Shown piece by piece: positions 1 to 64,000 of a stretch of DNA of 64,000 nt. The notes under the pieces were generated by a model. That model was not told the DNA's origin and did no database searches. It saw only the letters and a program-made list of their open reading frames with translations. The stretch comes from an uncultured Actinomycetota bacterium (GTDB lineage Bacteria > Actinomycetota > Actinomycetes > JAHEKZ01). The position numbers and the translations under genes were made by a program. The DNA lies in contig CAWHIJ010000003.1 of the NCBI GenBank assembly GCA_963829525.1, forward strand, positions 1,408,001 through 1,472,000. The letters are read 5' to 3'. How positions within the stretch are numbered: the stretch's first letter is position 1; each line of letters opens with the position of its first letter.

Positions 1-2
1 CC

Positions 3-419
3 CTGACGGGGGAGTCCGAGCACAATGCGCCGGTCCACTTCGTGCAGATGTGGGTGCTTCCGGATGAGCGCAATCTCGCGGCGGGTTACGAGCAGCTGGA
101 TATCAATGAAGAGCTCGCCTCCGGTGGTCTGGTCACCGTCGCCTCCGGCATGCCCAAACATGACCTGGATCGGGCCATCCACATCAAGCAACGGGACGCG
201 GCTCTACACGCAGCGCGTTTGGGTGCGGGACAACACGTGGAGCTGCCTGCAGCTCTCTTCATCCACCTCTTCGTCGCGCGGGGCCAGGTCGTCCTTGAAG
301 GGGCCGGTCGGCTCGAGGAAGGTGACGCAGTCCGGATCAGCGCCAGTGAAGGGCAACGGGTCACTGCGTCTGGTGACGCCGAGCTATTGGTGTGGGAGAT
401 GGACGCGGCTGCGATGTGA
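3..419 (+). CDS. Pirin-family (YhhW-like cupin) protein, 5'-truncated by the window edge
   Basis: Frame is open from base 3: ...EHNAPVHFVQMWVLPDE...YEQ...HLFVARG...LEEGDAVRI...AELLVWEM, typical of a pirin C-terminal half. Confidence 0.8.
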   Translation: MTGESEHNAPVHFVQMWVLPDERNLAAGYEQLDINEELASGGLVTVASGMPKHDLDRAIHIKQRDAALHAARLGAGQHVELPAALFIHLFVARGQVVLEGAGRLEEGDAVRISASEGQRVTASGDAELLVWEMDAAAM

Positions 420-449
420 CCGGCATGCGGGCACTCGGCGGGCTCGTGG

Positions 450-1325
450 TCAGTCGTCGAGTGTCGCTGCGTGGTCGGGCACGTAAGTGAAGTGCTCCTT
501 GCCCGGGCGCTGGTAGCCGGTGGACGGGGGCCTCTTGGGGAGTTTGACCGGTGCGGGCTTGACTTCACCATAGGGAAGCGTTGTCAGCAGGTGAGCAATC
601 ATGTTGATTCGCGCGCGTCGTTTGTCGTCGGCCTCGACGACATACCAGGGTGCCTCGGGGATGTCGGTGTGTACGTACATCTCGTCCTTGGCACGTGAGT
701 AGCTCTCCCACCGCTTGATCGACTCCACGTCCATCGGTGAGAGCTTCCACCGACGGAGCGGGTCGTGCAGTCGCGACCGAAACCTGCGCTCTTGCTCATC
801 GAGACTGACGCTGAACCAGTACTTACTCAGCGCGATGCCCTCCTCCACGAGCATCCGCTCGAAGATCGGAGCCTGGTGTAGGAAGCGCCGGTACTCGTCA
901 TCGGTGCAGAACTCCATGACGCGCTCGACGCCGGCGCGGTTGTACCAGCTGCGGTCGAAGAGGACGATCTCACCGGCCGCGGGCAGATGCTCGATGTAGC
1001 GCTGGAAGTACCACTGGCTGCGCTGGCGTTCCGTAGGTGAAGGTAGCGCGATGATCCGAGCAACGCGGGGGTTGAGGTACTGGGTGATGCGCTTGATCGT
1101 GCCACCTTTGCCCGCGGCGTCGCGGCCTTCGAACAAGATGACCACGCGCTGACCGGTGGATCGAACCCACTCCTGTAGCTGGCCGAGCTCGGTCTGGAGT
1201 CGGTAGATCTCGCGCTCGTAGACCTTCTTGTCGAGCTTCGAGGAGCGTTCTTCCGGATTTGACGGTCGACCGTTGGCGTCGTTGGCGTCGGTGTCGTCGG
1301 TGTCGCTGGTTTCGTGTTTGGTCAT
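450..1325 (-). CDS. ppk2: Polyphosphate kinase 2
   Basis: FEGRDAAGKGG Walker A, QWYFQRY, FDRSWYNRAGVERVM and WKLSPMD motifs; ATG at 1325 (MTKHETS) just after the aceE stop. Confidence 0.95.
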   Translation of the reverse strand: MTKHETSDTDDTDANDANGRPSNPEERSSKLDKKVYEREIYRLQTELGQLQEWVRSTGQRVVILFEGRDAAGKGGTIKRITQYLNPRVARIIALPSPTERQRSQWYFQRYIEHLPAAGEIVLFDRSWYNRAGVERVMEFCTDDEYRRFLHQAPIFERMLVEEGIALSKYWFSVSLDEQERRFRSRLHDPLRRWKLSPMDVESIKRWESYSRAKDEMYVHTDIPEAPWYVVEADDKRRARINMIAHLLTTLPYGEVKPAPVKLPKRPPSTGYQRPGKEHFTYVPDHAATLDD

Positions 1326-1332
1326 GATCCCC

Positions 1333-4068
1333 TCAGGCGTCGCCCATACCTGCGCCCGGGTCGGCGGCTCGAGGGTCGTCGAGACGATACCGGTCGAAGG
1401 CTTCCTTGACAGTCTCTCGCTTGATCTCGCCTCGGCGGGCGAGTTCTTGCAGGGTTCGCACCGTAATGGCCTCGGCGTCAATGCGGAAGTGTCGCCGAAG
1501 TGCTCCGCGGGTGTCCGACAAACCGAAGCCGTCGGTACCGAGGGTGACGTAGTCGCCCGGGACCCATGGGCGAATCAGCTCTTGTACGGCTCGCTGGTAG
1601 TCCGAGACGGCAACGACGGGGCCCTGGACGTCACCAAGTCGTCTTGTCACGTAGGCGATCTGCGGCTCAGACGCAGGGGAGAGAAGATTGGAATCGTCGG
1701 CTCTCAGCCCGTCACGGTGCAGCTCAACCCACGACGTGACAGACCAGACATCGGCGGCGACACCCCAGTCATCAGCGAGCAGTTCTTGGGCGCGCAAGGC
1801 CGCTGGCATCGCGGACCCGCTGGCCAACAGGTGCGCCCGCGTCTCGGACTCGTTAACGGCTGGGCGGTACAAGTGAAGTCCGCGAAGCAGACCGTCGACG
1901 TCGAGATCATCTGGTTCTGCTGGCTGGTCAATCGGCTCGTTGTACATCGTCAGGTAGTAGAAAATGTTCTCTGAGTTCTCGCCGTACATGCGGCGAAGGC
2001 CGTCGCGGACGATGTGCCCGATCTCGAATGCAAATGCGGGGTCGTAGGAGAGCACCGCAGGGTTGGTGGCAGCGATCAGGTGCGAGTGGCCGTCCTCGTG
2101 CTGTAGGCCCTCGCCATTCAGCGTGGTGCGCCCTGCTGTAGCCCCGATGAGGAACCCCCGGGTCATCTGGTCGGCGGCAGCCCAGAGCGAGTCGGCTGTG
2201 CGCTGGAACCCGAACATCGAGTAGAAGATGTAGATCGGGATCATCGGTTCGTCATGTGTGGAGTAAGAGCTGCCGGCTGCGATGAAGGATGACACCGAAC
2301 CCGCTTCGTTGATGCCCTGGTGCAGCAGCTGACCGTCGGTGGCCTCCTTGTACGACAACATCAGCTCGCGGTCGACGGACACGTACGTCTGTCCGTTCGG
2401 GTTGTAGATCTTCTGCACAGGGAACATTGCATCCATACCGAAGGTTCGTGCCTCGTCCGGGATGATCGGCACGATTCGGTGACCGATTTCGGGGTCCTTG
2501 AGGAGGTCTTTCAGTAGCCGGACAAAGGCCATCGTGGTGGCCACCTGCTGCTTGCCCGAACCACGTTTGGCTGCGCTGTAGGCGGACTCGCCAGGTAGCA
2601 CGAGCGGTCGGCTGGCATTGCGCCGCTTGGGCAGATGACCGCCCAGTGCCTGTCGGCGTTCCTGCAGATAGCCGGTGACATCGCTGTCTTTGTCAGGCCG
2701 GTAGTAGGGCGGCAGCTTGGCGTCGATCTGGTCATCCTCGATCGGAATCTTCAACCGGTCTCGGAAGCCCTTGAGATCTTCGAGGGTGAGCTTCTTCATC
2801 TGGTGCGTCGAGTTACGTCCTTCGAAGTGCGACCCGAGGGTCCAACCCTTGATGGTCTTGGCCAGGACCACCGTGGGCTGACCCTTGTGCTCGATGGCGG
2901 ACTGGTAGGCGGCGTGCAGTTTGCGATGGTCGTGCCCACCACGCTGGAGCGCCCAGATCTCGTCGTCGGTCCACTCCTCGACCATCTTCCGGGTTCGTGG
3001 GTCGCGACCGAAGAAATGCTCCCGGACGAAGGCGCCGTTCTCGGACTTGTACGTCTGGAAGTCGCCATCGGGAGTCGCGTTCATGACGTTCACGAGAGCG
3101 CCGGCGGAGTCCTGGGCCAGCAGGGGATCCCAACTGCGGCCCCAGATGACCTTGATGACGTTCCACCCCGCACCGCGGAAGAATGCCTCGAGCTCTTGGA
3201 TGATCTTGCCGTTGCCGCGGACGGGACCGTCCAAGCGCTGCAGGTTGCAGTTGATGACGAAGGTCAGGTTGTCGAGCTCTTCGCGCGCGGCGAGCCCGAT
3301 CGACCCGAGTGACTCGACTTCGTCCATCTCGCCATCGCCGAGAAATGCCCACACGTGCTGGTCGGAGGTGTCTTTGATCCCACGGTTGTGGAGGTAACGG
3401 TTGAACTGGGCCTGGTAGATGGCGTTGATCGGCCCCAGCCCCATCGACACCGTCGGGAACTGCCAGAAGTCTGGCATCAGGCGGGGGTGCGGGTAAGAGG
3501 GTAGACCTCCGCCAGGGTGTGACAACTCTTGCCTGAAGCCGTCCATCCGGTCTTCGTCGAGGCGTCCCTCGAGGAAGGCCCGGGCGTAGATCCCAGGGGA
3601 GGCGTGGCCTTGGATGTAGATCTGGTCACCGCCCCCGGGGTGGTCGCCACCCCGGAAGAAGTGGTTGAAGCCGACCTCGTAGAGCGAGGCGCTTGAGGCG
3701 TATGTCGAAATGTGTCCGCCCACGCCAACCCCCGGGCGTTGGGCGCGGTGCACCATGATCGCGGCGTTCCAACGCATGTAGGCGCGAAGCCGCCGTTCGA
3801 CCCACTCGTCACCGGGGAACCACGGCTCCTGCTCGGGTGTGATCGTGTTGATGTAATCGGTGGTGGTCAGTGACGGGACGCCGACATTCCGCTGACGCGC
3901 CCGCTGCAACAGGCTGAGCATGAGGTACCTGGCGCGGTAAGCCCCCTGACCATCAATGACGTCATCGAGGGAGTCGCGCCACTCCTGGGTCTCCTCGGGG
4001 TCGACGTCGACGAGCTGGGTAGGTAGGCCGCCGCTGATCAGGGGTTCGCGCTCGCGTCCTGTGTTCAC
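1333..4068 (-). CDS. aceE: Pyruvate dehydrogenase E1 component, homodimeric type
   Basis: 911 aa; [30 protein letters not shown], ThDP motif GDGEMDE...[20 protein letters not shown]. Confidence 0.98.
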
Positions 4069-4126
4069 GCTCGTATCGCCTCACTTCGTGCGTGCTGTTC
4101 GCTTGGTTGCTCTTGTAGCCTACGCG

Positions 4127-4140
4127 TGACCGAAGGTCCC
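4127..4140. promoter_or_regulatory. DosR/DevR-like box upstream of the DUF1918 gene
   Basis: Reverse strand reads GGGACCTTCGGTCA, similar to the GGGAC-N4-GTCCC DevR palindrome. Confidence 0.45.
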
Positions 4141-4223
4141 TTCCGCCGGCCTCTCACGTGGGGCACGCTGAGAGTTGTCCGGTTCGCCGGCGTCGTCGCT
4201 GGCGCCTCGTCAAGGAGGTCACC

Positions 4224-4421
4224 ATGCAGGCCAAGGTCGGAGAGACCCTGATCATGAAGTCGCACCATGTAGGAGAGCCGGACCGCACCGCTGAAATACT
4301 TGAGGTGCATGGCGAGGGCGGAACGCCGCCGTTCCTGGTGCGTTTCGACGATGGCCATGAGGGACTGGTCTTCCCGGGCGCGGACGCCGTCATCGGCCAC
4401 GCGGACGCTGCCGGCGCCTGA
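4224..4421 (+). CDS. DUF1918 domain small protein (Rv0569-like)
   Basis: MQAKVGETLIMKSHHVGEPDRTAEILEVHGEGGTPPFLVRFDDGHEGLVFPGADA; SD AAGGAGG upstream of the ATG. Confidence 0.9.
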   Translation: MQAKVGETLIMKSHHVGEPDRTAEILEVHGEGGTPPFLVRFDDGHEGLVFPGADAVIGHADAAGA

Positions 4422-4548
4422 TCCAGGACACCGGAGGCACGAATCCCCACCCGAAGATGGTCCAATGTGCTTGCGTGTCGGTCCTCGGCTGTAATGGACT
4501 ACTCAGGTGGGCCCTGCCAGGGGTCCCCGAAAATTGGGAGGGGCGTGC

Positions 4549-4977
4549 GTGAGCGGGAGCGACGGGCCGGAGGGCGCGCCGAACGGCCCGGCCGCGCGTA
4601 TGGGTTTTGCGACTGGTCAGGTTGTGCTTGAGATCGGTTTTGACGACGACGCCGACTCGGCATTGCGGGAGGCCATCGAGGCGGCCGTTGGCTCCGCGAT
4701 GGTCGGTGATGACTTCGACGACGTGGCTGACGTGGTCATCCTCTGGTGGCGTGAGGAGGACGGTGATCTTGCTGATGCCCTCGTAGACGGGCTGTCGGCG
4801 ATCACCTCCGGGGGAGTGGTGTGGCTCTTTACCCCGAAGGCGGGCCGCGATGGCCATGTCGAACCGAGCGAGATCGGTGAGGCCGCCCGTACCGCCGGGC
4901 TTTCGTCTACCAAGAGCATGAGCGCCGCCAGTGAGTGGGCCGGTACCCGACTCGTAGCCCCCAAGCTCGGGCGCTAA
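4549..4977 (+). CDS. DUF3052 domain protein
   Basis: GQVVLEIGFDDDAD, DVVILWWREEDGDLADALVD, WLFTPKAGRDGHVEPSEI; conserved position between aceE and ahpE. Confidence 0.9.
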   Translation: MSGSDGPEGAPNGPAARMGFATGQVVLEIGFDDDADSALREAIEAAVGSAMVGDDFDDVADVVILWWREEDGDLADALVDGLSAITSGGVVWLFTPKAGRDGHVEPSEIGEAARTAGLSSTKSMSAASEWAGTRLVAPKLGR

Positions 4978-4990
4978 CTCGGTTCTCTAA

Positions 4991-5026
4991 CGCAGCCGCC
5001 CCGCTCAGATGAGCGAGGCGGCTGCG
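4991..5026. terminator. GC-rich hairpin between convergent genes
   Basis: CGCAGCCGCCCCGCTCA-GA-TGAGCGAGGCGGCTGCG, stem with one mismatch. Confidence 0.75.
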
Positions 5027-5048
5027 GTGTTGCTGTGGGGATCTGTGC

Positions 5049-5702
5049 TCAGGCGAGCCAGGGGAAGCGTTGCACGATGGAGGTGGACTCCCACCACTTG
5101 CCCAGACCCAGAGTGCGTTCTGCTGTGAAGAGCATCAGCATGATCATGACGACGCCGTAGATGATGTGGTCGTCCATCACCGGGTTGTTGGCAGTGTTCA
5201 GTCCGGTTTCCGGGTCGACCGCGTTCAGGGGCCACTCTGCCAGGTACATGAAGACCAGCAGGACCGCTCCGCCGATGGAGCCGATGCGGACGAAGACCCC
5301 GAGGATGAGTGCTACACCAATGCCAAGCAGTGACAGCATGAACATCCAGTTGACCCAAGATCCGGCGTACAGGACAGGTGGGCCGTCCGTGGCTGCGACT
5401 CCTGCGCTTTCGCCGAGCTTGTTGAAGAAGCTCGCGAAAGGACCGTCGGGGTTGGTGCCGAAGGTAAGGAAGCCGAAGGTCGGGCTACCGTCGCCGGTCG
5501 CAAAGTTCCAAGCGCCCTCGCTCGGAGTCGTGTACCCGAGCCCAAAGTTCTTGTCGAGGAACGCCCAGAGGAATACGAATCCGATGGAGATTCGAGCGAT
5601 GGCGGCCCAGTACTTGGTGGTGGCTGCCTGTGTAAAGCCGTGGTACCACGAGCCCTGACTGGCCTGGGTGACACTGAGGTCGCCCTTGGCTGTGGTGGTC
5701 AT
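5049..5702 (-). CDS. DoxX-family membrane protein (thiosulfate:quinone oxidoreductase-like)
   Basis: RISIGFVFLWAFLDKNFGLG, SPTFGFL, NWMFMLSLLGIGVALILG, NNPVMDDHIIY, LGLGKWW; SD AAGGAGG. Confidence 0.88.
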   Translation of the reverse strand: MTTTAKGDLSVTQASQGSWYHGFTQAATTKYWAAIARISIGFVFLWAFLDKNFGLGYTTPSEGAWNFATGDGSPTFGFLTFGTNPDGPFASFFNKLGESAGVAATDGPPVLYAGSWVNWMFMLSLLGIGVALILGVFVRIGSIGGAVLLVFMYLAEWPLNAVDPETGLNTANNPVMDDHIIYGVVMIMLMLFTAERTLGLGKWWESTSIVQRFPWLA

Positions 5703-5772
5703 CTCCGCCTCCTTGGGTCTAAAGAGAATCACTTCTTGTCCCTGAGGGTCCTCGCGAGTGGTTGCCTGGGCA

Positions 5773-5811
5773 AGGACCTAGGTCCCGACGACGTGCGCCA
5801 TAGGTCCCGAC
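5773..5811. promoter_or_regulatory. Tandem DosR/DevR-like boxes between doxX-like gene and ahpE
   Basis: AGGACCTAGGTCCC (5773-5786) and GCGCCATAGGTCCC (5795-5808), 22 bp apart; TAGGTCCCGAC is repeated exactly. Confidence 0.6.
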
Positions 5812-5850
5812 CTGGTTTACTCGCCGGTAACTTCACGGAGAGGCGAAGGC

Positions 5851-6312
5851 ATGTCAGTCGAGGTTGGTCAGCAAGCACCAGACTTCACGCTCTCGAGTCA
5901 GCACGGTGAACCGATCAGTTTGTCGTCGTTCCGTGGCGAGAAGAACGTTGTGCTTGTCTTCTTCCCGTGGGCCTTCAGCGGCATCTGTACCGGCGAGCTC
6001 TGTGAGATCAGCGACCGCCTCGACTCGCTCGCCAACGACGACACCGTGACCCTCGCGGTGTCGTGCGACACGAAGTTCGCGCTCCGCATCTTCGCCGAGC
6101 GCGAGGCCTACACCTTCCCTCTGTTGAGCGACCACTGGCCGCACGGGGCCGTGACGCAGGCCTACGGTGTTTTCAACGATGAACTGGGCGTCGCGTACCG
6201 CGGTACCTTCGTCATCGACAAGGCAGGCATCGTTCAGTACACCATCGTGAACGGGATTGGCGACGCCCGTGACCCTGGCGAGTACGAGAAGGTCCTCGCG
6301 TCGATCGGTTGA
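5851..6312 (+). CDS. ahpE: AhpE-type 1-Cys peroxiredoxin
   Basis: APDFTL, LVFFPWAFSGICTGELCEI, LLSDHWPHG, RGTFVIDK; synteny with DUF3052 and tRNA-Val. Confidence 0.9.
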   Translation: MSVEVGQQAPDFTLSSQHGEPISLSSFRGEKNVVLVFFPWAFSGICTGELCEISDRLDSLANDDTVTLAVSCDTKFALRIFAEREAYTFPLLSDHWPHGAVTQAYGVFNDELGVAYRGTFVIDKAGIVQYTIVNGIGDARDPGEYEKVLASIG

Positions 6313-6338
6313 GGCGACGGTAGGCTCTGCCGGCGTTC

Positions 6339-6411
6339 GGGCGTATAGCTCAGTTGGTAGAGCTCCGGTCTTACAAACCGGCGGTCGGGGGTTCAAGTCC
6401 CTCTGCGCCCA
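6339..6411 (+). tRNA. tRNA-Val (anticodon TAC)
   Basis: GGGCGTA acceptor pairing with TGCGCCC, D arm AGCTCAGTTGGTAGAGC, anticodon arm CCGGT-CTTACAA-ACCGG, T arm GGGGGTTCAAGTCCCTC; followed by CCG, so CCA is not fully encoded. Confidence 0.97.
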
Positions 6412-6439
6412 CCGAAAACCGCAGGTCACAGCCCCCGCG

Positions 6440-6553
6440 TCAGGCGTCGATCAGGATGGTGGTTGTGCTGTCGTCGTCGGTGTCGAGGATCAAGAACACG
6501 CGGCCTTCGAAGGTCTCAAACGACTGTGAGGCCGTTGATGCGATGTCGTCCAT
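6440..6553 (-). CDS. Putative 37-aa acidic small protein or gene remnant
   Basis: MDDIASTASQSFETFEGRVFLILDTDDDSTTTILIDA with SD-like GGGAGA upstream and GC3-biased codons. Confidence 0.4.
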   Translation of the reverse strand: MDDIASTASQSFETFEGRVFLILDTDDDSTTTILIDA

Positions 6554-6880
6554 AAAGAGATCTCCCGTGCTCGGTGCGCTCCCTGGTGCAATCGGTGACC
6601 ACCACTTTGACTTGGCGTGGTGGCGTGGCGATGGCAACAAGGTGGATAGCGAATGAACAAAATGCCGTCTTTGTACCGACCGGTTCCCCGGGGGCGGGGC
6701 GTGCGAGGCTGGTCCTTAACTCTATGAAACGCTTGTACCGCGCGGTTTGCGTGTGATCATTGGGGGGTAGGCGTTCAGAAACACAGGGGACTCAAGACGA
6801 GTCTTCTTAGGCAGTGCCGGTGGCTTGGAGGACGCGGATCCTCCTCCCCCTGGCGCAAAGATGTGAGGAGACGGCACGCT

Positions 6881-7648
6881 ATGCAGAGACGGTCGAGGAA
6901 GCTGCGCTGGAGCGCAGCGGTGGGCGGAATCGCCCTGGCCACTGCGGTCATGGCCCTTCCAGCTCAGGCGGGGGACGACAATCGGCTGCAGGCTGGTGGG
7001 AAGGGTACCGTGCTGCGGTACAACTTCGACAATGGCGAGTCGCTGAATGCCGGAACGAGGGTTCGCGACGTCAGCGGTAACCGCCACCACGGGACCGTGA
7101 TCGTCTCCGGGAGGGGGAACCTGAGGTCCGTGCCAGGGGTGACAGGTCGCGCCGCAAAGTTCCCCCGCAAGTGCAAGGGTTGTGGCCGGGGGATCATCGA
7201 GGCCAGTGATGCCCGTGGCCTCGAGCCACGCAAACGCGCCTTCAGTTTCGGCGCCGCTGTAAGGGTCACCGACAGACAAGCCGCTCGCGGCAAGGACCCG
7301 AACATCATCCAAAAGGGGCTTCTCAAGCAACGAGGCGGCCAGTGGAAACTGGAGCTCGTGGGATCTCGCCCCCGTTGCATCATTCAAGGTCGCGCCGGCA
7401 AGGTAGAGGTCAGCTCGACCGTCTCAGTAGACGATGGAACGTGGCACTCGCTGCAGTGCGCCCGCAAGGGACCGACTGTCACATTGCGCATCGACGGCGT
7501 GGTGGTGAACCAGGGCACCGGCCGGACCGGTCGCATCGTCAATGACGCGCCGGTGCGCCTTGGCGGCAAAGGAGTTGCCGGCAGCGGCGGAAACGACCAG
7601 TATCACGGTGCACTTGACAATGTGTTTGTGAAGATACGGCGGCGCTGA
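6881..7648 (+). CDS. Secreted LamG-like jellyroll (concanavalin A-like) domain protein
   Basis: Signal peptide ending ...ALPAQA; LRYNFD, DVSGNRHHG, NIIQKG, DDGTWH, LRIDG, YHGALDNV. Confidence 0.8.
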   Translation: MQRRSRKLRWSAAVGGIALATAVMALPAQAGDDNRLQAGGKGTVLRYNFDNGESLNAGTRVRDVSGNRHHGTVIVSGRGNLRSVPGVTGRAAKFPRKCKGCGRGIIEASDARGLEPRKRAFSFGAAVRVTDRQAARGKDPNIIQKGLLKQRGGQWKLELVGSRPRCIIQGRAGKVEVSSTVSVDDGTWHSLQCARKGPTVTLRIDGVVVNQGTGRTGRIVNDAPVRLGGKGVAGSGGNDQYHGALDNVFVKIRRR

Positions 7649-7677
7649 GAGACAAGTAGTTCGACAGCGCCATCAAG

Positions 7678-7707
7678 CGGCGGTCGGGGGTTTGGTTCCT
7701 CTGCGCC
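7678..7707 (+). repeat. Degenerate direct repeat of the tRNA-Val 3' half (att-like scar)
   Basis: CGGCGGTCGGGGGTT-tggtt-CCTCTGCGCC versus tRNA 6379-6409 CGGCGGTCGGGGGTT-caagtc-CCTCTGCGCC. Confidence 0.7.
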
Positions 7708-7721
7708 GCCCCCACGTGAGC

Positions 7722-7767
7722 GCACCAGTTGAGGCGGGGCCCAACACGGCCCCGCCTCAACTGGTGC
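7722..7767. terminator. Perfect 20-bp inverted repeat, probable bidirectional terminator
   Basis: GCACCAGTTGAGGCGGGGCC-CAACAC-GGCCCCGCCTCAACTGGTGC between convergent genes. Confidence 0.85.
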
Positions 7768-7772
7768 AGGGT

Positions 7773-7835
7773 TCACTTCTTCTTCTTTTTCTTGTCTTTT
7801 TTCTTGTCCTTCTTCTTGCTGGACTTCTTTCCCAT
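7773..7835 (-). CDS. Putative 20-aa lysine-rich microprotein MGKKSSKKKDKKKDKKKKKK
   Basis: SD GAAAGGGG 7 nt before the ATG, extended -10-like TGCTACGTT at 7880-7872, hairpin 5 nt after the stop. Confidence 0.6.
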   Translation of the reverse strand: MGKKSSKKKDKKKDKKKKKK

Positions 7836-7995
7836 GGATACGCCCCTTTCGTGGCTGACACGTGCGTCCGAAACGTAGCAAATGAATTGACCCTGAGCCA
7901 TCGTTGGTTGAGCGCTCGTTGGTCCCCTGTGCCAGGCGCCGGCATGGGTCCGGCATGGATACTGTGGCCATGCCATCTAAGTCAGCGATGAACGG

Positions 7996-8343
7996 ATGCA
8001 GATCATGCACACTTGGTTGTTGCTTGCCGCGGCTATTGCGTGTGAGGTAACTGCGACGGCCTACCTTCGCGTCACCGATGGATTCACGAAGCTGTGGCCA
8101 TCGTTGATTGTCGTCGCAGGTTACGGCGTTTCGTTCTATCTGCTCTCCTTGATCATGCGAACAGGAATACCGGCCGGCATCGTCTACGCGATCTGGTCAG
8201 CGTTCGGGATCGCGTTGGTGACGATTGTTGGGATGGCAACCTACGGCGACCAGATCACCCCGGTGACGGGTGTGGGTTTAGCCGTGATCGTGATCGGAGT
8301 CATTCTGGTTCAAGTCGGCAACGTCGGTGAAGTCGCAAGCTAG
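7996..8343 (+). CDS. SMR-family small multidrug efflux protein (EmrE/Mmr-like)
   Basis: WLLLAAAIACEV (membrane Glu), DGFTKLWPS, YGVSFYLLS, VYAIWSAFG; four hydrophobic segments. Confidence 0.92.
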   Translation: MQIMHTWLLLAAAIACEVTATAYLRVTDGFTKLWPSLIVVAGYGVSFYLLSLIMRTGIPAGIVYAIWSAFGIALVTIVGMATYGDQITPVTGVGLAVIVIGVILVQVGNVGEVAS

Positions 8344-8372
8344 AAGCGGCTCGATGCAGCGGCCGAAGGGCC

Positions 8373-8657
8373 CTAGACGTCTTGCCACTCGCCGTCTATC
8401 CATTCGGGCTCGCCGTTCAGCAGCGGGACCATCTCAGCCTGCCACCACTTGTCTTGCTTCGGGTCGTCCGCAAGGGCTTCGTACTGTGCCTTGGACTCGA
8501 ACCGGATGGCGACGACAATCCGTCCGTCCCCGGCGATGAGCACCCTTTGGTCGACATATCCGGCCGCTTCACCACGTTCCTTGGCCCATCGTTTTGCCCG
8601 TTCCTCCATTTCTTCCACTGTGCCGTTGATGTTGGCGATCATCACGGTTCCGTACAT
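8373..8657 (-). CDS. Hypothetical protein, possibly ABM-like dimeric alpha-beta barrel
   Basis: 94 aa, SD GGAGG; VAIRFESKAQYEALADDPKQDKWW...GEPEWIDGEW. Confidence 0.7.
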   Translation of the reverse strand: MYGTVMIANINGTVEEMEERAKRWAKERGEAAGYVDQRVLIAGDGRIVVAIRFESKAQYEALADDPKQDKWWQAEMVPLLNGEPEWIDGEWQDV

Positions 8658-8796
8658 GGGGAGCCTCCAGTGAGAAATGGCAGCGTCCGGCTGTCACGGG
8701 CGTCGCCTGTGACAGTGGTACCCCTGATTCAGCGGAACCGGAACCGCCCGTCGTGATCATCTACCGACGAATCCGTCGCCCGGCTACAGTGCCCGC

Positions 8797-9965
8797 GTGA
8801 GCAGCCCCACCGTAGGCGACGTTGTCGCCGCACTCGATGCCCTCTACCCGCCGCAGGCTGCTGAGGATTGGGACTCAGTCGGCCTGACGTGTGGGGACCG
8901 ATCCGTGCCGGTTCGCAAAGTCATGTTCGCCGTCGACCCGTTGCCGGTGGTCGTCGATGAGGCGCTCATGTGGGGCGCAGACCTGTTGGTCACGCATCAC
9001 CCTCTCCTCCTTCGACCCGACCCACAGCGTGGCCACCGACGACTGGAAAGGGTCGGTGCTGCATCGGCTGATCCGCGGCGGCTGTGCGCTGTACACCGCT
9101 CACACCAACGCTGACGTCGCCCATGACGGGGTGAACGACGCACTGGCCGAAGCCCTGGGGCTGGCCAACCCGCGGCCGCTGCGTGCTCGGCCTCAGGAGC
9201 CGGCCGACAAGCTCGTCACGTTCGTCCCGCCCGACCATGCGGACGCTGTGATCGCCGCTTTGCAGCGAGTGGGCGCCGGAACGATAGGCAACTACACGGG
9301 TTGCGCGTGGAAAGTGTCGGGCACGGGAACGTTCACGCCGGGAGAGGGCGCCAACCCGATCATCGGAAGAGTGGGGCGTACCGAGGTGACCGCAGAGGCG
9401 CGCGTCGAGATGCTCGTACCGCGGATGCTGCGATCGGCAGCCCTCGACGCCGTGCGGTCTGCGCATCCCTACGAGGAGGTGGCGGTAGACGTCATTGAGC
9501 TTTCCGCTGCCCCTAGCGGAACCGGTCTTGGGCGAGTCGGCGACCTCAATGGTTCGGTACCGCTTGCAGCATTCGCTCGACTGGTGGCGGATGCACTGCC
9601 ATCGACGCCGGCCGGAGTGCGCTTCCATGGTGACCCTGACACCGTCGTTGAACGCGTGGCCGTGTGTGGTGGTTCTGGTGACGGCTTGCTGGCTGAAGCC
9701 CTCCGTGCCGGTGTCGACGCCTTCGTTACAGCAGATCTACGTCACCATCGGGCCTCCGAAGCGCTGGCGGCTGGCGGCCCCGCGCTCGTCGATCCGGGAC
9801 ACTGGGCGAGCGAATGGCCTTGGCTTCCGGTGGCTGCCGACCGTCTCCTTCATGCGCTGGCGCGCACCCGACCCGAGCGCCGCTACGGTGGAGACACACA
9901 TCTCAACCGTGGTGACCGACCCCGTGACCGGCCACGTCCGGTCCAGTCCCGAGGAGGACCGCTGA
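8797..9965 (+). CDS. Nif3-like (DUF34) dinuclear metal-centre hexameric protein; two apparent frameshifts near 9018 and 9865
   Basis: AEDWDSVGL...LLVTHHPLLL, then HTNAD, HPYEE, VAVCGGSG, ADLRHH, HWASEWPWL in a second frame, then VETHISTVVTDP...stop 9965 in a third frame. Confidence 0.88.
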
Positions 9966-10706
9966 AGGCATCACCGGCAGAACAAGCCCGACTGCTCGAC
10001 CTGCAGGCGATCGACCAGACGCTGGCGCACCTCGAGCACCGACGCCGCAACCTGCCTGAGGTTGCCGAGCTGAGAGATCTCGCAACGCAGCAGCAGTCGG
10101 TGCATTCTCAGCTGGTGGCTGCCCAGACCGAAGCCAGCGACATCGCGCGTGAGCAGGACAAGCTCGAGTCTGACATCGATCAGGTACGTCAGCGGATGAC
10201 ACGCGACCAGCAGCGTCTGGAATCGGGCGCGATCACCTCGGCCAAGGACCTGGAGAGCCTTCAGCACGAAGTGGGTTCACTACATAAGCGCCAGCGGGAC
10301 CTCGAGGACGTTGAGTTGGAAGTGATGGAGCGACTCGAGGAAGCTGAGAAGAAGGCCACAGCGCTCGGCGAAGAGCAGACGCGCCTGGCCGCCGCCGTCG
10401 AAGACACCGAGCGACGACGCGTGGCAGCACACGCCGCCATCGACAAGGACGTGGAGTTTCGCTCAGCGACAGCGGGCAACCGTGGTGCCCGATATTGGCG
10501 CAGAGCTACTCGCCTACTACGAGAAGCTCCGGGGACAGCTCGACGGCATCGCTGCGGTCTCGATCAAGCAGCGACGGTGTGACGGGTGCCGCCTGGACCT
10601 GTCAGCCACAGACGTCGACCGAATCCGCGCTGCGGCTGAAGACGAGATCATTCGCTGCGAGGAGTGCCGGCGGATCCAGGTGCGCACCGCAGAATCTGGG
10701 CTCTGA
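9962..10706 (+). CDS. Coiled-coil C4-type zinc-ribbon protein (CT398/Rv2229c-like); probable CTG start and one frameshift near 10468
   Basis: (L)KASPAEQARLLDLQAID, long coiled coil, then ELLAYYEKLR...CDGCRLDL...CEECRRI in the next frame; SD GAGGAGG before CTG at 9962. Confidence 0.85.
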
Positions 10707-10709
10707 GTC

Positions 10710-11807
10710 ATGGGGCGTCGCCTGATCGTCGAGGCGGATGGCGGATCCCGGGGCAACCCAGGGCCCGCTGCCTACGGGACCGTCGTCAAGGATGCCGACT
10801 CCGGTGCCGTGCTCTTCGAAGAAGGCAGGACAATCGGTATCGCGACCAACAATGTGGCCGAGTACGACGGTCTCGTCGCCGGTTTGCGTGCTGCCGCTGA
10901 TATCGACGCTACCGCCACCGTCGAGGCCCGTTTGGACTCAAAACTCGTCGTCGAGCAGATGAGCGGACGCTGGAAGATCAAGCATGAGGACATGCGAGCC
11001 CGCGCCATGGAGGCCCGGGAGGCCTTCCCCTACGCATCAGTCAAGTACACCTGGGTACCCCGTGCACAGAACGGCCACGCAGACCGGTTGGTGAACGAGG
11101 CCCTCGACGGGCGAGTCAGCCAGGCACCGACGGCTGAGCCGGAGCCCGCGCGCCCCAACGTGTTGGTGGGGTGGTCGTCGGCGCACCCCGTCGTCACCAC
11201 GATGGCACTGCTGCGACACGGCGAGACGCCGCATACCGCCGAGAAGCGCTTCAGCGGTTGGGGTGGTGACGACCCCGCCTTGAACGCCGCGGGCATCGAG
11301 CAGGCGCACCGTGCAGGACGTCACCTGGCGGCGTCGGAGGGTGCTGATCTGATCGTCACCTCGCCGATGACCCGTACTCGACAGACAGCCGATGTGGTCG
11401 CCGAGCACCTCGGCGTCGACATTGTCGTCGAAGACGACATCCGGGAGTGCGCCTTTGGCGATTGGGACGGCATGACCTTTGCGGAGGTTCAACAGCAGTC
11501 ACCAGAGGAGCTGAGGCGCTGGCTGGCGTCGACCGCGGTGGCGCCGCCAGGGGGAGAGTCGTTCGAACAGGTGGAGGAGCGCGTCCGGTCAGCGCGTGAC
11601 CGCATCATCGAGCGCTACGAGGGTTCAACGCTGGTGCTCGTGACGCACGTGACGCCACTCAAGACGCTGCTGCGGCTGGCATTGGATGCCCCGTCACACG
11701 CCTACTACCGGCTGGAGATTCGTCCGGCCTCGCTGTCAACAATCAGCTGGTATGGCGACGGGAACGTCTCGGTACGCAGTATCAACGAAACTCCTCACCT
11801 CGGCTGA
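10710..11807 (+). CDS. Bifunctional RNase HI / histidine (acid) phosphatase (Rv2228c-like)
   Basis: EADGGSRGNPGPA, TNNVAEY, DSKLVVEQM (RNase H) plus LLRHGET, SPMTRTRQTA, VTHVTP (phosphatase). Confidence 0.95.
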   Translation: MGRRLIVEADGGSRGNPGPAAYGTVVKDADSGAVLFEEGRTIGIATNNVAEYDGLVAGLRAAADIDATATVEARLDSKLVVEQMSGRWKIKHEDMRARAMEAREAFPYASVKYTWVPRAQNGHADRLVNEALDGRVSQAPTAEPEPARPNVLVGWSSAHPVVTTMALLRHGETPHTAEKRFSGWGGDDPALNAAGIEQAHRAGRHLAASEGADLIVTSPMTRTRQTADVVAEHLGVDIVVEDDIRECAFGDWDGMTFAEVQQQSPEELRRWLASTAVAPPGGESFEQVEERVRSARDRIIERYEGSTLVLVTHVTPLKTLLRLALDAPSHAYYRLEIRPASLSTISWYGDGNVSVRSINETPHLG

Positions 11808-11811
11808 GGCG

Positions 11812-12597
11812 TCAGAGCTCGTCGACGACGATGTCGAGTGCCCACGGCTTCCCAGGTCGACCGGCGCGCAGCTCGGCGATGACGCCCCGGGACTCGATGA
11901 GCGCCGCGAGATCTTCGACAGTCTGGGGTGTCTTCTCTTGCGACGCCAAGGCGCGCACGAGTCGCCCCTTGGTGGCCTTGTTGTGATGACTGACGACAGC
12001 TCGGGATCCGTCTGGGCGCTCCTGAAGGACTCGGGCGACTACCGTCCGCTCGGCAAGTTCGGCGTTCGGGGACCACATCTTGGCGTAGGTGCCAGACCTC
12101 AGGTCGAGCACCACGCCATCGCCGGCAGCCTCGGGGATGACGGTGGCAAGCGGCTTGCGCCAAGCAGCTGCGACCGAGCCGAGCCGAGGCAGCGTCACAT
12201 CACCGGATAGCCGGTAGGTCGAAATCGCGTCGTTGAGATGAACGGCCCCCCAAAGTCCGGAGAAGACCAGCACCCACTGATCGACCCGACGACGGGCTGC
12301 GACGGTCAGCGTGGGGTAGTCGAGGGCTGCGTAGAGGACCCCGGTGTAGACCTGCGATGCCGGGACGGCCATCGCGGCGAGCAGCTCGCGGTTCCGGTCG
12401 ATTTCGTCGGTCTGTCGAGGCGTGAGCCCCAACACCTCGCGGGCTCGGGATTGGCGTCCGGCCGACAGTCTGACGACCGCTGCGCGGATCCGCTCACGTG
12501 TCGGCGTCAGCTCTGGGAAGGAAAGCGCGCCGATGTCGAAGGGCTGGCCCCCGGTTGTCGGAGCCTTGCCCTCGGAGGGTGGTAGCAGGATGAGCAC
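11812..12597 (-). CDS. yaaA: Peroxide stress protein YaaA (DUF328)
   Basis: MLILLPPSEGK, YTGVLYAALD, SGLWG, YRL, DLRSGTY, VVSHHNKATKGRL. Confidence 0.9.
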   Translation of the reverse strand: MLILLPPSEGKAPTTGGQPFDIGALSFPELTPTRERIRAAVVRLSAGRQSRAREVLGLTPRQTDEIDRNRELLAAMAVPASQVYTGVLYAALDYPTLTVAARRRVDQWVLVFSGLWGAVHLNDAISTYRLSGDVTLPRLGSVAAAWRKPLATVIPEAAGDGVVLDLRSGTYAKMWSPNAELAERTVVARVLQERPDGSRAVVSHHNKATKGRLVRALASQEKTPQTVEDLAALIESRGVIAELRAGRPGKPWALDIVVDEL

Positions 12598-12653
12598 GAG
12601 CGATCACTCTAGGGAGTGTGCGGTCAGTCCGCGCCTCGGCGTACTCTGTGCGA

Positions 12654-13055
12654 GCGAGCGAGTTGGCCGGGCGGCCGCGGTCGGCGGGAAACCGTCGATC
12701 GAGGAAAGTCCGGGCTCCACAGGGCAAGGTGGTGGGTAACGCCCACCCGGGGCGACCCGCGGGACAGTGCCACAGAAAACAGACCGCCGTCCGGTCCGCC
12801 GGACGGTAAGGGTGAAACGGTGGTGTAAGAGACCACCAGCGCGGCAGGTGACTGCAGCGGCTCGGTAAACCCCACCTGGAGCAAGGTCAAGAGGCGCCGG
12901 TTTTGGCCGGTGCTGCGCAGGCGTTCGAGGACGGCCCGTCCGAGCCTGCGGGTAGACCGCATGAGGTCGTCGGCAACGGCGGCCCCAGATGGATGGTCGC
13001 CCCGTGTGCCGAAAGGTGCACGGACAGAACCCGGCTTACAGGCCAACTCGCTCGC
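12654..13055 (+). ncRNA. rnpB: RNase P RNA, bacterial class A
   Basis: GAGGAAAGTCCGGGCTCC, AGTGCCACAGAAAA, GGTAAACCCCACCTGGAGCAAG, ACAGAACCCGGCTTA; terminal helix GCGAGCGAGTTGGCC / GGCCAACTCGCTCGC. Confidence 0.98.
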
Positions 13056-13126
13056 CTTAGGGCGGCCCTGGGACCAGAGCGTTCAGGCGCACAAGAACCT
13101 CCCAGGTGGAGACTCTCCGCGTACCC

Positions 13127-14455
13127 TCAGCGTTCAGCGGAGACCGGCTCAGGAGACGGCACCGGGTTGGGACGCTCGAGCTCGTCAGCGCTGACCGCGA
13201 CGTCGTTCTCGACACCGGAATCGGCACTCGGCGCTGCTTCGTCCTGGGCTGCTGCGTCTTGCTGGTCGAGCTGCCAGGCGCTGATCGAGCCCATGGTCGA
13301 AGCCAGGCTGAGCGCGGCGACCAGGAGACCGAGAGCGCTGATCCCACTCCAGAGAGCGGAGTCACCAAGCGCAAGAGGCATTGCATACCCGAAGAGAGCT
13401 GCGGTGACGATCCCGAGAAGCCAGAGGTCGATTGTCCGTACCTTGGCAGGTGGGGCGTCGGCGTCCTGACGGGTAGCTGGATCGCTGCCGGTCCAAAGAT
13501 CCTGCAGGACGCGGTAGCCAATCACGAAGCCGGCGATCGGAATGAACCAACCGATGAGAGACATGGAAGCGCCGTGTCGCTGGCGTGATGCCGCCGTTGC
13601 GGCGACGTGCGAGTGCGCGCGGGACACCCAGTGCAAGAAGGTCACCGTGGCGCCTGTCCACACCGCGAGGGTGATAAGGGCCGCACCGAGCGTGACGACG
13701 CTTACTGAGCCGGATGAGGTTCCGAGAACGGCGTTGAGGCCCACGAGGATCAGATTCAAGGCCGCCGTTGCCACGACCAGCAGTTGGGCCGGCCGAAGGA
13801 TTGCTGATGCCTGCCCCGCTGTTTCGGTGGCGTGGGAGTCGTTGGGAGCAGACGATTCGAGCTCGTCGCCCGTCTCGTCGGTGATTGGCTCGAGGACGTC
13901 ATCCGGGGCCGTCGCGGGCTCTACCTGATCTGTGGTGGCAGGGGAAGCACCCTGAGAAGCCGTCGCCGTCGCGACTGCAGCTCCGGTGAGCGCGGCGAGC
14001 GGGGCGGTGAGTGGGTCGACCTCCTGCGCGGCCCCGCGGATGTCGTCATCGTCAGGAGCCTCATCGCGTGGGTCAGCGCCCTGGGTGAGGGCGATCGCGG
14101 GTACGTCCAAGTCAGGGGTGGTGTCCTCAGGGACGTCCTCGGCTACTGGCTCCTCAGGGTCCAGGTCGACCGTGGCGTCGGTGGTGTCTTCGTTGGGGGA
14201 GAGCGACTGACCTTGCCTGGCGACCATCCCCGCGAGGGCGTCCAGCTGGACGCCCACGTGATCGGGTTCTTCGTCGACTGCTTCTGGGGTGATCGTCTCC
14301 GAAGTGGTGACTTGGTCCAGTTCATCCTCTGCAGGCGGGTATCCCACCCCTGCCGGCCACCCACACATGCCGCAGCGCGGCACACCGGTGAAGAGGACAG
14401 CGGTGCAACGGTGACAGGCAGGGCTCGAAGAGGCCGCAGGCTTACGTGTGCGCAT
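13127..14455 (-). CDS. DUF4328 membrane protein with N-terminal zinc ribbon and long acidic linker
   Basis: CHRC...CGMC, about 190-aa D/E/P/T/A-rich linker, then FLHWVSRAHSH...GWFIPIA...VLQDLW. Confidence 0.75.
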   Translation of the reverse strand: MRTRKPAASSSPACHRCTAVLFTGVPRCGMCGWPAGVGYPPAEDELDQVTTSETITPEAVDEEPDHVGVQLDALAGMVARQGQSLSPNEDTTDATVDLDPEEPVAEDVPEDTTPDLDVPAIALTQGADPRDEAPDDDDIRGAAQEVDPLTAPLAALTGAAVATATASQGASPATTDQVEPATAPDDVLEPITDETGDELESSAPNDSHATETAGQASAILRPAQLLVVATAALNLILVGLNAVLGTSSGSVSVVTLGAALITLAVWTGATVTFLHWVSRAHSHVAATAASRQRHGASMSLIGWFIPIAGFVIGYRVLQDLWTGSDPATRQDADAPPAKVRTIDLWLLGIVTAALFGYAMPLALGDSALWSGISALGLLVAALSLASTMGSISAWQLDQQDAAAQDEAAPSADSGVENDVAVSADELERPNPVPSPEPVSAER

Positions 14456-14614
14456 GATGCGGGTATCGGTCGATCTTGGCCCGGGCCTTACCCCTCGAGG
14501 CGACCGGATCTTGGCCACCACGCGCACTTGCGCGGGTAGGCACCCGCTCCAGCCTGTGGATAACGTGATCGGAGCGACTGAGGCGTCAACGATCACTGTG
14601 CTGTCTAAGTACCC

Positions 14615-15541
14615 TCAGTCTGAAGCCTGTACGAAGACCGCCAGCGAGTTTGTCTCGTGCTCAGTGGTCAGATCGGCAAGATGCAGATGTTCGAACTTGC
14701 TGGGGCTGCCGTCTCGGTGGTCGGAGGTCCAAAGCATCGAGTAGCCGAGGTCGAAGAGCGGCCGGACAATGTCAGCGTTAGTCACACCGAATCGCTCTAG
14801 GACCTGAGGCGTGTCGAACTCCATAAGTATGGTCGGCCTGGCCGCCGCGATCATGTCCATTGCACCGGGAAGGATGCGCGCCTGATAGCCCTCGACGTCG
14901 ACCTTCATGAGGTCCGGCAGGAAGCTGGTAACCCGACTGAAGTCGTCCAATCGCATCAGATCTATGACCGTCTCGCCGCCGGCGGTGTCCTCGTCCAGAG
15001 TTAGGCCCCGAACAGATGAAGGGTGCGAGAGACGAGTGTGGTCGGAGAGTCCGACGTTGCAGCAGTGCACGGCCGGGCTTCCCAGGTGCGTGTTAGCAGC
15101 GACAACCTTACGAAGCGCCTCATAGGAATTCGGGTTGATCTCGAAGGCGAACGCTGTCGATCGGGGGAAGAGAGACTTCACTACCAACGAGAAATACCCG
15201 TAAAGCGCTCCTACGTCGAAGAACACAATTGGCTCGTCGCGCAGGCGCCGTGACAGGGCGACAAACGAAGCGACTAGAGCTGGTTCGTGAATCTTGCCTT
15301 TGCGGTGCTTCGCCCGCACCCACTTCTTGGCCCCCTCTCGGCCCCGTCCGCCGGCGTCATTGGGGAAGATAATGCGCTTTCCGTCTTTCAGCTGCAACCG
15401 GGCACGGTGCCGATTGGTGTTGAACGTGTAGTTAAGGTCTTCCAATTCGCGGCTGAATTCATCGGCCAGTTGGCTGATTGTGCAGTCGAGTCTCACTGGT
15501 CGCTCCAAACCGAGTAGAGGAATGCATCGACAGTCTCCCAC
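14615..15541 (-). CDS. FkbM-family SAM-dependent methyltransferase
   Basis: FFDVGALYGYFS, FAFEINP, LMRLDD, PDLMKVDVEGYQ; start codon uncertain. Confidence 0.88.
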   Translation of the reverse strand: MGDCRCIPLLGLERPVRLDCTISQLADEFSRELEDLNYTFNTNRHRARLQLKDGKRIIFPNDAGGRGREGAKKWVRAKHRKGKIHEPALVASFVALSRRLRDEPIVFFDVGALYGYFSLVVKSLFPRSTAFAFEINPNSYEALRKVVAANTHLGSPAVHCCNVGLSDHTRLSHPSSVRGLTLDEDTAGGETVIDLMRLDDFSRVTSFLPDLMKVDVEGYQARILPGAMDMIAAARPTILMEFDTPQVLERFGVTNADIVRPLFDLGYSMLWTSDHRDGSPSKFEHLHLADLTTEHETNSLAVFVQASD

Positions 15542-15634
15542 CTACGCCGCTACCTGTCTCTGACCTCCCTTCTGCTAATCAGTCATCTGGGAGTCAGCTA
15601 AGGGTGTGTAGCCGACTGCATGGTTTCGCTCACG

Positions 15635-16484
15635 TCAGGGAAGGGTGAGAATCTCTGCGCCAGAGTCGGTGACCAAGAGGGTGTGCTCGAACTGGGCGGT
15701 CCGCTTGCGATCGGCGGTCACGACGGTCCAGCCATCGTCCCAGATGTCGTACGCGATGCTGCCGAGCGTCAGCATCGGTTCGATCGTGAAGGTCATGCCC
15801 GACTCCATCATGGTGTCGTAACCAGGGTGGTCATAGTGGGGGATGACCAAGCCAGAGTGAAAGGACGTGCCAATGCCGTGTCCCGTGAAATCGCGAACAA
15901 CGCCGTAGCCGAAGCGCTTTGCATACGCCTCGATAACGCGTCCGATCACATTCACCGGCCGTCCCGGTGCCACAGACTTGATACCGCGCATCATGGCTGA
16001 TTCGGTGCGCTCGACCAACAGACGGGACTCCTCGTCGACGTCCCCCACCAGATACGTCGCGTCGGTGTCGCCGTGGACCCCACCGATGTAGGCAGTGATG
16101 TCGATATTGACGATGTCACCGTCATTGAGCTCGGTGCTGTCGGGGATTCCGTGGCAGATGACCTCGTTGACGGAGGTGCAGAGAGACTTCGGGAAGTTCT
16201 TGTAGCCGAGAGTCGACGGGTAGGCGCCGTGGTCACAGAGGTACTCGTGTCCGATCCGGTCCAGCTCGTCGGTGGTCACCCCCGGGGCGACCGCGCGTCC
16301 CACTTCTTGCAGTGCTCGGGCGGCCAGACCTCCCTGCCACCCGCATGAGCTCGATCGTCTCAGCGTCCTTCACCTCGGGACCGGTGAAGGGTCGCGGCTG
16401 TGGGCGGTCCACGTACTCTGGCCGAGAGATGTGGCCGGGGACCATCCGTCGAGGTGAGACTCGACCGGGCGACAGAAGCGACAT
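15635..16484 (-). CDS. map: Methionine aminopeptidase type I; one apparent frameshift near 16328
   Basis: [47 protein letters not shown]; N-terminus [13 protein letters not shown]...MRVAGR lies in the adjacent frame. Confidence 0.92.
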
Positions 16485-16520
16485 GATGAGATCAGTCTAG
16501 GTGGCTCAACGAGGAGGTGC

Positions 16521-16721
16521 GTGATGACGGCCGGTGAAGCCCAGCGGTACTGGTGGTGCCTGGATCACCACACGGTGGAGACGAATGAGGGTTGTGCCAA
16601 CTCTGTGCGACTCGGGCCGTTCGACGACTTCGCGACCGCTGCGGATGCGCTGGAGATCGCTCGTCGGCGTACCGAGGCTTGGGACAGCGATCCGAAGTGG
16701 AACGACGAGGCCAAGGGCTGA
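16521..16721 (+). CDS. Small conserved actinobacterial hypothetical protein
   Basis: YWWCLDHHTVE...GC...RLGPF...ALEIARRRTEAWD; SD GAGGAGG; divergent from map. Confidence 0.8.
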   Translation: MMTAGEAQRYWWCLDHHTVETNEGCANSVRLGPFDDFATAADALEIARRRTEAWDSDPKWNDEAKG

Positions 16722-16735
16722 GGAGACCTCGAGAG

Positions 16736-16777
16736 CGTTGAAGGCCCCGACACCTTCGAGTGTCGGGGCCTTCAACG
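16736..16777. terminator. Perfect 18-bp inverted repeat between convergent genes
   Basis: CGTTGAAGGCCCCGACAC-CTTCGA-GTGTCGGGGCCTTCAACG. Confidence 0.85.
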
Positions 16778-16789
16778 GTTGTGCGTGGG

Positions 16790-17308
16790 TCAGCGCTTGC
16801 GCGCCGTCCGCTTGGTTGCCTTCTTGGCAGTCCGCTTGGCGGGTGCCCGCTTGGCAGGTGCCCTCTTGGCGGTCTTCCTGGTTGCCTTCTTGGCAGTCCG
16901 CTTGGCGGGTGCCTTCTTGGCGGTCTTCCTGGTTGCCTTCTTGGCAGTCCGCTTGGCGGGTGCCTTCTTGGCGGTCTTCCTGGTTGCCTTCTTGGCAGTC
17001 CGCTTGGCGGGTGCCTTCTTGGCGGTCTTCCTGGTTGCCTTCTTGGCAGTCCGCTTGGCGGGTGCCTTCTTGGCGGTCTTCCTGGTTGCCTTCTTGGCAG
17101 TCCGCTTGGCGGGTGCCTTCTTGGCGGTCTTCCTGGTTGCCTTCTTGGCAGTCCGCTTCGCTGGTGCCTTCTTGGCGGTGCGCTTGGCGGTTGCCTTCTT
17201 CGTCGTGCGCTTTGCAGCGGCCCTCTTCGCGGTCGACTTCTTGGTCGTCCGCTTGGCAGCAGTTGAACGCTTTGCTGCCCGCTTGGCCGTGGTGGACTTG
17301 GCAGCCAC
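16790..17308 (-). CDS. Histone H1-like Lys/Ala/Arg/Thr-rich basic protein (172 aa)
   Basis: SD CAGGAGG before GTG at 17308; sequence is almost entirely AKK/PAKR repeats, with no acidic or aromatic residues. Confidence 0.8.
   Translation of the reverse strand: MAAKSTTAKRAAKRSTAAKRTTKKSTAKRAAAKRTTKKATAKRTAKKAPAKRTAKKATRKTAKKAPAKRTAKKATRKTAKKAPAKRTAKKATRKTAKKAPAKRTAKKATRKTAKKAPAKRTAKKATRKTAKKAPAKRTAKKATRKTAKRAPAKRAPAKRTAKKATKRTARKR
16871..17176 (-). repeat. Six tandem copies of a 51-bp coding repeat (AKKAPAKRTAKKATRKT)
   Basis: Unit GGTCTTCCTGGTTGCCTTCTTGGCAGTCCGCTTGGCGGGTGCCTTCTTGGC repeated head to tail; five identical copies and one with synonymous changes. Confidence 0.95.
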
Positions 17309-17529
17309 CTGTGCCTCCTGACGCGTCAGTGTCCGGCCCCTTCGCCGAACGCTTTGGTTGCACAATCCCACCGTCACAGTCGTGACGCCAGCACCGTGCA
17401 TGCAATTGTCCGTTCGTGTCGCGAACGTTGCGACGCACATTCTGTCGGCAACTGCACGATTGCGCGACCCCTACACGCACTTATCTCTGACATCTATGCA
17501 TGAGAGCAACCATTCGTTCAATGCGAATG

Positions 17530-18156
17530 TCACGAGATACGTGGGCCTGCGATGTGCTCGAGAAGCTTCGCCATTCGCTCACGCACCGATGTTGACGAGG
17601 GTGAATGTGCGGCTTCGCCTGCAGCGACACTGACCAAGTGCTGCACACTGTCGAACGAGACGACGTCCAGTTCAGGAACCGCGAGCGCTGTCTCTGCCGC
17701 GGCTGGGACGATGAGGGACTCATGAGCGACACCGTGCAGCTCGTCGTCTCCTGCGTCGAGCGAAAGAACCGTTGCACCCATCTTGCGAGCGTCCCACGCG
17801 CGCTCGAGAAGCATTTCTGGAGCTGACTCCTCGCTGACGACGAAGACTGTCTCGCCTTTACGAGCGGCTTCGAGACGCTCCAATGTCACAGACAGATGAG
17901 AGGGTGCGCCTGGTGGCACCTGGTAACGAACCAGTGTGGGGCTGAGTTGTGGAGTACCTGACAGACGAGACTCGTCATCGAGGTGCGCGGCGAGGTGCCA
18001 TGGCTCAGCCTCCGGGGTCCCGACGAGGAGCAGGCCCCCTGGTTCGGTTGTACGCCGCCGGATGGTTCGCGCGAATCCTTGTGTGCGCTCAACCCATCCG
18101 GAGGACGCGAGCATTTCGCGCAGCACCATCACTCGACTGACATCCACGCCCCCCAT
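17530..18156 (-). CDS. Conserved actinobacterial hypothetical protein (possibly SIS-like)
   Basis: GGLLLVGTPEAEPWHLAAHLDDE, PTLVR, HLSVTLERL, FDSVQHLVS; divergent from npdG. Confidence 0.75.
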   Translation of the reverse strand: MGGVDVSRVMVLREMLASSGWVERTQGFARTIRRRTTEPGGLLLVGTPEAEPWHLAAHLDDESRLSGTPQLSPTLVRYQVPPGAPSHLSVTLERLEAARKGETVFVVSEESAPEMLLERAWDARKMGATVLSLDAGDDELHGVAHESLIVPAAAETALAVPELDVVSFDSVQHLVSVAAGEAAHSPSSTSVRERMAKLLEHIAGPRIS

Positions 18157-18191
18157 CGTGCCTCAGGATGCCGGGTGCAACCATGCAGGTC

Positions 18192-18893
18192 ATGGATGAG
18201 CGTGTCGGTATCAAGAGTCAAGCGCCGATGTCTGGCAGGCCGAGCATGATCGGGGTGATCGGCGGAACCGGTGCTTTGGGGCGCGGCCTGGCGTCCCGTC
18301 TTGCCGCGGCTGGGCATCAGGTGAGGATCGGTTCCCGCGACCCGAATCGTGCTGAAGAAGCTGCAGCTCTTCTCGACGAACGGATCACGGGAGCCTCCAA
18401 CGCCGAGGTCTGTGCCAGTGACCTGGTCGTCATTGCCGTTCCGTGGCCGGCGCATGAGCAGACGATTATGCAGCTAAGGGATGAGCTCGACGGGCGCATC
18501 GTGATCGACTGCGTGAACCCTCTCGGGTTTGACGAGCGCGGTCCATACGCGCTCACCGTCGACGCTGGGAGCGTCGCCCAGCAGGCGCAACGGCTGCTCC
18601 CGAATAGCACGGTTGTCGGCGCGTTTCACCACGTCTCGGCAGAGCTCCTGCTGGATGGTGGAGATTTGGACACCGATGTGCTCGTGCTCGGAGATGATCG
18701 CGGTGCTGTCGATCAGGTCATAGCACTGGCGGACAGCATCACAGGGCTGCGTGGAGTCTTCGCAGGGCGACTTCGCAACGTCGGGCAGGTGGAGGCCCTC
18801 ACCGCGAACTTGATCGCCGTCAACCGTCGCTATCGGGTGCAGTCTGGGATCAGAGTGGCTGGACTTCCGCCCCTCTCAGGTCCCGCTCACTGA
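18192..18893 (+). CDS. npdG: NADPH-dependent F420 reductase
   Basis: IGVIGGTGALGRGLA, IGSR, IDCVNPLGFD, VVGAFHHVSA, QVEALTANLIAVNRRY; start could also be 18246. Confidence 0.9.
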   Translation: MDERVGIKSQAPMSGRPSMIGVIGGTGALGRGLASRLAAAGHQVRIGSRDPNRAEEAAALLDERITGASNAEVCASDLVVIAVPWPAHEQTIMQLRDELDGRIVIDCVNPLGFDERGPYALTVDAGSVAQQAQRLLPNSTVVGAFHHVSAELLLDGGDLDTDVLVLGDDRGAVDQVIALADSITGLRGVFAGRLRNVGQVEALTANLIAVNRRYRVQSGIRVAGLPPLSGPAH

Positions 18894-19765
18894 TAAGACT
18901 GCTCAGCTGAGGGGTAGTTGCCGCTCACAACGTCATCAGACCAGGTACGTACCGCATCGGAGATGACCGAGCGGACGTCCCCATAGGAGCGGACGAACTT
19001 CGGGCGCGGGGTAGGCGTAAGTCCGACGAGGTCCTGCCACACGTTCACCTGCGCATCGCAGCCGTTGCCCGCCCCGATCCCAATCGTCGGAATGGAAAGT
19101 GCATCGGTAACGCGCTGTGCCAGCTCAGCGGGCACGACCTCGAGAACGACGGCGAACGCGCCTGCTGCCTCGAGCGACTTGGCGTCTCGCAGTAGTCGCT
19201 CACCCGAGCCGCCGCGTCCCTGGACGCGGTAACCGCCCAGAGCGTTGATCGACTGTGGGGTCAAACCCAGATGACCCATGACGGGGATGCCGGCGCCAAC
19301 CAGTGCCTCAACCTGAGGCACGATTCGCTGGCCGCCCTCGAGTTTGACAGCGTGCGCACCCCCCTCTTTGAGGAATCGGGCAGCCTGAGCAAGTGCTTGG
19401 TCGGGCGAGGCCTGGTAGCTGCCGAACGGCATGTCGGCCACCACCAGAGCACGCTGTGTTGATCTCGCGACGGCGGCGACCAACGGGACCAACTCGTCCA
19501 TGGTGATGGGGATCGTCGTCTCATAGCCGTAGACCACATTGGCTGCGGAGTCTCCGACCAGCAGCACTGGAATGCCGACTTCGTCAAAAAGCCGGGCGGT
19601 CATCGCGTCGTACGCGGTGAGCATCGGCCAACGCTCGCCGCGCTGCTTGGCACTCGCCAAGTCGTGCAGCGTCACACGCCCTGATCTGGTCGCACCGTAG
19701 AGTCGTGGGCTGTCGGCGCCGGTCGATGGACGGTCTGAGCCTGGAGATTGGACGGTGGGGGTCAT
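18887..19765 (-). CDS. panB: 3-methyl-2-oxobutanoate hydroxymethyltransferase
   Basis: MLTAYD, LLVGDS, VVADMPFGSY, AVKLEGG, GHLGLTPQS, PTIGIGAG; SD GAAGGGA. Confidence 0.97.
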   Translation of the reverse strand: MTPTVQSPGSDRPSTGADSPRLYGATRSGRVTLHDLASAKQRGERWPMLTAYDAMTARLFDEVGIPVLLVGDSAANVVYGYETTIPITMDELVPLVAAVARSTQRALVVADMPFGSYQASPDQALAQAARFLKEGGAHAVKLEGGQRIVPQVEALVGAGIPVMGHLGLTPQSINALGGYRVQGRGGSGERLLRDAKSLEAAGAFAVVLEVVPAELAQRVTDALSIPTIGIGAGNGCDAQVNVWQDLVGLTPTPRPKFVRSYGDVRSVISDAVRTWSDDVVSGNYPSAEQSYQ

Positions 19766-19779
19766 CTCGTATCCCTTCG

Positions 19780-19805
19780 CCTCGAGGCCATGTGTGGTCC
19801 CCGGA
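19780..19805 (-). promoter_or_regulatory. Candidate cis-regulatory RNA hairpin (pan-motif-like) in the panB 5' leader
   Basis: UC-CGGGG-A-CCA-CACA-UGG-CCUCG-A-GG: a stem with one bulged A on each strand, ending 1 nt before the SD. Confidence 0.5.
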
Positions 19806-19813
19806 CTGCTCTC

Positions 19814-21466
19814 ATGGTGACACCACGAGGGGCAGAACCCAAACATCCGGGCAGGGGCGACTTTTGGGACCCGGCTGACCACGGTGGAGAGGGGCACCCC
19901 CGGCGGTGGGCGATCCTTGGGGTGCTCCTGGTGAGCCTGTTGATCGTCGTTCTGGACAACACGGTGCTCAACATTGCTCTCCCCACCATCCAGCGCGACC
20001 TGTCGGCAACGCCGGGAGAGCTCGTCTGGGCCGTAGACGCCTACATCTTGGCCTTTGCGGCGCTGCTCTTCACCTGGGGAGTACTTGGCGACAAGTACGG
20101 GCGCCGGCGCATTCTGCTGATCGGCCTGACTCTCTTTGCCGTCGCTTCAGCCATCTGTGCCTTCTCGGTAAACGCCCACATGCTGATCGCGTTCCGCGCG
20201 GTCATGGGCGTGGGTGGTGCCGCCGTCCTGCCGGTGACGCTCGCGATCATCACCGTGATCTTCCCCCGAGAGGAGCGCGGAAAGGCGATCGGCACTTGGG
20301 CGGGGGCAGTCGGTGGCGCGGTAGCGCTGGGGCCGGTTCTCGGGGGACTTCTGCTCGAGCACCCGGAGTGGTCAGAGTGGCTGACCGGGAACGCCTGGGG
20401 GTCGGTCTTCTTGATCAATGTGCCGATCATCGCGATCGGGATCTTCGGGATCATCCGCGTCGTTCCAGAGACGCGCAACCCCAACCCGCGCCGTCTTGAT
20501 GTCACTGGTCTCGTTGTCTCGGCAGTTGGGTTGTTCTCGCTGGTCTTCGGCATCATCCACGCAAGTGAAGCCGGCACCTGGCTCGATCCGATGGTGTTGG
20601 GCCCCATTGCGGCGGGAGTTGCGATCCTCACGGTCTTTGTCGTGATGGAAGCCCGCAGCGACCATGCGTCATTCGATGTCTCGTTGTTCGGCAGTCGCGG
20701 ATTCTCGGTCAGCCTCGCCGCCATGAGCCTGGCGTTCTTCGCTCTCTCCGGCATCACATTCACGCTGCCATTCTTCCTTCAGGTACTGCGGGGCTACGAC
20801 ACTCTGCAGGCTGGTTTGTGCTTCATCCCGTTCGCCGTTGGACAGCTGCTCGCGGCCCCGCGCAGCGCCACAGTTGTCGCACGCTTCGGCTACCGGCCGG
20901 TCATGACGATCGGGCTGATCGTGGTGGGGGGTGCATGTCTGGGTATCGCTGCCATGGACGTGAAGACACCGCTCTGGGTGATCTTGACGGTGTTCTTCGC
21001 CTTCGGCTTCGGTATGGGTAACGTCATGGCTCCGGCGTCGACGCTGATCCAGAACTCGTTGCCACTGGCGCAGGCAGGAGCGGGCTCCGCTGTCTCCAAC
21101 ACCGTCCGCCAGATTGGCGGCGCCCTCGGAGTGGCCGTTATCGGGACCCTGCTGGCGACGACCTACGCGGCCGCCGCCCGCGAGACTCTCGCGGAACTTC
21201 CCGACCAGGCCCGTGCCACGGCGTCGACGTCGATCGTGGCGACAGACGTGGTTCTCGACGCCGCCATCGACGCCGGCCTTCCGGCAGGACAGGCCGAAGT
21301 ACTCAGGGCCGCTGCCTACCAGGACTTCCTCGATGCAACACAGCTCACTTCGCTGATCTCGGCGGGGATCGTCGCGCTGGCAGCACTGGTCGTGATCCTC
21401 TTCCTTCCCACCATCACGCCGCCTGAGCACGTGAAGCAGAAGGCGGCCGCCGATCCCGGGCCTTAG
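19814..21466 (+). CDS. DHA2 (EmrB/QacA-type) MFS efflux transporter
   Basis: LDNTVLNIALPTI, WAVDAYIL, GVLGDKYGRRR, GPVLGGLL, WGSVFLINVPI; start uncertain. Confidence 0.92.
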   Translation: MVTPRGAEPKHPGRGDFWDPADHGGEGHPRRWAILGVLLVSLLIVVLDNTVLNIALPTIQRDLSATPGELVWAVDAYILAFAALLFTWGVLGDKYGRRRILLIGLTLFAVASAICAFSVNAHMLIAFRAVMGVGGAAVLPVTLAIITVIFPREERGKAIGTWAGAVGGAVALGPVLGGLLLEHPEWSEWLTGNAWGSVFLINVPIIAIGIFGIIRVVPETRNPNPRRLDVTGLVVSAVGLFSLVFGIIHASEAGTWLDPMVLGPIAAGVAILTVFVVMEARSDHASFDVSLFGSRGFSVSLAAMSLAFFALSGITFTLPFFLQVLRGYDTLQAGLCFIPFAVGQLLAAPRSATVVARFGYRPVMTIGLIVVGGACLGIAAMDVKTPLWVILTVFFAFGFGMGNVMAPASTLIQNSLPLAQAGAGSAVSNTVRQIGGALGVAVIGTLLATTYAAAARETLAELPDQARATASTSIVATDVVLDAAIDAGLPAGQAEVLRAAAYQDFLDATQLTSLISAGIVALAALVVILFLPTITPPEHVKQKAAADPGP

Positions 21467-22845
21467 TCGGTACTCGGTGCTCGAGTACCGGCAAGCTGAG
21501 TGAGATACGACTCACGCCAGTCCGCGATCGTCCACCCCCTGAGAACCTCATCGAGTTCTCGCCAACGGCGTCTGCGCTCGGGCAGAGTCATGGTGATCGA
21601 TCGGTGGATTGCCTCGGCCACGCCGTCGACGTCGTGCGGGTTCACGATCACCGCGCTCTCCAGCTCGCGGGCGGCACCGGCGAATGACGACAGAATCAGC
21701 ACACCCGGGTCCTCGGGGTCCTGAGCGGCGACGTACTCCTTGGCGACCAGGTTCATACCGTCTCGCAACGGCGTCACAAGCCCGACTCGGGCAGTGCGGT
21801 AGAAGCCGGCCAGCGTGCTTTGGGTGTAGGTGCGGTTGACATAGCGCAGCGGTACCCAGTCTGCCTCGCTGAACCGGCCGTTGACGGCCCCGGACTGGCG
21901 CTCGAGGTCGGCGCGGATCTGGCGGTACTCCGGAACCTCGCCGCGTGAGGTTGGTGCCACCTGGAGGAAGACGGCCTGGCGACGGTGCTCAGCGTGGCGG
22001 TCGAGAAACCGACCGAAAGCAGCGAACCGATCGTGCAGGCCCTTGGAGTAGTCCAGGCGGTCGACGCCGACGATGAGCCAGCGACCCAACAGCGAGTCAC
22101 GGAGTCGCCGCACGGTCACCTGCTGGGACGCGCGCATGGCTTGCTGGGAGACGAGGTCGCGGTCGATCGAGATCGGGATGCACTTCACCAAGGTGCGCGT
22201 CCCCGACGGCATTGTCACGTGGTCGTCGTAGGTGAGGCTGCCTCCGGCCAGGTTGATGAGGTAGTCAACACACGCCTGTCGGTCTCCCTCGGTCTGGAAC
22301 CCAACCAGGTCGTAGTCAGTGAGCGCCTCCATCAATGCGCGGTGTCCTGGCAGGGCGACAACGAGGTCAGGAGGGGGGAGCGGCGTGTGCAGGAAGAAGC
22401 CGATGCGAGCGCGGACTCCCTCTTCACGCAGCAGCGCTGCGAGAGGCATGAGGTGGTAGTCCTGCACCCACACGAGGTCGTCGTCCTCGATCATCGGGGC
22501 AAGCAGCCTGGCGAAAGACCGGTTGACCCGCTGGTAACCCCGGTATGTGTCGCGTCGGTAATCGACCAGGTCCAGGCGGTAGTGCAGCAGGGGCCACAGC
22601 GTCCGGTTGGCAAACCCGTTGTAGTAGGCGTCGTACTCGGGCCTTGCAAGATCGACAGTGACGTACTTGATGCCGCCTTCGGTCATCTCGGTGGGTGGCC
22701 CGGGGGAGTCGGCAACTTTGCCGGACCAGCCGAACCAGATCCCTCCGTTCTCGGCGAGCGCAGCGTGCATTGCGGCCGCCAGCCCACCCGCCCGTGTCTC
22801 GCGAGGTAGTGCCACCCGATTGGACACGACGATGAGCCTGCTCAT
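21463..22845 (-). CDS. otsA: Trehalose-6-phosphate synthase
   Basis: MSRLIVVSNRV, WFGWSG, YYNGFANRTLWPLLHY, WVQDYHL, GVDRLDYSKG, DGMNLVAKEY. Confidence 0.96.
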   Translation of the reverse strand: MSRLIVVSNRVALPRETRAGGLAAAMHAALAENGGIWFGWSGKVADSPGPPTEMTEGGIKYVTVDLARPEYDAYYNGFANRTLWPLLHYRLDLVDYRRDTYRGYQRVNRSFARLLAPMIEDDDLVWVQDYHLMPLAALLREEGVRARIGFFLHTPLPPPDLVVALPGHRALMEALTDYDLVGFQTEGDRQACVDYLINLAGGSLTYDDHVTMPSGTRTLVKCIPISIDRDLVSQQAMRASQQVTVRRLRDSLLGRWLIVGVDRLDYSKGLHDRFAAFGRFLDRHAEHRRQAVFLQVAPTSRGEVPEYRQIRADLERQSGAVNGRFSEADWVPLRYVNRTYTQSTLAGFYRTARVGLVTPLRDGMNLVAKEYVAAQDPEDPGVLILSSFAGAARELESAVIVNPHDVDGVAEAIHRSITMTLPERRRRWRELDEVLRGWTIADWRESYLTQLAGTRAPSTD

Positions 22846-24629
22846 GAGGCATGCTCCCAGGGGCGGGACAGCCGCATCGCGATCTGGATGATCCCCAACA
22901 TCGAGTATGTCTGCGGGAAGTTGCCCCACAGCTCGCCGGTCTCGGGGTGGAGGTCCTCGGACATCAGGCCGAGGTTGTTGCGCCTGCTCAGAATCTGCTC
23001 GAACAGACTTCGAGCTTCATCGGTACGCCCCACCCGGGCCAGGGCATCGAGGTACCAGAAGGTGCAGAGGTTGAACGACGTACGTGGCTCTCCGAAGTCG
23101 TCGGCATCGACGTATCGGAACAGGTAGTCACCGCGCTTGAGGTGCTTTTCGACAGCTGCCAGCGTTCCGAGGAACCGCTCGTCGTCGGCTGAGACAAAGC
23201 CCAGGTCAGGCAGCACCAGGGTTGAGGCATCGAGCCGGGAACCACCCCATGTCTCCATGAAGGCTCCACGCTCGTTGTCATAGGCCTCATGGATGATTCG
23301 GTCACGCATGAGATCGGCCCGTGAGCGCCAGTGCGCTGCGCGATCTCGAGCACCGAGCTGGATGGCGATCTTGGCCAACCGGTCGGCGGCCACCCAGCAC
23401 ATCACGCTGCTGTAGGTGTGCACCCCCTGGCGGCCCCGGAACTCCCAGAGACCGGCGTCTGGTTGGTCAAAGAGCTCGTAGGCGAGGTCACCCGCTCGCT
23501 CGAGCTGCTCGAATGCTCCCTCGTCGCCAGGAGTTGTCAGTCGCTGGTCGAAGAACAGGTGCGTTGACGCCATGACGACGCTTCCGTAGACATCGTGCTG
23601 TTTCTGCAGGTACGCCTCGTTGCCGCTGCGCACAGGTCCCTGGCCGCGATATCCGGCGAGGTGTGCCTCGATCTGCTCGGTAAGTGCGCGCTCGAAGTGG
23701 ATGCCGTAGACCGGCTGCATCTGCTCAGTCCCCGAGGCCAGCGTGTAGATGTACCCAAGGAAGTCCTCCATACTCTTGGTCGCCCCGAGCTGGTTGAGAG
23801 TTCGCACCACGAAGGCTGCGTCGCGTAGCCAGCAGTAGCGATAGTCCCAGTTGCGGCCGGTGTCTGGCGCTTCCGGTATCGACGTGGTCAGCGCCGCGAC
23901 GATGGCTCCCGTCCCCTCGTACTGACAGAGCTTTAGGGTGATCGCCGCGCGGATCACCGCGTCCTGCCACTCGAAGGGGATCGACAGCGAACGTGACCAC
24001 GACTGCCAGTAGTCGAGCGTTCGATCGTAAGCCTCGCGAGCAAACGCCTCGGCCGACGTCGTCAGACTCTCGTCCGGGCCGAGGATCATGTTGATGGGGC
24101 GGTCGAGGACGAATGGCAACTCGCGTTCGATGTAGGGCACTCGGGTATCAGTCGTCAGTCGAAGAGTCGTCTCCTTCAAGACCCACCGGATGTGGTGGCT
24201 GCCACTCGTTCGTTCGGGGATTCGCCCGCCCCAGTCGGTGAGGGGCCGCACTCGTATCGTGACGCGCGGCCCACCGGAGAGGGGCCGGATGCGGCGCACG
24301 TACATGACCGGGTGGTAGAGGCGGTCCCATCGGTGGAAGCGCGGGGCGAAGTCAGTGATCTCAACGGCGCTGCCGTCCTCGGCGCTGAGCACTGTGACCA
24401 AGACTGCTGTGTTGGGGAGGTAGCGCTGCTCGGTGGAGACCAGACCTTCGAGCTCGACGGCGCACACTCCGTGGCCCTCGGACTCTGGCTGGAGCAGCTC
24501 GCAGAACGTGGGATCAGCCGCCAGATGGGGCAGACAGCCCCAGACGTAGCGACCCTGCGCGTCGACCAGCATGCCGACCGTACCGTTGCCGATCACCGCC
24601 AGGTCGAGGGACTGCTCGGGAGGGGTCAT
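22842..24629 (-). CDS. Glycoside hydrolase family 15 (trehalase / glucoamylase-like)
   Basis: GAIVAALTTSIPE, RNWDYRYCWLRD, QHDVYG, GLWEFR, LMSED...LWGNFPQTYS. Confidence 0.93.
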   Translation of the reverse strand: MTPPEQSLDLAVIGNGTVGMLVDAQGRYVWGCLPHLAADPTFCELLQPESEGHGVCAVELEGLVSTEQRYLPNTAVLVTVLSAEDGSAVEITDFAPRFHRWDRLYHPVMYVRRIRPLSGGPRVTIRVRPLTDWGGRIPERTSGSHHIRWVLKETTLRLTTDTRVPYIERELPFVLDRPINMILGPDESLTTSAEAFAREAYDRTLDYWQSWSRSLSIPFEWQDAVIRAAITLKLCQYEGTGAIVAALTTSIPEAPDTGRNWDYRYCWLRDAAFVVRTLNQLGATKSMEDFLGYIYTLASGTEQMQPVYGIHFERALTEQIEAHLAGYRGQGPVRSGNEAYLQKQHDVYGSVVMASTHLFFDQRLTTPGDEGAFEQLERAGDLAYELFDQPDAGLWEFRGRQGVHTYSSVMCWVAADRLAKIAIQLGARDRAAHWRSRADLMRDRIIHEAYDNERGAFMETWGGSRLDASTLVLPDLGFVSADDERFLGTLAAVEKHLKRGDYLFRYVDADDFGEPRTSFNLCTFWYLDALARVGRTDEARSLFEQILSRRNNLGLMSEDLHPETGELWGNFPQTYSMLGIIQIAMRLSRPWEHAS

Positions 24630-25396
24630 GGGAACACCTCCTCGGGAATCTCGGTCAGCCATCCGCGCACCGACTCCGGATCGGAGATCCGATACTGCGC
24701 GACGGTATCGTCACGCGGACCGACGAGCACCGACATCCCCCCGTGGCGGTGCGCTGCGGCGAAGGCGAACTCATCGGTGTGGTCGTCCCCGACCACCACT
24801 GGGTGGCGACCGAAGAAGGGAGAGCACGTCATCAACTCGTCCAGGGCCAGACCCTTGTCGAACGAGGCTGGTCGAAGTTCTTGCACGTAGGCGCCACGCT
24901 GCACCTCGAGCGCACCGTGGGATGCGGCGGCGACCCGCTCGACCAGTGCCCGTGCGGCCGCTTCGTGCTGGGGAGCCTCGCGGTAGTGCAGCGCCAGGCC
25001 GTATCCCTTGTCCTCGATCCAGCTGCCCGGCAGCTCTGCCGCTCCCTCTGTCAGCGCAGCGCGCGTCAGATGCAGCTGGCTGACGTCTGGTCGGTGCAAC
25101 CGTGTCCCGGCGCCGCCCCTGACCTCGGCGCCGTGTCCTCCGGCAGCGAACGGCTGCCACGGGTCGAAGACTCGATCGATGTCGTGCAAGGGCCTTCCAG
25201 AGATCAGTGCGAGGGCTCCGTCGAGTGCAGTGCTGATCGACTTCAGCAACAAGATCAGGCCCTCGGTTGCCCTGACCAGATCGGGATGCGATTCGAACTC
25301 CAAGAGAGTTCCGTCGATGTCAAGAAAGAGAGCGGTTGGCTGTCGCGAGAGCTCAGCCCACGCGGGTGGGGGAGGCAGGGGCATTGCCGGGTTCAC
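24626..25396 (-). CDS. otsB: Trehalose-6-phosphate phosphatase (HAD)
   Basis: ALFLDIDGTL, ISGR, GGHGAE, IEDKG...LHYR, DKG, VGDDHTDE; GTG overlaps the nadE stop. Confidence 0.93.
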   Translation of the reverse strand: MNPAMPLPPPPAWAELSRQPTALFLDIDGTLLEFESHPDLVRATEGLILLLKSISTALDGALALISGRPLHDIDRVFDPWQPFAAGGHGAEVRGGAGTRLHRPDVSQLHLTRAALTEGAAELPGSWIEDKGYGLALHYREAPQHEAAARALVERVAAASHGALEVQRGAYVQELRPASFDKGLALDELMTCSPFFGRHPVVVGDDHTDEFAFAAAHRHGGMSVLVGPRDDTVAQYRISDPESVRGWLTEIPEEVFP

Positions 25397-27093
25397 GAGT
25401 GCCGCTGATGGTCGATGTCTTCTTGCCACCGGTTGGTGATGGGCAGTCGCCGGTCGCGGCCGAACGCCTTGAGCGAGATCTTCGGTCCTGGCGGGTACTG
25501 GCGGCGCTTGTACTCGGCGCGGTCGGTGAGCGTTATCACGCGCTCGACCAGGGCGGGGTCGAAGCCTGCCGCAATGAGATCGAACGCCCCCTGGTCCTGC
25601 TCGATGTAGTCATCGAGCACGTCGTCCAGCAGCGCGTAGTCCGGTAGTGAGTCGGTGTCGAGCTGGCCAGGACGCAGCTCTGCCGACGGTGGTTTGTCGA
25701 TGCTGCTCGGCGGGATCGGGGGCACCTCGCCGGAGGCTTCCGCGGCCTTGTTGCGCCACCGCGACAGCTGCCACACGAGCGTCTTCGGAACGTCCTTGAG
25801 GGGAGCAAATGCCCCAACGGCGTCACCGTAGAGCGTCGAGTACCCGACCGCGAGCTCACTCTTGTTGCCAGTAGCCAGCACCAGGTGACCCTCCTGGTTT
25901 GAGATGCCCATCAGTGTGGTCCCGCGAACGCGGGCCTGCAGGTTCTCTTCAGCAACGCCGGACAGGTGCAGCTGGGCGAGATACGCATCGACCATCGAGG
26001 CGATGGGTACCTCACGGAAGTGAAGCCCGGATCGGGCGGCCAGGTCGGCGGCGTCGTCTCGAGAGTGTTGGGACGAGTAGGTGCTCGGCATTCCCACACC
26101 GAACACGTGCTCGGCACCCAAGGCGTCTACGGCGATCGCAGCGGTGAGCGCAGAGTCGATGCCACCTGAGAGTCCGATCACAGCGGTACTGAAGCCGTTC
26201 TTGTGCACGTAGTCGCGCAGGCCGCACACCAGGGCCTCGTACACCTCCTCTACCTCGTCCAGCCTCGCGGTGATCGGGTGCTGGGCGGTCGGATCTGGGG
26301 GGAGGTCAGCGTAGATGATGGCAGTGAGGAACTGCGGTCCCCGAACGAGCACGTCGCCCTCATGGTCGACCACTAGCGAGTCGCCGTCGAAAACCAGTTC
26401 GTCCTGGCCGCCGACCATGTTGACGTAGGCGAGCGGCATTCCCGCCTCCCGAGCTCGCCGGCGACAGAGCGCGAGGCGGGTGTCGTCCTTGTTCCGTTCG
26501 TAGGGTGAGCCATTGATGACCACCAGCAGCTCGGCCTCGGACTCAGTGGCCCAGACCACGGGACCTCCGTCCTGCCAGAGGTCCTCGCAGATCGACAGCG
26601 CCACTCGATGTCCGTCCACCTCGAACGTGCACCCTTTCGTTCCTGGCACGAAGTACCGGTACTCGTCGAACACTCCGTAGTTCGGCAGGTGGTGCTTGGC
26701 ATAGCGGGTCATCACTGCGCCAGACCGGAGGACTGCTGCGGCATTCTGGGGCGAGTGGCGGGGGCTACCCAGGCGGTCGGCCCCGTCGACGTCGGTGTCG
26801 AGGTAGCCGACGACCACCGTGATCTCAGCCAGTCCTGCGGCCGCCAGGCGTGTGGCGAGGACGCTCATCGTCTGCTGTGAGGCCTCGATGAACGACTTGC
26901 GGAGGGCAAGGTCCTCGATCGGATAGCCAGTGAGGAACATCTCTGGGAAGACCACCAGGCGAGCCCCCGCGTCCGCAGCCTCTTGGGTGCGACTGAGCAC
27001 CAGCTCAGCGTTGCCGGTCAGGTCGCCAACAGTGGCGTTCTCCTGGACCAGAGCGACTCGCCAAGGACGCGAGGTGTTCTGGTCGGGAGCCAC
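25393..27093 (-). CDS. nadE: Glutamine-dependent NAD+ synthetase
   Basis: Nitrilase domain (FPEMFLTGY, KHHLPNYGVFDE, ICEDLW) plus GLSGGIDS, ENLQARVRG, TGNKSE, PSAELRPGQ. Confidence 0.97.
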   Translation of the reverse strand: MAPDQNTSRPWRVALVQENATVGDLTGNAELVLSRTQEAADAGARLVVFPEMFLTGYPIEDLALRKSFIEASQQTMSVLATRLAAAGLAEITVVVGYLDTDVDGADRLGSPRHSPQNAAAVLRSGAVMTRYAKHHLPNYGVFDEYRYFVPGTKGCTFEVDGHRVALSICEDLWQDGGPVVWATESEAELLVVINGSPYERNKDDTRLALCRRRAREAGMPLAYVNMVGGQDELVFDGDSLVVDHEGDVLVRGPQFLTAIIYADLPPDPTAQHPITARLDEVEEVYEALVCGLRDYVHKNGFSTAVIGLSGGIDSALTAAIAVDALGAEHVFGVGMPSTYSSQHSRDDAADLAARSGLHFREVPIASMVDAYLAQLHLSGVAEENLQARVRGTTLMGISNQEGHLVLATGNKSELAVGYSTLYGDAVGAFAPLKDVPKTLVWQLSRWRNKAAEASGEVPPIPPSSIDKPPSAELRPGQLDTDSLPDYALLDDVLDDYIEQDQGAFDLIAAGFDPALVERVITLTDRAEYKRRQYPPGPKISLKAFGRDRRLPITNRWQEDIDHQRHS

Positions 27094-27142
27094 GAGACCA
27101 CCCTAGCCACGGGCCGAATGTGAGCCGGGATACCGTCGCAGT

Positions 27143-27934
27143 GTGCTTCGCATGCTGCTCACCCCGCGCTGGGTCGCGCGGTTGGCGTTGCTGGTGGTGA
27201 TCGTGGTGGCCTGTGCCTGGCTTGGTTCCTGGCAGTGGGGTCGGGCGAGAGTCGAAGTCGTCAGGACGCCTGCAGCGGGTGTGGCGGTGCTGACCGACAT
27301 TCATCAGCCGGGACAACCGGTGAACCAGGCGCAGGTCGGTCGTCGCGTCTTGATTGACGGCGTATTCGACGCGGACCGCGAGCTGCTGGTGGTCGACCGG
27401 CAGGAGTCTGGTCGCCTTGGGGTCTGGGTGCTGGCTGCCTTCATTGTCGACGATGCTGATGGCGCTGTCGTACCCGTGGTGCGCGGATGGCTGCCGGCCG
27501 GCGCTGCTGTACCTCCGGTCCCCGGCGGACCACAGAAGATCGTTGGCTGGCTTGAGCCGACGGAGTCGGACGCGCTTCGCGAGCGTGGTCGAGATCCGCT
27601 GCCTGAGGGGCAGGTTGAGATCGTCTCCAGTGCTGAGCTGCTCTCTTTGTGGCAGCCCCCGCTGTTTCAGGGTTTCGTGATCCAGCAACAGCCTGAACCT
27701 CGCACACCGTTGGTCGGGGTCGACCCACCATCTCTGACTCTTGGCGGATCGCTCGATTGGCAAAACGCGGCCTACGGAGTTCAGTGGTGGTTGTTCGGGG
27801 TCTTTGCCATCTTCTGGTTCGTTCGGATGTTGCGGGTGGAGCGGGAGGACCTTGCGGCAGAGCCCGATGTGCTGGCCGCCGATCTGCTTGACACCATGGA
27901 GGTCAAAGACGAGCACCGATCCCCGAAGGGTTAG
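27143..27934 (+). CDS. SURF1-family membrane protein
   Basis: WLGSWQWGR, VVRGWLP, QNAAYGVQWWLF. Confidence 0.87.
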   Translation: MLRMLLTPRWVARLALLVVIVVACAWLGSWQWGRARVEVVRTPAAGVAVLTDIHQPGQPVNQAQVGRRVLIDGVFDADRELLVVDRQESGRLGVWVLAAFIVDDADGAVVPVVRGWLPAGAAVPPVPGGPQKIVGWLEPTESDALRERGRDPLPEGQVEIVSSAELLSLWQPPLFQGFVIQQQPEPRTPLVGVDPPSLTLGGSLDWQNAAYGVQWWLFGVFAIFWFVRMLRVEREDLAAEPDVLAADLLDTMEVKDEHRSPKG

Positions 27935-27937
27935 CGA

Positions 27938-28279
27938 ATGGTTGAGAGCCCGGCTGCCGAGCAGATCAAGGCCACGAGTTCGGCGCTCACCAGATACCGC
28001 GTCATGGCGTGGGCCGCGGGGATCGGCCTTCTGCTGCTCTGCTTGAACATGTTTCTCCGCTACGTTCTGGACGTAGAGACGGTGCTTGACCTCGTTCCGC
28101 GGGTTCACGGATTCGTCTACATGGCGTACCTCGTGACGGTCTTCGACCTGTCGTTCCGTCTGAAGTGGCCACTGAGCAAGGGCGTCCTCATCTGCTTGGC
28201 CGGAACCGTCCCATTCCTGTCTTTCGTCGCCGAACACCGGATCACCCGCCAGACTCGCGAGGTTCTTTCTGCGTCGTAA
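27938..28279 (+). CDS. DUF3817 membrane protein
   Basis: ALTRYRVMAW, HGFVYMAYLV, LAGTVPFLSFVAE. Confidence 0.85.
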   Translation: MVESPAAEQIKATSSALTRYRVMAWAAGIGLLLLCLNMFLRYVLDVETVLDLVPRVHGFVYMAYLVTVFDLSFRLKWPLSKGVLICLAGTVPFLSFVAEHRITRQTREVLSAS

Positions 28280-28302
28280 CGTCGGCGAAACACGGTGGCG
28301 AC
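28276..28302 (+). promoter_or_regulatory. GlnR-like box upstream of glnA2
   Basis: GTAAC-GTCGGC-GAAAC-ACGGTG-GCGAC fits GTNAC-N6-GAAAC. Confidence 0.65.
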
Positions 28303-28313
28303 ACCATGGCTAG

Positions 28314-29648
28314 ATGGACAAGCAGCAGGAGTTCGTGCTCCGAACCACCGAGGAGCGCGACATCCGCTTCATCCGGCTCTGGTTCACCGATGTTCTGGGA
28401 TACCTGAAGTCGGTCGCAGTAGCGCCGGCTGAGCTGGAGGCGGCCTTCGCTGAAGGCATTGGGTTCGATGGTTCGGCGATCGAGGGGTTCGCCCGCGTCT
28501 CGGAGTCGGACATGCTCGTCAAGCCCGACCCCACCTCCTTCACCGTGCTTCCGTGGCGCGGTGAGCCGGGGGTGGCGCGAATGTTCTGCGACATCCTCAT
28601 GCCAGACGGTTCCCCTTCCTATGCCGACCCCCGCTACGTGCTCAAGCGCGCCCTGGGACGCGCAGCCGACATGGGCTTCACGTTCTATACCCACCCTGAG
28701 ATCGAGTTCTTCCTCTTCGACGAGCTGCCCGAACCGGGTCGGCAACCCGTACCGATCGACAACGGCGGGTACTTCGACCACACGCCAACCTCGGTGGGAC
28801 AGAATTTTCGCCGTGACGCGATCACCATGCTGGAGGCCATGGGCATATCGGTGGAGTTCAGTCACCACGAGGGCGCACCTGGGCAGCAGGAGATCGATCT
28901 GCGCTACGCGGATGCTTTGAGCACCGCTGACAATCTGATGACGTTCCGGACCGTTATCAAGGAGGTGGCCTTGTCGCAGGGGCTCTACGCATCGTTCATG
29001 CCCAAACCGTTGGCTGAACACCCCGGTTCAGGTATGCACACTCACCTGTCGCTCTTCGAGGGTGACCGCAACGCTTTCTTTGAACCCGGCGCCGACTACC
29101 AGCTCTCCAAGGTCGGGCGCTCCTTCATCGCCGGACTGCTTCGTCACGCTCCGGAGATCACAGCTGTCACCAACCAGTGGGTGAACTCGTACAAACGGCT
29201 CTACGGCGGGGGAGAGGCGCCGGCCTACGTCTGTTGGGGCCACAACAACCGATCAGCCATGGTGCGAGTTCCCATGTACAAGCCCCAGAAGGGGCAGAGC
29301 ACACGCATCGAGGTGCGCACGCTTGACTCTGCCTGTAACCCGTACCTGGCGTTCGCCGTGTTGCTGGCCGCCGGGCTCAAGGGGATTGAGGCGGGCTATG
29401 AGCTTCCAGCGGGCGCCGAGGATGACGTCTGGCTGTTGACCGAGGCGGAGCGCAGGGCCATGGGCATCGACCCCTTGCCTCAGAACCTCGCCGAAGCGAT
29501 CGCGGTGATGGAGCACAGTGAACTGGTGGCTGAGACCCTCGGCGAGCAGGTCTTCGACTTCTTTCTGCGAAACAAGCGCGCCGAGTGGCAGGAGTACCGC
29601 AACCAGGTGACCGCCTTCGAGCTTGAGCGCTACCTCCCGGCGCTCTGA
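28314..29648 (+). CDS. glnA2: Glutamine synthetase-family protein GlnA2 (GSI-alpha type)
   Basis: MDKQQEFVLRT, FDGSAIEGF, HHEGAPGQQEI, FMPKP...GSGMH; directly upstream of glnE. Confidence 0.95.
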   Translation: MDKQQEFVLRTTEERDIRFIRLWFTDVLGYLKSVAVAPAELEAAFAEGIGFDGSAIEGFARVSESDMLVKPDPTSFTVLPWRGEPGVARMFCDILMPDGSPSYADPRYVLKRALGRAADMGFTFYTHPEIEFFLFDELPEPGRQPVPIDNGGYFDHTPTSVGQNFRRDAITMLEAMGISVEFSHHEGAPGQQEIDLRYADALSTADNLMTFRTVIKEVALSQGLYASFMPKPLAEHPGSGMHTHLSLFEGDRNAFFEPGADYQLSKVGRSFIAGLLRHAPEITAVTNQWVNSYKRLYGGGEAPAYVCWGHNNRSAMVRVPMYKPQKGQSTRIEVRTLDSACNPYLAFAVLLAAGLKGIEAGYELPAGAEDDVWLLTEAERRAMGIDPLPQNLAEAIAVMEHSELVAETLGEQVFDFFLRNKRAEWQEYRNQVTAFELERYLPAL

Positions 29649-29676
29649 GGCGACCAACCGTCGCTACGGTGACCTT

Positions 29677-32667
29677 GTGGGGAGCGGACGGATCCAGACA
29701 ACTCCCGGGCAACTCTCCCGGTGGGGGTTTGTCGATGCTGCCGCGGCCGCACTGACGCTGGGGCGGCTGGCTGAACGAGGGCTTGAACCATCCGAGGTCT
29801 TGCTGACCCAGCTGTCGAGGGTTGCCGACCCTGATGGAGCCCTGAACGGTTTGGCGCGTGTGCTTGAGGTGGCCGATGACGCACCCGGGTTACTCGATGC
29901 TTTGGCTGCCGGCCCCGACTACGCCGAGCGAGTACTTGCAGTGTTGGGTGCCAGCACTGCTTTGGCCGACCACCTGGCGCGCCGTCCTTCGGACTGCGAA
30001 CTCCTCAACGATCCTCAGCTGGCGGTGACTCGCCTCACGGCTGAGGGGATGCGCGTGGCAATGCTGACCGCCGTAGGGGCCGACCCGAGCAGCACTTCGC
30101 CGATCGCCACGCAGGATGCAACGGTGGCGCTGGACGCAATGCGTGTCCAGTACCGCAGGCTGTTGCTTCGCGTCGCTTCCCGAGATCTCACGACCTCGCC
30201 CGATGTCTCCGACATCGCTGCCGAGCTTGCTGACCTGGCTAGCGCCGCACTCGAGGCGGCCACTGCCGTAGCCCGCGCCGAGGTGGGTCGAGATGCCACA
30301 GGAGTTCGGTTCGCAGTCATCGCGATGGGTAAGTGCGGTGGCCGCGAGCTCAACTACGTGAGCGACGTCGACGTGATCTACGTCGTCGAGCCTGAGCCTG
30401 GGGTGGATGAAGAGAGTGCAACTCGAACGGGGAATCGCCTCGCCGCATCCGTGGCACGCGCATGCTCGTCGGTGACGTCCGAGGGTTCGTTGTGGGAGGT
30501 GGACGCGGGGCTGCGACCAGAGGGAAAGTCCGGCTCGCTCACCAGGACGCTGGCCAGCCACGTCGCGTACTACCGACGCTGGGCCAAGACGTGGGAGTTC
30601 CAGGCGCTGCTCAAAGCCCGACCGGTCGCGGGAGATCTTGAGCTCGGACAGCAGTATCTGGACGCCATCGGGCCACTGGTCTGGGAGGCGTCTGGCCGTG
30701 AGGGATTCGTCGCTGATGTGCAGCAGATGCGACGCCGAGTCGAGGCGCACCTTCCCCCCGGCGAGGTCGACCGACAGATCAAGCTCGGACCTGGAGGTCT
30801 TCGGGACATCGAGTTCTCCGTGCAGCTGCTACAGCTGGTCCACGGTCGCAGCGACGACACACTGCGGAGCGGTAACACCCTACGAGCGCTCGACGCGCTG
30901 GCTGCAGGGGGCTACGTCGGCCGCGATGACGCGGCCTCACTCAGTGATGCCTACCGGTTCCTGCGATCGCTTGAGCATCGACTGCAGCTGCGCCGCCTTC
31001 GCCGCACGCATCTGATGCCGACCGATACTCCGTCGCTGCGCGTTCTCGGGCGGTCGATCGGGTACACCCGTGAGCCAGTCGATGAGCTGACCGACCAGTG
31101 GCGTCGCCATGCGCGAGAGGTGCGACGACTTCACGAGAAGCTCTTCTACCGTCCGCTGCTGCAAGCAGTAGCGAGGCTTGACGCCGGCGAGTCTCGACTG
31201 ACGCCTGAGGCCGCGCAAGCGCGGATGGAAGCGTTGGGATATGCGGACCCGAAGGGTGCGCTGCGTCACTTGGAGGCGTTGACATCCGGCGTCAGCCGGC
31301 GGGCCGCGATCCAGCAGACGCTGCTGCCGGTCATGCTCGGATGGTTCGCCGACGCCCCGGACCCCGATGCGGGGCTGCTTGGCTTTCGCCGGGTCAGTGA
31401 AGCCTTGGGCAGTACGCATTGGTATCTCGCGCTGCTGCGAGACGCGGGAGCCACCGCCGAGCGTCTTGCACGGATCCTTGCTACCAGCAGATTCGCGACA
31501 GACCTGCTGCTGCGCGCCCCTGATGCCGTGGCGCTGCTTGCGGACCAAGATGCGCTCCGGCCGCGCACCACCGACGAGCTCCTGGGCGAGATGCGTGCGA
31601 CAGCAGGGCGGGCTGAGTCACCAGAGTCAGCTGCAGAGGGTGTTCGTGCCATTCGACGTCGTGAACTCTTTCGACTGACTGCGGCTGAGGTGTTGGGCGC
31701 AGTTGGCCCTGCCGAATCCGGGCCAGTGTTAACTGCGGTTGCTCAGGCGGCTCTCTCGGCTGTTCTGGAGGTAGTGACCAAGGGCGCGTCCATCCAGGGT
31801 GCAGCACCCACTCGGTTCGCAGTGATTGGAATGGGCAGGTTCGGCGGTGGTGAGCTCGGGCTCGGCAGTGATCTCGATGTTCTGTTCGTGCACGACCCCA
31901 TTCCTGGCGCTGACGAGGAGGAGGCGTCTCGCCATGCACTGCTGCTGGCCACTGAGCTGCGGCGGCTGCTCACCTTGCCGGCGCCAGACCCGCCAATGTT
32001 GCTCGATGCCGACCTGCGACCAGAGGGACGCAACGGTGCGCTCGTGCGCACCGTCGCGTCTTACCGGGCCTACTACGAGCGCTGGTCGTTGACGTGGGAG
32101 AGCCAGGCACTTCTTCGAGCTCAGCCAATGGCTGGCGATGAGTCCGTGGGCAGGGCCTTCACCGATCTGATCGACTCGCTCCGATGGCCCCAGGGCGGAC
32201 TGCCGCCTTCGGCGGTGACCGAGATCCGGCGAGTCAAAGCACGAGTTGAGTCAGAGCGGCTTCCCCGTGGTGCCGATCCAGCCCTACACACCAAACTAGG
32301 CCCAGGGGGTCTGGCCGATGTCGAGTGGACTGTGCAACTGCTCCAGATGGAGCACGCAGCGGCAGTCAACTCGTTGCGGACGACCAGCACGCTGGCGGCG
32401 CTGTCAGCGTCGCGAGAGGCAGGCCTGCTTTCCGACGACGACACCGAGGTGCTGTGCGCGGCGTGGCTGCTGGCGACTCACATCCGGGACGCCATCATGG
32501 TGGCCAAGGGACGACCGTCCGACAGTGTTCCCCGCGACACCGGAGATCTTGCCCTTGTGGCAGGTGTCATGGGGTACGAACCTGGTCGGTCCGGTGAACT
32601 CGTCGAGGACTACCGCAGGGTCTCCCGACGGGCCCGGACCGTCGTGGAGAAGGTGTTCTACACGTGA
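29677..32667 (+). CDS. glnE: Glutamine synthetase adenylyltransferase / adenylyl-removing enzyme
   Basis: Two nucleotidyltransferase domains: AMGKCGGRELNYVSDVD and GMGRFGGGELGLGSDLD; DADLRPEG. Confidence 0.96.
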   Translation: MGSGRIQTTPGQLSRWGFVDAAAAALTLGRLAERGLEPSEVLLTQLSRVADPDGALNGLARVLEVADDAPGLLDALAAGPDYAERVLAVLGASTALADHLARRPSDCELLNDPQLAVTRLTAEGMRVAMLTAVGADPSSTSPIATQDATVALDAMRVQYRRLLLRVASRDLTTSPDVSDIAAELADLASAALEAATAVARAEVGRDATGVRFAVIAMGKCGGRELNYVSDVDVIYVVEPEPGVDEESATRTGNRLAASVARACSSVTSEGSLWEVDAGLRPEGKSGSLTRTLASHVAYYRRWAKTWEFQALLKARPVAGDLELGQQYLDAIGPLVWEASGREGFVADVQQMRRRVEAHLPPGEVDRQIKLGPGGLRDIEFSVQLLQLVHGRSDDTLRSGNTLRALDALAAGGYVGRDDAASLSDAYRFLRSLEHRLQLRRLRRTHLMPTDTPSLRVLGRSIGYTREPVDELTDQWRRHAREVRRLHEKLFYRPLLQAVARLDAGESRLTPEAAQARMEALGYADPKGALRHLEALTSGVSRRAAIQQTLLPVMLGWFADAPDPDAGLLGFRRVSEALGSTHWYLALLRDAGATAERLARILATSRFATDLLLRAPDAVALLADQDALRPRTTDELLGEMRATAGRAESPESAAEGVRAIRRRELFRLTAAEVLGAVGPAESGPVLTAVAQAALSAVLEVVTKGASIQGAAPTRFAVIGMGRFGGGELGLGSDLDVLFVHDPIPGADEEEASRHALLLATELRRLLTLPAPDPPMLLDADLRPEGRNGALVRTVASYRAYYERWSLTWESQALLRAQPMAGDESVGRAFTDLIDSLRWPQGGLPPSAVTEIRRVKARVESERLPRGADPALHTKLGPGGLADVEWTVQLLQMEHAAAVNSLRTTSTLAALSASREAGLLSDDDTEVLCAAWLLATHIRDAIMVAKGRPSDSVPRDTGDLALVAGVMGYEPGRSGELVEDYRRVSRRARTVVEKVFYT

Positions 32668-33935
32668 CAGACCAGCTCACCTCCGGCGCAGCGCGGTATC
32701 GAGCTGTGCTGGGGAACACCGAGCTGGTGGCACTTCTTGTCGCCCGGCTGCTGTCCGGGATCGGGGACCAGCTCGCACGCGTGGTCCTCGCTCTTTTCGT
32801 GCTCGATCGCAGCGACGGGAACGCGTTGTTGGCCGCGACGGTCTTGGCTGTCTCATACGTCCCCAGCACATTCGGTTTTGCCTTCCTCGGTTCGCTGGCT
32901 GACCGATTCCCTCGACGCTCGGTCATGCTGTGGGCCGATCTCGCGCGCGCCCTCATCGTCACGGTGCTGGCAATCACGGTCGCGAGGGATGCCATCTTCG
33001 CCGCGGTTCTGTTGCTCCTCATAGCCGAGATATTCAGCGCCCCGGCCCTGTCAGCGCGCTCGTCGCTGCTCCCTGACGCGGCACGATCACCGATCGAGTA
33101 CCAAGCTGTCGTCGGGCTCGGTACCACCTTCGAGCAGGTTGTTCAGGTCCTCGGCTTTCTTCTTGCCGGTCTGGCGCTGGGCGTCACCAGCGCTGGCTGG
33201 GTGCTGCTCTTCAACGCGCTGACTTTCTTGATCTCCTACTTGATCGTGTTGGCCTTTGTCACGCCCCGGCCCACCGCGGACGCGGCCGGCACGAGTGCAA
33301 GGCGTCTATGGCAGGACACCAGGTCGGGTCTGCGCACCATCGTCGTAACCCCATCGATCCGGGGAGTTGTCTTCCTGCTCTGGGGGTCGGCTGCTCTGTT
33401 GGTTGCCACCGACGCGGTGGCGCTTCCCTACGCCACCGAAGACGGTGCACCGCCCTGGGCGGCAACGGCACTCTTGGCGGCTACGCCTGCTGGGGCGGCC
33501 GTCGGGGCCCTATTCGTGGCCCGGATACCGATGCAGAGGCAGGTGCGACTGATCTTTCCGCTGGCGATCGCGTCAATGGTGCCGCTGCTGGCAACGGCGG
33601 CTGAGCCCCCGGTCCCCGCAGCGATCGTGCTCTGGGGGATCAACGGGCTCTTCCAGGGATACGTGGTGACCCTGATGGCGCTGTCGATGCAGCTGACCCC
33701 CGAGCACCGCCGCGGGCGGGTCTTCGGCATGGCCGGAGCGGGGTTCAACGGGATGGCGATCGTCGGACTTGTGGGTCTCGGCGCAGTGGCGGAAAGATCG
33801 TCACCTGCTGCGGCAGTTGTCCTCGCCGGTGCAGTGGGGATGACGATTGTGGTCATCGCGGCGTGGCTCTGGCCACACGGGGAGGTACGCTCTGCGGTTC
33901 GCGCCACGTTCGGTGCGGCACCTTCTCAATCCTGA
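32664..33935 (+). CDS. MFS transporter (DHA3-like)
   Basis: LSGIGDQLARV, GSLADRFPRRSVMLWADLAR, RGRVFG; about 12 TM segments; GTGA overlap with glnE. Confidence 0.88.
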   Translation: MTDQLTSGAARYRAVLGNTELVALLVARLLSGIGDQLARVVLALFVLDRSDGNALLAATVLAVSYVPSTFGFAFLGSLADRFPRRSVMLWADLARALIVTVLAITVARDAIFAAVLLLLIAEIFSAPALSARSSLLPDAARSPIEYQAVVGLGTTFEQVVQVLGFLLAGLALGVTSAGWVLLFNALTFLISYLIVLAFVTPRPTADAAGTSARRLWQDTRSGLRTIVVTPSIRGVVFLLWGSAALLVATDAVALPYATEDGAPPWAATALLAATPAGAAVGALFVARIPMQRQVRLIFPLAIASMVPLLATAAEPPVPAAIVLWGINGLFQGYVVTLMALSMQLTPEHRRGRVFGMAGAGFNGMAIVGLVGLGAVAERSSPAAAVVLAGAVGMTIVVIAAWLWPHGEVRSAVRATFGAAPSQS

Positions 33936-33974
33936 CTGGGGCAGAAACGTGCGGACGCCATCTCGGAGGGACTC

Positions 33975-35009
33975 ATGAAGGCCTTGGTCAAGCGTGCAGC
34001 AGAGCCGGGTCTCGACCTCGTAGAGGTGCCCGATCCTGAGGTCGAGAGCGGTCAGGTGCTTATCAGGGTCGCTCGCACTGGCATTTGCGGTACCGACCTG
34101 CACATCCGCGCCTGGGACCCATCGGTTCAGTCGATGGTCACTCCGCCCGTGGTCCTCGGCCACGAGATTGCCGGACACGTCGCCGCAGTTGGCCCAGGGG
34201 TGGACACCCTCCTCGAGGGAGATCTGGTGAGTGTCGAGGGGCACATTGTCTGCGGCCGTTGCCGCAACTGCCGGGCCGGACGCCGGCAGCTCTGCCCGAA
34301 CACCAAGGGGGTCGGCGTACATCGCGACGGCGGGTTTGCCGAGTACATCTCGGTGCCGGCCGGAAACGTGTGGCGCCACCCGGCTGCGCTGGATGTCGAG
34401 GTCGCAGCGATCTTCGACCCCTTCGGCAACGCGGTCCACTCCGCGCTGGCATTCCCTGTGCTGGGTGAAGACGTCCTTGTCACCGGAGCGGGCCCAATTG
34501 GGATCATGGCTGCCGCTGTTGCCCGGCATGCGGGCGCTCGTCACGTAGTGGTCACCGATGTCAGTCCCTATCGACTCGAACTGGCCCGCAGCACCGGTGT
34601 CACCCTGGCAGTCGACCCGACGCAACGCGACCTCAGCGACGTGATGAGCGAGCTGGGAATGAAGGAGGGTTGGGACGTCGGTCTGGAGATGTCCGGTGCC
34701 CCGACGGCGCTCGCGAGCATGTTGGAGACGATGGCCAACGGAGGGCGGATCGCCCTGCTCGGGCTGCCGAGCAGTGATGAGGCTCCATTCGACTGGATGA
34801 AGACGATCACGTCGATGCTGACGATCAAGGGGATTTACGGTCGCGAGATGTACGAGACCTGGTACGCGATGTCAGTCCTGGTTGCTGCTGGACTGGACAT
34901 CTCTCCGGTAATCACGCACCGTTTCCCGTACCACCAGTTCGAGGAAGCATTCGACACTGCCTCAAGTGGACGGTGCGGCAAGGTCCTGCTCGACTGGTCG
35001 GAGGTGTGA
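33975..35009 (+). CDS. tdh: L-threonine 3-dehydrogenase
   Basis: [51 protein letters not shown]. Confidence 0.96.
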
Positions 35010-35010
35010 C

Positions 35011-36180
35011 GTGTTGGAAGCTCTGAGATCAGAGCTCTCGTCCCGCATTGCAGAGATGCAAGAGACGGGGGTCTTCAAGCCCGAGCGCGTCCTGGTGAGC
35101 CCGCAGGGGACGCACGTCCGAGACGAGGCCGGCCGCGAGATCCTCAACCTCTGCGCCAACAACTACCTCGGGCTCGCCGACGATCCGCGGGTCGTGGCGG
35201 CTGCGTCCAAGACTCTGGAGGAGCGCGGCTTCGGCATGGCCTCGGTCCGCTTCATTTGTGGCACACAGGACATCCACCGCGAGCTGGAGGATCGGCTCGC
35301 CTCGTGGCTTGGCCAGGAGGACACGATCTTGTTCCCGTCCTGCTTCGACGCCAATGGGGGAGTGTTTGAGGCGCTGTTCGATCAGCGAGACGCGGTGATC
35401 TCCGATGTGCTTAACCACGCCAGCATCATCGACGGTGTAAGGCTCTGCAAGGCGCAGCGTTACCGCTATGCCAACCGAGACATGACCGAGCTAGAAGCAC
35501 GCCTGCAAGAAGCTGCCGACGCGCGCTACCGGTTGATCGTCTCCGACGGCGTCTTCTCGATGGACGGCTACTACGCGCCGCTCGATGAAATCTGCGTGCT
35601 GGCCGACCGCTACGACGCGTTGGTGATGGTCGATGACTCGCACGCGGTCGGGTTTGTCGGGGAGGGCGGTCGCGGCACGCCGGCGCGCTACGGCGTCGAA
35701 GATCGGATTGACATCCTTACTGGAACTCTCGGAAAAGCTCTCGGGGGAGCGAGCGGTGGCTACGTAGCTGCTCGCCGTGAGATTGTTGCAGTGTTAAAGC
35801 AGCGTGCACGGCCCTATTTGTTCTCGAACTCCGTTGCACCCGCAGTGGCCGGAGCCACGTTGGCTGTGCTCGACATCCTTGCTGAGTCTGATGAACTCCG
35901 AACTCAGCTCGAACGCAACGCTGCACGGTTCCGGATAGGAATGTCCGCGGCGGGGTTTGAGCTGCTCCCCGGTGAGCACGCCATCGTCCCGGTGATGTTC
36001 GGTGATGCCGTTGAAGCGAGTGCTGTTGCGCAGAGACTTTGGGACGCGGGTGTCTACGCTGTGGCGTTCTCATTCCCGGTTGTGCCCCATGGGCAGGCTC
36101 GGATTCGCGTGCAGCTGTCGGCCGCGCACACCGACGAAGACGTCGATCGTGCCGTAGCCGCTTTCGTCGCGGCCCGTTAA
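35011..36180 (+). CDS. kbl: Glycine C-acetyltransferase (2-amino-3-ketobutyrate CoA ligase)
   Basis: [53 protein letters not shown]; follows tdh. Confidence 0.96.
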
Positions 36181-36224
36181 AGACGCTACGGGAATACCTC
36201 CGCTCTAAGAGCGTTTAAGACTAC

Positions 36225-36242
36225 ATCGCGATACATCGTGAT
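36225..36242. promoter_or_regulatory. Palindromic operator upstream of the PadR-family gene
   Basis: ATCGCGATACATCGTGAT near-palindrome in an AT-enriched promoter region. Confidence 0.5.
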
Positions 36243-36458
36243 ACGCTCAAGGAGGCAATTCGGTCTCCCTGACCGAAGGCGAAAAGAGACAAGACTGTGA
36301 ACGAACCACCGACGAAGCACCCCACGAGACGGACGCCACCGTGGCGGACGTCCAACGAACCCGATCAAGATCCCAGCGACCGGCCAGCTCGTGGCCGGTT
36401 GCGTCGCCGAGGCCGGCGCCACCGCCGTCAGAGCGGCTCCATCACAGGAGGACGCCGA

Positions 36459-37001
36459 ATGTCCCACGACGAGGATGACACTCTGGGCCGCGGAAAGCGC
36501 GGAACCCGCGGACCGCACGGATTTGCCGGTCATCGAGGACGCAACCGGCGAGGCCCCGGCGGTGGCCCGCGAGCCAGTCGTGGCGATGCACGTGCAGCGA
36601 TCCTGGCTTTGCTGGCCGAAGAGCCGATGCACGGCTATCAAGTGATGCATGAACTGGCTGAGCGGACCAGCGGGGCTTGGCGACCGAGCCCTGGTTCGAT
36701 CTACCCGGCCCTTCGCCGACTCTCTGACGAAGGCTTGGTGTCGAGCACGGAACAGGACGGCCGACGCGTCTTCCAACTCACTGAGGCCGGACGCAAGGCC
36801 GTTACAGAGGCTGGCGACGGCATACCGCCATGGGAGCGTTTGGCTCCCTCCGCTGGTGACATCGACCTGCGCAAGACCATCTTCAGTGTTGCGGCTGCCG
36901 CCAAACAGGTCGCCGCTACCGGAACATCAGAGCAGTTAGCGCAAGCCGACGAGATCCTCACCCAGGCTCGCAAGCACCTCTACCAGCTGCTTGCCGAGTA
37001 A
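36459..37001 (+). CDS. PadR-family transcriptional regulator
   Basis: RGDARAAILALLAEEPMHGYQVM...WRPSPGSIYPAL; SD AGGAGG at this ATG; alternative GTG start at 36297. Confidence 0.9.
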   Translation: MSHDEDDTLGRGKRGTRGPHGFAGHRGRNRRGPGGGPRASRGDARAAILALLAEEPMHGYQVMHELAERTSGAWRPSPGSIYPALRRLSDEGLVSSTEQDGRRVFQLTEAGRKAVTEAGDGIPPWERLAPSAGDIDLRKTIFSVAAAAKQVAATGTSEQLAQADEILTQARKHLYQLLAE

Positions 37002-37069
37002 GTACCGATGGAAGCTGGGACAGCGCCGCGCCGTCCCAGCTTGCTCGCTGACACACCCGAGGCCCTCGA

Positions 37070-37744
37070 TCAGGTGGCGACGGCTGCCACTGCCAACACC
37101 CCGAACGCGTTGGCTGCCCAATGCAGCCCGATCGGTGCGAGAAGGCTGTCACTGCGCCGACGCATTTCGCACAAGAGCACTCCTGCGGCCCCGGTGACAA
37201 CCATGGTCACGACCACTGTGCCGATCACGACAACTGAGCCCGACGCCACCGAGTCGGCTCCATCGTTTGTCTCGGCGAACCGCAGGGCGGGGAGCGTGTG
37301 CCAGACCCCGAAGAGCAGCGAGCTGCCCGCTGTAGCCCACGTGGCGGACCAGCGGCTGCGCAGTTGGGACCACAGCACGCCCCGGAATGCGATCTCCTCC
37401 CAGAGCACCGTTCCGAGGGGAACGGTGACAGCAGCGCGCCATAGGGCGTCCGGCCACCCATCGTCGAAGCGACTGTCCTCGAGGAGCACCTGGAATGGGG
37501 TCACGGCAACGATGAGATAGCCCAGGGCCACGACAGTTGCGGCGACCAGGGCCCAGCGGGCGCCACGTCCTGCGGTAGTCCGCGCCATGCCCAGGTCGTC
37601 CCAGGACAAACCCGAGCTTCGTCCGACGGCGAGAAGGAGCGCTGCTGAGGCCCCCGCGACGACGAGATCTAGCGACGTCACGCGCAACAGGGTGAATGCC
37701 GCCAGCATCAGCGCGAGGGTGAGAGTGATCCAGCGTGCTCTCAT
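37070..37744 (-). CDS. CPBP (Abi/CAAX-protease-like) intramembrane metalloprotease
   Basis: EEIAFRG, LFGVWH, SLLAPIGLHWAAN. Confidence 0.9.
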   Translation of the reverse strand: MRARWITLTLALMLAAFTLLRVTSLDLVVAGASAALLLAVGRSSGLSWDDLGMARTTAGRGARWALVAATVVALGYLIVAVTPFQVLLEDSRFDDGWPDALWRAAVTVPLGTVLWEEIAFRGVLWSQLRSRWSATWATAGSSLLFGVWHTLPALRFAETNDGADSVASGSVVVIGTVVVTMVVTGAAGVLLCEMRRRSDSLLAPIGLHWAANAFGVLAVAAVAT

Positions 37745-38574
37745 CGGGTTTGCGCGTTGGTGAGGGATTCCCTGATGAGGGTGCCGATTCCGCGCATGGC
37801 GGCGAGCACGACGTCACGCGTGGTGTCCTTCGAATCTTGGGGTGTCCAGTTAGCCAGAACCGCGTAGGTCACCGCTTCGTCCCCCACATCCACGACGCCC
37901 ATGTCACAGCGGACACCGTCGTTGGTTCCGGTCTTGTTCCAGAGTCGGACACCCCGGTCGACGTCAACATGAGCAAGGGGATCGAGGCCGAAGGCCGATG
38001 CCACCATCGACAGGTCGGTGTTGGTCGACATCCAGCCGGTGACCTTGCTGCAGACGCCGGGGGAGATCTCGCTTGAATCATGCAGAGCTCGGCAGAGCCG
38101 AACGAGGTCTCTGGCCGAGCCGGATGAGAGCGACTGGGGATGTTCACGGAGCCTACGGTCGCGGACGATGTCGTGCAGGGCAGTCCTTCTGAGGCCGAGA
38201 CGTTGCCCGGTGTCGGCAACCTGCATGAGTCCAACTGCCGAAATGAGGACATTGGTCGCAAGGTTGTCACTTGTCGCCCCAACAATCGTGCAGAGGTCAT
38301 TGACGGACAGGCTGTCGACGTCCAGGTGCTGCCAAAGCCCGGAGTCAGCAACCGGGGCCACAGCTGATCGGGACAGAAGCGCATCTGCGCCAAGGGCACC
38401 GGACTCGATGAGTTCGGCCGTGGCAATCAGCAGCAGAACCTTCCCGATGCTGGCGGTGGCGCAGACTCGGTCGGCATCGACCTCGAGCAGTGGCGTCGTG
38501 CGCTCCGCGTGTGTGACCAGAACTGACCAAAGCACCTCACCCGGCAGGTGGGCAGGACCTGAGTCGGTGTTCAC
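37741..38574 (-). CDS. Serine hydrolase with class A beta-lactamase-like fold
   Basis: SxxK (ASIGK), SDN, KTG motifs; no signal peptide. Confidence 0.87.
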   Translation of the reverse strand: MNTDSGPAHLPGEVLWSVLVTHAERTTPLLEVDADRVCATASIGKVLLLIATAELIESGALGADALLSRSAVAPVADSGLWQHLDVDSLSVNDLCTIVGATSDNLATNVLISAVGLMQVADTGQRLGLRRTALHDIVRDRRLREHPQSLSSGSARDLVRLCRALHDSSEISPGVCSKVTGWMSTNTDLSMVASAFGLDPLAHVDVDRGVRLWNKTGTNDGVRCDMGVVDVGDEAVTYAVLANWTPQDSKDTTRDVVLAAMRGIGTLIRESLTNAQTR

Positions 38575-38654
38575 GGCAGCGAGATGCGGGGGATCGGGCC
38601 CGAGAAGTACTCGGTGTGGTCGAGGAACATGGTGCCGAGGGTACGTGCCGGCGG

Positions 38655-38668
38655 GGGACTTCTGCCCC
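38655..38668. promoter_or_regulatory. DosR/DevR-like box upstream of HemG-like flavodoxin gene
   Basis: GGGACTTCTGCCCC, with a weaker GTGCCGAGGGTACG at 38632-38645. Confidence 0.5.
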
Positions 38669-38703
38669 TACCGTTCCCGTTACGTGGGCGTGACGCTGAG
38701 GTC

Positions 38704-39258
38704 ATGGCTGAGGTGCTCATCATCTACGGGTCCAGCGAGGGCCACACTGCCGTGGTCGTCGATCATCTTCGTCATCCTCTGGAGGCAGCCGGGCACCTGG
38801 TTAGGGCCTGCTCGGTCGACGATGCCCCGACCTGCCCTGTCGGCTATGACCTCGTACTGGTTGGCTCTTCCATTCACCAGGGTCACCACCACAGGGCAGT
38901 GACCCGATGGGTCAAGGGAAATGCCGAACTCCTGGGACGAATGCCATCTGCATTCTTCCAAGTCAGTCTGTCGTCGGCCGGCGACGCGGCGGGGGCGGTC
39001 GAGGCGGAGCGCTACGTCGACGACCTCATGCGCGCTACCGGTTGGCGTCCCGACGTGGTGGGACTCTTCGGCGGGGCCTTGATGTACACGCACTATGGAC
39101 GTGTCAAGCGCACGATGATGAAGTCGATCGCTGGTGCGACGGGGCTCGACACCGATGTGCGCCGCGACTACGACTACACCGACTACGAGGACGTCGACAG
39201 GTTCGCGCGAGAGGTCACAGCGCTGCTGGATCCTGCCCCTCATGCGGCGTCAGCGTGA
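38704..39258 (+). CDS. Long-chain flavodoxin-domain protein (HemG-like)
   Basis: VLIIYGSSEGHT, YDLVLVGSSIH, AFFQVSL, FGGALMYTHY, DYDYTDYEDV. Confidence 0.85.
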   Translation: MAEVLIIYGSSEGHTAVVVDHLRHPLEAAGHLVRACSVDDAPTCPVGYDLVLVGSSIHQGHHHRAVTRWVKGNAELLGRMPSAFFQVSLSSAGDAAGAVEAERYVDDLMRATGWRPDVVGLFGGALMYTHYGRVKRTMMKSIAGATGLDTDVRRDYDYTDYEDVDRFAREVTALLDPAPHAASA

Positions 39259-39278
39259 AGCGGCCCGGAACGTCGCGT

Positions 39279-40073
39279 TCAGAGATCTTCAAAGCAGTGA
39301 CCTGACCCCAGGGCCGCGAGTCCGGTGAGATCGCCACGACCGAACGACGCCACGAGCGGACGGGCACTGGGATACATGAGTTGTCGTTGATCATCAACAT
39401 GAGCGAGGCCCACCAGATGGCCGAGTTCGTGGGTGATCGTGGCGATGACCACGGCGCGACCGCTGTTGAGGGTCAGCAACTCGCCGAGTTGGTTGGCATC
39501 GAAGACCACCTGACCAGAAACCAGAGCCAGTTGATCGTCGTCAGTGCTGACGGGTTCGCTTCCAGCCAGTCCGACGACTGGTCCGGAGAGCTCGCTGAAC
39601 TCACTGGGAGTGCTCCAGGCGACAAGTACCGGTGCCCAGCGGTCGCCATATCGTTCGGGAAGGTAGTTGGATCGGGTTGCTGATGGCGCCTCGTTGGTGA
39701 GGCCGTCGTCGATGAACTGCAGGCCGGTCGCTGCTGAGACGTTCGCCAGTGCCTGGGGGAGCAGGTCTTGGGCACCGGCCGGAGCCCCATCGGGACGGAC
39801 GACGTAGTGAATCGGACGGCACGGGTCGAAGGCGACTGGCTCGGTCGAGCTGGGCTGGGTCTGCAGGAACGCGTAGTTCGGGTCAGCCGGCACTCTCATG
39901 GTCGGCAGCACCAGTCGCTCGCCGCTGGAAGTGATGGTGGTCGGTCGCCCTAACCCGGCGTCGTCGATCTGGCGTTGCCAGACCCCGAAGGCCAGTGGAA
40001 TTGCGAAGGCCAGCGCCAGGACGAGAGCTCGGATCGCGATCGTCGGTGTGGTCGAGCTGGGGGCGAGAGGCAC
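39279..40073 (-). CDS. Matrixin-family (metzincin) metalloprotease, membrane-anchored or exported
   Basis: HELGHLVGLAH zinc motif, QLMYP Met-turn, FDPCRPIHYVV; start placed downstream of the DUF5302 gene (uncertain). Confidence 0.85.
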   Translation of the reverse strand: MPLAPSSTTPTIAIRALVLALAFAIPLAFGVWQRQIDDAGLGRPTTITSSGERLVLPTMRVPADPNYAFLQTQPSSTEPVAFDPCRPIHYVVRPDGAPAGAQDLLPQALANVSAATGLQFIDDGLTNEAPSATRSNYLPERYGDRWAPVLVAWSTPSEFSELSGPVVGLAGSEPVSTDDDQLALVSGQVVFDANQLGELLTLNSGRAVVIATITHELGHLVGLAHVDDQRQLMYPSARPLVASFGRGDLTGLAALGSGHCFEDL

Positions 40074-40125
40074 TTGTAGTACGTCGACCCGTGGTCCGAG
40101 CGTCTTGATGCCCCCGTGGGTGTGC

Positions 40126-40314
40126 TCAGCCGCCGGACTTGCGACGGAACTCGCGCTTGGCCCCATGGGCGTGGGTGTCTTCGGCTCCGTGCGGCGAGTC
40201 GGGGCCACCTGTTCCGAGGGTGTCATGTGTCTGCTTGTTCTTGCGCTCGAGCGCCTCGCGGAACTTTGCCTTGACGTCCTCGGTGGACCCTGACTGATCG
40301 CTCTTGTCGCTCAT
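40126..40314 (-). CDS. DUF5302 small protein
   Basis: EDVKAKFREALERK...HGAKREFRRKSGG. Confidence 0.82.
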   Translation of the reverse strand: MSDKSDQSGSTEDVKAKFREALERKNKQTHDTLGTGGPDSPHGAEDTHAHGAKREFRRKSGG

Positions 40315-40395
40315 GGGAACGAGCATGCTCTGCGGCAAGTGGTCGGTCAAGCCAGTCCCCTCCCGTAGGACGGCGTGGCCTGGCACTCTTGACCC

Positions 40396-41502
40396 ATGGA
40401 CCGGTGCGCTGTCTTCGTCGATGCTGGGTACCTCGGTGAGAGCGTCAAGGTCCTGCTGACCGAGGGGTCGCCTGGTCGACGGGTGCGAGCGGACCGGCCC
40501 GCGCTCGTCGAAGCCCTTGCCGACCGTGCCATCAAGGACACCGGCCTGCCACTTCTCCGCCTGTACTGGTATGACGCCGCTCCGAACCGGGTGCCCTTTC
40601 CCGACCAACGCGAACTCGGACGGCTCAGCGACGTCAAGCTGCGGCTCGGAAACCTCCGCGAGCGCGACGGTGGACGTCGAGCGCAGAAGGGCGTCGATGC
40701 CGACCTGCACGCCGACATGACAGAGCTCGCTCGAAACAAGGCCGCTGCCGATTTTGTCCTTCTCACCGGCGATGAGGATCTACTCCGCGCCGTTGAGGAG
40801 GTTCAGAAGTACGGGGTCCGGCTACACCTGTGGGGGGTCGACTGTCCGCCGGAGAGCTCGAATCAGTCACTCGAGCTGATCATGGCTGCTGATCGGCGCC
40901 GGGTGCTGGATGCAGAGTTCCTCCGAGCGCTCTACACCGTCTTCCCCGATCCATCAGAGGTCGCGGCGGGAGTAGCTGAGGTTGCTGCCGCCAGTGAGCG
41001 AACGGTCGGTGACGCAGCTACTGAGGAATCTGCCGCCGATCCGCACGTCGAGACCCCACATGTTCCGACGCCCGCCGAGGTCGCTGCTCTGCGCAAGCCA
41101 GCGGCACCAAGCAAACCAGTGCCGTCCCGCCTGCTCTTCACATCCACTGGACGAGGTTCTGGTTACGTCCTTGGGCCGGCCGAAGACCAGCTCCTGCGCC
41201 TTTCGGACGTCTCGACGCGTGAGGAACGGGCCCGCGACGACGCCGAGGACGGCGCTGTGACCAAGGCGGTCGGGGCGCGCGATGCCGGTCGCACCTACGG
41301 AGACCGCTGGCGACTTCGTGCCACAGAGGAGATGCGAGCCGGCCTGCAGGCATCGAGGCCGCTGATCCCGCGACGAATCGATGCCGAGCTGCTCGGGTAT
41401 GCCGACGCCCGGGGAATCGATACCTGGCACGACGAGCATGCCAAGCACGAGGTGCGTGAGGGCTTCTGGTCGGCGCTCGGCCAGGCCGACTCGGCCGGCT
41501 AG
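40396..41502 (+). CDS. NYN-domain (LabA/DUF88 PIN-like) protein
   Basis: AVFVDAGYL, RLYWYDA, QKGVD, LLTGDEDL; Pro/Ala linker; C-terminal helical IPRRIDAELL...EGFW. Confidence 0.9.
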   Translation: MDRCAVFVDAGYLGESVKVLLTEGSPGRRVRADRPALVEALADRAIKDTGLPLLRLYWYDAAPNRVPFPDQRELGRLSDVKLRLGNLRERDGGRRAQKGVDADLHADMTELARNKAAADFVLLTGDEDLLRAVEEVQKYGVRLHLWGVDCPPESSNQSLELIMAADRRRVLDAEFLRALYTVFPDPSEVAAGVAEVAAASERTVGDAATEESAADPHVETPHVPTPAEVAALRKPAAPSKPVPSRLLFTSTGRGSGYVLGPAEDQLLRLSDVSTREERARDDAEDGAVTKAVGARDAGRTYGDRWRLRATEEMRAGLQASRPLIPRRIDAELLGYADARGIDTWHDEHAKHEVREGFWSALGQADSAG

Positions 41503-42989
41503 CTGCTGACGACCCGGAAGAGGCTCATGTCCTTGACGAGGGCGCCACGAACGTGACCGAACGGGGCGGCGGCCGTCTGCTGCAGGAAGCCGACGACCTC
41601 TTGGGTGACGACCTCACCTGGCAGCAGGTTGGGGATTCCGGGCGGGTAGGCGGCAACGGTGTCGGCTGACACGCGACCGATGGCGTCCTCGGCCGAGACG
41701 ACCTCTGTGGCGCTGAAGTAGGCGTCTCGCACGCTGCTGGCACGAGGGCCGGGAGCCGGGAGCTGGATCGCGTGAGCCTGGCTGACCCCGACCCGGGGCA
41801 GCCGGTGCAGCGCGTCCAGCAGGCGGTCGACATCGGGGATGGCGCCAGCACCCACAACGGCAACGATCACCGAGTCGGTGGACATCTCGAAGTGGATGCG
41901 GTGCTGCTCGAAGAGCAGGTGGCGAGCTTCGTGCCCGCTGATGCCGCCAGCGCGCGTGTCGATCACGATGCGCAGAGGGTCGATCGCGACGACGTCATCG
42001 AACTCGAGCATGTGGCCGTCGAGGATGCTGAACCGACCTTCAGCCTCGATGCGGCCGCGGATCTTCTCGACGGCGTCCAAGCTTGCACCGATCGTGGTGT
42101 GTCCGTTGACGGCGAGCTGGTGACGCGCGTGGTCGAGGGAAGCCATCAGCAGGGCCGAAGCCGACGTTGACTGCATGGAGCGAAAGGCACGGTCGAGGAG
42201 CGGTTCGAGACGGTCGGCGAAGTCGCCGTTTCCCAGATGCAGCATCGCAGACTGTGTGAGGGAGCCAGCGAGCTTGTGGGTGGACGAGATCACCAGATCG
42301 GCGCCGAGCCGCAGCGCGTTCACCGGCAGTCGCGGGTGGAAGCCGAAGTGCGAGCCCCATGCCTCGTCGACCACGAGCGGGACACCATGGCGGTGCGCAA
42401 CCTCGGCCAACGCTGCCACGTCAGCGACGGCGCCGAAGTAGGAGGGGGTCACGACGTAGGCCGCGACGGCGTCGGGGTTGACGGTCAGCGACTCGTCCAG
42501 TGAGGCGGGGGTGATGCCGTGAGCGATACCGAGCTCGGCGTCGATGCTGGGGTAGACGAATGCGGCGTCCATACCGGCGAGCGCAAGGCCGTCGATGACC
42601 GATGAATGCACTGAGCGCTGCAGGACTACCTGCGTGCCGAGGCCGCGGAGTGCCAAGCACGCCACCAGGTTGCCTTTGCTGGCCCCGTTCGTGAGGAACC
42701 AGGTGCGCTTGCCGCCCCAGGCCTGGGCGGCGAGGTAGGCGGCCTGCCCTAGGGGGGTGGGGGCGTCGCCGAAGTCGATGCCCTGCGTGAGTGGTGGGAT
42801 GTCGAGGTCGAGGACACGTTGCCCCAGGAAGTCGGCCAGTCCAGGCTGTGCGTGGGCGGACGCCTGATGCCCCGGTACGTCCAGGCGCAAGACGTCGGAG
42901 TCGGCGTACTCCGTCAGCGCGTCGGCGTACGGGGTGCAGGTCTGGTCGAGACCGGGCAGGTGGGCGGCGAGGGCGTCATGGGGAGTCAC
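41499..42989 (-). CDS. PLP-dependent Orn/Lys/Arg decarboxylase-family protein
   Basis: VPGH, WFLTNGAS, RSVHSS, VDEAWGSH, SSTHK (PLP lysine), QSTS, YPPGIPNLLPGE. Confidence 0.9.
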   Translation of the reverse strand: MTPHDALAAHLPGLDQTCTPYADALTEYADSDVLRLDVPGHQASAHAQPGLADFLGQRVLDLDIPPLTQGIDFGDAPTPLGQAAYLAAQAWGGKRTWFLTNGASKGNLVACLALRGLGTQVVLQRSVHSSVIDGLALAGMDAAFVYPSIDAELGIAHGITPASLDESLTVNPDAVAAYVVTPSYFGAVADVAALAEVAHRHGVPLVVDEAWGSHFGFHPRLPVNALRLGADLVISSTHKLAGSLTQSAMLHLGNGDFADRLEPLLDRAFRSMQSTSASALLMASLDHARHQLAVNGHTTIGASLDAVEKIRGRIEAEGRFSILDGHMLEFDDVVAIDPLRIVIDTRAGGISGHEARHLLFEQHRIHFEMSTDSVIVAVVGAGAIPDVDRLLDALHRLPRVGVSQAHAIQLPAPGPRASSVRDAYFSATEVVSAEDAIGRVSADTVAAYPPGIPNLLPGEVVTQEVVGFLQQTAAAPFGHVRGALVKDMSLFRVVSS

Positions 42990-43073
42990 CCCTTCAGGAT
43001 CGGCCAGGGAAGCATGAAAGAGAAGGTGGCAACTATCTGGTGCGGCTCCATACTGATTATGTAGGCTGAGCGG

Positions 43074-43973
43074 GTGCTCGAACTTCGACAGCTCACGGTG
43101 CTCCAGGCAATCGCCCGGGCCGGGTCACTGGCCGGCGCGGCTCGTTCGCTCCACCACAGCCAGCCAACGGTGGCCCACCACCTGGCGGCGTTGGAGTCAC
43201 ATCTCGGGGTCGATCTGGTCATCCGAAGCACGCGTGGCGCGACCCTGACCGACCTCGGTCAGCTCTTCCTCGGTCACTCAGAAGCAGTGTTGGACCGCCT
43301 GGGGTCGGCGGAAGCCGAGGTGAAGGCGCTGGCGCGGCACGGGGTGGCGACGCTGCGCATCGGAACGTTTCCGACAGCCGGCGCCCACGTGCTGCCACGT
43401 GCGGTTGCGGCACTGGAAGTGCGCACCGGGGTGCGCGTTGAGCTGCACGAGGCCGAGCCTCCTGAGTTGATCGAACGGCTCCTCGCCCGGGAGCTGCACT
43501 GTGCACTGATCTACGACGACCCGGAAGCACCGGTGCATCTGCTCGACGAGCTGAAGACTGTTCCGCTGTTCGACGACCCGTTCCGGGTCGTGCTGCCTGC
43601 CTCGCATCCGTTGGCGCGACGTAGGTCCGTCGCGATCGCTGACCTCGCCGACGACGGCTGGATGATGTCGCGCGACCCCGACGAGCCTGGGGACGCTGCT
43701 CTGCGCGCTGCCTGTGCAGCTGAAGGATTCTCCCCCCGGCCGGTGCTGCGCACCGAGGACTACGACGTCATGTTCGGCTTCGTCGCGGCAGGTGTTGGCG
43801 TCGCCCTGGTTCCGCAAATGGCATTGGTTGAGCGTGAAGGTGTGGTCGTGCGCCCGCTCGCAGGAGTGCAACTGCATCGCTCGATTCGCTTCGTCTCGTT
43901 CGCAGAGGACGCGCCACCGGCTGCGGCTGCGTTGTTCGCTGCGCTGCGTGCTGGGGTCAACGCCGCCGGCTAG
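43074..43973 (+). CDS. LysR-family transcriptional regulator
   Basis: GSLAGAARSLHHSQPTVAHHLAALE HTH; VAAGVGVALVP; divergent from the decarboxylase. Confidence 0.95.
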   Translation: MLELRQLTVLQAIARAGSLAGAARSLHHSQPTVAHHLAALESHLGVDLVIRSTRGATLTDLGQLFLGHSEAVLDRLGSAEAEVKALARHGVATLRIGTFPTAGAHVLPRAVAALEVRTGVRVELHEAEPPELIERLLARELHCALIYDDPEAPVHLLDELKTVPLFDDPFRVVLPASHPLARRRSVAIADLADDGWMMSRDPDEPGDAALRAACAAEGFSPRPVLRTEDYDVMFGFVAAGVGVALVPQMALVEREGVVVRPLAGVQLHRSIRFVSFAEDAPPAAAALFAALRAGVNAAG

Positions 43974-43995
43974 GGACCAGTGGCCGGGAGGGGTG

Positions 43996-44388
43996 CTATT
44001 GAACGACCTGTCCACCATCAGCGGTCCACGCCTCGATGCCACCTTGCAGGTCGGACATGTTGCTGAAACCGAGATCGGCCATCTCGTCGGTGGCCACTCC
44101 TGAACGGTTGCCAGTTCGGCAGTAGACAAGCGTCTCGGTCGACTCGTCGAGGTCGGCGACCCGGTCAGTGAAGTCGCTGGACTCCACATCGATGTTGATC
44201 GCCCCGGGTAGGTGTCCGGCCGCGAACTCTTGCGGTGTCCGGACGTCGAGGACGACAGCGTCGCCCTGTTCGACGATCTGTTGGGCCTCTGCCACGTCCA
44301 CGTCGGTGATCGCGTCCGAACTGGTGCTGCATCCAGCGAGCAGGAGAGCGGCCACGGCTACGGGTGCGAGCCAGGTGGGCAACCTCAT
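43996..44388 (-). CDS. Rhodanese-like lipoprotein
   Basis: Lipobox LLAGC; LDVRTPQEFAAGHLPGA, YCRTGNRS, LQGGIEAW. Confidence 0.92.
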   Translation of the reverse strand: MRLPTWLAPVAVAALLLAGCSTSSDAITDVDVAEAQQIVEQGDAVVLDVRTPQEFAAGHLPGAINIDVESSDFTDRVADLDESTETLVYCRTGNRSGVATDEMADLGFSNMSDLQGGIEAWTADGGQVVQ

Positions 44389-44415
44389 TCTGAGTCCCTT
44401 CGTCGACCCAGGAAG

Positions 44416-44433
44416 TATACCCCAGGGGGTATA
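44416..44433. promoter_or_regulatory. CsoR/RicR/CstR-family operator
   Basis: TATACCCCAGGGGGTATA (TATA-C tract / G tract-TATA inverted repeat), 28 bp upstream of the rhodanese ATG. Confidence 0.75.
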
Positions 44434-44448
44434 TGAGTTGCCAGTCAC

Positions 44449-45156
44449 TCAAGCGTCGGTGGCGGGTGCGTCCTGACTGGTGAGGGTGGCTCCGGTTCCA
44501 CCTGCTCGGTCAACGAGTCGCAGCCCGTACCCGACCGATGGGCCGATCAGCACGGCAAATGCGACCGTGCCGATACCCACGGTGCCCCCGAGCGCCCAGC
44601 CGGCCGCGAGGACCGTGACCTCGATCAATGCCCGGACTGCTGCGATAGGGACGCCGGTTCTCTGATGCACGCCCGTCATCCAGCCGTCCCTGGGGCCTGG
44701 GCCGAGCCCACAGGTGAGGTACAGGCCGCTACCCACCCCGATCAGGGCGATCCCGCCGAGCACCTCGGCCACCTGCCATCCGACTGCATCGGGGTGAGGA
44801 AGCAGCGGGGCGGTGACGCCCAGTGCCAGCGCGATGATGACGGCGTTGGCCAGGGTGCCCAGACCAGGGCGTTCCCGGAGGGGGATCCAGAGCAGGAGGA
44901 CGGCCAGACTGATCAAGAACGTCGCCCAGCCGATGCCGATGCCGGTCTGCTCGTAGACGCCTTCGGCAAGAACCGTCCAGGGGCTGACTCCAAGCTGCGA
45001 GTCGACGAGGAGCGCCTCTCCGGTGCCGAAGATCCACAGTCCGATGACGAGGATCGTGAAGGTCGATGGCGATGCCTTCCACCTGGACGCGGCCCGCCAC
45101 CGGGTGACCGGCACTGTTCGGGCGGGCGCAAGCCAGCGTCGAAGGGTGGGGATCAC
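44449..45156 (-). CDS. YczE/YitT-family membrane protein
   Basis: LGVSPWTVLAEG, RERPGLGTLAN, GLGPGPRDGWMTG, LGGTVGIGT. Confidence 0.88.
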   Translation of the reverse strand: MIPTLRRWLAPARTVPVTRWRAASRWKASPSTFTILVIGLWIFGTGEALLVDSQLGVSPWTVLAEGVYEQTGIGIGWATFLISLAVLLLWIPLRERPGLGTLANAVIIALALGVTAPLLPHPDAVGWQVAEVLGGIALIGVGSGLYLTCGLGPGPRDGWMTGVHQRTGVPIAAVRALIEVTVLAAGWALGGTVGIGTVAFAVLIGPSVGYGLRLVDRAGGTGATLTSQDAPATDA

Positions 45157-45215
45157 GTGGCAACCCTATGAGCGGTATCTGCCCGCGGCCGCCCGGCCAG
45201 CGCCAAGATGGGTCC

Positions 45216-46841
45216 ATGCAGCAGGCACGCGTGCGCATCTTCGGTAACGGGGCGGTCTTCACGGGAGCTCGTCAAAGACCGTGGACGGAGGCCGTGGCGG
45301 TCCGAGGGGCAGATGTGCTGGGCGTCGGCGACCTGGCAGACCTGCGTGAGGCATGGCCGGTCGCCGAGGATGTGGACCTCGGCGGCGGGACGCTGCTCCC
45401 AGGACTGATAGACGCGCACAATCACTTCCTGTCGACGGGGGAGTCATTGGCCTCGTTGGACCTTCGCTACCCAGGAGTCGACTCACCCGATGCTTTGTTG
45501 CGAGTCGTGCGCGATGCCGCTGCTGCCGCTGACCAAGGCGAGGCGATTGTTGGCTTCGGCTTCGACAACGGCAAGTACTCGCTTCCCACGCTCGCGGAGC
45601 TGGACAACGCAGCCGGCGACCATCCGCTGAGGTTCTTCCACACGTCCGGTCACAACGTCTTGGTCAACTCAGTTGTGCTGGCCCGGTGCGGTGTTGAGGA
45701 AGAGACACCCGACCCGTCCGGGGGGCGCTTCGTGCGTGACGCCGACGGCAGGCTGACCGGACTTTGTCTGGATGCCGCTTGCGGAGCGGTCGTGCCGACC
45801 GAGGTCGACATCGGTTCGCACGGTCCGAACTTCCACACCAGGGCGTCCCTGGACGATCTCGTCGGTGCCGTCGACAGGGCTAGTAGGGCCTTCCTCGCGG
45901 CCGGGCTGACCTGCGTTGCGGACGCTCAGGTCACCTCGCGCGAGCTGCGTGCCTACCGCGAGGCACGAAGTCGGGGTTTGCTCGGCGTTCGCACCGTTTG
46001 CATGCCGCTGTCACACCAGCTCGATGAGTTCGCAGCGGTGGGGCTGGTCGGCCCGTTCGGGGACGACCACCTCTCGATCGGGCACCTAAAGATCTATGCC
46101 GACGGAAGTTTGACTGGAGGGACGGCCGCATTCAGTTCTGATGCCGGCGTCAAGGGTCAGGAGGCATCGTACTTCCACGAGCCGGCGCGTTTGGTCGCCT
46201 TGATCGAGCACGCATGGGGGCAAGGATGGCGGATCGGCGTCCATGCGCAGGGGGACGAGGCGATCGACCATGTTCTGATCGGGTTCGAAAGGGCGATGGT
46301 TACCTCGCCACGTACCGATGCTCGGCCGCGTATCGAGCATGCTGGTCTTCCGCGTTCTGAGGGCATTGAGCGGATGTCCCGGCTTGGAGTGATCACTGTC
46401 AACCAGCCGTCATACCTGTACGACTTCGGCGACGAGTACGCGGTGTCGCTCGGCGGCTTGGCTGATGAGATGCAGCCGTGGCGCGATGAGTTGGACGCCG
46501 GAGTGCGGGTCGTCATCAGCAGCGACTCCGACGTGTCGAGCTACCGCCCACTGTCCACGATCGGTCATGCCATGCAACGTCGAACGATGAGTGGTCGAGT
46601 CATGGGGGAGCGGCACAGGCTCACACTCGATGAGGCACTGTATGCGCACACCATCGATGCCGCCTATGCCATTGGGCTGGAGCACCGCATCGGGTCGCTG
46701 GAGCCGGGCAAGGCCGCTGACCTCACCTGGCTGTCATCGGATCTCCGTGAGGTCACGGCCGATGACGTCGCCAAAGTGGACGTCGTTGCGACGTTTGTCA
46801 ACGGTGTTGCTGGTCCGACGTCGTCTGATGGCCGGGGTTAA
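45216..46841 (+). CDS. Amidohydrolase family 3 (YtcJ/NfdA-like)
   Basis: PGLIDAHNH, KIYADGS, VHAQGD, RIEHA, SSD, GSLEPGKAADL. Confidence 0.92.
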   Translation: MQQARVRIFGNGAVFTGARQRPWTEAVAVRGADVLGVGDLADLREAWPVAEDVDLGGGTLLPGLIDAHNHFLSTGESLASLDLRYPGVDSPDALLRVVRDAAAAADQGEAIVGFGFDNGKYSLPTLAELDNAAGDHPLRFFHTSGHNVLVNSVVLARCGVEEETPDPSGGRFVRDADGRLTGLCLDAACGAVVPTEVDIGSHGPNFHTRASLDDLVGAVDRASRAFLAAGLTCVADAQVTSRELRAYREARSRGLLGVRTVCMPLSHQLDEFAAVGLVGPFGDDHLSIGHLKIYADGSLTGGTAAFSSDAGVKGQEASYFHEPARLVALIEHAWGQGWRIGVHAQGDEAIDHVLIGFERAMVTSPRTDARPRIEHAGLPRSEGIERMSRLGVITVNQPSYLYDFGDEYAVSLGGLADEMQPWRDELDAGVRVVISSDSDVSSYRPLSTIGHAMQRRTMSGRVMGERHRLTLDEALYAHTIDAAYAIGLEHRIGSLEPGKAADLTWLSSDLREVTADDVAKVDVVATFVNGVAGPTSSDGRG

Positions 46842-47209
46842 GCTCCACTCCCACCGACGAGGAGGGTGGCCGCGATGATGAGACCAAACATGACTTCGAC
46901 TGCGACAACGGCGAAGATCGTGGTCAGCACGAAGGACCAGTCGTGACGTCGGGCGATTGCCAAGTAACCCAGCCCGAATGACATGACCAGCAATGCGAGG
47001 GCGATCAGAGGCAGCAGGAAGGGGCCGAGGACGGACTCATCGGTCACCAGGCCGTCCAGGGCCGACCAGTAGAACGGATAGAGCCCGGTGATCAGCAGCA
47101 GGATCAGAGACCACCATCCAACCCCGGTTGTTGGAAGGATCGGAGCCTTGACGGTGGGTGGCGGGGAACGGTGCCAGTGCGGAGCGTAGATCGCGGCGGG
47201 CATAGCCAT
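46838..47209 (-). CDS. Small hypothetical membrane protein (about 3 TM)
   Basis: SD GGGAGGTG; three hydrophobic segments, no family recognised. Confidence 0.65.
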   Translation of the reverse strand: MAMPAAIYAPHWHRSPPPTVKAPILPTTGVGWWSLILLLITGLYPFYWSALDGLVTDESVLGPFLLPLIALALLVMSFGLGYLAIARRHDWSFVLTTIFAVVAVEVMFGLIIAATLLVGGSGA

Positions 47210-47341
47210 CACCTCCCGAGGCGGCGTTTGGCAGGACACCAGCAGACGCCTCCACGCTCATTGCACCGCAACGGAGTCGGTGGGCACAGTGCCGAAGGTC
47301 CATGGGTCTGTCGCACGGTCCGTAACGGTGCCGTAACGGGT

Positions 47342-48553
47342 ATGCAGGAGCATGATCCCTATCGAGAGGTGGAAGGAGAGCCGGTGCCTCAGGCCTCGCC
47401 GCACCTTCGTGACGGGTGGTCCAAGCTGGCGACCCGTCGGGCCGTATGGATGTTGCTCGCGCTGAACCTGGTGGCGGCCGTTGCTATCGCGGTGGTCTCT
47501 GTGGCTTCTGACAGTGCATCCAACGTCATCGCTCTGTTGCTGCCGCTGACCTTTGTCGCGATCGGCGGTCTCGTAACGCTCCGGCAGACGGGCAACGGGG
47601 AGGCGTGGATCCTCCTGGCGATTGCGACGTCATGGTCGTTCGCTCTCCTGAACCCTCTCGATGGATCGTGGGTTCCGGCCGTCATGCTGATGACCACCCA
47701 GTTGCTCCTGAGGTTCCCCGATGGTCAACTGCCGTCGTTGCGCTGGCGGTGGTTCTCCGCATTGACGATCATCTTGATCCCGGTTCTGACTTTCGTCGTG
47801 AGCTGCGGGGGCACGCTTCGCGAGGATGGGACGTCGAACCCCTACTACCTGCCGTGGGTAAGCCATCTGTTGGTACTGATGGTTCTGCTGCCGGTGGTGA
47901 TGGTTGCCAGTGCTGCGAGTCTGGTGGTGCGGTACCGGACTGCCGCACGTCTGCAACGTGAGCAGATCCGATGGCTGGCCTGGTCCGGCTCGGTTGTCGT
48001 TGTCTTGTACATCGTCACCCTCGCAACGTCGCTCTGGTTCGACTCTGATCACCAAGTCGACAGTTCGTCATCATCTTGGTTCGCTGGTAACTACCCGCTG
48101 TGGCTGAACCTGCTCCAACTGTGTGCGCTCTTGTCCTTCCTGCTGATTCCTGCCGCCATCGGGGTAGCTATCTTGAGGTACCGCCTGTACGAGATCGACC
48201 GCCTGATCAGTCGCACCGTGTCTTATGGCCTCGTAACAGGGCTCGTTGTTGCCACCTACGTGGTGGTCGTCACCTTGATCTCAAGGCTCGCCCCGGCGTC
48301 ATCCAGTCTGGCTACGGCGGCAGCTACATTGACGGCTGCAGCGATCTTTCGTCCATTGCTGCGCGGGGTTCAGAAGGTGGTGGACCGACGGTTCAATCGC
48401 GCCAGCTACGACTCCGCCCAAACGGTGGAGGACTTTGGGGAGAGTCTGCGCCACGAGGTGGACACTGACCGGATCTCGGTGGGGCTGGCTGCCGCAGTGC
48501 AGCAGTCCCTGGAGCCGCAATCGCTGACGATCTGGCTACGGAACTCTCCATGA
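47342..48553 (+). CDS. Polytopic membrane protein resembling the N-terminal sensor region of actinobacterial histidine kinases, with no output domain
   Basis: LRFPDGQLPSLRWR, QREQIRWL, AILRYRLYEIDRLISRT, VDRRFNRASYD; stops without an H-box. Confidence 0.8.
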   Translation: MQEHDPYREVEGEPVPQASPHLRDGWSKLATRRAVWMLLALNLVAAVAIAVVSVASDSASNVIALLLPLTFVAIGGLVTLRQTGNGEAWILLAIATSWSFALLNPLDGSWVPAVMLMTTQLLLRFPDGQLPSLRWRWFSALTIILIPVLTFVVSCGGTLREDGTSNPYYLPWVSHLLVLMVLLPVVMVASAASLVVRYRTAARLQREQIRWLAWSGSVVVVLYIVTLATSLWFDSDHQVDSSSSSWFAGNYPLWLNLLQLCALLSFLLIPAAIGVAILRYRLYEIDRLISRTVSYGLVTGLVVATYVVVVTLISRLAPASSSLATAAATLTAAAIFRPLLRGVQKVVDRRFNRASYDSAQTVEDFGESLRHEVDTDRISVGLAAAVQQSLEPQSLTIWLRNSP

Positions 48554-48576
48554 TCGTGCTGATGATGCGATCGCTG

Positions 48577-49158
48577 CTACGGCGTCCGGCCCACACCTTC
48601 GTGGAAGTCGGGGTCGTCGGCGACCGGCGGCCACTGGTACTGGTGGCCCAACTCCTCGCCCCACTTGGTGGCACGGTCGCTCTCGCCCTCAAGCAGGCTT
48701 GAGTGCCGATCGACGAGGAAGCTCTCGGGGTGGGAAACCATCGTGAAGCCGCGCTTGCTGAGCCTGTGGCTGATTCCACGAGAGGCGCGCCCAGTCAGGA
48801 TCGCCGTCGTGTCTATGCGGGTGTCGAAGGCTGCGGCGCGTTTGTCTACGACCGGGCCAAGTTCGTCGAACCAGTCGCGCAGACCTGGGCCTGCGGCGGC
48901 AGCGTCGAGATGCAGTGTGCCGTCCGACTTGGCCGCCGCGTCGACGGCGCTCTTGCGGGAGGTGGCCGAGGTCATGCCGTGGGCATGCGTCGGGCCGCCA
49001 ACCACTACCAGATCAGCCGAGGCCACATCCTCGTCGGTCGCGTCAGCGACCGAAACCACACTGACCTCACCGTGCACGCGCAGCCCCTCAGCAATTTGGT
49101 CGGCGAGTAGGTGCGTGTTGCCGTACATGGACTCGTAGACAATTAAACTGCGCATCAT
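48577..49158 (-). CDS. Flavodoxin-like protein
   Basis: IVYESMYGNT, LVVVGGPTHAHGM, GLRDWF, AAAFDTR; SD GGAGG. Confidence 0.9.
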   Translation of the reverse strand: MMRSLIVYESMYGNTHLLADQIAEGLRVHGEVSVVSVADATDEDVASADLVVVGGPTHAHGMTSATSRKSAVDAAAKSDGTLHLDAAAAGPGLRDWFDELGPVVDKRAAAFDTRIDTTAILTGRASRGISHRLSKRGFTMVSHPESFLVDRHSSLLEGESDRATKWGEELGHQYQWPPVADDPDFHEGVGRTP

Positions 49159-49279
49159 GGGCCTCCCGTCCTCCTACCTCCAGCATGTGGTGTAGTCGGA
49201 TCGCGATCCAGGGTCGGACGTCCTGATCGGGCCGGCTCGAAACCTCTTGAAGGTAACGAGTGCCTGCTCGACGCCGTGT

Positions 49280-49398
49280 GCTCTTGTCGCTCGTGCTGAT
49301 TGCTGCCGCTATCGGGGTAGCTGGCGGACCGACGGTTCAATCGCGCCAGCTACGACTCTGCCCAAATGGTGGACGACTTCGGGGAGAGTCTGCGCCAC
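49280..49398 (+). pseudogene. Internally deleted duplicate fragment of the 47342-48553 membrane gene
   Basis: 49280-49322 matches 48127-48169 (38/43) and 49326-49398 matches 48382-48454 (69/73), counted by eye. Confidence 0.85.
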
Positions 49399-49424
49399 AA
49401 CGCCTCTCACTTTGGAGTGCCCCG

Positions 49425-50858
49425 TCAGCGGCACGTTGCGCCTGAGCACCACTTCTTCTGGCTGAGGAGAGCGGCGAGCCGGGCCTGCTTGGTGGCGTAG
49501 TCGGGCTTACCCGCCACGTTGACCAGCTCGTACGGGTCGGCGGTGAGGTCGTACAGTTCCTTCCTGCCGGTTTCACGTTCGATGTACTTCATGTGGTCGG
49601 TGACGATTCCGTGATAGAGCCATGGCAGTGGATCGGACGTGGCCTTCGTGTCAGTGGCCTCGATCAGCACTCCTTTGCGGGCCACCGACGGGGTGAGGCC
49701 CCGCATCTGTGCAAGGAGCGAAAGACCATCGACACTTTCCGGGATGGGTAGCGCGGCCATCTCCATCACCGTGGGAGCGAAGTCGATTTGGGATGTGGCG
49801 TCCGGCACGCGGGCACCGGCAGGGATGCCGGGACCACGCACTATGAAAGGCACATGATTGGCGATCTCGTAGGGGGCTACCTTGCCTCCCCGAATTCGAT
49901 GCTCGCCGAGAATGTAGCCGTTGTCAGACGTGAACATCAGGTAGGTGTTGTCCAGCTCTCCAGATGCGCGCAGGGCATGGATGATCCGTATCACCTGGTC
50001 CCGAGCGCTTAACTCAGCTTCGCGGCGCTGAGCATTCTGCTCCACCAGACTCTGAATCTCAGTGGTGCTAAGCGGTGGAGGGCGCAGCGGTTTGTCGGAA
50101 ACGTTGGCCTCGTTGAAGGACGGGTCTCCGGTGCCCTGGCCGGCGAAGCGATCCACATACCTCGCGTCCACGTACGGCGATGGGTTTGTGAACCAGGAGG
50201 GGTCATCGGTACGGGGGGTACCGTCATGGGGGGCCACAAGGGACGCGTAGAGAAAGAACGGCTCAGCAGCAGGTGCGTTGCGGGTGACGAAGTCGCTGGC
50301 CAGCGCTCCTATGGTGTCGGTCTGGTAGCCGGGGAGTGATTTGTATGCCCCCGCTGGTCCCTTATCAATCCACCACGACGAGCCGGTGTACGCGTACATC
50401 CCCTTCGGCACCATCCACTCGTCCCAGCCCGGCGGAGTGTAAGGAGGGGCGTACTGATTGAAGTACTTGCCGATCAGCCCAGTGCGATAGGTCGGATCCA
50501 GCCAGGTCGCCAACGTGGAGGCGTCGTTGAACTCTCTGAAACCACCCTGAGGAGCCGTATTGCTCAACACACCGTGATTGTGGGAGTACTGCCCAGTGAG
50601 CAGAGTGGCTCGTGCCGGACAGCAAAGCGGAAACGGAGAGTAGAAGTGAGTGAAGGTGGCTCCGGCGTCGCCAATCCTTCGCTGTACCTCCGGCATAGCC
50701 ATCATGTCGTCGTACCGCGCGTCATCGAGAAGGATCAACACCACGTTGGGCGCAGGAGATTCACCCTCCAGCAGTGGCGTGACCGCCTCTGCTGGCCCAG
50801 CCAGTGAGGCAGCAAGTGTGCAAACTACAAGGCCTTGCAGAACGATACGGCGGATCAC
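49425..50858 (-). CDS. Secreted Cys-type sulfatase (N-acetylglucosamine-6-sulfatase-like)
   Basis: Signal peptide ending ...AGPAEA; PNVVLILLDD, CCPARATLLTG (CxPxR), GKY, FTSDNG, ELYDLTADPYELVN. Confidence 0.92.
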   Translation of the reverse strand: MIRRIVLQGLVVCTLAASLAGPAEAVTPLLEGESPAPNVVLILLDDARYDDMMAMPEVQRRIGDAGATFTHFYSPFPLCCPARATLLTGQYSHNHGVLSNTAPQGGFREFNDASTLATWLDPTYRTGLIGKYFNQYAPPYTPPGWDEWMVPKGMYAYTGSSWWIDKGPAGAYKSLPGYQTDTIGALASDFVTRNAPAAEPFFLYASLVAPHDGTPRTDDPSWFTNPSPYVDARYVDRFAGQGTGDPSFNEANVSDKPLRPPPLSTTEIQSLVEQNAQRREAELSARDQVIRIIHALRASGELDNTYLMFTSDNGYILGEHRIRGGKVAPYEIANHVPFIVRGPGIPAGARVPDATSQIDFAPTVMEMAALPIPESVDGLSLLAQMRGLTPSVARKGVLIEATDTKATSDPLPWLYHGIVTDHMKYIERETGRKELYDLTADPYELVNVAGKPDYATKQARLAALLSQKKWCSGATCR

Positions 50859-51406
50859 AGAAGCTCCTCGAGTCGAGCAGTTGCCGGTCGACTTCAAGTC
50901 TTTGAAGCGCGTGCGCCAGCCGCGACAGGCGTGATTCTGCTCTTGTCTCCTGTGCCAAAGCAGAAGGCGCGCCGGTCTTGATGGTCGAGTTGGCGACGCA
51001 GATTGGACGCTTTGGGTTGGCTACTTACTGGATCGCCGTAGGCTCCGACCAGCCGAGATTCCAGGCTCGCGAGATCTCGGTGCACAGCGGGCGCGCACGC
51101 TGGCGTTTAAGAACTCGGCGACTGGCCCGGCCTGCCCTACGGGCCGTGTGGCGAGTAGCTGTGCACCCTGGGGTCGCCGGTGGCGCGCCAGGACGGAGAC
51201 GGGCGGCTGATGACTTGGAGTCGCGATCTCTCCCATACTCATTGGTGATGCTTCGATGCCGCAGCGTTCCTTCCAGGTCGCGTCTTCGCGTTGTCGGATG
51301 GATACGAAGATAGGCATAGTGCCAGTGAATGGCTTGTCGTAGCCTGTTGCCCATTTCGTTTAGGGCCGATACGTTTCGACACCTCGGGCGACCTGAAGGA
51401 GTAGGC

Positions 51407-52603
51407 ATGCTACGGATCGCGCGGCGGCGTTTTGTGGGTACAGCTGAGGTTGCGGCACTCATCTTGATCGGATCCGTACTCATTCTGGCAGCGCCACCTG
51501 CGTTCGCGGCGGCTTCAGGGACGCTGGCACTGTCACTGGACCCCAACTCGAACGTGTTGGAGCCAGGCGGCAGCGTCACAGTGACGGTGCAAAACACCGA
51601 TGCCAAGAAGTCGACCACCGCGTTGAATGCCACACTGACGAATCCGACGGCATTTCAGAAGGTCGATGGTTGCTCGGGGACAGCGCTTGGTCCCGGCAAG
51701 ACCTGCCAGATCATTGTCACCAGCGTGCTGGCTTCTGTGCCGTCAGTTGACCAGACCACGACTCTCACGGTGAAGGGGAAGAAGGCCGGTACCACCAGTC
51801 CAAAGAGCGTTACGTTGGTGGTCTTTGGGAGCGGATGTCGCGTGGCCAATACTGTAACGTCGACTTCGTACACTGACCTGCAGGCAGCAATAGAAGACGC
51901 CAGCAGTGACGATGCGCTCAACATCAGAGGGACCTGCGACGGTAACTTCACCATCGACAAGAACCTGACCCTCAACGGGGTCGCAAGTGCTGGAACCCCC
52001 ACTCTTGACGCAAACCTGGTCGGCGTCACCCTGGGGATCAGCGAAACGGCCGCGGTCATCATCGACAGCCTGACGATCACAGGCGGGACCGGCGTTGGCG
52101 GGCAGGCATTGGGTGGCGGGATTGAAAACCACGGCATCCTCACGTTGAACGGTTCAGCATCGGTGTCAGGCAACATGACGTCAGTGGGTGGCGGGATCAG
52201 GAATTTCGGCACGCTCACGATGAACGACTCGTCATCCGTGACGGAAAACCGGTTTCAGGCTGGGGCTGGCATCTCAAACGAGGGCGGTAGCGTCACGATG
52301 AACGACGACTCATCCGTATCGGACAACACAGCAGAGCTGCGCGGTGCGGGCATCGGCAATGGCGGCACACTCACCATGAATGACAACGCGTCGGTATCGG
52401 GAAACAACGGAGCCGAGTTGGGCGGCGGCATCGTCAATGGGGGGACACTCACCATGAACGCCAACTCGTCGGTCTGGGGGAACAGCGCAGCGGTCGGCGG
52501 CGGCATTGTCAACTACGAAGGCATAGGCGTCTACTTCGGAGCGGTCGCCGGAGTCAACGTTTACCGCAACACCCCCGAGGATATTGTCCAGTACTCACCG
52601 TGA
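51407..52603 (+). CDS. Secreted protein: Ig-like domain followed by GGxI-repeat right-handed beta-helix (Pmp-like)
   Basis: Signal peptide ending ...PAFA; DGCSGTALGPGKTCQI; LQAAI...GTC; about six G(G/A)GIxN..TLTMND.SSVS.N repeats; SD GAAGGAG. Confidence 0.8.
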   Translation: MLRIARRRFVGTAEVAALILIGSVLILAAPPAFAAASGTLALSLDPNSNVLEPGGSVTVTVQNTDAKKSTTALNATLTNPTAFQKVDGCSGTALGPGKTCQIIVTSVLASVPSVDQTTTLTVKGKKAGTTSPKSVTLVVFGSGCRVANTVTSTSYTDLQAAIEDASSDDALNIRGTCDGNFTIDKNLTLNGVASAGTPTLDANLVGVTLGISETAAVIIDSLTITGGTGVGGQALGGGIENHGILTLNGSASVSGNMTSVGGGIRNFGTLTMNDSSSVTENRFQAGAGISNEGGSVTMNDDSSVSDNTAELRGAGIGNGGTLTMNDNASVSGNNGAELGGGIVNGGTLTMNANSSVWGNSAAVGGGIVNYEGIGVYFGAVAGVNVYRNTPEDIVQYSP

Positions 52604-52732
52604 CGACCACGGTGTTCGAACCTCCGGAATCACCCGCCTCTGACCTCAAGGGAAGTATCGATTCACTCTGATGGCGCTGGTTCGCTCCTCTTCGGAGCGA
52701 AGGGCTCCTCGTGTGGGGTGCGCGATCGGGGG

Positions 52733-53015
52733 CTATGCCCCCGGAGCTCGGGTAACGCGGATCGCCTGCTGGTCTACCGTCGGCGAGCCACGCCGCTGGC
52801 GTTTACCTCCATAGTGCGCGTCATCCTCGTCGTAGTAGCCCTCGCAGTTGTACCAGGCGTGCATCGGCACATGTCCAGGGTCCTTCTGGAACTCGACCTC
52901 ACCCCAGACTGCCAGCGTCCTCTCGATCGAGATGCCCGCGCCACGTCGCTCGAACGTAATGGTGGAAGGATCGTCGAGCTCGTTCTCCACCCATGCTTCA
53001 CATGTCTCCCACGCC
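52733..53015 (-). pseudogene. Probable 5'-truncated hypothetical gene fragment
   Basis: AWETCEAWVENELDDPSTITF... looks protein-like, but its 5' part overlaps the integrase fragment on the opposite strand. Confidence 0.35.
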
Positions 53016-53581
53016 CACCGAGCAGGTGTGGGCGCTACACGACGCGATGCCCGAACACCTGCGTGCTGCCGTGCTTCTGGGGGCCTTCGCGGGACTGCGC
53101 GTGTCGGAGGTGTGTTGGCTTCGAGTGCGCGACGTGGACTACATGCACGGCGTGATCCACCCAACGGTGCAATACCCGTCCGAGACTCTGAAATCAGACA
53201 CCGCGTCGATGCCCGTGCCCATCCCGCAAGACTTAGCGATGGCCCTGGCGGCGCACGTCACATCGTCGTCTTGGGGCGAGACGCTTCTATGCAACGAGTG
53301 GGGGAAGCAGCTGCACCCGCGGACGCTAGAGCCCACTATCGGGCTGCTCGGGATCGGGTCGCAGGACTCCCGCCCGGCTTCCGGTTCCACGACCTGCGCC
53401 ACTACTACGCAAGCCTTCTCATCAAGGACGGCGGTGACGTGAGAGTGGTCCAGGCACGGATGCGACACGGACCGGCCAAGACCACCCTCGACACCTACGC
53501 GCACATGCGGCCCGACAGTGACGACTGCACAGGGGCCACCGTGGCGTCCGTTTCGCCCAACGTGCGGACTCATTGCGGACT
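53010..53581 (+). mobile_element. Decayed tyrosine recombinase (phage/ICE-type integrase), catalytic half only, frameshifted near 53335
   Basis: LLGAFAGLRVSEV (catalytic Arg), LKS, then in another frame FRFHDLRHYYASLLI, QARMRH, TTLDTYAH; N-terminal domain absent. Confidence 0.9.
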
Positions 53582-53628
53582 TCAGGGGAGGGCCGCGCGT
53601 GAAACTGCAGGTCAGCGCCTCACTGGTG

Positions 53629-55053
53629 CTAAATGTCGTAGTAGAGCTCGAACTCATGCGGGGTCGGGCGCAGCTGGATCGGGGCGACCTCGTTCTGGCG
53701 CTTCCAGTCGATCCATGTCTCGATCAGGTCCGGTGTGAAAACGCCGCCTTCGAGCAGGTACTCGTGGTCCTTCTCCAGCGCAGTGAGCACCTCGGGCAGC
53801 GAGCCCGGCACCTGCGGGATGTCAGCGCGCTCTTCGGGCGGCAGTTCGTAGAGGTCCTTGTCGACTGGTTCCGGCGGCTCGATCTTGTTCTTAACCCCAT
53901 CAATGCCGGCGAGCAGCATGGCCGCGAATGCGAGATACGGGTTCGCCGACGGATCGGGGACGCGGAACTCGATCCGCTTGGCCTTCGGGTTGCTTCCGGT
54001 GATCGGGATGCGAATGCAGGCCGAACGGTTGCGCTGTGAGTAGACCAGGTTGACCGGTGCCTCGTAGCCAGGGACCAGGCGGCGGAAGCTGTTGACCGTC
54101 GGGTTGGTGAAAGCGAGCAGGCTCGGTGCGTGTGCCAGGAGCCCGCCGATGTACCAGCGCGCGGTGTCCGAAAGGCCGCCGTACCCCATCTCGTCGTAGA
54201 AGAGGGGGACGCCATCCTTCCAGAGGCTTTGGTGGCAGTGCATACCAGAGCCGTTGTCGCCGAAGAGTGGCTTGGGCATGAAGGTCGCGGTGCGACCGTT
54301 CTTCCATGCCACGTTCTTGATGATGTACTTGAAGAGCATGATCTGGTCGGCTGAGTGCGTCAGCGTGGAGAACTTGTAGTTGATCTCGGCCTGCCCGCCG
54401 GTACCAACCTCGTGGTGGGCGCGCTCAACCTCGAGGCCAGCGTCCCCCAGGGCAAGGCTCATCTCGTCGCGTAGGTCGGCGAAGTGGTCGACGGGGGGAA
54501 CGGGGAAGTAGCCACCCTTGAAGCGCGTCTTGTAGCCCAGGTTGCCGCCCTCTTCCTTGCGACCGCTGTTCCACGCGCCTTCGATGGAGTCGACGAAATA
54601 GCTGGCGGTGTTCTGCTTGGTCTCGAAGCGCACGTCGTCGAAGACGTAGAACTCGGCCTCGGCGCCGAAGTAGACCGTGTCGGCGATCCCGGTGCTCTTG
54701 AGGTACTCCTCGGCCTTGGCCGCGATGTTGCGTGGGTCGCGGCTGTACGGCTCATCGGTGAAGGGGTCGCGGATCGAGAAGTTGATGACAAGCGTCTTCT
54801 CGGCGCGGAACGGGTCGATGTAGGCGGTCTTGGGGTCGGGCACGAGCTTCATGTCTGACTCGTGAATGGCTTGAAAGCCACGGATCGAGGAGCCGTCGAA
54901 CATCAAGCCCTCGTCGAAGGCTGCCTGATCAAAGCTGGTGGCCGGCACGTTGAAGTGCTGCATCACCCCCGGCAGGTCACAGAAACGGACGTCAACGAAC
55001 TTCACGTCGTTGTTCTTGATGTAGCCAAGGACTTCGTCAGCGCTAGTGAACAT
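53629..55053 (-). CDS. glnA: Glutamine synthetase type I (GSI-beta, adenylylated class)
   Basis: [49 protein letters not shown] adenylylation site, [10 protein letters not shown]; SD GGAGG. Confidence 0.98.
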
Positions 55054-55128
55054 GCATCCTCCAGAAGGGCCGGCTCGCTTCCCCACGAGCCGGGGCGGGC
55101 GGAACGTGCGTGACGCTACGGGGGTGCG

Positions 55129-55166
55129 GTTTCCCGTCGGTGTCCCCAGTGTTTCAGCCGCGTTAC
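55129..55166 (-). promoter_or_regulatory. Double GlnR box upstream of glnA1
   Basis: GTAAC-GCGGCT-GAAAC-ACTGGG-GACAC-CGACGG-GAAAC, 11-bp periodic. Confidence 0.85.
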
Positions 55167-55296
55167 TTGACGCAGTTGGGGGCATCTAGTCGATGACCGA
55201 CAGCGCCACCCGCAGGCGGCCCAGGACCTCGCCGGACGTCGCTCCGCCTCTCATCGCATCCTCGACGCGGGAGCCGCTGCCGCGCCGCAGCGGCTG

Positions 55297-55923
55297 TCAG
55301 GCGGGGCTCTGAAGAGTGGCGTCCCGGCGCATCGCCCACGCCGCCGGCCCGTTCTTGCCGAGGGTTGCCTCCTCGAGCACGCTGAACCCGAGCCGTTCGT
55401 AGAAAGGCACGTTGGCGGGGGTGTTGGTGTTGAGGTAGCACGGCAGCCCCGCCTGGTCCGCCCGGTTCAACCCGTCGCGCACGAGTGCGCTGCCGCGTCC
55501 CCGACCCTGCAGCGCAGGGTCCACTCCGACGATCAGCAGCTCCCAGTGAAGTCCGCTCATGTGGCGCTTGTGGATTTTGTCCATGACCCCGTTCGCACCC
55601 CCGAACCGGGCCAAGGGCCGCAGCCCGGTCCGCAAGGGCACGGCGAGCATTCCGCAGCGGACCAACCGCCCGGGGGACATCGGTACCCCGGGCGGGATCC
55701 AGATCGCGACGCACCGGCCCTCGTCGGACTGCCGGACGTACCCATAGCGCAGCCCGTACTCGAGAGGCACCCGGTTGAGTCGGCGCAGGCCGCGTGACCG
55801 GGCAGCAGGGTCGGGGAACACCCACCCGAACATCGAATCGTCCATGAAGGCCGCCACGAGCGTGTCGTTGGCCGCGTCCAACATTGACCGGTCGAACGGT
55901 GCGACTGCAGAGCTGTCATCCAT
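55297..55923 (-). CDS. GNAT-family N-acetyltransferase
   Basis: AAFMDD, WELLIVGVDPALQGRGRGSAL, CYLNT...NVPFYERLGF. Confidence 0.9.
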   Translation of the reverse strand: MDDSSAVAPFDRSMLDAANDTLVAAFMDDSMFGWVFPDPAARSRGLRRLNRVPLEYGLRYGYVRQSDEGRCVAIWIPPGVPMSPGRLVRCGMLAVPLRTGLRPLARFGGANGVMDKIHKRHMSGLHWELLIVGVDPALQGRGRGSALVRDGLNRADQAGLPCYLNTNTPANVPFYERLGFSVLEEATLGKNGPAAWAMRRDATLQSPA

Positions 55924-56113
55924 ACCGAAACTCCGCTTCGTGGGTTAAGGGACCCGAACGTACCCGCTGGCCAAATCGGCGGAGGCCTGGGGGGCTGAGG
56001 TGGCGGTAACGGCACCAAGGTGACGTTCGACGTCACCTGATCATCGTGCCCAGGGGACGGAAGCGCGGGTCGCCGCGGGTGCGCCACGCGTGGCTGGCCC
56101 GTACCGTGGAGAG

Positions 56114-56584
56114 GTGGATCGCAAAGACATCGGATCGTGGCTCTCGGGGCCGCAGATCGATAACGGGCTCGACGGGACGATCGGGTATCCAGGCGAACGC
56201 CTCGGAATGCCCCCGTCCGGCCGCGGATCGGTGACCACCTGGGGTCGCCGCATCCTGGCGCTGGTCATCGATTGGTTCGTGGTCTTGGGCGTCTCTCTCG
56301 CACTGGTTGGACCGCCGAAGCCGGGCGATGACACCTTTGGGTTCGTCAACCTGGCCGTCTTGGTGTTGATGTACGTCACGCTGCTGATGACTGCTAGCGC
56401 AACGCTCGGGATGTGGCTGGTAGGTCTTGCCGTGTGGCCCGTCGGTTCGCAGCGGTTGTCGTTCCTGAGGGTCGTTGGCCGGTCGGTTCTGCTGGCGCTA
56501 GTCATCCCCGCTGTCGTCTACGACCGCGACCGACGCGGTCTGCACGACAAGGTCGGCGGCACTGTTGTGGTGCGCGTCCGCTAA
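56114..56584 (+). CDS. RDD-family membrane protein
   Basis: VDRKDIGSWLSGP, YPGERLG, GRRILALVIDW, DRDRRGLHD; conserved glnA1 neighbour. Confidence 0.92.
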   Translation: MDRKDIGSWLSGPQIDNGLDGTIGYPGERLGMPPSGRGSVTTWGRRILALVIDWFVVLGVSLALVGPPKPGDDTFGFVNLAVLVLMYVTLLMTASATLGMWLVGLAVWPVGSQRLSFLRVVGRSVLLALVIPAVVYDRDRRGLHDKVGGTVVVRVR

Positions 56585-56585
56585 G

Positions 56586-57125
56586 TCACGACTGCTCGGG
56601 GCGGATCTTCATCAGGTACGTGACCGTTGGCTTCATTCCGCGCTGCAGATAGAAGTCCAGCGCCCGGTCGTTCCCCTCCAGGACGGCCGTGAGGGTGGTT
56701 GCCGCGCCCCGGCGCCCCAGCTCTGCCTCGGCTGCGTCCATCAGTGCAGTGCCAACACCCTCACCGCGGACGTCTGCGGCCAAGATCAGAGTCTCGATCT
56801 CACCGATCCGGTCGCCGGTGTCCCACGTGTCGTCGGCGCCGAGTCGGATGTGGCAGAGCGCATAGCCGACGGGCTCGCCGCCGCGTTCGGCCAGGACTAC
56901 GAATGTGTCGGGCTCGGTGAAGAGCTCCTCGTAGAGCCGCCGTCTGCGGGGCCAGGACCGCTCCCGTCCGATCACCGGAATACCGGCATCGCCGACGGAC
57001 CGATGATGGTCGAAGAGGTGCAGCCAGAGGGGCTCAAGCAGGTCGATCACGTCGATCCCGCGGAGTGTGAAGGCAACGTTGCCATGCTCCCCGAGCGAAC
57101 CGCCGTCAGGCGTTGCTGCCCTCAT
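56586..57125 (-). CDS. GNAT-family N-acetyltransferase
   Basis: PVGYA, GEIETL...VRGEGVGTALM, GNDRALDFY; start uncertain. Confidence 0.85.
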   Translation of the reverse strand: MRAATPDGGSLGEHGNVAFTLRGIDVIDLLEPLWLHLFDHHRSVGDAGIPVIGRERSWPRRRRLYEELFTEPDTFVVLAERGGEPVGYALCHIRLGADDTWDTGDRIGEIETLILAADVRGEGVGTALMDAAEAELGRRGAATTLTAVLEGNDRALDFYLQRGMKPTVTYLMKIRPEQS

Positions 57126-57135
57126 TGGACCCGGA

Positions 57136-57849
57136 CTAGCCGCGCATACTGCGCGCCTGCTTGGCGCTGCGCGGCATCGGGCCTTTCGGGATCGGCAGAG
57201 CGCCTTGCTGGGCACCAAGGGCCTTCAGCCTGTGGTTGAGTTCGTTGACTTGGCCCGCGGTGATCGACTTCGGCAGCTTGGTGACCGCACGTGGCAGCTT
57301 GCGCAACGGGACCTCGCCCTCGCCGCTCCCGGCGAAGAGCTCGTGGACGGTGATGTCGGGGGCGACGCGCGCCACCTTCCGCTTCTCCTGGGTCAGCAGG
57401 CCGCGTACGCGGTTGTGGTTGCCTTCCCCCACCAGGACGACTCCGGACCGGCCGACCACACGGTGGACGAGGTCTTGCTGCTTGGTGAAGGCCACCGCAG
57501 GGGTAACGGTCCATCCGCGACGCAGCATGTTGAGGGAGGCGGCTGCGGCACCTGGCTGTCCTTCGATCTGACCGTAGACGGCGCGCTCGGCACGTCGACC
57601 GAAGACCCAAGCGGTGAGGGTCAGCCCAGTCATGAGCCCCAGGAACCCGAGGACGACCGGGTAGCCGACAAAGACACCGATGCCCAGCAGTACGAGGAAC
57701 GGCAAGAAGAAGCAGGCCATCAAGATCCACGGGATTTTGGGGTCGGCCTTCTTGGTGATGTCATACGTCTGCTTGATCTGCGCGAGGCGTCCGGGCTTGT
57801 CGGGCTCAGCCGGATCCTGATGCTTTTTCTTCCGGTTCCACAGTGCCAT
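57136..57849 (-). CDS. DUF4191 membrane protein
   Basis: YGQIEGQPGAA, QDLVHRVVGRSGVVLVGEG, IPKGPMP; follows lipA. Confidence 0.9.
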   Translation of the reverse strand: MALWNRKKKHQDPAEPDKPGRLAQIKQTYDITKKADPKIPWILMACFFLPFLVLLGIGVFVGYPVVLGFLGLMTGLTLTAWVFGRRAERAVYGQIEGQPGAAAASLNMLRRGWTVTPAVAFTKQQDLVHRVVGRSGVVLVGEGNHNRVRGLLTQEKRKVARVAPDITVHELFAGSGEGEVPLRKLPRAVTKLPKSITAGQVNELNHRLKALGAQQGALPIPKGPMPRSAKQARSMRG

Positions 57850-57932
57850 GGGGGAAGCCTACGGCCCGGCGACTGTCAGGAGGCTGCGCGGGTCAGCGAA
57901 CACCAACCGCGTGATGAGGGGGAGTGTGGGGA

Positions 57933-58865
57933 TCACTGCCGCGAGTCTCTGGCGTCGATGGCCTGTTGGTAGAGGCGTCCGGCACGGTAGGACGACCGCA
58001 CCAACGGGCCGCTCATCACCGCGACGATGCCGCGGTCGATGGCCTCCCGACCCAGCGCGTCGAACTCTTCGGGCGTGACCCATCGCGATATGGGGTGATG
58101 CCGCTCGCTCGGCCGCAGGTACTGGGTGATCGTGAGCAGCTCGCATCCGGCGACGACAAGCTGGTCAATCGCCTCGAGGATCTCGCTCGGCTCCTCGCCG
58201 AGGCCCAGGATGAGGTTCGACTTGGTGACCATTCCCGCTTCGCGAGCGGCGGTGATGACGTCCAACGACCTCTGGTAGCGAAAGCCCGGACGGATGCTGC
58301 GAAAGATACGAGGGACGGTCTCGACGTTGTGAGCCAACACCTGCGGGGCAGACGCAAACACCTGCGCAAGTAGTTCGGGGTCACCGGAGAAGTCGGGGAT
58401 CAGCAGCTCGACGCCGGTGTCGGGGTTGAGCGCGTGGATCTGGCGCACGGTCTCGGCGTAGAGCCAGGCGCCCTCGTCAGCGAGGTCGTCGCGTGCGACG
58501 CCGGTGACGGTGGCGTACCGGAGGTTCATGGTGCGGACGCTCTCGGCCACGCGCAGGGGCTCGCCGGCGTCCAGCGGCTCAGGCCTGCCGGTGTCGATCT
58601 GGCAGAAGTCGCAACGGCGCGTGCACTGGTCACCGCCGATCAGGAAGGTGGCCTCGCGGTCTTCCCAGCACTCGAAGATGTTGGGGCACCCCGCTGCTTC
58701 GCAGACGGTGTGCAGGCCTTCGTCCTTGACGAGTTTCTTGATCTGCTGGTACTCCGGGCCGGTCCTGAGCTTGGTCTTGATCCACGGGGGCTTACGCTCG
58801 ATTGGCGTCTCGGCATTGCGCGCCTCGATGCGGAGTAGCTTTCGACCCTCGGGAAGGACGGTCAT
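57933..58865 (-). CDS. lipA: Lipoyl synthase
   Basis: [40 protein letters not shown]. Confidence 0.98.
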
Positions 58866-59539
58866 CGGGCAGCCACCGCCGCAGTCGTCAACGTCGGCAA
58901 GTGCTGCTCTAACACCGGGAGAACATCAGCGACGCTCAGCGACGAGAGCCCGCGGCGCTCGCGCTCGATCGAAAGGGTCGTCACACCGGCGTCGACAATC
59001 CCGCATGGAACGATCACGTGGTAGGCGTCCAGGGAATTGCAGACGTTGAGTGCGAACCCGTGCATGGTGACACCGCGCGCGACGCGGACGCCGATCGCCC
59101 CGAGTTTGCGCTCAGGTCCGTGATCGTCGGCCGGGATCCAGACACCACTGCGTCCGCCGATACGCACGGTGTCGACGCCCACGTCATCGCAGACATCGAT
59201 CAGCACCTGCTCGACCCGCCGGACATATTCGACGACGTCGATGGGGTCCCGCAGCCGCGTGATGGGGTAGCCGACGATCTGGCCGGGCCCGTGCCAGGTG
59301 ATGCGTCCACCCCGGTCAACGTCCACCACCGGTGTGCCGTCGGTCGGACGCTCCCATGAGTTGGTCCGTTTGCCGGCGGTGTACACGGGCGAGTGCTCGA
59401 GCAGCAGGACTGTTTCAGGCTGCGCCCCGGCGACCACGTCAGCATGCAACTGCTGCTGCCGCGTCCAGGCCTCGTGGTAGTCCACATAGCCTTCACCGAG
59501 TGGTGGGCCGAAGCCGGCACGCACAACCGATAGCGACAT
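58862..59539 (-). CDS. lipB: Lipoyl(octanoyl) transferase
   Basis: [42 protein letters not shown]. Confidence 0.97.
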
Positions 59540-59623
59540 GAGTCCAGACTACGTCGCCGGGCGGCGAGCAGGCTGCTGCCCTAGATTGCTCATGATCACT
59601 TTCGCGTCCAAGGGAGCTCTTGC

Positions 59624-62128
59624 GTGTCCGATTCAGCGCCACAGGGGCCAGACGCGTCTTCAGCCCACGAGATGCACGCCAGGACGCGGCATGCCCGCGC
59701 CTGGGTGTGGGGAGCCATCGTCCTCATCATTGGCTGGTTCATGCTGGGCAGCGTTATCGGGCCGGCGGCTGGACAGCTCTCCAGCGCACAGGAGAACGAC
59801 AACGCCACCTTCCTGCCCGCTGACGCCGAGGCGACCAAGGTCATCGAGAAGCAGAAGCTGTTCGCCCAGGAATCCACCTTGCCTGTGGTGGTGCTCTTCG
59901 TCAGCGACGCCCCGACCTCCCCAGAGCAGCAGCAGGCGGTAGCTGGCTTCGTCGACGAAGTCCCTTCGCTGCCTGTCACGACCGACACGGACGTCACAGC
60001 GCCTCTCTCGGACTTCCTCTCCTCGGCGCCAGTCACCGCCGTGCCGTCAGAAGACGGTCAGGCGATCCTGGTGACCGTCTTGCTGTCGGAGGACAAGACC
60101 ACCGAGGCGCTGCCGAACGGTGAGTCGCCGGTGCTGGCCGTCGTTGACTCGCTCTCTGAGGCGGCAACGGATGCTGCCGATCCGGTCGGGCTGGAGAGTT
60201 ACGTCACAGGTCCCGCCGGGCTGCTCGCCGACTTGATCTCGGTCTTCGGTGCCATTGACGGAACCCTGCTGTTGGCTACCGCGCTGGTCGTCACCTTGAT
60301 CCTGGTTCTCGTCTACCGGAGCCCGTTCCTTTGGGTGATCCCGCTCGTCAGCGCAGGTTTTGCCCTGTCGCTGGCCAGCGCGGTGGTCTATCTCCTGGCC
60401 AAGAACGACGTCCTCAGCCTCAACGGTCAGAGTCAGGGGATTCTGACCGTCTTGGTCTTCGGCGCGGGTACGGACTACGCGCTGTTGACGGTGAGCCGAT
60501 ATCGCGAAGAGCTGCACTACTACGAGCGCCCCGTGGACGCACTTAAGGCGGCATGGCGCGGCACCGTCGAGCCGATTCTCGCCTCAGGCGGCACGGCGTC
60601 ACTCGGACTGCTGATGCTGCTCTTTTCCGAGCTGAACTCAAACAAGTCGACGGGCCCTGTTGCGGCGGTCGGAATTGCCGCCGCCCTCGTGGTCATGCTG
60701 ACGCTGCTGCCGGCTCTCTTGCTGGTGCCGTCCGCGGCGCTTCCACTTGCTGCCTTCTTGATCGTGGTGATCCCTGGAATCTTGCTGGAACTGATCTTCG
60801 GTACTCCGCTCCTGCCGTTCGCCGCGGTGGGCGGCGTGCTCGCAGCCCTGGCGCTGATTGCGGTCATCGTCGGGGGGCTCTACCGACAGTTCAGCACCCC
60901 TGGCAGTCGTCGGCGGCTGTTCGACGTGGAGCCAGTCCGGTGGGCCTTCTGGCCACGCGTGCCCAAGCTGGACACCAGTGACGACAAGCTCTCGGGCGGA
61001 TGGGCCAAGGTCAGCCGCCAGATCGGGCACCGTCCGCGGGTGGTGTGGATTGGTGCGGCTGCCGCCCTGCTGATCCTGGCCTTCTTCAGCACTACCCTGA
61101 ACGCGTCCGGAATCGCCACGACTGACCTGTTCGTCAATGAGGTCGACTCGGTCACCGGTCAGGAGAAGCTGGCCGAGCACTTCCCGGCAGGGGAGGGAAG
61201 CCCCGCGACTGTCATCGGTCCGGCCGACTCGGTGGAGGAGATGACCGCTGCCTTGTCCGAGCTCGACGGCGTCGCGGCCGTTGTGCCCTACACCGGCGCG
61301 CCAACAGGGCCGCCGCCTGAGGACGGTGCGCCGGTCGCGGCCCCGCTCCCGCCGTTGGTCGTCGACGGCCTCGTGCAGCTCGACGTCACCCTCACCGATG
61401 CTGCCGATTCCGACGCGGCGGAACAGACGGTGGTCGAGATGCGTAGCGTCCTCGATGACGTCGCTGGACAGGACGCTTTGGTCGGCGGAACCACGGCGGT
61501 GAACTACGACACGCAGCAGGCCAGCATTCGCGACAACAAGGTCGTCATCCCCCTCGTGCTGCTGGTGATCTTCGTCATCCTGATGATTCTGCTTCGTGCG
61601 ATCTTGGCCCCTGTGCTGCTCATCGGCACCGTTGTGCTGTCGTACTTCGCAACCTTGGGGCTGTCGGCGATCGCGTTCGACCTGCGTGGCTTCCCTGGAG
61701 CCGATGCTTCCTTCCCGCTGTTCACGTTCGTCTTCTTGGTGGCGCTAGGAATCGACTACAACATCTTCTTGATGACGCGCGTCCGCGAGGAGTCGCTGCG
61801 GCTGGGAACGAGACCGGGTCTGCTGCGGGGTCTGGCCGTGACCGGCGGCGTCATCACCAGCGCAGGTGTGGTGTTGGCCGCGACCTTCCTTGTGCTCGGT
61901 GTGCTGCCGTTGGTGGTCTTGCAGCAGATCGGTTTCGCCGTTGCCATCGGTGTCCTCATCGACACACTGATCGTGCGCTCACTGCTGGTGCCGGCGCTCT
62001 CGTATGAGATCGGCGGCAAGATCTGGTGGCCGTCCCGGTTGATGCGTCAGCCGGACGCGAGCATTGCGGAGCAGGAGGCGGCTGGCGTCCCGTACATCCG
62101 CGAGCCGGAGCACACGTCGTCCACCTGA
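59624..62128 (+). CDS. MMPL-family (RND superfamily) transporter
   Basis: YVTGPAG, VYRSP, FGAGTDYALL..SRYREEL, VALGIDYNIFLMTRVREE, TGGVITSAG. Confidence 0.94.
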   Translation: MSDSAPQGPDASSAHEMHARTRHARAWVWGAIVLIIGWFMLGSVIGPAAGQLSSAQENDNATFLPADAEATKVIEKQKLFAQESTLPVVVLFVSDAPTSPEQQQAVAGFVDEVPSLPVTTDTDVTAPLSDFLSSAPVTAVPSEDGQAILVTVLLSEDKTTEALPNGESPVLAVVDSLSEAATDAADPVGLESYVTGPAGLLADLISVFGAIDGTLLLATALVVTLILVLVYRSPFLWVIPLVSAGFALSLASAVVYLLAKNDVLSLNGQSQGILTVLVFGAGTDYALLTVSRYREELHYYERPVDALKAAWRGTVEPILASGGTASLGLLMLLFSELNSNKSTGPVAAVGIAAALVVMLTLLPALLLVPSAALPLAAFLIVVIPGILLELIFGTPLLPFAAVGGVLAALALIAVIVGGLYRQFSTPGSRRRLFDVEPVRWAFWPRVPKLDTSDDKLSGGWAKVSRQIGHRPRVVWIGAAAALLILAFFSTTLNASGIATTDLFVNEVDSVTGQEKLAEHFPAGEGSPATVIGPADSVEEMTAALSELDGVAAVVPYTGAPTGPPPEDGAPVAAPLPPLVVDGLVQLDVTLTDAADSDAAEQTVVEMRSVLDDVAGQDALVGGTTAVNYDTQQASIRDNKVVIPLVLLVIFVILMILLRAILAPVLLIGTVVLSYFATLGLSAIAFDLRGFPGADASFPLFTFVFLVALGIDYNIFLMTRVREESLRLGTRPGLLRGLAVTGGVITSAGVVLAATFLVLGVLPLVVLQQIGFAVAIGVLIDTLIVRSLLVPALSYEIGGKIWWPSRLMRQPDASIAEQEAAGVPYIREPEHTSST

Positions 62129-62175
62129 CGACCCGGGGTTTGTTGCGCGGACGCGGGTGAATGCGTCGTTCCTAG

Positions 62176-62913
62176 CTAGAGGGGGCCGGGTGGGAGTGGT
62201 GTCTCGGTGATGCCGCTGGGATTCTCGGGGGTTCGCTCGACTCGGTAGGCCATCGGGCCGCTCTCAGCTGTAGCGGAGCGGTCGATGATTACCTCGATCG
62301 GCTCGGTGCCCTCGTACAGGATGCCCGAGTAGTCGTCGGTGCAGTAGGTGGTGCCGAGCGTGCCGTCGGCCACCAGCGACTGAACCAGGGGACGGCGCTG
62401 CTCCTCGGAGTCGTAGTGAACGCCGTTGGAGTACGGCAGGAGGCCGAGACCGTTGGTGACGGCCCGTAGCTCGGGCCCGAATGAGTCGGTGGTCCCTCCG
62501 GTGTGCCAGCAGATCGACCCTGCGCTGACCCCGCCCAACACGACGCCGCGCTCCCACGCGTCACGCATGACGATGTCAACGCCATGCAGTTTCCAGCAGG
62601 CGAGCAGGTTGGCGACCGAGCCGCCGCCGACCCAAACTGCGTCGCTGGTCCCGAGCAGCTCGGCTGGATCGGCGTTCGGCATGGGAAAGAGCTCGAGGTG
62701 CTGCAGGTCGACGCTCCACCCGCGGAAGGCGGCGTACGACCTGGTGAGATAGCTGCGGTCATCGCCGCTGGCGGTCATGACGAAGGTCAGGCGCGGCCGG
62801 TCTTTGCCGGTGAGTGCGAGCATGCGACGGATCGACTCGCCTGGCTGGGGCGCCGTGTAGCGGTCGCCGGCGACGAAACCGCCCGAGGTGGCCATGATGC
62901 GGCGGGTCGTCAT
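62176..62913 (-). CDS. Peptidase E (S51) family protein
   Basis: TASGD, WVGGGSVANLL, GVSAGSICW, TTDSFG, GVHYD. Confidence 0.9.
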   Translation of the reverse strand: MTTRRIMATSGGFVAGDRYTAPQPGESIRRMLALTGKDRPRLTFVMTASGDDRSYLTRSYAAFRGWSVDLQHLELFPMPNADPAELLGTSDAVWVGGGSVANLLACWKLHGVDIVMRDAWERGVVLGGVSAGSICWHTGGTTDSFGPELRAVTNGLGLLPYSNGVHYDSEEQRRPLVQSLVADGTLGTTYCTDDYSGILYEGTEPIEVIIDRSATAESGPMAYRVERTPENPSGITETPLPPGPL

Positions 62914-63998
62914 GTGAGCGCTCCTCGGTAGCTGAGTACAGCCTGTGCGGTGCGTCTGCCCGACACCATGGCACCTTGAATCGACGAGCTGTCCCGGTGA
63001 TCGCCGGCTACGAAGAGCCCATCGCCCAGAGAGACGGGCTGGCGAAAGTCGTGCGGCGGTGCCATGGCGGGTAGTGCACCGGCGATCCGCGAGACCCCAA
63101 CCGTCTCCCAACGCGCGGTGTTTGTGCTGTAAAGGTCAGCGAGGTGCTGCAGAACGGAGAGTTCATCATCGGCGCGACCGCCCACCCCCAGGACGGACGA
63201 CGCGATGAGTGCGCGTCCGGATGGGGCGTAGGAGGGCGCTGCGTGGCTCATGACGACGGTGTTGACTACCGGGCGCGCGTTGTCGCTGTCGACGCGCAGC
63301 ACCGGACGTCCGCCAGAGATACCAAGGTCGTCCGTCGAGTGGTACCACGTGGTGACACCGTTCATGGCAGGCACCGCGACCTGGGGAATGAGCTGGGACG
63401 CGGTTCGCGGGTCAGTGGCAACGATGATGGCATCGGCCCGGAGATCACCGTCGTCGGTCGTCACGCACCCGGTACGTACTTCGCGCACAGGGCGCTGGAG
63501 TTGAAGGACGCCATCGGGCAGGTGGGCCGCCAGCTGCACAGGGATCTGCTGCATGCCTTGGGCTGGCACTGACGGCGTCCCGCGTACGAAGGTGCGCAGA
63601 ACGACGTCGAGAAATCGCCGCGATGTCGCGAGATCGGACTCGAGGAACACTCCGGCGAGGAAGGGCCGGAGAAACTCATCGACTGCCTCAGGGGCGACGC
63701 CGGCGGTGGTGAGCGCTACGTGCGCTGAGGTGTCGATCTGGTGGGTCAGCTCAGTGGTGCGCGTCGTTGCGCATCGGTGCAGGTAGCGGGCGAGCGCGGC
63801 TCGCTGCCGCAGCGAGCCCAGCGGCGCACGGAGCGCGTTCACCGTCCAGCGCGGGATCTCGCGTGGGTCGGCCAGCTTGACGTCACGGCCGCCGTGGCGC
63901 AGGACAACCCCTCGGGTGAAGGGGCGCAGCCGCAGAGCCTCGTGATCGAGCTGCCGGCGTCCCTCGGGGTAGGCCGGGTTGTAGAGCTGGAATCCGCG
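62910..63998 (-). CDS. FAD-dependent oxidoreductase (flavin amine oxidase family), 5'-truncated by the window edge
   Basis: RGFQLYNPAYPE, FLRPFLAGVFL, VAGDHRDSSSIQGAMVSGRR. Confidence 0.87.
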   Translation of the reverse strand, partial: RGFQLYNPAYPEGRRQLDHEALRLRPFTRGVVLRHGGRDVKLADPREIPRWTVNALRAPLGSLRQRAALARYLHRCATTRTTELTHQIDTSAHVALTTAGVAPEAVDEFLRPFLAGVFLESDLATSRRFLDVVLRTFVRGTPSVPAQGMQQIPVQLAAHLPDGVLQLQRPVREVRTGCVTTDDGDLRADAIIVATDPRTASQLIPQVAVPAMNGVTTWYHSTDDLGISGGRPVLRVDSDNARPVVNTVVMSHAAPSYAPSGRALIASSVLGVGGRADDELSVLQHLADLYSTNTARWETVGVSRIAGALPAMAPPHDFRQPVSLGDGLFVAGDHRDSSSIQGAMVSGRRTAQAVLSYRGALT

Positions 63999-64000
63999 GT

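Follow-up and report, generated by a model that had tools for sequence, protein, structure and literature searches.

A conserved micro-gene for a lysine-rich peptide, with its own putative expression signals, in one genus of Actinomycetes

Results

The micro-ORF and its surroundings

The window analysed here is a stretch of 64,000 nucleotides (G000:C3:1408001-1472000) from the genome of an uncultured Actinomycetota bacterium, which has 2.96 Mb and 65% GC. The neighbourhood was annotated by Pfam and tRNA scans. On the minus strand lie ppk2 (450-1481), 6.3 kb from the micro-ORF that is the subject of this study, and aceE (1333-4068, Pfam). On the plus strand, Pfam finds a DoxX protein and Bcp/AhpC-TSA (5851-6312), followed by tRNA-Val(tac) (6339-6413, tRNA scan) and by a 1.3-kb stretch that holds an ORF with a LamG domain (6863-7648, plus, Pfam) and is closed by a 31-nt copy of the 3' half of tRNA-Val at about 7677-7707. 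The micro-ORF comes next, on the minus strand, and divergent from it is the gene of an SMR transporter (7996-8343, plus), beyond which are located a 124-codon ORF and a NIF3/CT398 fusion (8891-10582). Downstream of the micro-ORF there is no gene on the same strand, and the tRNA-Val side is convergent. In addition, an Rfam search of 6500-9000 on both strands, with E up to 1, identifies no RNA family and no guanidine riboswitch upstream of the SMR gene; its one match, to CrcZ, scores 15 bits against a threshold of 95 and is noise.

All elements of the cassette were read directly from the window, on the minus strand. An 11-nt conserved box, TTTGCTACGTT, is located at 7882-7872 and contains TGCTACGTT at 7880-7872; we read it as an extended -10 promoter, with TGn followed by TACGTT, a hexamer of the TANNNT type. 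The leader of about 30 nt (7871-7836) carries a conserved CACGT (7864-7860) and the Shine-Dalgarno (SD) sequence GAAAGGGG (7850-7843), spaced 7 nt from the ATG at 7835. The micro-ORF itself (7835-7773) has 20 codons and a TGA stop (7775-7773), and its predicted peptide MGKKSSKKKDKKKDKKKKKK contains 14 Lys among 20 residues, with a net charge of about +12. Only 5 nt past the stop begins a GC-rich, perfect 20-bp hairpin (7767-7722, with arms 7767-7748 and 7741-7722 and a 6-nt loop), which is read as a terminator without a T-run between two convergent units. In the relatives, the hairpin has the ORF stop on one side and the 3' end of the convergent tRNA-Val on the other. The -10-like element, the SD, the ORF with its 14 Lys and the hairpin are thus all found where the original prediction had placed them.

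The box occurs once in the genome. A scan with consensus sigma-70 and terminator models lists neither the box nor the hairpin, as would be expected when a promoter lacks the -35 hexamer and a hairpin lacks the T-run. The RNA fold of 7862-7715 has -64.4 kcal/mol with z = -6.7, none of 200 shuffled sequences being equally stable; the minimum-energy and centroid folds of this segment show the terminator alone. Lysine is rarely so dense in this genome: the six-frame translation has at least 8 Lys per 15-residue window in four places only, three of them within longer open frames, while the micro-ORF is the sole stand-alone one.

The frame of the micro-ORF is open upstream to an ATG at 7976, giving an ORF of 67 aa, and four relatives similarly allow an extension beginning 'MLRS...', in which the box is read as TTG-CTA-CGT. 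Both extensions were rejected as coding, since, from one orthologue to another, the box is found in any of three frames with respect to the ORF, showing that the upstream extension is not conserved and is not a real coding sequence. As a side observation, a role of the box at the RNA level is possible, in which its UUUGCU would pair with codons 6-7 (AGCAAG), since all those pairs are invariant.

Conservation and coding signature within the genus

The genus has 13 genomes besides that of the window, and a blastn search with 7650-8000 against 41 relatives gives matches in 7 of them. Six of these matches span exactly the segment from box to ORF; the seventh, in genome G007, covers the tRNA-side stretch only. 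A search by codon pattern detects the ORF in 7 of 20 genomes of the family, all belonging to this genus and including that of the window. We also read the syntenic site in all 14 genomes of the genus, with the SMR gene as anchor. On the whole, box and ORF are present together in seven of the 14 and are both missing in the other seven, and in the carriers the cassette has a conserved site between tRNA-Val(tac) and the SMR gene. In G007, a gene of about 130 codons takes the place of the micro-ORF.

Among these species, the SMR protein encoded next to the cassette has diverged to an identity of only 64-89%. Even so, all seven orthologues share the 11-nt box without any change, and each of them has an SD-like GGAAGG(G/A)G, or GGAAGCAGGG in genome G013, about 5-8 nt before the start. 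The starts are ATG or GTG and the stops TGA or TAG. The orthologous peptides have 13-28 aa and a conserved N-terminus M-G/A-K-K-S/P-S-K-K; they comprise MGKKSSKKKSDKKKDKKGKKKGKKKK, MGKKSSKKSSDKKDKKGKKKKKKK, MGKKSSKKKSDKKKDKKDKKKKGKKKK (in two genomes), MAKKSSKKKGDKKKDKKDKKKKGKKKKK and the shortened MGKKPSKKKDKKK, the G013 orthologue being cut to 13 codons. Frame, start and SD, the very features on whose conservation in relatives the gene had been said to depend, are thus conserved in all seven.

The differences among the orthologues concentrate at silent sites. Pairwise differences at codon positions 1, 2 and 3 amount to 31, 24 and 89, and codon differences are synonymous in 74 cases against 37 non-synonymous ones. 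The Lys codons are 97 AAG and 12 AAA, their third positions being A or G and never C or T. AAG has a share of 89% of Lys codons in the micro-ORFs and of 86% genome-wide, which points to the ordinary coding bias of the genome and not to selection for A-richness. A metagenome contig that is 93.3% identical over 2411 nt gives a similar picture: it has 136 mismatches overall, while the peptide is identical and the ORF differs only by three changes of AAA to AAG and one of TGA to TAG. As for the hairpin, 7 of its 12 consensus pairs have compensatory variants, with both sides changed, among the seven orthologues. It should be mentioned that (AAG)n tracts slip in units of 3 nt, so that in-frame changes of length alone are no proof of coding; since slippage weakens the argument from length, the coding case rests on the SD, the start, the stop and the silent-site pattern.

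Overall, the comparison shows a cassette under protein-level constraint, apparently a self-contained expression unit for a lysine-only peptide. The argument that such a set of signals is not due to chance gains from the same cassette at the same site in 7 of 14 genomes, with an invariant box, silent-biased changes and compensatory hairpin pairs. The claim of a stand-alone transcription unit likewise finds good support in the comparison, for box, SD, start, frame, stop and hairpin are conserved in these 7 of 14 congeners.

Gain and loss

To place the carriers, we used a protein tree of PPK2 with 12 genomes of the genus and 2 outgroup genomes, in which G005 and G013 are not placed. The five carriers that are placed all belong to a single clade of seven genomes with support 100/99, in a tree of a single gene where several forks are weak. 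The same clade holds two non-carriers, G007 and G003, and the five other non-carriers are outside. This distribution is most simply explained by a single gain where the subclade begins and by at least two later losses. The micro-gene looks young and dispensable within its genus, being absent from two of the seven subclade members and cut to 13 codons in G013.

Database, contig and literature searches

Searches of Pfam (to E 10), NCBIfam and PDB sequences with the peptides return zero matches, in accordance with the earlier statement that no named family is recognisable. The Pfam models for histone H1-like proteins of the Hc2 and AlgP types also give no match at E up to 10. Nucleoid proteins of this kind were taken to exceed 100 aa and to have Lys/Ala/Pro repeats; the micro-peptides have 13-35 aa, with no more than a single Ala or Pro.

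A profile of the seven orthologues, run against 401 genomes of the class, finds four congeners and misses three known members, so this search is insensitive. A collection of 5.8 billion proteins contains only two calls of this ORF, both over-extended at the N-terminus. Scanning genome contigs with the N-terminal codon pattern yields at least 120 stretches; among the 80 loci read there are three members, all of them known, and the other loci of those 80 are chance matches in low-GC genomes. Scanning metagenome contigs with a pattern of box and start gives 48 stretches with three members. Among the sequencing runs listed as carrying the sequence there is no RNA data set; the carriers are DNA contigs labelled as sediment, freshwater-sediment or biofilm metagenomes. 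In the literature, we found no paper with the peptide string. Nor was such a gene found in the accessible parts of the literature on lysine-rich or polylysine small proteins, whose supplementary tables of small ORFs (for example from Ribo-seq of M. tuberculosis) could contain similar ORFs.

Comparison with bL37

The blastn search also touched a 24-aa ORF, MAKKSRKKKARKKNKANHGKRPNS, in another family, which NCBIfam recognises as the ribosomal protein bL37 with 40.7 bits. bL37 is described as a 24-residue actinobacterial peptide whose N-terminal part forms a helix and whose C-terminal part forms a loop; helices of the 23S rRNA surround it near H89, in a pocket formed by H39/H40/H41-42/H72/H89 (PMC5876184). 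Both bL37 and the micro-peptide are tiny and very basic, are confined to Actinobacteria and tend to be overlooked by gene callers, and the first nine residues of the micro-peptide resemble some bL37 sequences.

We considered whether the micro-gene is the bL37 of this genome, and rejected it. The model NF047428, with a cut-off of 30 bits, gives no match at E up to 10 to the window peptide and two orthologues, while the 24-aa bL37 of the other family, taken as a control in that search, is recognised. A canonical 24-aa bL37, MSKRARKRRDRKKKKANHGNRPTS, is encoded at C3:1029617-1029682 (43.5 bits), on the same contig and 386 kb from the micro-ORF. An hhalign comparison of the micro-peptide profile with that of bL37 gives a probability of 18% over 9 columns. 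In addition, the loop motif A-N-H-G-x-R-P is invariant in the six aligned bL37 sequences and absent from the micro-peptides, which have Lys-run ends. Unlike the micro-peptide, which is lysine-only, has 13-28 aa and is patchy in its genus, bL37 is Arg-rich and of a fixed 24 aa.

Look-alike micro-genes in other genera

The pattern M-x-KK-xx-KKK has matches in 41 of 401 genomes of the class. The 29 loci read for it comprise 17 bL37 genes (24 aa), four micro-ORFs of the genus and eight others; among three further matches that were fetched, two are PPK2 N-termini. The pattern KKK-(G/D/E...)-KKK occurs in 24 of the 401 genomes, and 5 of the 18 loci read for it are stand-alone micro-ORFs: MGKKKKDKKKKGKKGKKGK in G016, of the same family and another genus, MGKKKDTKDKKKKDKKKKDKKKKDKKKKSKKGKKK in G399, MAKKKDKKKDKKKSKKK in G061, MSKKKDKKKDKKKKKK in G093 and MSKKKKDKKKDKKKKKK in G178. 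G093 and G178 are both of the two genomes of one genus, and the five look-alikes spread over four other genera in four families. In each of them, an SD precedes the start by 6-9 nt and a GC hairpin comes shortly past the stop, and in the G093 peptide the last 14 residues are identical to those of the window peptide. The genomes G061 and G399 are rated 100% complete, so that there may be cultured strains. No shared context is seen among the look-alikes of other genera, where peroxiredoxin, pntB, DUF72 and TetR genes are found. The wider search across actinobacteria that had been envisaged for this gene thus turns up five K/D micro-ORFs with SD and hairpin, but in unrelated contexts. Genes of this kind seem to emerge time and again among other actinobacteria, and the look-alikes may be homologues or convergent inventions.

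Lysine composition

The 12 peptides read here contain 182 Lys and no Arg. In the long open frames of this genome, Lys makes up 1.8% and Arg 8.7% of the residues, giving K/(K+R) = 0.17, so Arg is about five times commoner than Lys. Such an exclusive use of Lys in a genome that prefers Arg points to a lysine-specific partner. The net charge of the 12 peptides ranges from +7 to +20, showing that no fixed charge is kept. It is also observed that Asp and Ser punctuate the lysines in these peptides.

Polyphosphate-binding motifs and PPK2 tails

Two kinds of polyphosphate (polyP)-binding motif were compared with the peptide. The rule for PASK motifs asks that D/E/S/K make up at least 75% of a window of 20 residues, one Lys or more being among them, and the polyP shift of these motifs is lost when K is mutated to R (PMC12345225). 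For lysine repeats, the criterion is three or more consecutive Lys, and validated binders of P. aeruginosa have 9 Lys in 20 residues with four consecutive (PMC12077175). In the window peptide, 18 of 20 residues (90%) are D/E/S/K, above the threshold of 75%, and the 14 Lys include a run of six; the 12 peptides of the family range from 74% to 94%. The resemblance to PASK in K/S/D composition noticed in the original prediction is therefore supported at the level of composition. A further parallel lies in lysine itself: the PASK and KPM segments depend on it, arginine being no substitute, and the peptides of this family, too, use no arginine in its place. The difference is that those motifs are segments inside large proteins, whereas here the motif would be the entire predicted product.

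The ppk2 gene, said to lie about 6.5 kb away, is indeed present, at 6.3 kb, but the argument drawn from its proximity is unsupported: congeners without the micro-ORF have the same PPK2 gene at a similar distance. The genus has one PPK2, whose N-terminal tail proved acidic in each of the 12 genomes read, whether or not they have the micro-ORF. We looked in the genus for a K-tailed PPK2 where the micro-ORF is missing and found none, so that enzyme tail and micro-ORF do not complement each other. Neither G093 nor G178, each with a look-alike micro-ORF, was found to have a PPK2. PPK1 is present in all six carrier genomes tested and is not discriminating; it is expected in most actinobacteria.

Outside the genus, the likeness lies in the PPK2 protein itself. 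PPK2 proteins of two other actinobacterial families start with MAKKRKKKKAKKH... (MAKKRKKKKAKKHDD...) and MAKKSHKKKDGAK..., and two PPK2 paralogues of sister genera begin with MAKTKKKHPKPG... and VGKKKHHHKG... In a survey queried with the tail included, 86 of 120 PPK2 have at least 4 Lys in the first 20 residues, a count that is biased by the query. When PPK2 are ranked by the catalytic domain alone, 50 of 120 show a cluster of at least 4 Lys within 12 residues of the N-terminal tail, 42 have tails that lack such a cluster (many of them His/Lys-rich) and 28 have been called with hardly any tail; the tails of this set total 387 K, 183 R and 177 H. We know of no printed description of the N-terminal oligolysine or histidine tails of PPK2 seen here. 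Tails and micro-peptides share the opening M-A/G-K-K-K/S-x-K-K-K-D and an equal scarcity of Arg, and a PPK2 of the protein database (P0060) has the same first eight residues, MGKKKDTK, as the micro-ORF of G399. The two differ in that the tail is part of an enzyme, with a linker of about 25-30 residues behind it, while the micro-peptide would be free, and in that the single PPK2 of this genus has an acidic tail. In G016, a K-rich ORF of 38 codons (starting MGKKSKKKKK) lies one frame off the PPK2 body, across a run of eight A; this frame break stems from an error of assembly or else from a natural separation of tail and enzyme. By analogy, the oligolysine tail of PPK2 appears to be a better link to polyP than the proximity of ppk2.

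Discussion

From the conserved signals and the silent-biased changes, the micro-gene is very probably real and translated. In the proposed mechanism, the extended -10 box (7882-7872) would direct the synthesis of a messenger of about 140 nt, on which the strong SD, 7 nt before the ATG, would load ribosomes. The twenty codons would be translated into a disordered, lysine-only polycation, and the GC hairpin would end the transcript, separating it from the convergent tRNA-Val side. Since no gene follows on the same strand, the peptide itself and not a downstream gene would be the output. Oligolysine binds any polyanion, and the product probably acts as a polyanion-binding polycation, a free peptide that would diffuse and bind its partners in trans. 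PolyP is the best supported of the possible partners, given the specific use of lysine, the rules on composition and the PPK2 tail as an analogue in cis; the peptide may bind it as a free counterpart of the oligolysine tails of actinobacterial PPK2, with coating, nucleating, tethering and charge buffering as possible effects. That polyP is the main partner is nevertheless a suggestion made with little confidence, and the ribosome, other RNA and DNA remain as possible partners. Taken as a whole, the reading of a separately transcribed and translated free polycation with polyP as its favoured partner is tentative, and we would give it somewhat less than an even chance.

Several other explanations compete with this reading. 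The peptide could be a general counter-ion for nucleic acids, coating DNA or bulk RNA like a free H1-type tail and having no special tie to polyP. Lysine-only composition is typical of H1-like tails, and a stand-alone gene with a strong SD would suit such a role; against it are the lack of A/P repeats of the H1, AlgP or HupB type and of any Pfam match, and a neighbourhood with no tie to nucleoid genes, and it would leave the likeness to PPK2 tails unexplained. On these grounds we regard it as rather unlikely. Another role for a peptide of this size class would be on the ribosome, as a paralogue or mimic of the N-helix of bL37 or as an analogue of bS22/Thx/eL41. The N-terminus M-A/G-K-K-S-x-K-K-K does match the MAKKSRKKK of a bL37 from another family of the class, and the N-terminal helix of bL37 is buried in 23S rRNA (PMC5876184). 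Yet a canonical bL37 is already encoded elsewhere in the genome, the model and profile comparisons described above argue against kinship, and the ANHG.RP tail is missing; a peptide of 13-28 aa that has no Arg and is absent in half of the genus is also unlike core ribosomal proteins. This second role therefore seems quite unlikely.

A further alternative is a relic or neutral by-product that has no function of its own, such as the 5' end left over from a lost K-tailed gene like PPK2, or an expanded AAG repeat that happens to be open. It would fit a young and dispensable element confined to one subclade, with losses and the truncation in G013, and the ORF of G016 lying one frame off the PPK2 body shows how a tail can separate from its enzyme. 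It is improbable for our micro-ORF, where box, SD and start are conserved and changes are silent-biased while the SMR protein is only as conserved as described, and where the ORF is followed by a hairpin and a tRNA instead of PPK2-like sequence. If the RNA were the product, as an A-rich small RNA, a protein sponge or a translation-dependent sensor of Lys-tRNA supply, the peptide would be incidental. The predicted transcript is short and structured at its end, the AAG repeats show ARN periodicity, and the sole Rfam near-match is to the A-rich CrcZ, although at the level of noise. But Lys third positions restricted to A/G, an AAG use equal to the coding bias of the genome and the conserved SD, start and stop speak for translation; to our knowledge, moreover, Actinobacteria generally lack Hfq. 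An RNA product is hence quite improbable. A run of Lys codons with a terminator-like hairpin close behind also recalls the leader peptides of lysine and polycysteine attenuators, which similarly have a short ORF of one codon family beside a hairpin and control a downstream gene. Here, however, there is no co-directional gene to control: what comes next is the convergent tRNA-Val (in the window, its 3'-half copy) and convergent genes, the downstream neighbours in other genera differ and are mostly convergent (e.g. pntB), and the minimum-energy and centroid folds show the terminator alone. We consider an attenuator barely credible.

Under the preferred reading of a free polycation, a broader proposal may be made, which we offer as speculation that is unlikely to hold in full. 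Free oligolysine micro-proteins would be an overlooked and repeatedly evolving class in bacteria, soluble adaptors for polyP or other polyanions, which would play in trans the part that the Lys/His tails of PPK2 have in cis. Within Actinomycetes their origin would be recurrent, in some cases through a tail that splits off its enzyme at a slippery run of A, and their turnover inside a genus would be rapid.

Gene callers, HMM libraries and tryptic proteomics all pass over genes so small and of such low complexity. The product, if made, would be a very compact polycation with its own expression signals, and polyP is the one partner with a measured lysine specificity. The likeness to PPK2 tails may explain how enzymes of polyP metabolism find their polymer. 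With one gain, several losses and distant look-alikes, the genus would offer a tractable case of the birth and turnover of a micro-gene.

Conservation around the putative micro-ORF promoter

The 11-nt element upstream of the micro-ORF (7872-7882, minus strand), which is read as an extended -10 promoter, is identical at 11 of 11 positions in the orthologues of the genus, a conservation well above what a -10 element needs. Five of the seven orthologues also have a CACGT 7-8 nt further downstream, with the two together covering 7860-7882 on the minus strand of the window. RNAalifold on the orthologue alignment paired UUUGCU of the element with AGCAAG, which makes up codons 6-7 of the micro-ORF and is invariant despite six Ser codons being possible. 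The promoter may coincide in part with the site of a regulator or with an element of the RNA.

Genomic surroundings

On one side, the micro-ORF is divergent from a small multidrug resistance (SMR) gene identified by Pfam (7996-8343, plus strand), with a spacer of just 160 nt; an Rfam search of the region upstream of the SMR gene detected neither a guanidine riboswitch nor any other Rfam element. On the other side, the tRNA scan places tRNA-Val(tac) at 6339-6413 (plus strand), directly followed by a 1.3-kb stretch (6414-7676) that is absent from the congeners in the comparison within the genus. This stretch contains a LamG-domain ORF (Pfam; 6863-7648, plus strand) with a signal-like N-terminus, and is closed by a 31-nt copy of the tRNA-Val 3' half, found by sequence comparison at about 7677-7707 (plus strand). 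By its sequence, it looks like a small insertion at tRNA-Val with the attachment site duplicated.

Upstream of the look-alike K/D micro-ORFs in three genomes of other actinobacterial genera, reading of the loci revealed two tandem 18-bp palindromes GTTGAC-N6-GTCAAC and one more half site (1380-1470 in L270 of G093 and L271 of G178, 1400-1480 in L267 of G061). The array, which resembles an operator array of some regulator, is absent from the micro-ORF loci compared in the window's genus.

Lysine-rich starts of longer genes

At about 162981 of the window's contig (G000:C3, minus strand), an ORF of about 510 codons opens with the Lys-rich N-terminal stretch MAKKKKEKKGKRKKHKRAGRPP..., with a second Met (MSNVGT...) about 30 residues later. 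The opening, kept in four congeners (L069, L071, L073, L078), could represent either a basic extension read in frame with the rest of the protein or a micro-ORF lying upstream. In G016, from another genus of the same family, a 38-codon ORF beginning MGKKSKKKKK lies in a low-GC patch (L306 on G016:C5, 1347-1500) and overlaps the start region of a PPK2 gene. The two reading frames are offset by one across eight consecutive A, which could stem from a frameshift, from slippage at that site or from an error in the assembly. To our knowledge not described before, a Lys/His-rich N-terminal tail is frequent in a clade of actinobacterial PPK2 enzymes (loci L284, L285, L311 and L304; database proteins P0005-P0211), for example MAKKKHKHK... 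and MGKKKSGKKKK..., and is followed by a linker of about 25-30 residues.

Follow-up and report, generated by a model that had tools for sequence, protein, structure and literature searches.

A conserved double-bulged RNA hairpin resembling the pan motif abuts the panB Shine-Dalgarno sequence in actinobacteria

Results

The panB locus and its leader hairpin

We analysed a 64-kb stretch of DNA (64,000 nucleotides; hereafter the window) from an uncultured Actinomycetota bacterium, in which panB is encoded on the minus strand (Table 1). The predicted product is PanB by its matches to Pfam PF02548 (E 1.2e-108) and to the NCBIfam models NF001452 (382 bits) and TIGR00222 (305 bits). The panB leader reads 5'-UCCGGGGACCAcacaUGGCCUCGAGG-C-GAAGGGA-UACGAG-AUG, with its U at position 19805 and the A of the ATG at 19765; given as minus-strand positions 19805-19763 (5' to 3'), the sequence is UCCGGGGACCACACAUGGCCUCGAGG-C-GAAGGGA-UACGAG-AUG. 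The gene content of the window matches a conserved actinomycete neighbourhood, and no panC, panD or coa genes are present within the 64 kb. A divergent DHA2-family MFS efflux gene has candidate starts at ATG 19790, ATG 19814 and GTG 19817, which fall within the leader of panB or its predicted -10 box, and the control regions of panB and the MFS gene must therefore overlap.

Table 1. Positions of the panB leader elements and of other features in the window.
Feature	Position	Strand	Remarks
panB CDS (3-methyl-2-oxobutanoate hydroxymethyltransferase)	18887..19765; ATG 19763-19765	-	Pfam and NCBIfam matches
SD-like GAAGGGA	19772..19778	-	Starts right after the last hairpin pair; ends 6 nt before the ATG
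Pan-type hairpin GUC-CGGGG-A-CCA-caca-UGG-CCUCG-A-GGC	19779..19806	-	3 bp, 5 bp, 3-bp inner stem, 4-nt loop; leave-one-out covariance model, covariation, minimum free energy (MFE) fold
3'-strand bulged adenosine (alignment column 33)	19782	-	Invariant; corresponds in the Rfam pan consensus to the unpaired base preceding the final 3 pairs
Conserved 5-bp core, 3' strand (CCUCG)	19783..19787	-	Alignment and pair counts
5'-strand bulged adenosine (alignment column 11)	19798	-	Invariant; corresponds in the Rfam pan consensus to the unpaired base that follows 8 pairs
Conserved 5-bp core, 5' strand (CGGGG)	19799..19803	-	Pairs with 19783-19787; central G19801.U19785 wobble
Predicted extended -10 element TG-u-CACCAT	19814..19822	-	TGn-NANNNT box; 7 nt from hexamer end to hairpin base
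DHA2-family MFS efflux gene	19790-21466	+	TIGR00711, 266.9 bits
tRNA	6339-6411	+	73.3 bits
Bacterial RNase P RNA, class A	12659-13054	+	313.9 bits
Window genes, part 1			PPK2, aceE, RNase H/phosphatase, yaaA, map, npdG (F420 reductase), panB, MFS, otsA
Window genes, part 2			GH15 trehalase-like, otsB, nadE, SURF1, two glnA-type genes, tdh-kbl, lipA, lipB, MmpL

A preliminary description of this leader proposed a 10-bp stem with one bulged A on each strand and a CACA loop, adjoining the Shine-Dalgarno sequence (SD), and the sequence agrees with it throughout. Among the ten pairs are one G.U inside the stem and a U.G that closes it; comparison across loci supplies an eleventh pair, G19806-C19779, and the hairpin base directly abuts the SD, with GAAGGGA beginning at the next nucleotide. 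When positions 19766-19805 are folded alone, the stem has 8 bp and the 5' bulge only (-10.3 kcal/mol, z = -0.85), and 38 of 200 shuffled sequences fold equally well. Folding from the predicted 5' end (19807) yields the full 11-bp double-bulged hairpin as both the MFE and the centroid structure, and in the wider context of 19740-19900 (161 nt) the fold is no better than that of shuffled sequences (z = +0.84). The evidence that the hairpin is more than a chance structure comes from comparison across loci and not from thermodynamics.

A separate hairpin, GGGUCCCAAAAG...UGUUUGGGUUC (19815-19891, minus strand), lies upstream of the predicted panB promoter and opposite the 5' part of the MFS open reading frame, and shows no folding significance. 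A mir-191 match to the same interval (15.7 bits, E 1.1) was discarded as noise.

A family of panB leader hairpins in actinobacteria

A search of genome contigs with PanB gave at least 80 loci, the best match listed being 69% identical to the window PanB; the locus set comprises the matches listed and lacks close relatives of the window organism. Forty-three of these were taken as actinobacterial, either from the source record or from PanB similarity. Within the 140 nt upstream of the panB starts, many of the listed loci carry the pattern CCGGGGA-C-[variable stem-loop]-G-CCUCGAG, with the SD a few nucleotides farther on. A permissive regular expression covering the hairpin arms gave 80 matches in the window by itself and was dropped; narrower patterns close to panB, and after them covariance models, took its place. 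Model R1 was built from an alignment of 21 distinct instances (A1) and searched against the window and the 80 listed loci (580 kb, both strands, E up to 10). It returned 25 matches of 27-47 bits, one per source, all of them immediately upstream of panB and on the panB strand. The next match scored 23.3 bits, in a Dehalococcoidia locus (L039), and the remaining ones scored 16.4 bits or less.

To remove the circularity of searching the window with a model that includes it, we made a leave-one-out model (R2) from the 20 other panB leaders (alignment A2). With filters off and both strands of the 64-kb window searched, R2 placed its best match at 19776-19808 on the minus strand, with 37.3 bits and an E-value of 1.5e-7. 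The second-best match in the window, at 58143-58183 on the plus strand (18.2 bits, E 0.018), is antisense within lipA and is probably noise.

At the R1 threshold of 27 bits the element is thus present in the window and in 24 of the 43 actinobacterial loci among the matches listed, which represent Streptomyces, Streptosporangiales, Pseudonocardiales and Glycomycetales as well as metagenome-assembled genomes (MAGs) of Frankiales, Mycobacteriales and Nanopelagicaceae. R1 does not find it in the other 19 of the 43, which include all Micrococcales-type loci, Nitriliruptoria, Gaiellaceae and several MAGs among the matches listed; panB can therefore do without the element. In the Micrococcales-type loci panB directly follows a gene whose end resembles NAD synthetase, and nadE is also near panB in the window. 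In five loci without the pan-type hairpin, four of them from Microbacteriaceae (L032, L034, L038 and L074) and one from an unclassified Actinomycetota MAG (L036), panB follows, at a distance of up to about 40 nt, a gene whose product has the C-terminus ...EWKRRQGA.GPK..., which we take to be nadE; loss of the element here accompanies loss of panB's own promoter.

Several further observations were made in these loci. A Mycobacteriales MAG (L007:2938-2985, plus strand) has a degenerate copy, UCCCGGGAC...CCUCGGAGG, which carries an insertion of about 7 nt in its 3' part and overlaps the SD; R1 gives it no score at E up to 10. A second actinobacterial subtype has the same geometry and another core: L028:882-908 (plus strand) reads UGG-CGUCA-A-CCA-cag-UGG-UGGCG-A-CCA, followed directly by GGGAGG, with the ATG 14 nt later. 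L019 (about 1435-1465) and L023 (about 2935-2965) have similar GGCGCCAAC...GGUGGCG(A/C)CCA arrangements beside the SD, L023 without the 3' bulged A. A Nanopelagicaceae MAG has a SAM-IV riboswitch (L027:995-1108, minus strand; 105.1 bits) at a distance of about 2 kb from panB.

Conservation and covariation

Both bulged adenosines (columns 11 and 33) are invariant in all 21 distinct sequences of A1, as are C5, C12, G27 and G34, and about 16 nucleotides of the helix show more sequence conservation than pairing would require. The seeds of A1 were chosen by a pattern that required conserved arms, which biases the outer-pair counts towards the structure; the inner-stem pairs and pair 4-35 were unconstrained by it. 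Pair 4-35 is UA in 10 sequences, CG in 8, UG in 2 and GC in 1, and is never unpaired, and pair 13-26 is GC in 10, CG in 7, UA in 2 and GU in 1. The core varies less: columns 6-32 are CG in 20 and UA in 1, columns 7-31 GC in 20 and AU in 1, columns 9-29 GC in 18 and GU in 3, and columns 10-28 GC in 19 with two others. The central core pair, columns 8-30, is a GU wobble in 17 sequences, CG in one (Nanopelagicaceae), GC in one and unpaired in two. The loop shows no conservation (CACA, GCAC, ACAG, GUCAG, GAAC and others).

With the structure extended by one pair, 92.4% of 249 cells are paired, as against 32-48% when the partners are slid by 1-3 columns. Eight of the 12 pairs show compensatory changes on both sides, and none of 500 shuffles reaches any of the five measures used; given the relatedness of the sequences, among them six almost identical Streptomyces leaders, the changes in A1 are not independent events. 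RNAalifold independently gave the same double-bulged fold; it has 11 pairs, 7 of them compensatory. The preliminary description had made its reading depend on conservation and covariation of the stem and bulged adenosines in other panB leaders, and on both counts (21/21 and 8/12) the outcome is favourable. The hairpin is a real, widely conserved actinobacterial RNA element.

Comparison with the pan RNA motif

In its 2010 description (Weinberg 2010; PMC2864571) the pan motif is a stem with two conserved bulged adenosines, mostly in tandem, that lies upstream of panB, of panC or of genes encoding aspartate decarboxylase; Table 1 of that paper lists it for Chloroflexi, Firmicutes and delta-Proteobacteria and scores it '?', not 'no', as a riboswitch. 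Its authors suggested a dimeric protein ligand, given the simplicity of the motif and its tandem arrangement. The preliminary description had presented pan as a bulged-A stem before pantothenate genes in three phyla and a proposed site of protein binding, which agrees with that account.

The two elements share their place upstream of panB, two conserved bulged adenosines (A19798 and A19782 in the window) and an identical geometry: an outer helix of 3 bp, the bulged A of the 3' strand, a helix of 5 bp, the bulged A of the 5' strand, and then an inner stem (2-3 pairs in the pan consensus, 3-6 in the actinobacterial element) and a loop. The spacing between the bulges is 5 bp in both. The Rfam pan consensus is '<<<<<<<<-<<______>>>>>>>->>>' twice, ending in unpaired AaGG, and the actinobacterial consensus is '((((((((.((((..))))))))).)))' followed by the SD. 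A purine-rich SD adjoins the proximal hairpin in each case, and the distance from the hairpin end to the ATG is about 18 nt in a Lachnospiraceae control locus (L052) compared with 12-19 nt in the actinobacterial leaders. The differences lie in the pair after the 5' bulge (U-A in pan, C-G here) and in the core. The actinobacterial core, C-CGGGG-A-C ... G-CCUCG-A-G with its central G.U, is much more conserved, and the corresponding pan sequences are gcgGU-A-U / A-ACcgc-A or CCUgG-A-U / A-CcGGG-A. Unlike pan, the actinobacterial element is GC-rich, and unlike the mostly tandem pan it is single, with one R1 match per locus and one R2 match in the window. Its hosts are Actinomycetota, outside the three phyla in the published pan table (PMC2864571).

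Detection by the curated model is a different matter. The Rfam pan model (RF01749) found no match at E up to 10 in the window leader (19600-20000) and none in L025 (2900-3000). At the gathering score (36.2 bits) it found none in the whole window, in 20 motif-bearing loci or in ten non-actinobacterial panB loci. The control locus L052 has a tandem pan RNA of 36.1 bits (E 6.8e-5), 0.1 bit under the gathering score, and Dehalococcoidia L039 has a tandem pan RNA by the Rfam model at 22.9 bits (E 0.097). The models are not reciprocal: Rfam pan misses the actinobacterial element and R1 misses the Firmicutes control L052. A bridge is provided by the first hairpin of L039 (C-CGGCG-A-C ... G-CGUCG-A-G), which is matched both by R1 (23.3 bits) and by Rfam pan. 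Since the Rfam model fails to detect it, we regard the element as a variant of pan and do not class it as a member on the curated test. The proposal of a single-hairpin actinobacterial pan version thus stands as regards conservation, covariation, architecture and a single R1 match per locus, and falls short as regards recognition by the Rfam model. The pan-like identity of the element is strongly supported by sequence comparison, through conservation, covariation, position and shared geometry.

An earlier report bears on this distribution. Mobius et al. (2015; PMC4607514) obtained a 'pan-like sequence' in Mycobacterium avium subsp. paratuberculosis from an Rfam 11 search and described it as the family's first discovery in Actinobacteria, 'if truly pan-like'; the match is reported there, in the text available, without comparative analysis, covariation or a neighbouring gene. 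Beyond this remark we found no account of an actinobacterial panB leader RNA in the literature, and pan matches are also listed in two Firmicutes transcriptome papers, one of them PMC5670726.

Pan-geometry hairpins were also seen before panB in a Polyangia MAG (L049:2929-2962, plus strand), a delta-proteobacterial MAG (L068:2918-2948 and 2984-3013, plus strand) and an Acidobacteriaceae MAG (L072:2920-2949, plus strand), Acidobacteriota not being a listed pan phylum. These candidates come from an architecture-only descriptor with a high background (201 matches in 1.16 Mb) and serve as pointers only; none of the three loci has a match at the Rfam pan gathering score.

Predicted position of the hairpin in the panB transcript

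Across the family, 0-12 nt separate the hairpin base from the SD. Between the end of the hairpin and the start codon there are 12-19 nt in 19 of 21 leaders and 27 nt in the other two. In the window and in 13 of the 24 other loci a TGn-NANNNT box precedes the hairpin base by 6-9 nt, and in 2 more it does so by 15 nt; six of the 24 have a NANNNT hexamer without the TG, and three have no box. A generic sigma-70 scan of 19600-20100 found no promoter. As the -10-like hexamer in the window ends 7 nt before the hairpin base, the transcription start site (TSS) is predicted at about 19806-19808. Conservation of this box suggests that the hairpin forms the 5' end of the panB mRNA, with a leader of 40-50 nt.

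Of the 21 predicted transcripts, 15 have the hairpin as their MFE structure, 2 form it in part and 4 lack it. We saw no consistent alternative fold that sequesters the SD in these predicted leaders; the mean unpaired probability of the SD window ranges from 0.13 to 0.58 with no consistent pattern. For want of a consistent SD pairing pattern in these 21 leaders, an intrinsic switch was judged unlikely. An attenuator or terminator was rejected, the terminator scan of 19600-20100 being empty and no U tract following the hairpin.

Discussion

Alternative explanations for the panB hairpin

The hairpin probably controls the amount of PanB. Explanations that dispense with an RNA function fare poorly. 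A functionless chance hairpin in GC-rich DNA would fit the unremarkable folding energy of the isolated window sequence (z = -0.85, with 38/200 shuffles as good) and the frequency with which the architecture-only descriptor finds matches (201 in 1.16 Mb), but it is refuted by the leave-one-out covariance model (E 1.5e-7) and by 24 further instances at the same place among the loci listed, with covariation, and we give it practically no weight. Nor do we think it at all likely that the inverted repeat is a DNA operator bound by a transcription factor controlling panB, the divergent MFS efflux gene or both. Counted from the predicted panB promoter, the repeat does occupy roughly +1 to +28, the divergent intergenic region that contains it is short, the MFS candidate ATG 19814 is only 48 nt from the panB ATG, and CCTCGAGG is a palindrome. 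Against this, the sequence of the inner stem varies yet stays complementary, the G.U pair (17/21) would be a mismatch between DNA half-sites, all 25 R1 matches are on the panB sense strand, and the arms, put out of register by the two bulges, have no dyad symmetry.

Two explanations at the RNA level have to be weighed more seriously. The 5'-terminal stabiliser stem-loops of bacterial mRNAs are not known to have conserved bulges, a core sequence or a gene-specific association; like them, the panB hairpin would be at the extreme 5' end of its transcript if the predicted TSS is right. It might accordingly do no more than guard the panB mRNA from 5'-end-dependent RNases or set constitutive translation, with no sensing, which would suit a predicted TSS 0-2 nt from the hairpin base and a hairpin that is the MFE structure in 15/21 leaders and leaves the SD partly free. 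A stable stem would suffice for that purpose, yet two destabilising bulged adenosines are invariant, the core sequence and G.U wobble are kept across orders, and the same geometry recurs before pan genes of other phyla; we consider this explanation unlikely, and slightly more so than the next. The hairpin might instead be a minimal riboswitch, in which a pantothenate/CoA-pathway metabolite held in a pocket of the two bulged adenosines and the G.U core alters access to the SD. Such a switch, in our estimate possible but unlikely, would account for the conservation of about 16 helix nucleotides beyond pairing needs and for the constant association of R1 matches with a vitamin-biosynthesis gene; a helix with only two bulges could form a small-ligand pocket, no candidate protein is known, and pan was scored '?' rather than 'no' in the published table (PMC2864571). 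It is opposed by the presence of only one helix, by a loop without conservation, which makes a pseudoknot unlikely, by the lack of a conserved alternative SD-sequestering fold in the 21 predicted leaders, and by the preference of the pan authors for a dimeric protein (PMC2864571). The more specific proposal that the 28-36-nt hairpin is the whole sensor, a minimal pantothenate/CoA-metabolite riboswitch representing the monomeric core of a pan class that is tandem elsewhere, we regard as distinctly improbable.

A model for control of panB

The reading that we favour, and think reasonably probable, is that the hairpin is a single-hairpin actinobacterial variant of pan at the 5' end of the panB mRNA, bound by a trans-acting factor that gates ribosome access according to pantothenate/CoA status. 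It would be a cis-acting structured RNA at, or a few nucleotides from, the mRNA 5' end, whose fixed helix geometry (the bulges, the 5-bp CGGGG/CCUCG core and a variable inner stem and loop) would serve as the recognition site. A trans-acting factor is favoured because no conserved fold hides the SD, the hairpin is mostly the MFE structure, the loop is unconserved and the invariant nucleotides are the bulges and their flanking pairs. The factor would most probably be a protein, although we know of no RNA-binding regulator of pantothenate genes. It could be a dimer on one hairpin, since both core strands read C-N3-G-A and so have partial two-fold symmetry. With the hairpin base 0-12 nt from the SD and 12-19 nt from the start codon, occupancy would be expected to block or modulate 30S binding, and possibly also 5'-end-dependent decay. 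PanB synthesis would thereby be coupled to pantothenate/CoA status, and translational feedback on panB, as judged from sequence, is plausible.

The MS2/R17 coat-protein operator offers a model for this possible mode of action, with no sequence or family relationship: it is a small hairpin at a ribosome-binding site in which a bulged A is essential and bound protein blocks initiation. Unlike that operator, the panB element has two bulges and leaves the SD outside the helix.

Implications for the pan class

We found no published function or partner of the pan motif since its description in 2010. As a pan-like element the actinobacterial hairpin would add a fourth phylum to the class, and its single copy, its core of 16 nearly invariant nucleotides and its constant spacing to the start codon define a minimal recognition unit, which would be a clean bait for pull-downs or ligand screens. 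The curated Rfam model misses a large part of the class, namely the actinobacterial type, the second actinobacterial subtype and probably the Myxococcota and Acidobacteriota examples, and genome annotations therefore under-report it. Control of pantothenate/CoA synthesis in actinomycetes is relevant to the antibiotic-producing Streptomyces, and the pantothenate pathway is a drug and vaccine target in mycobacteria. Should the riboswitch explanation prove true, the hairpin would be the first vitamin B5/CoA riboswitch.
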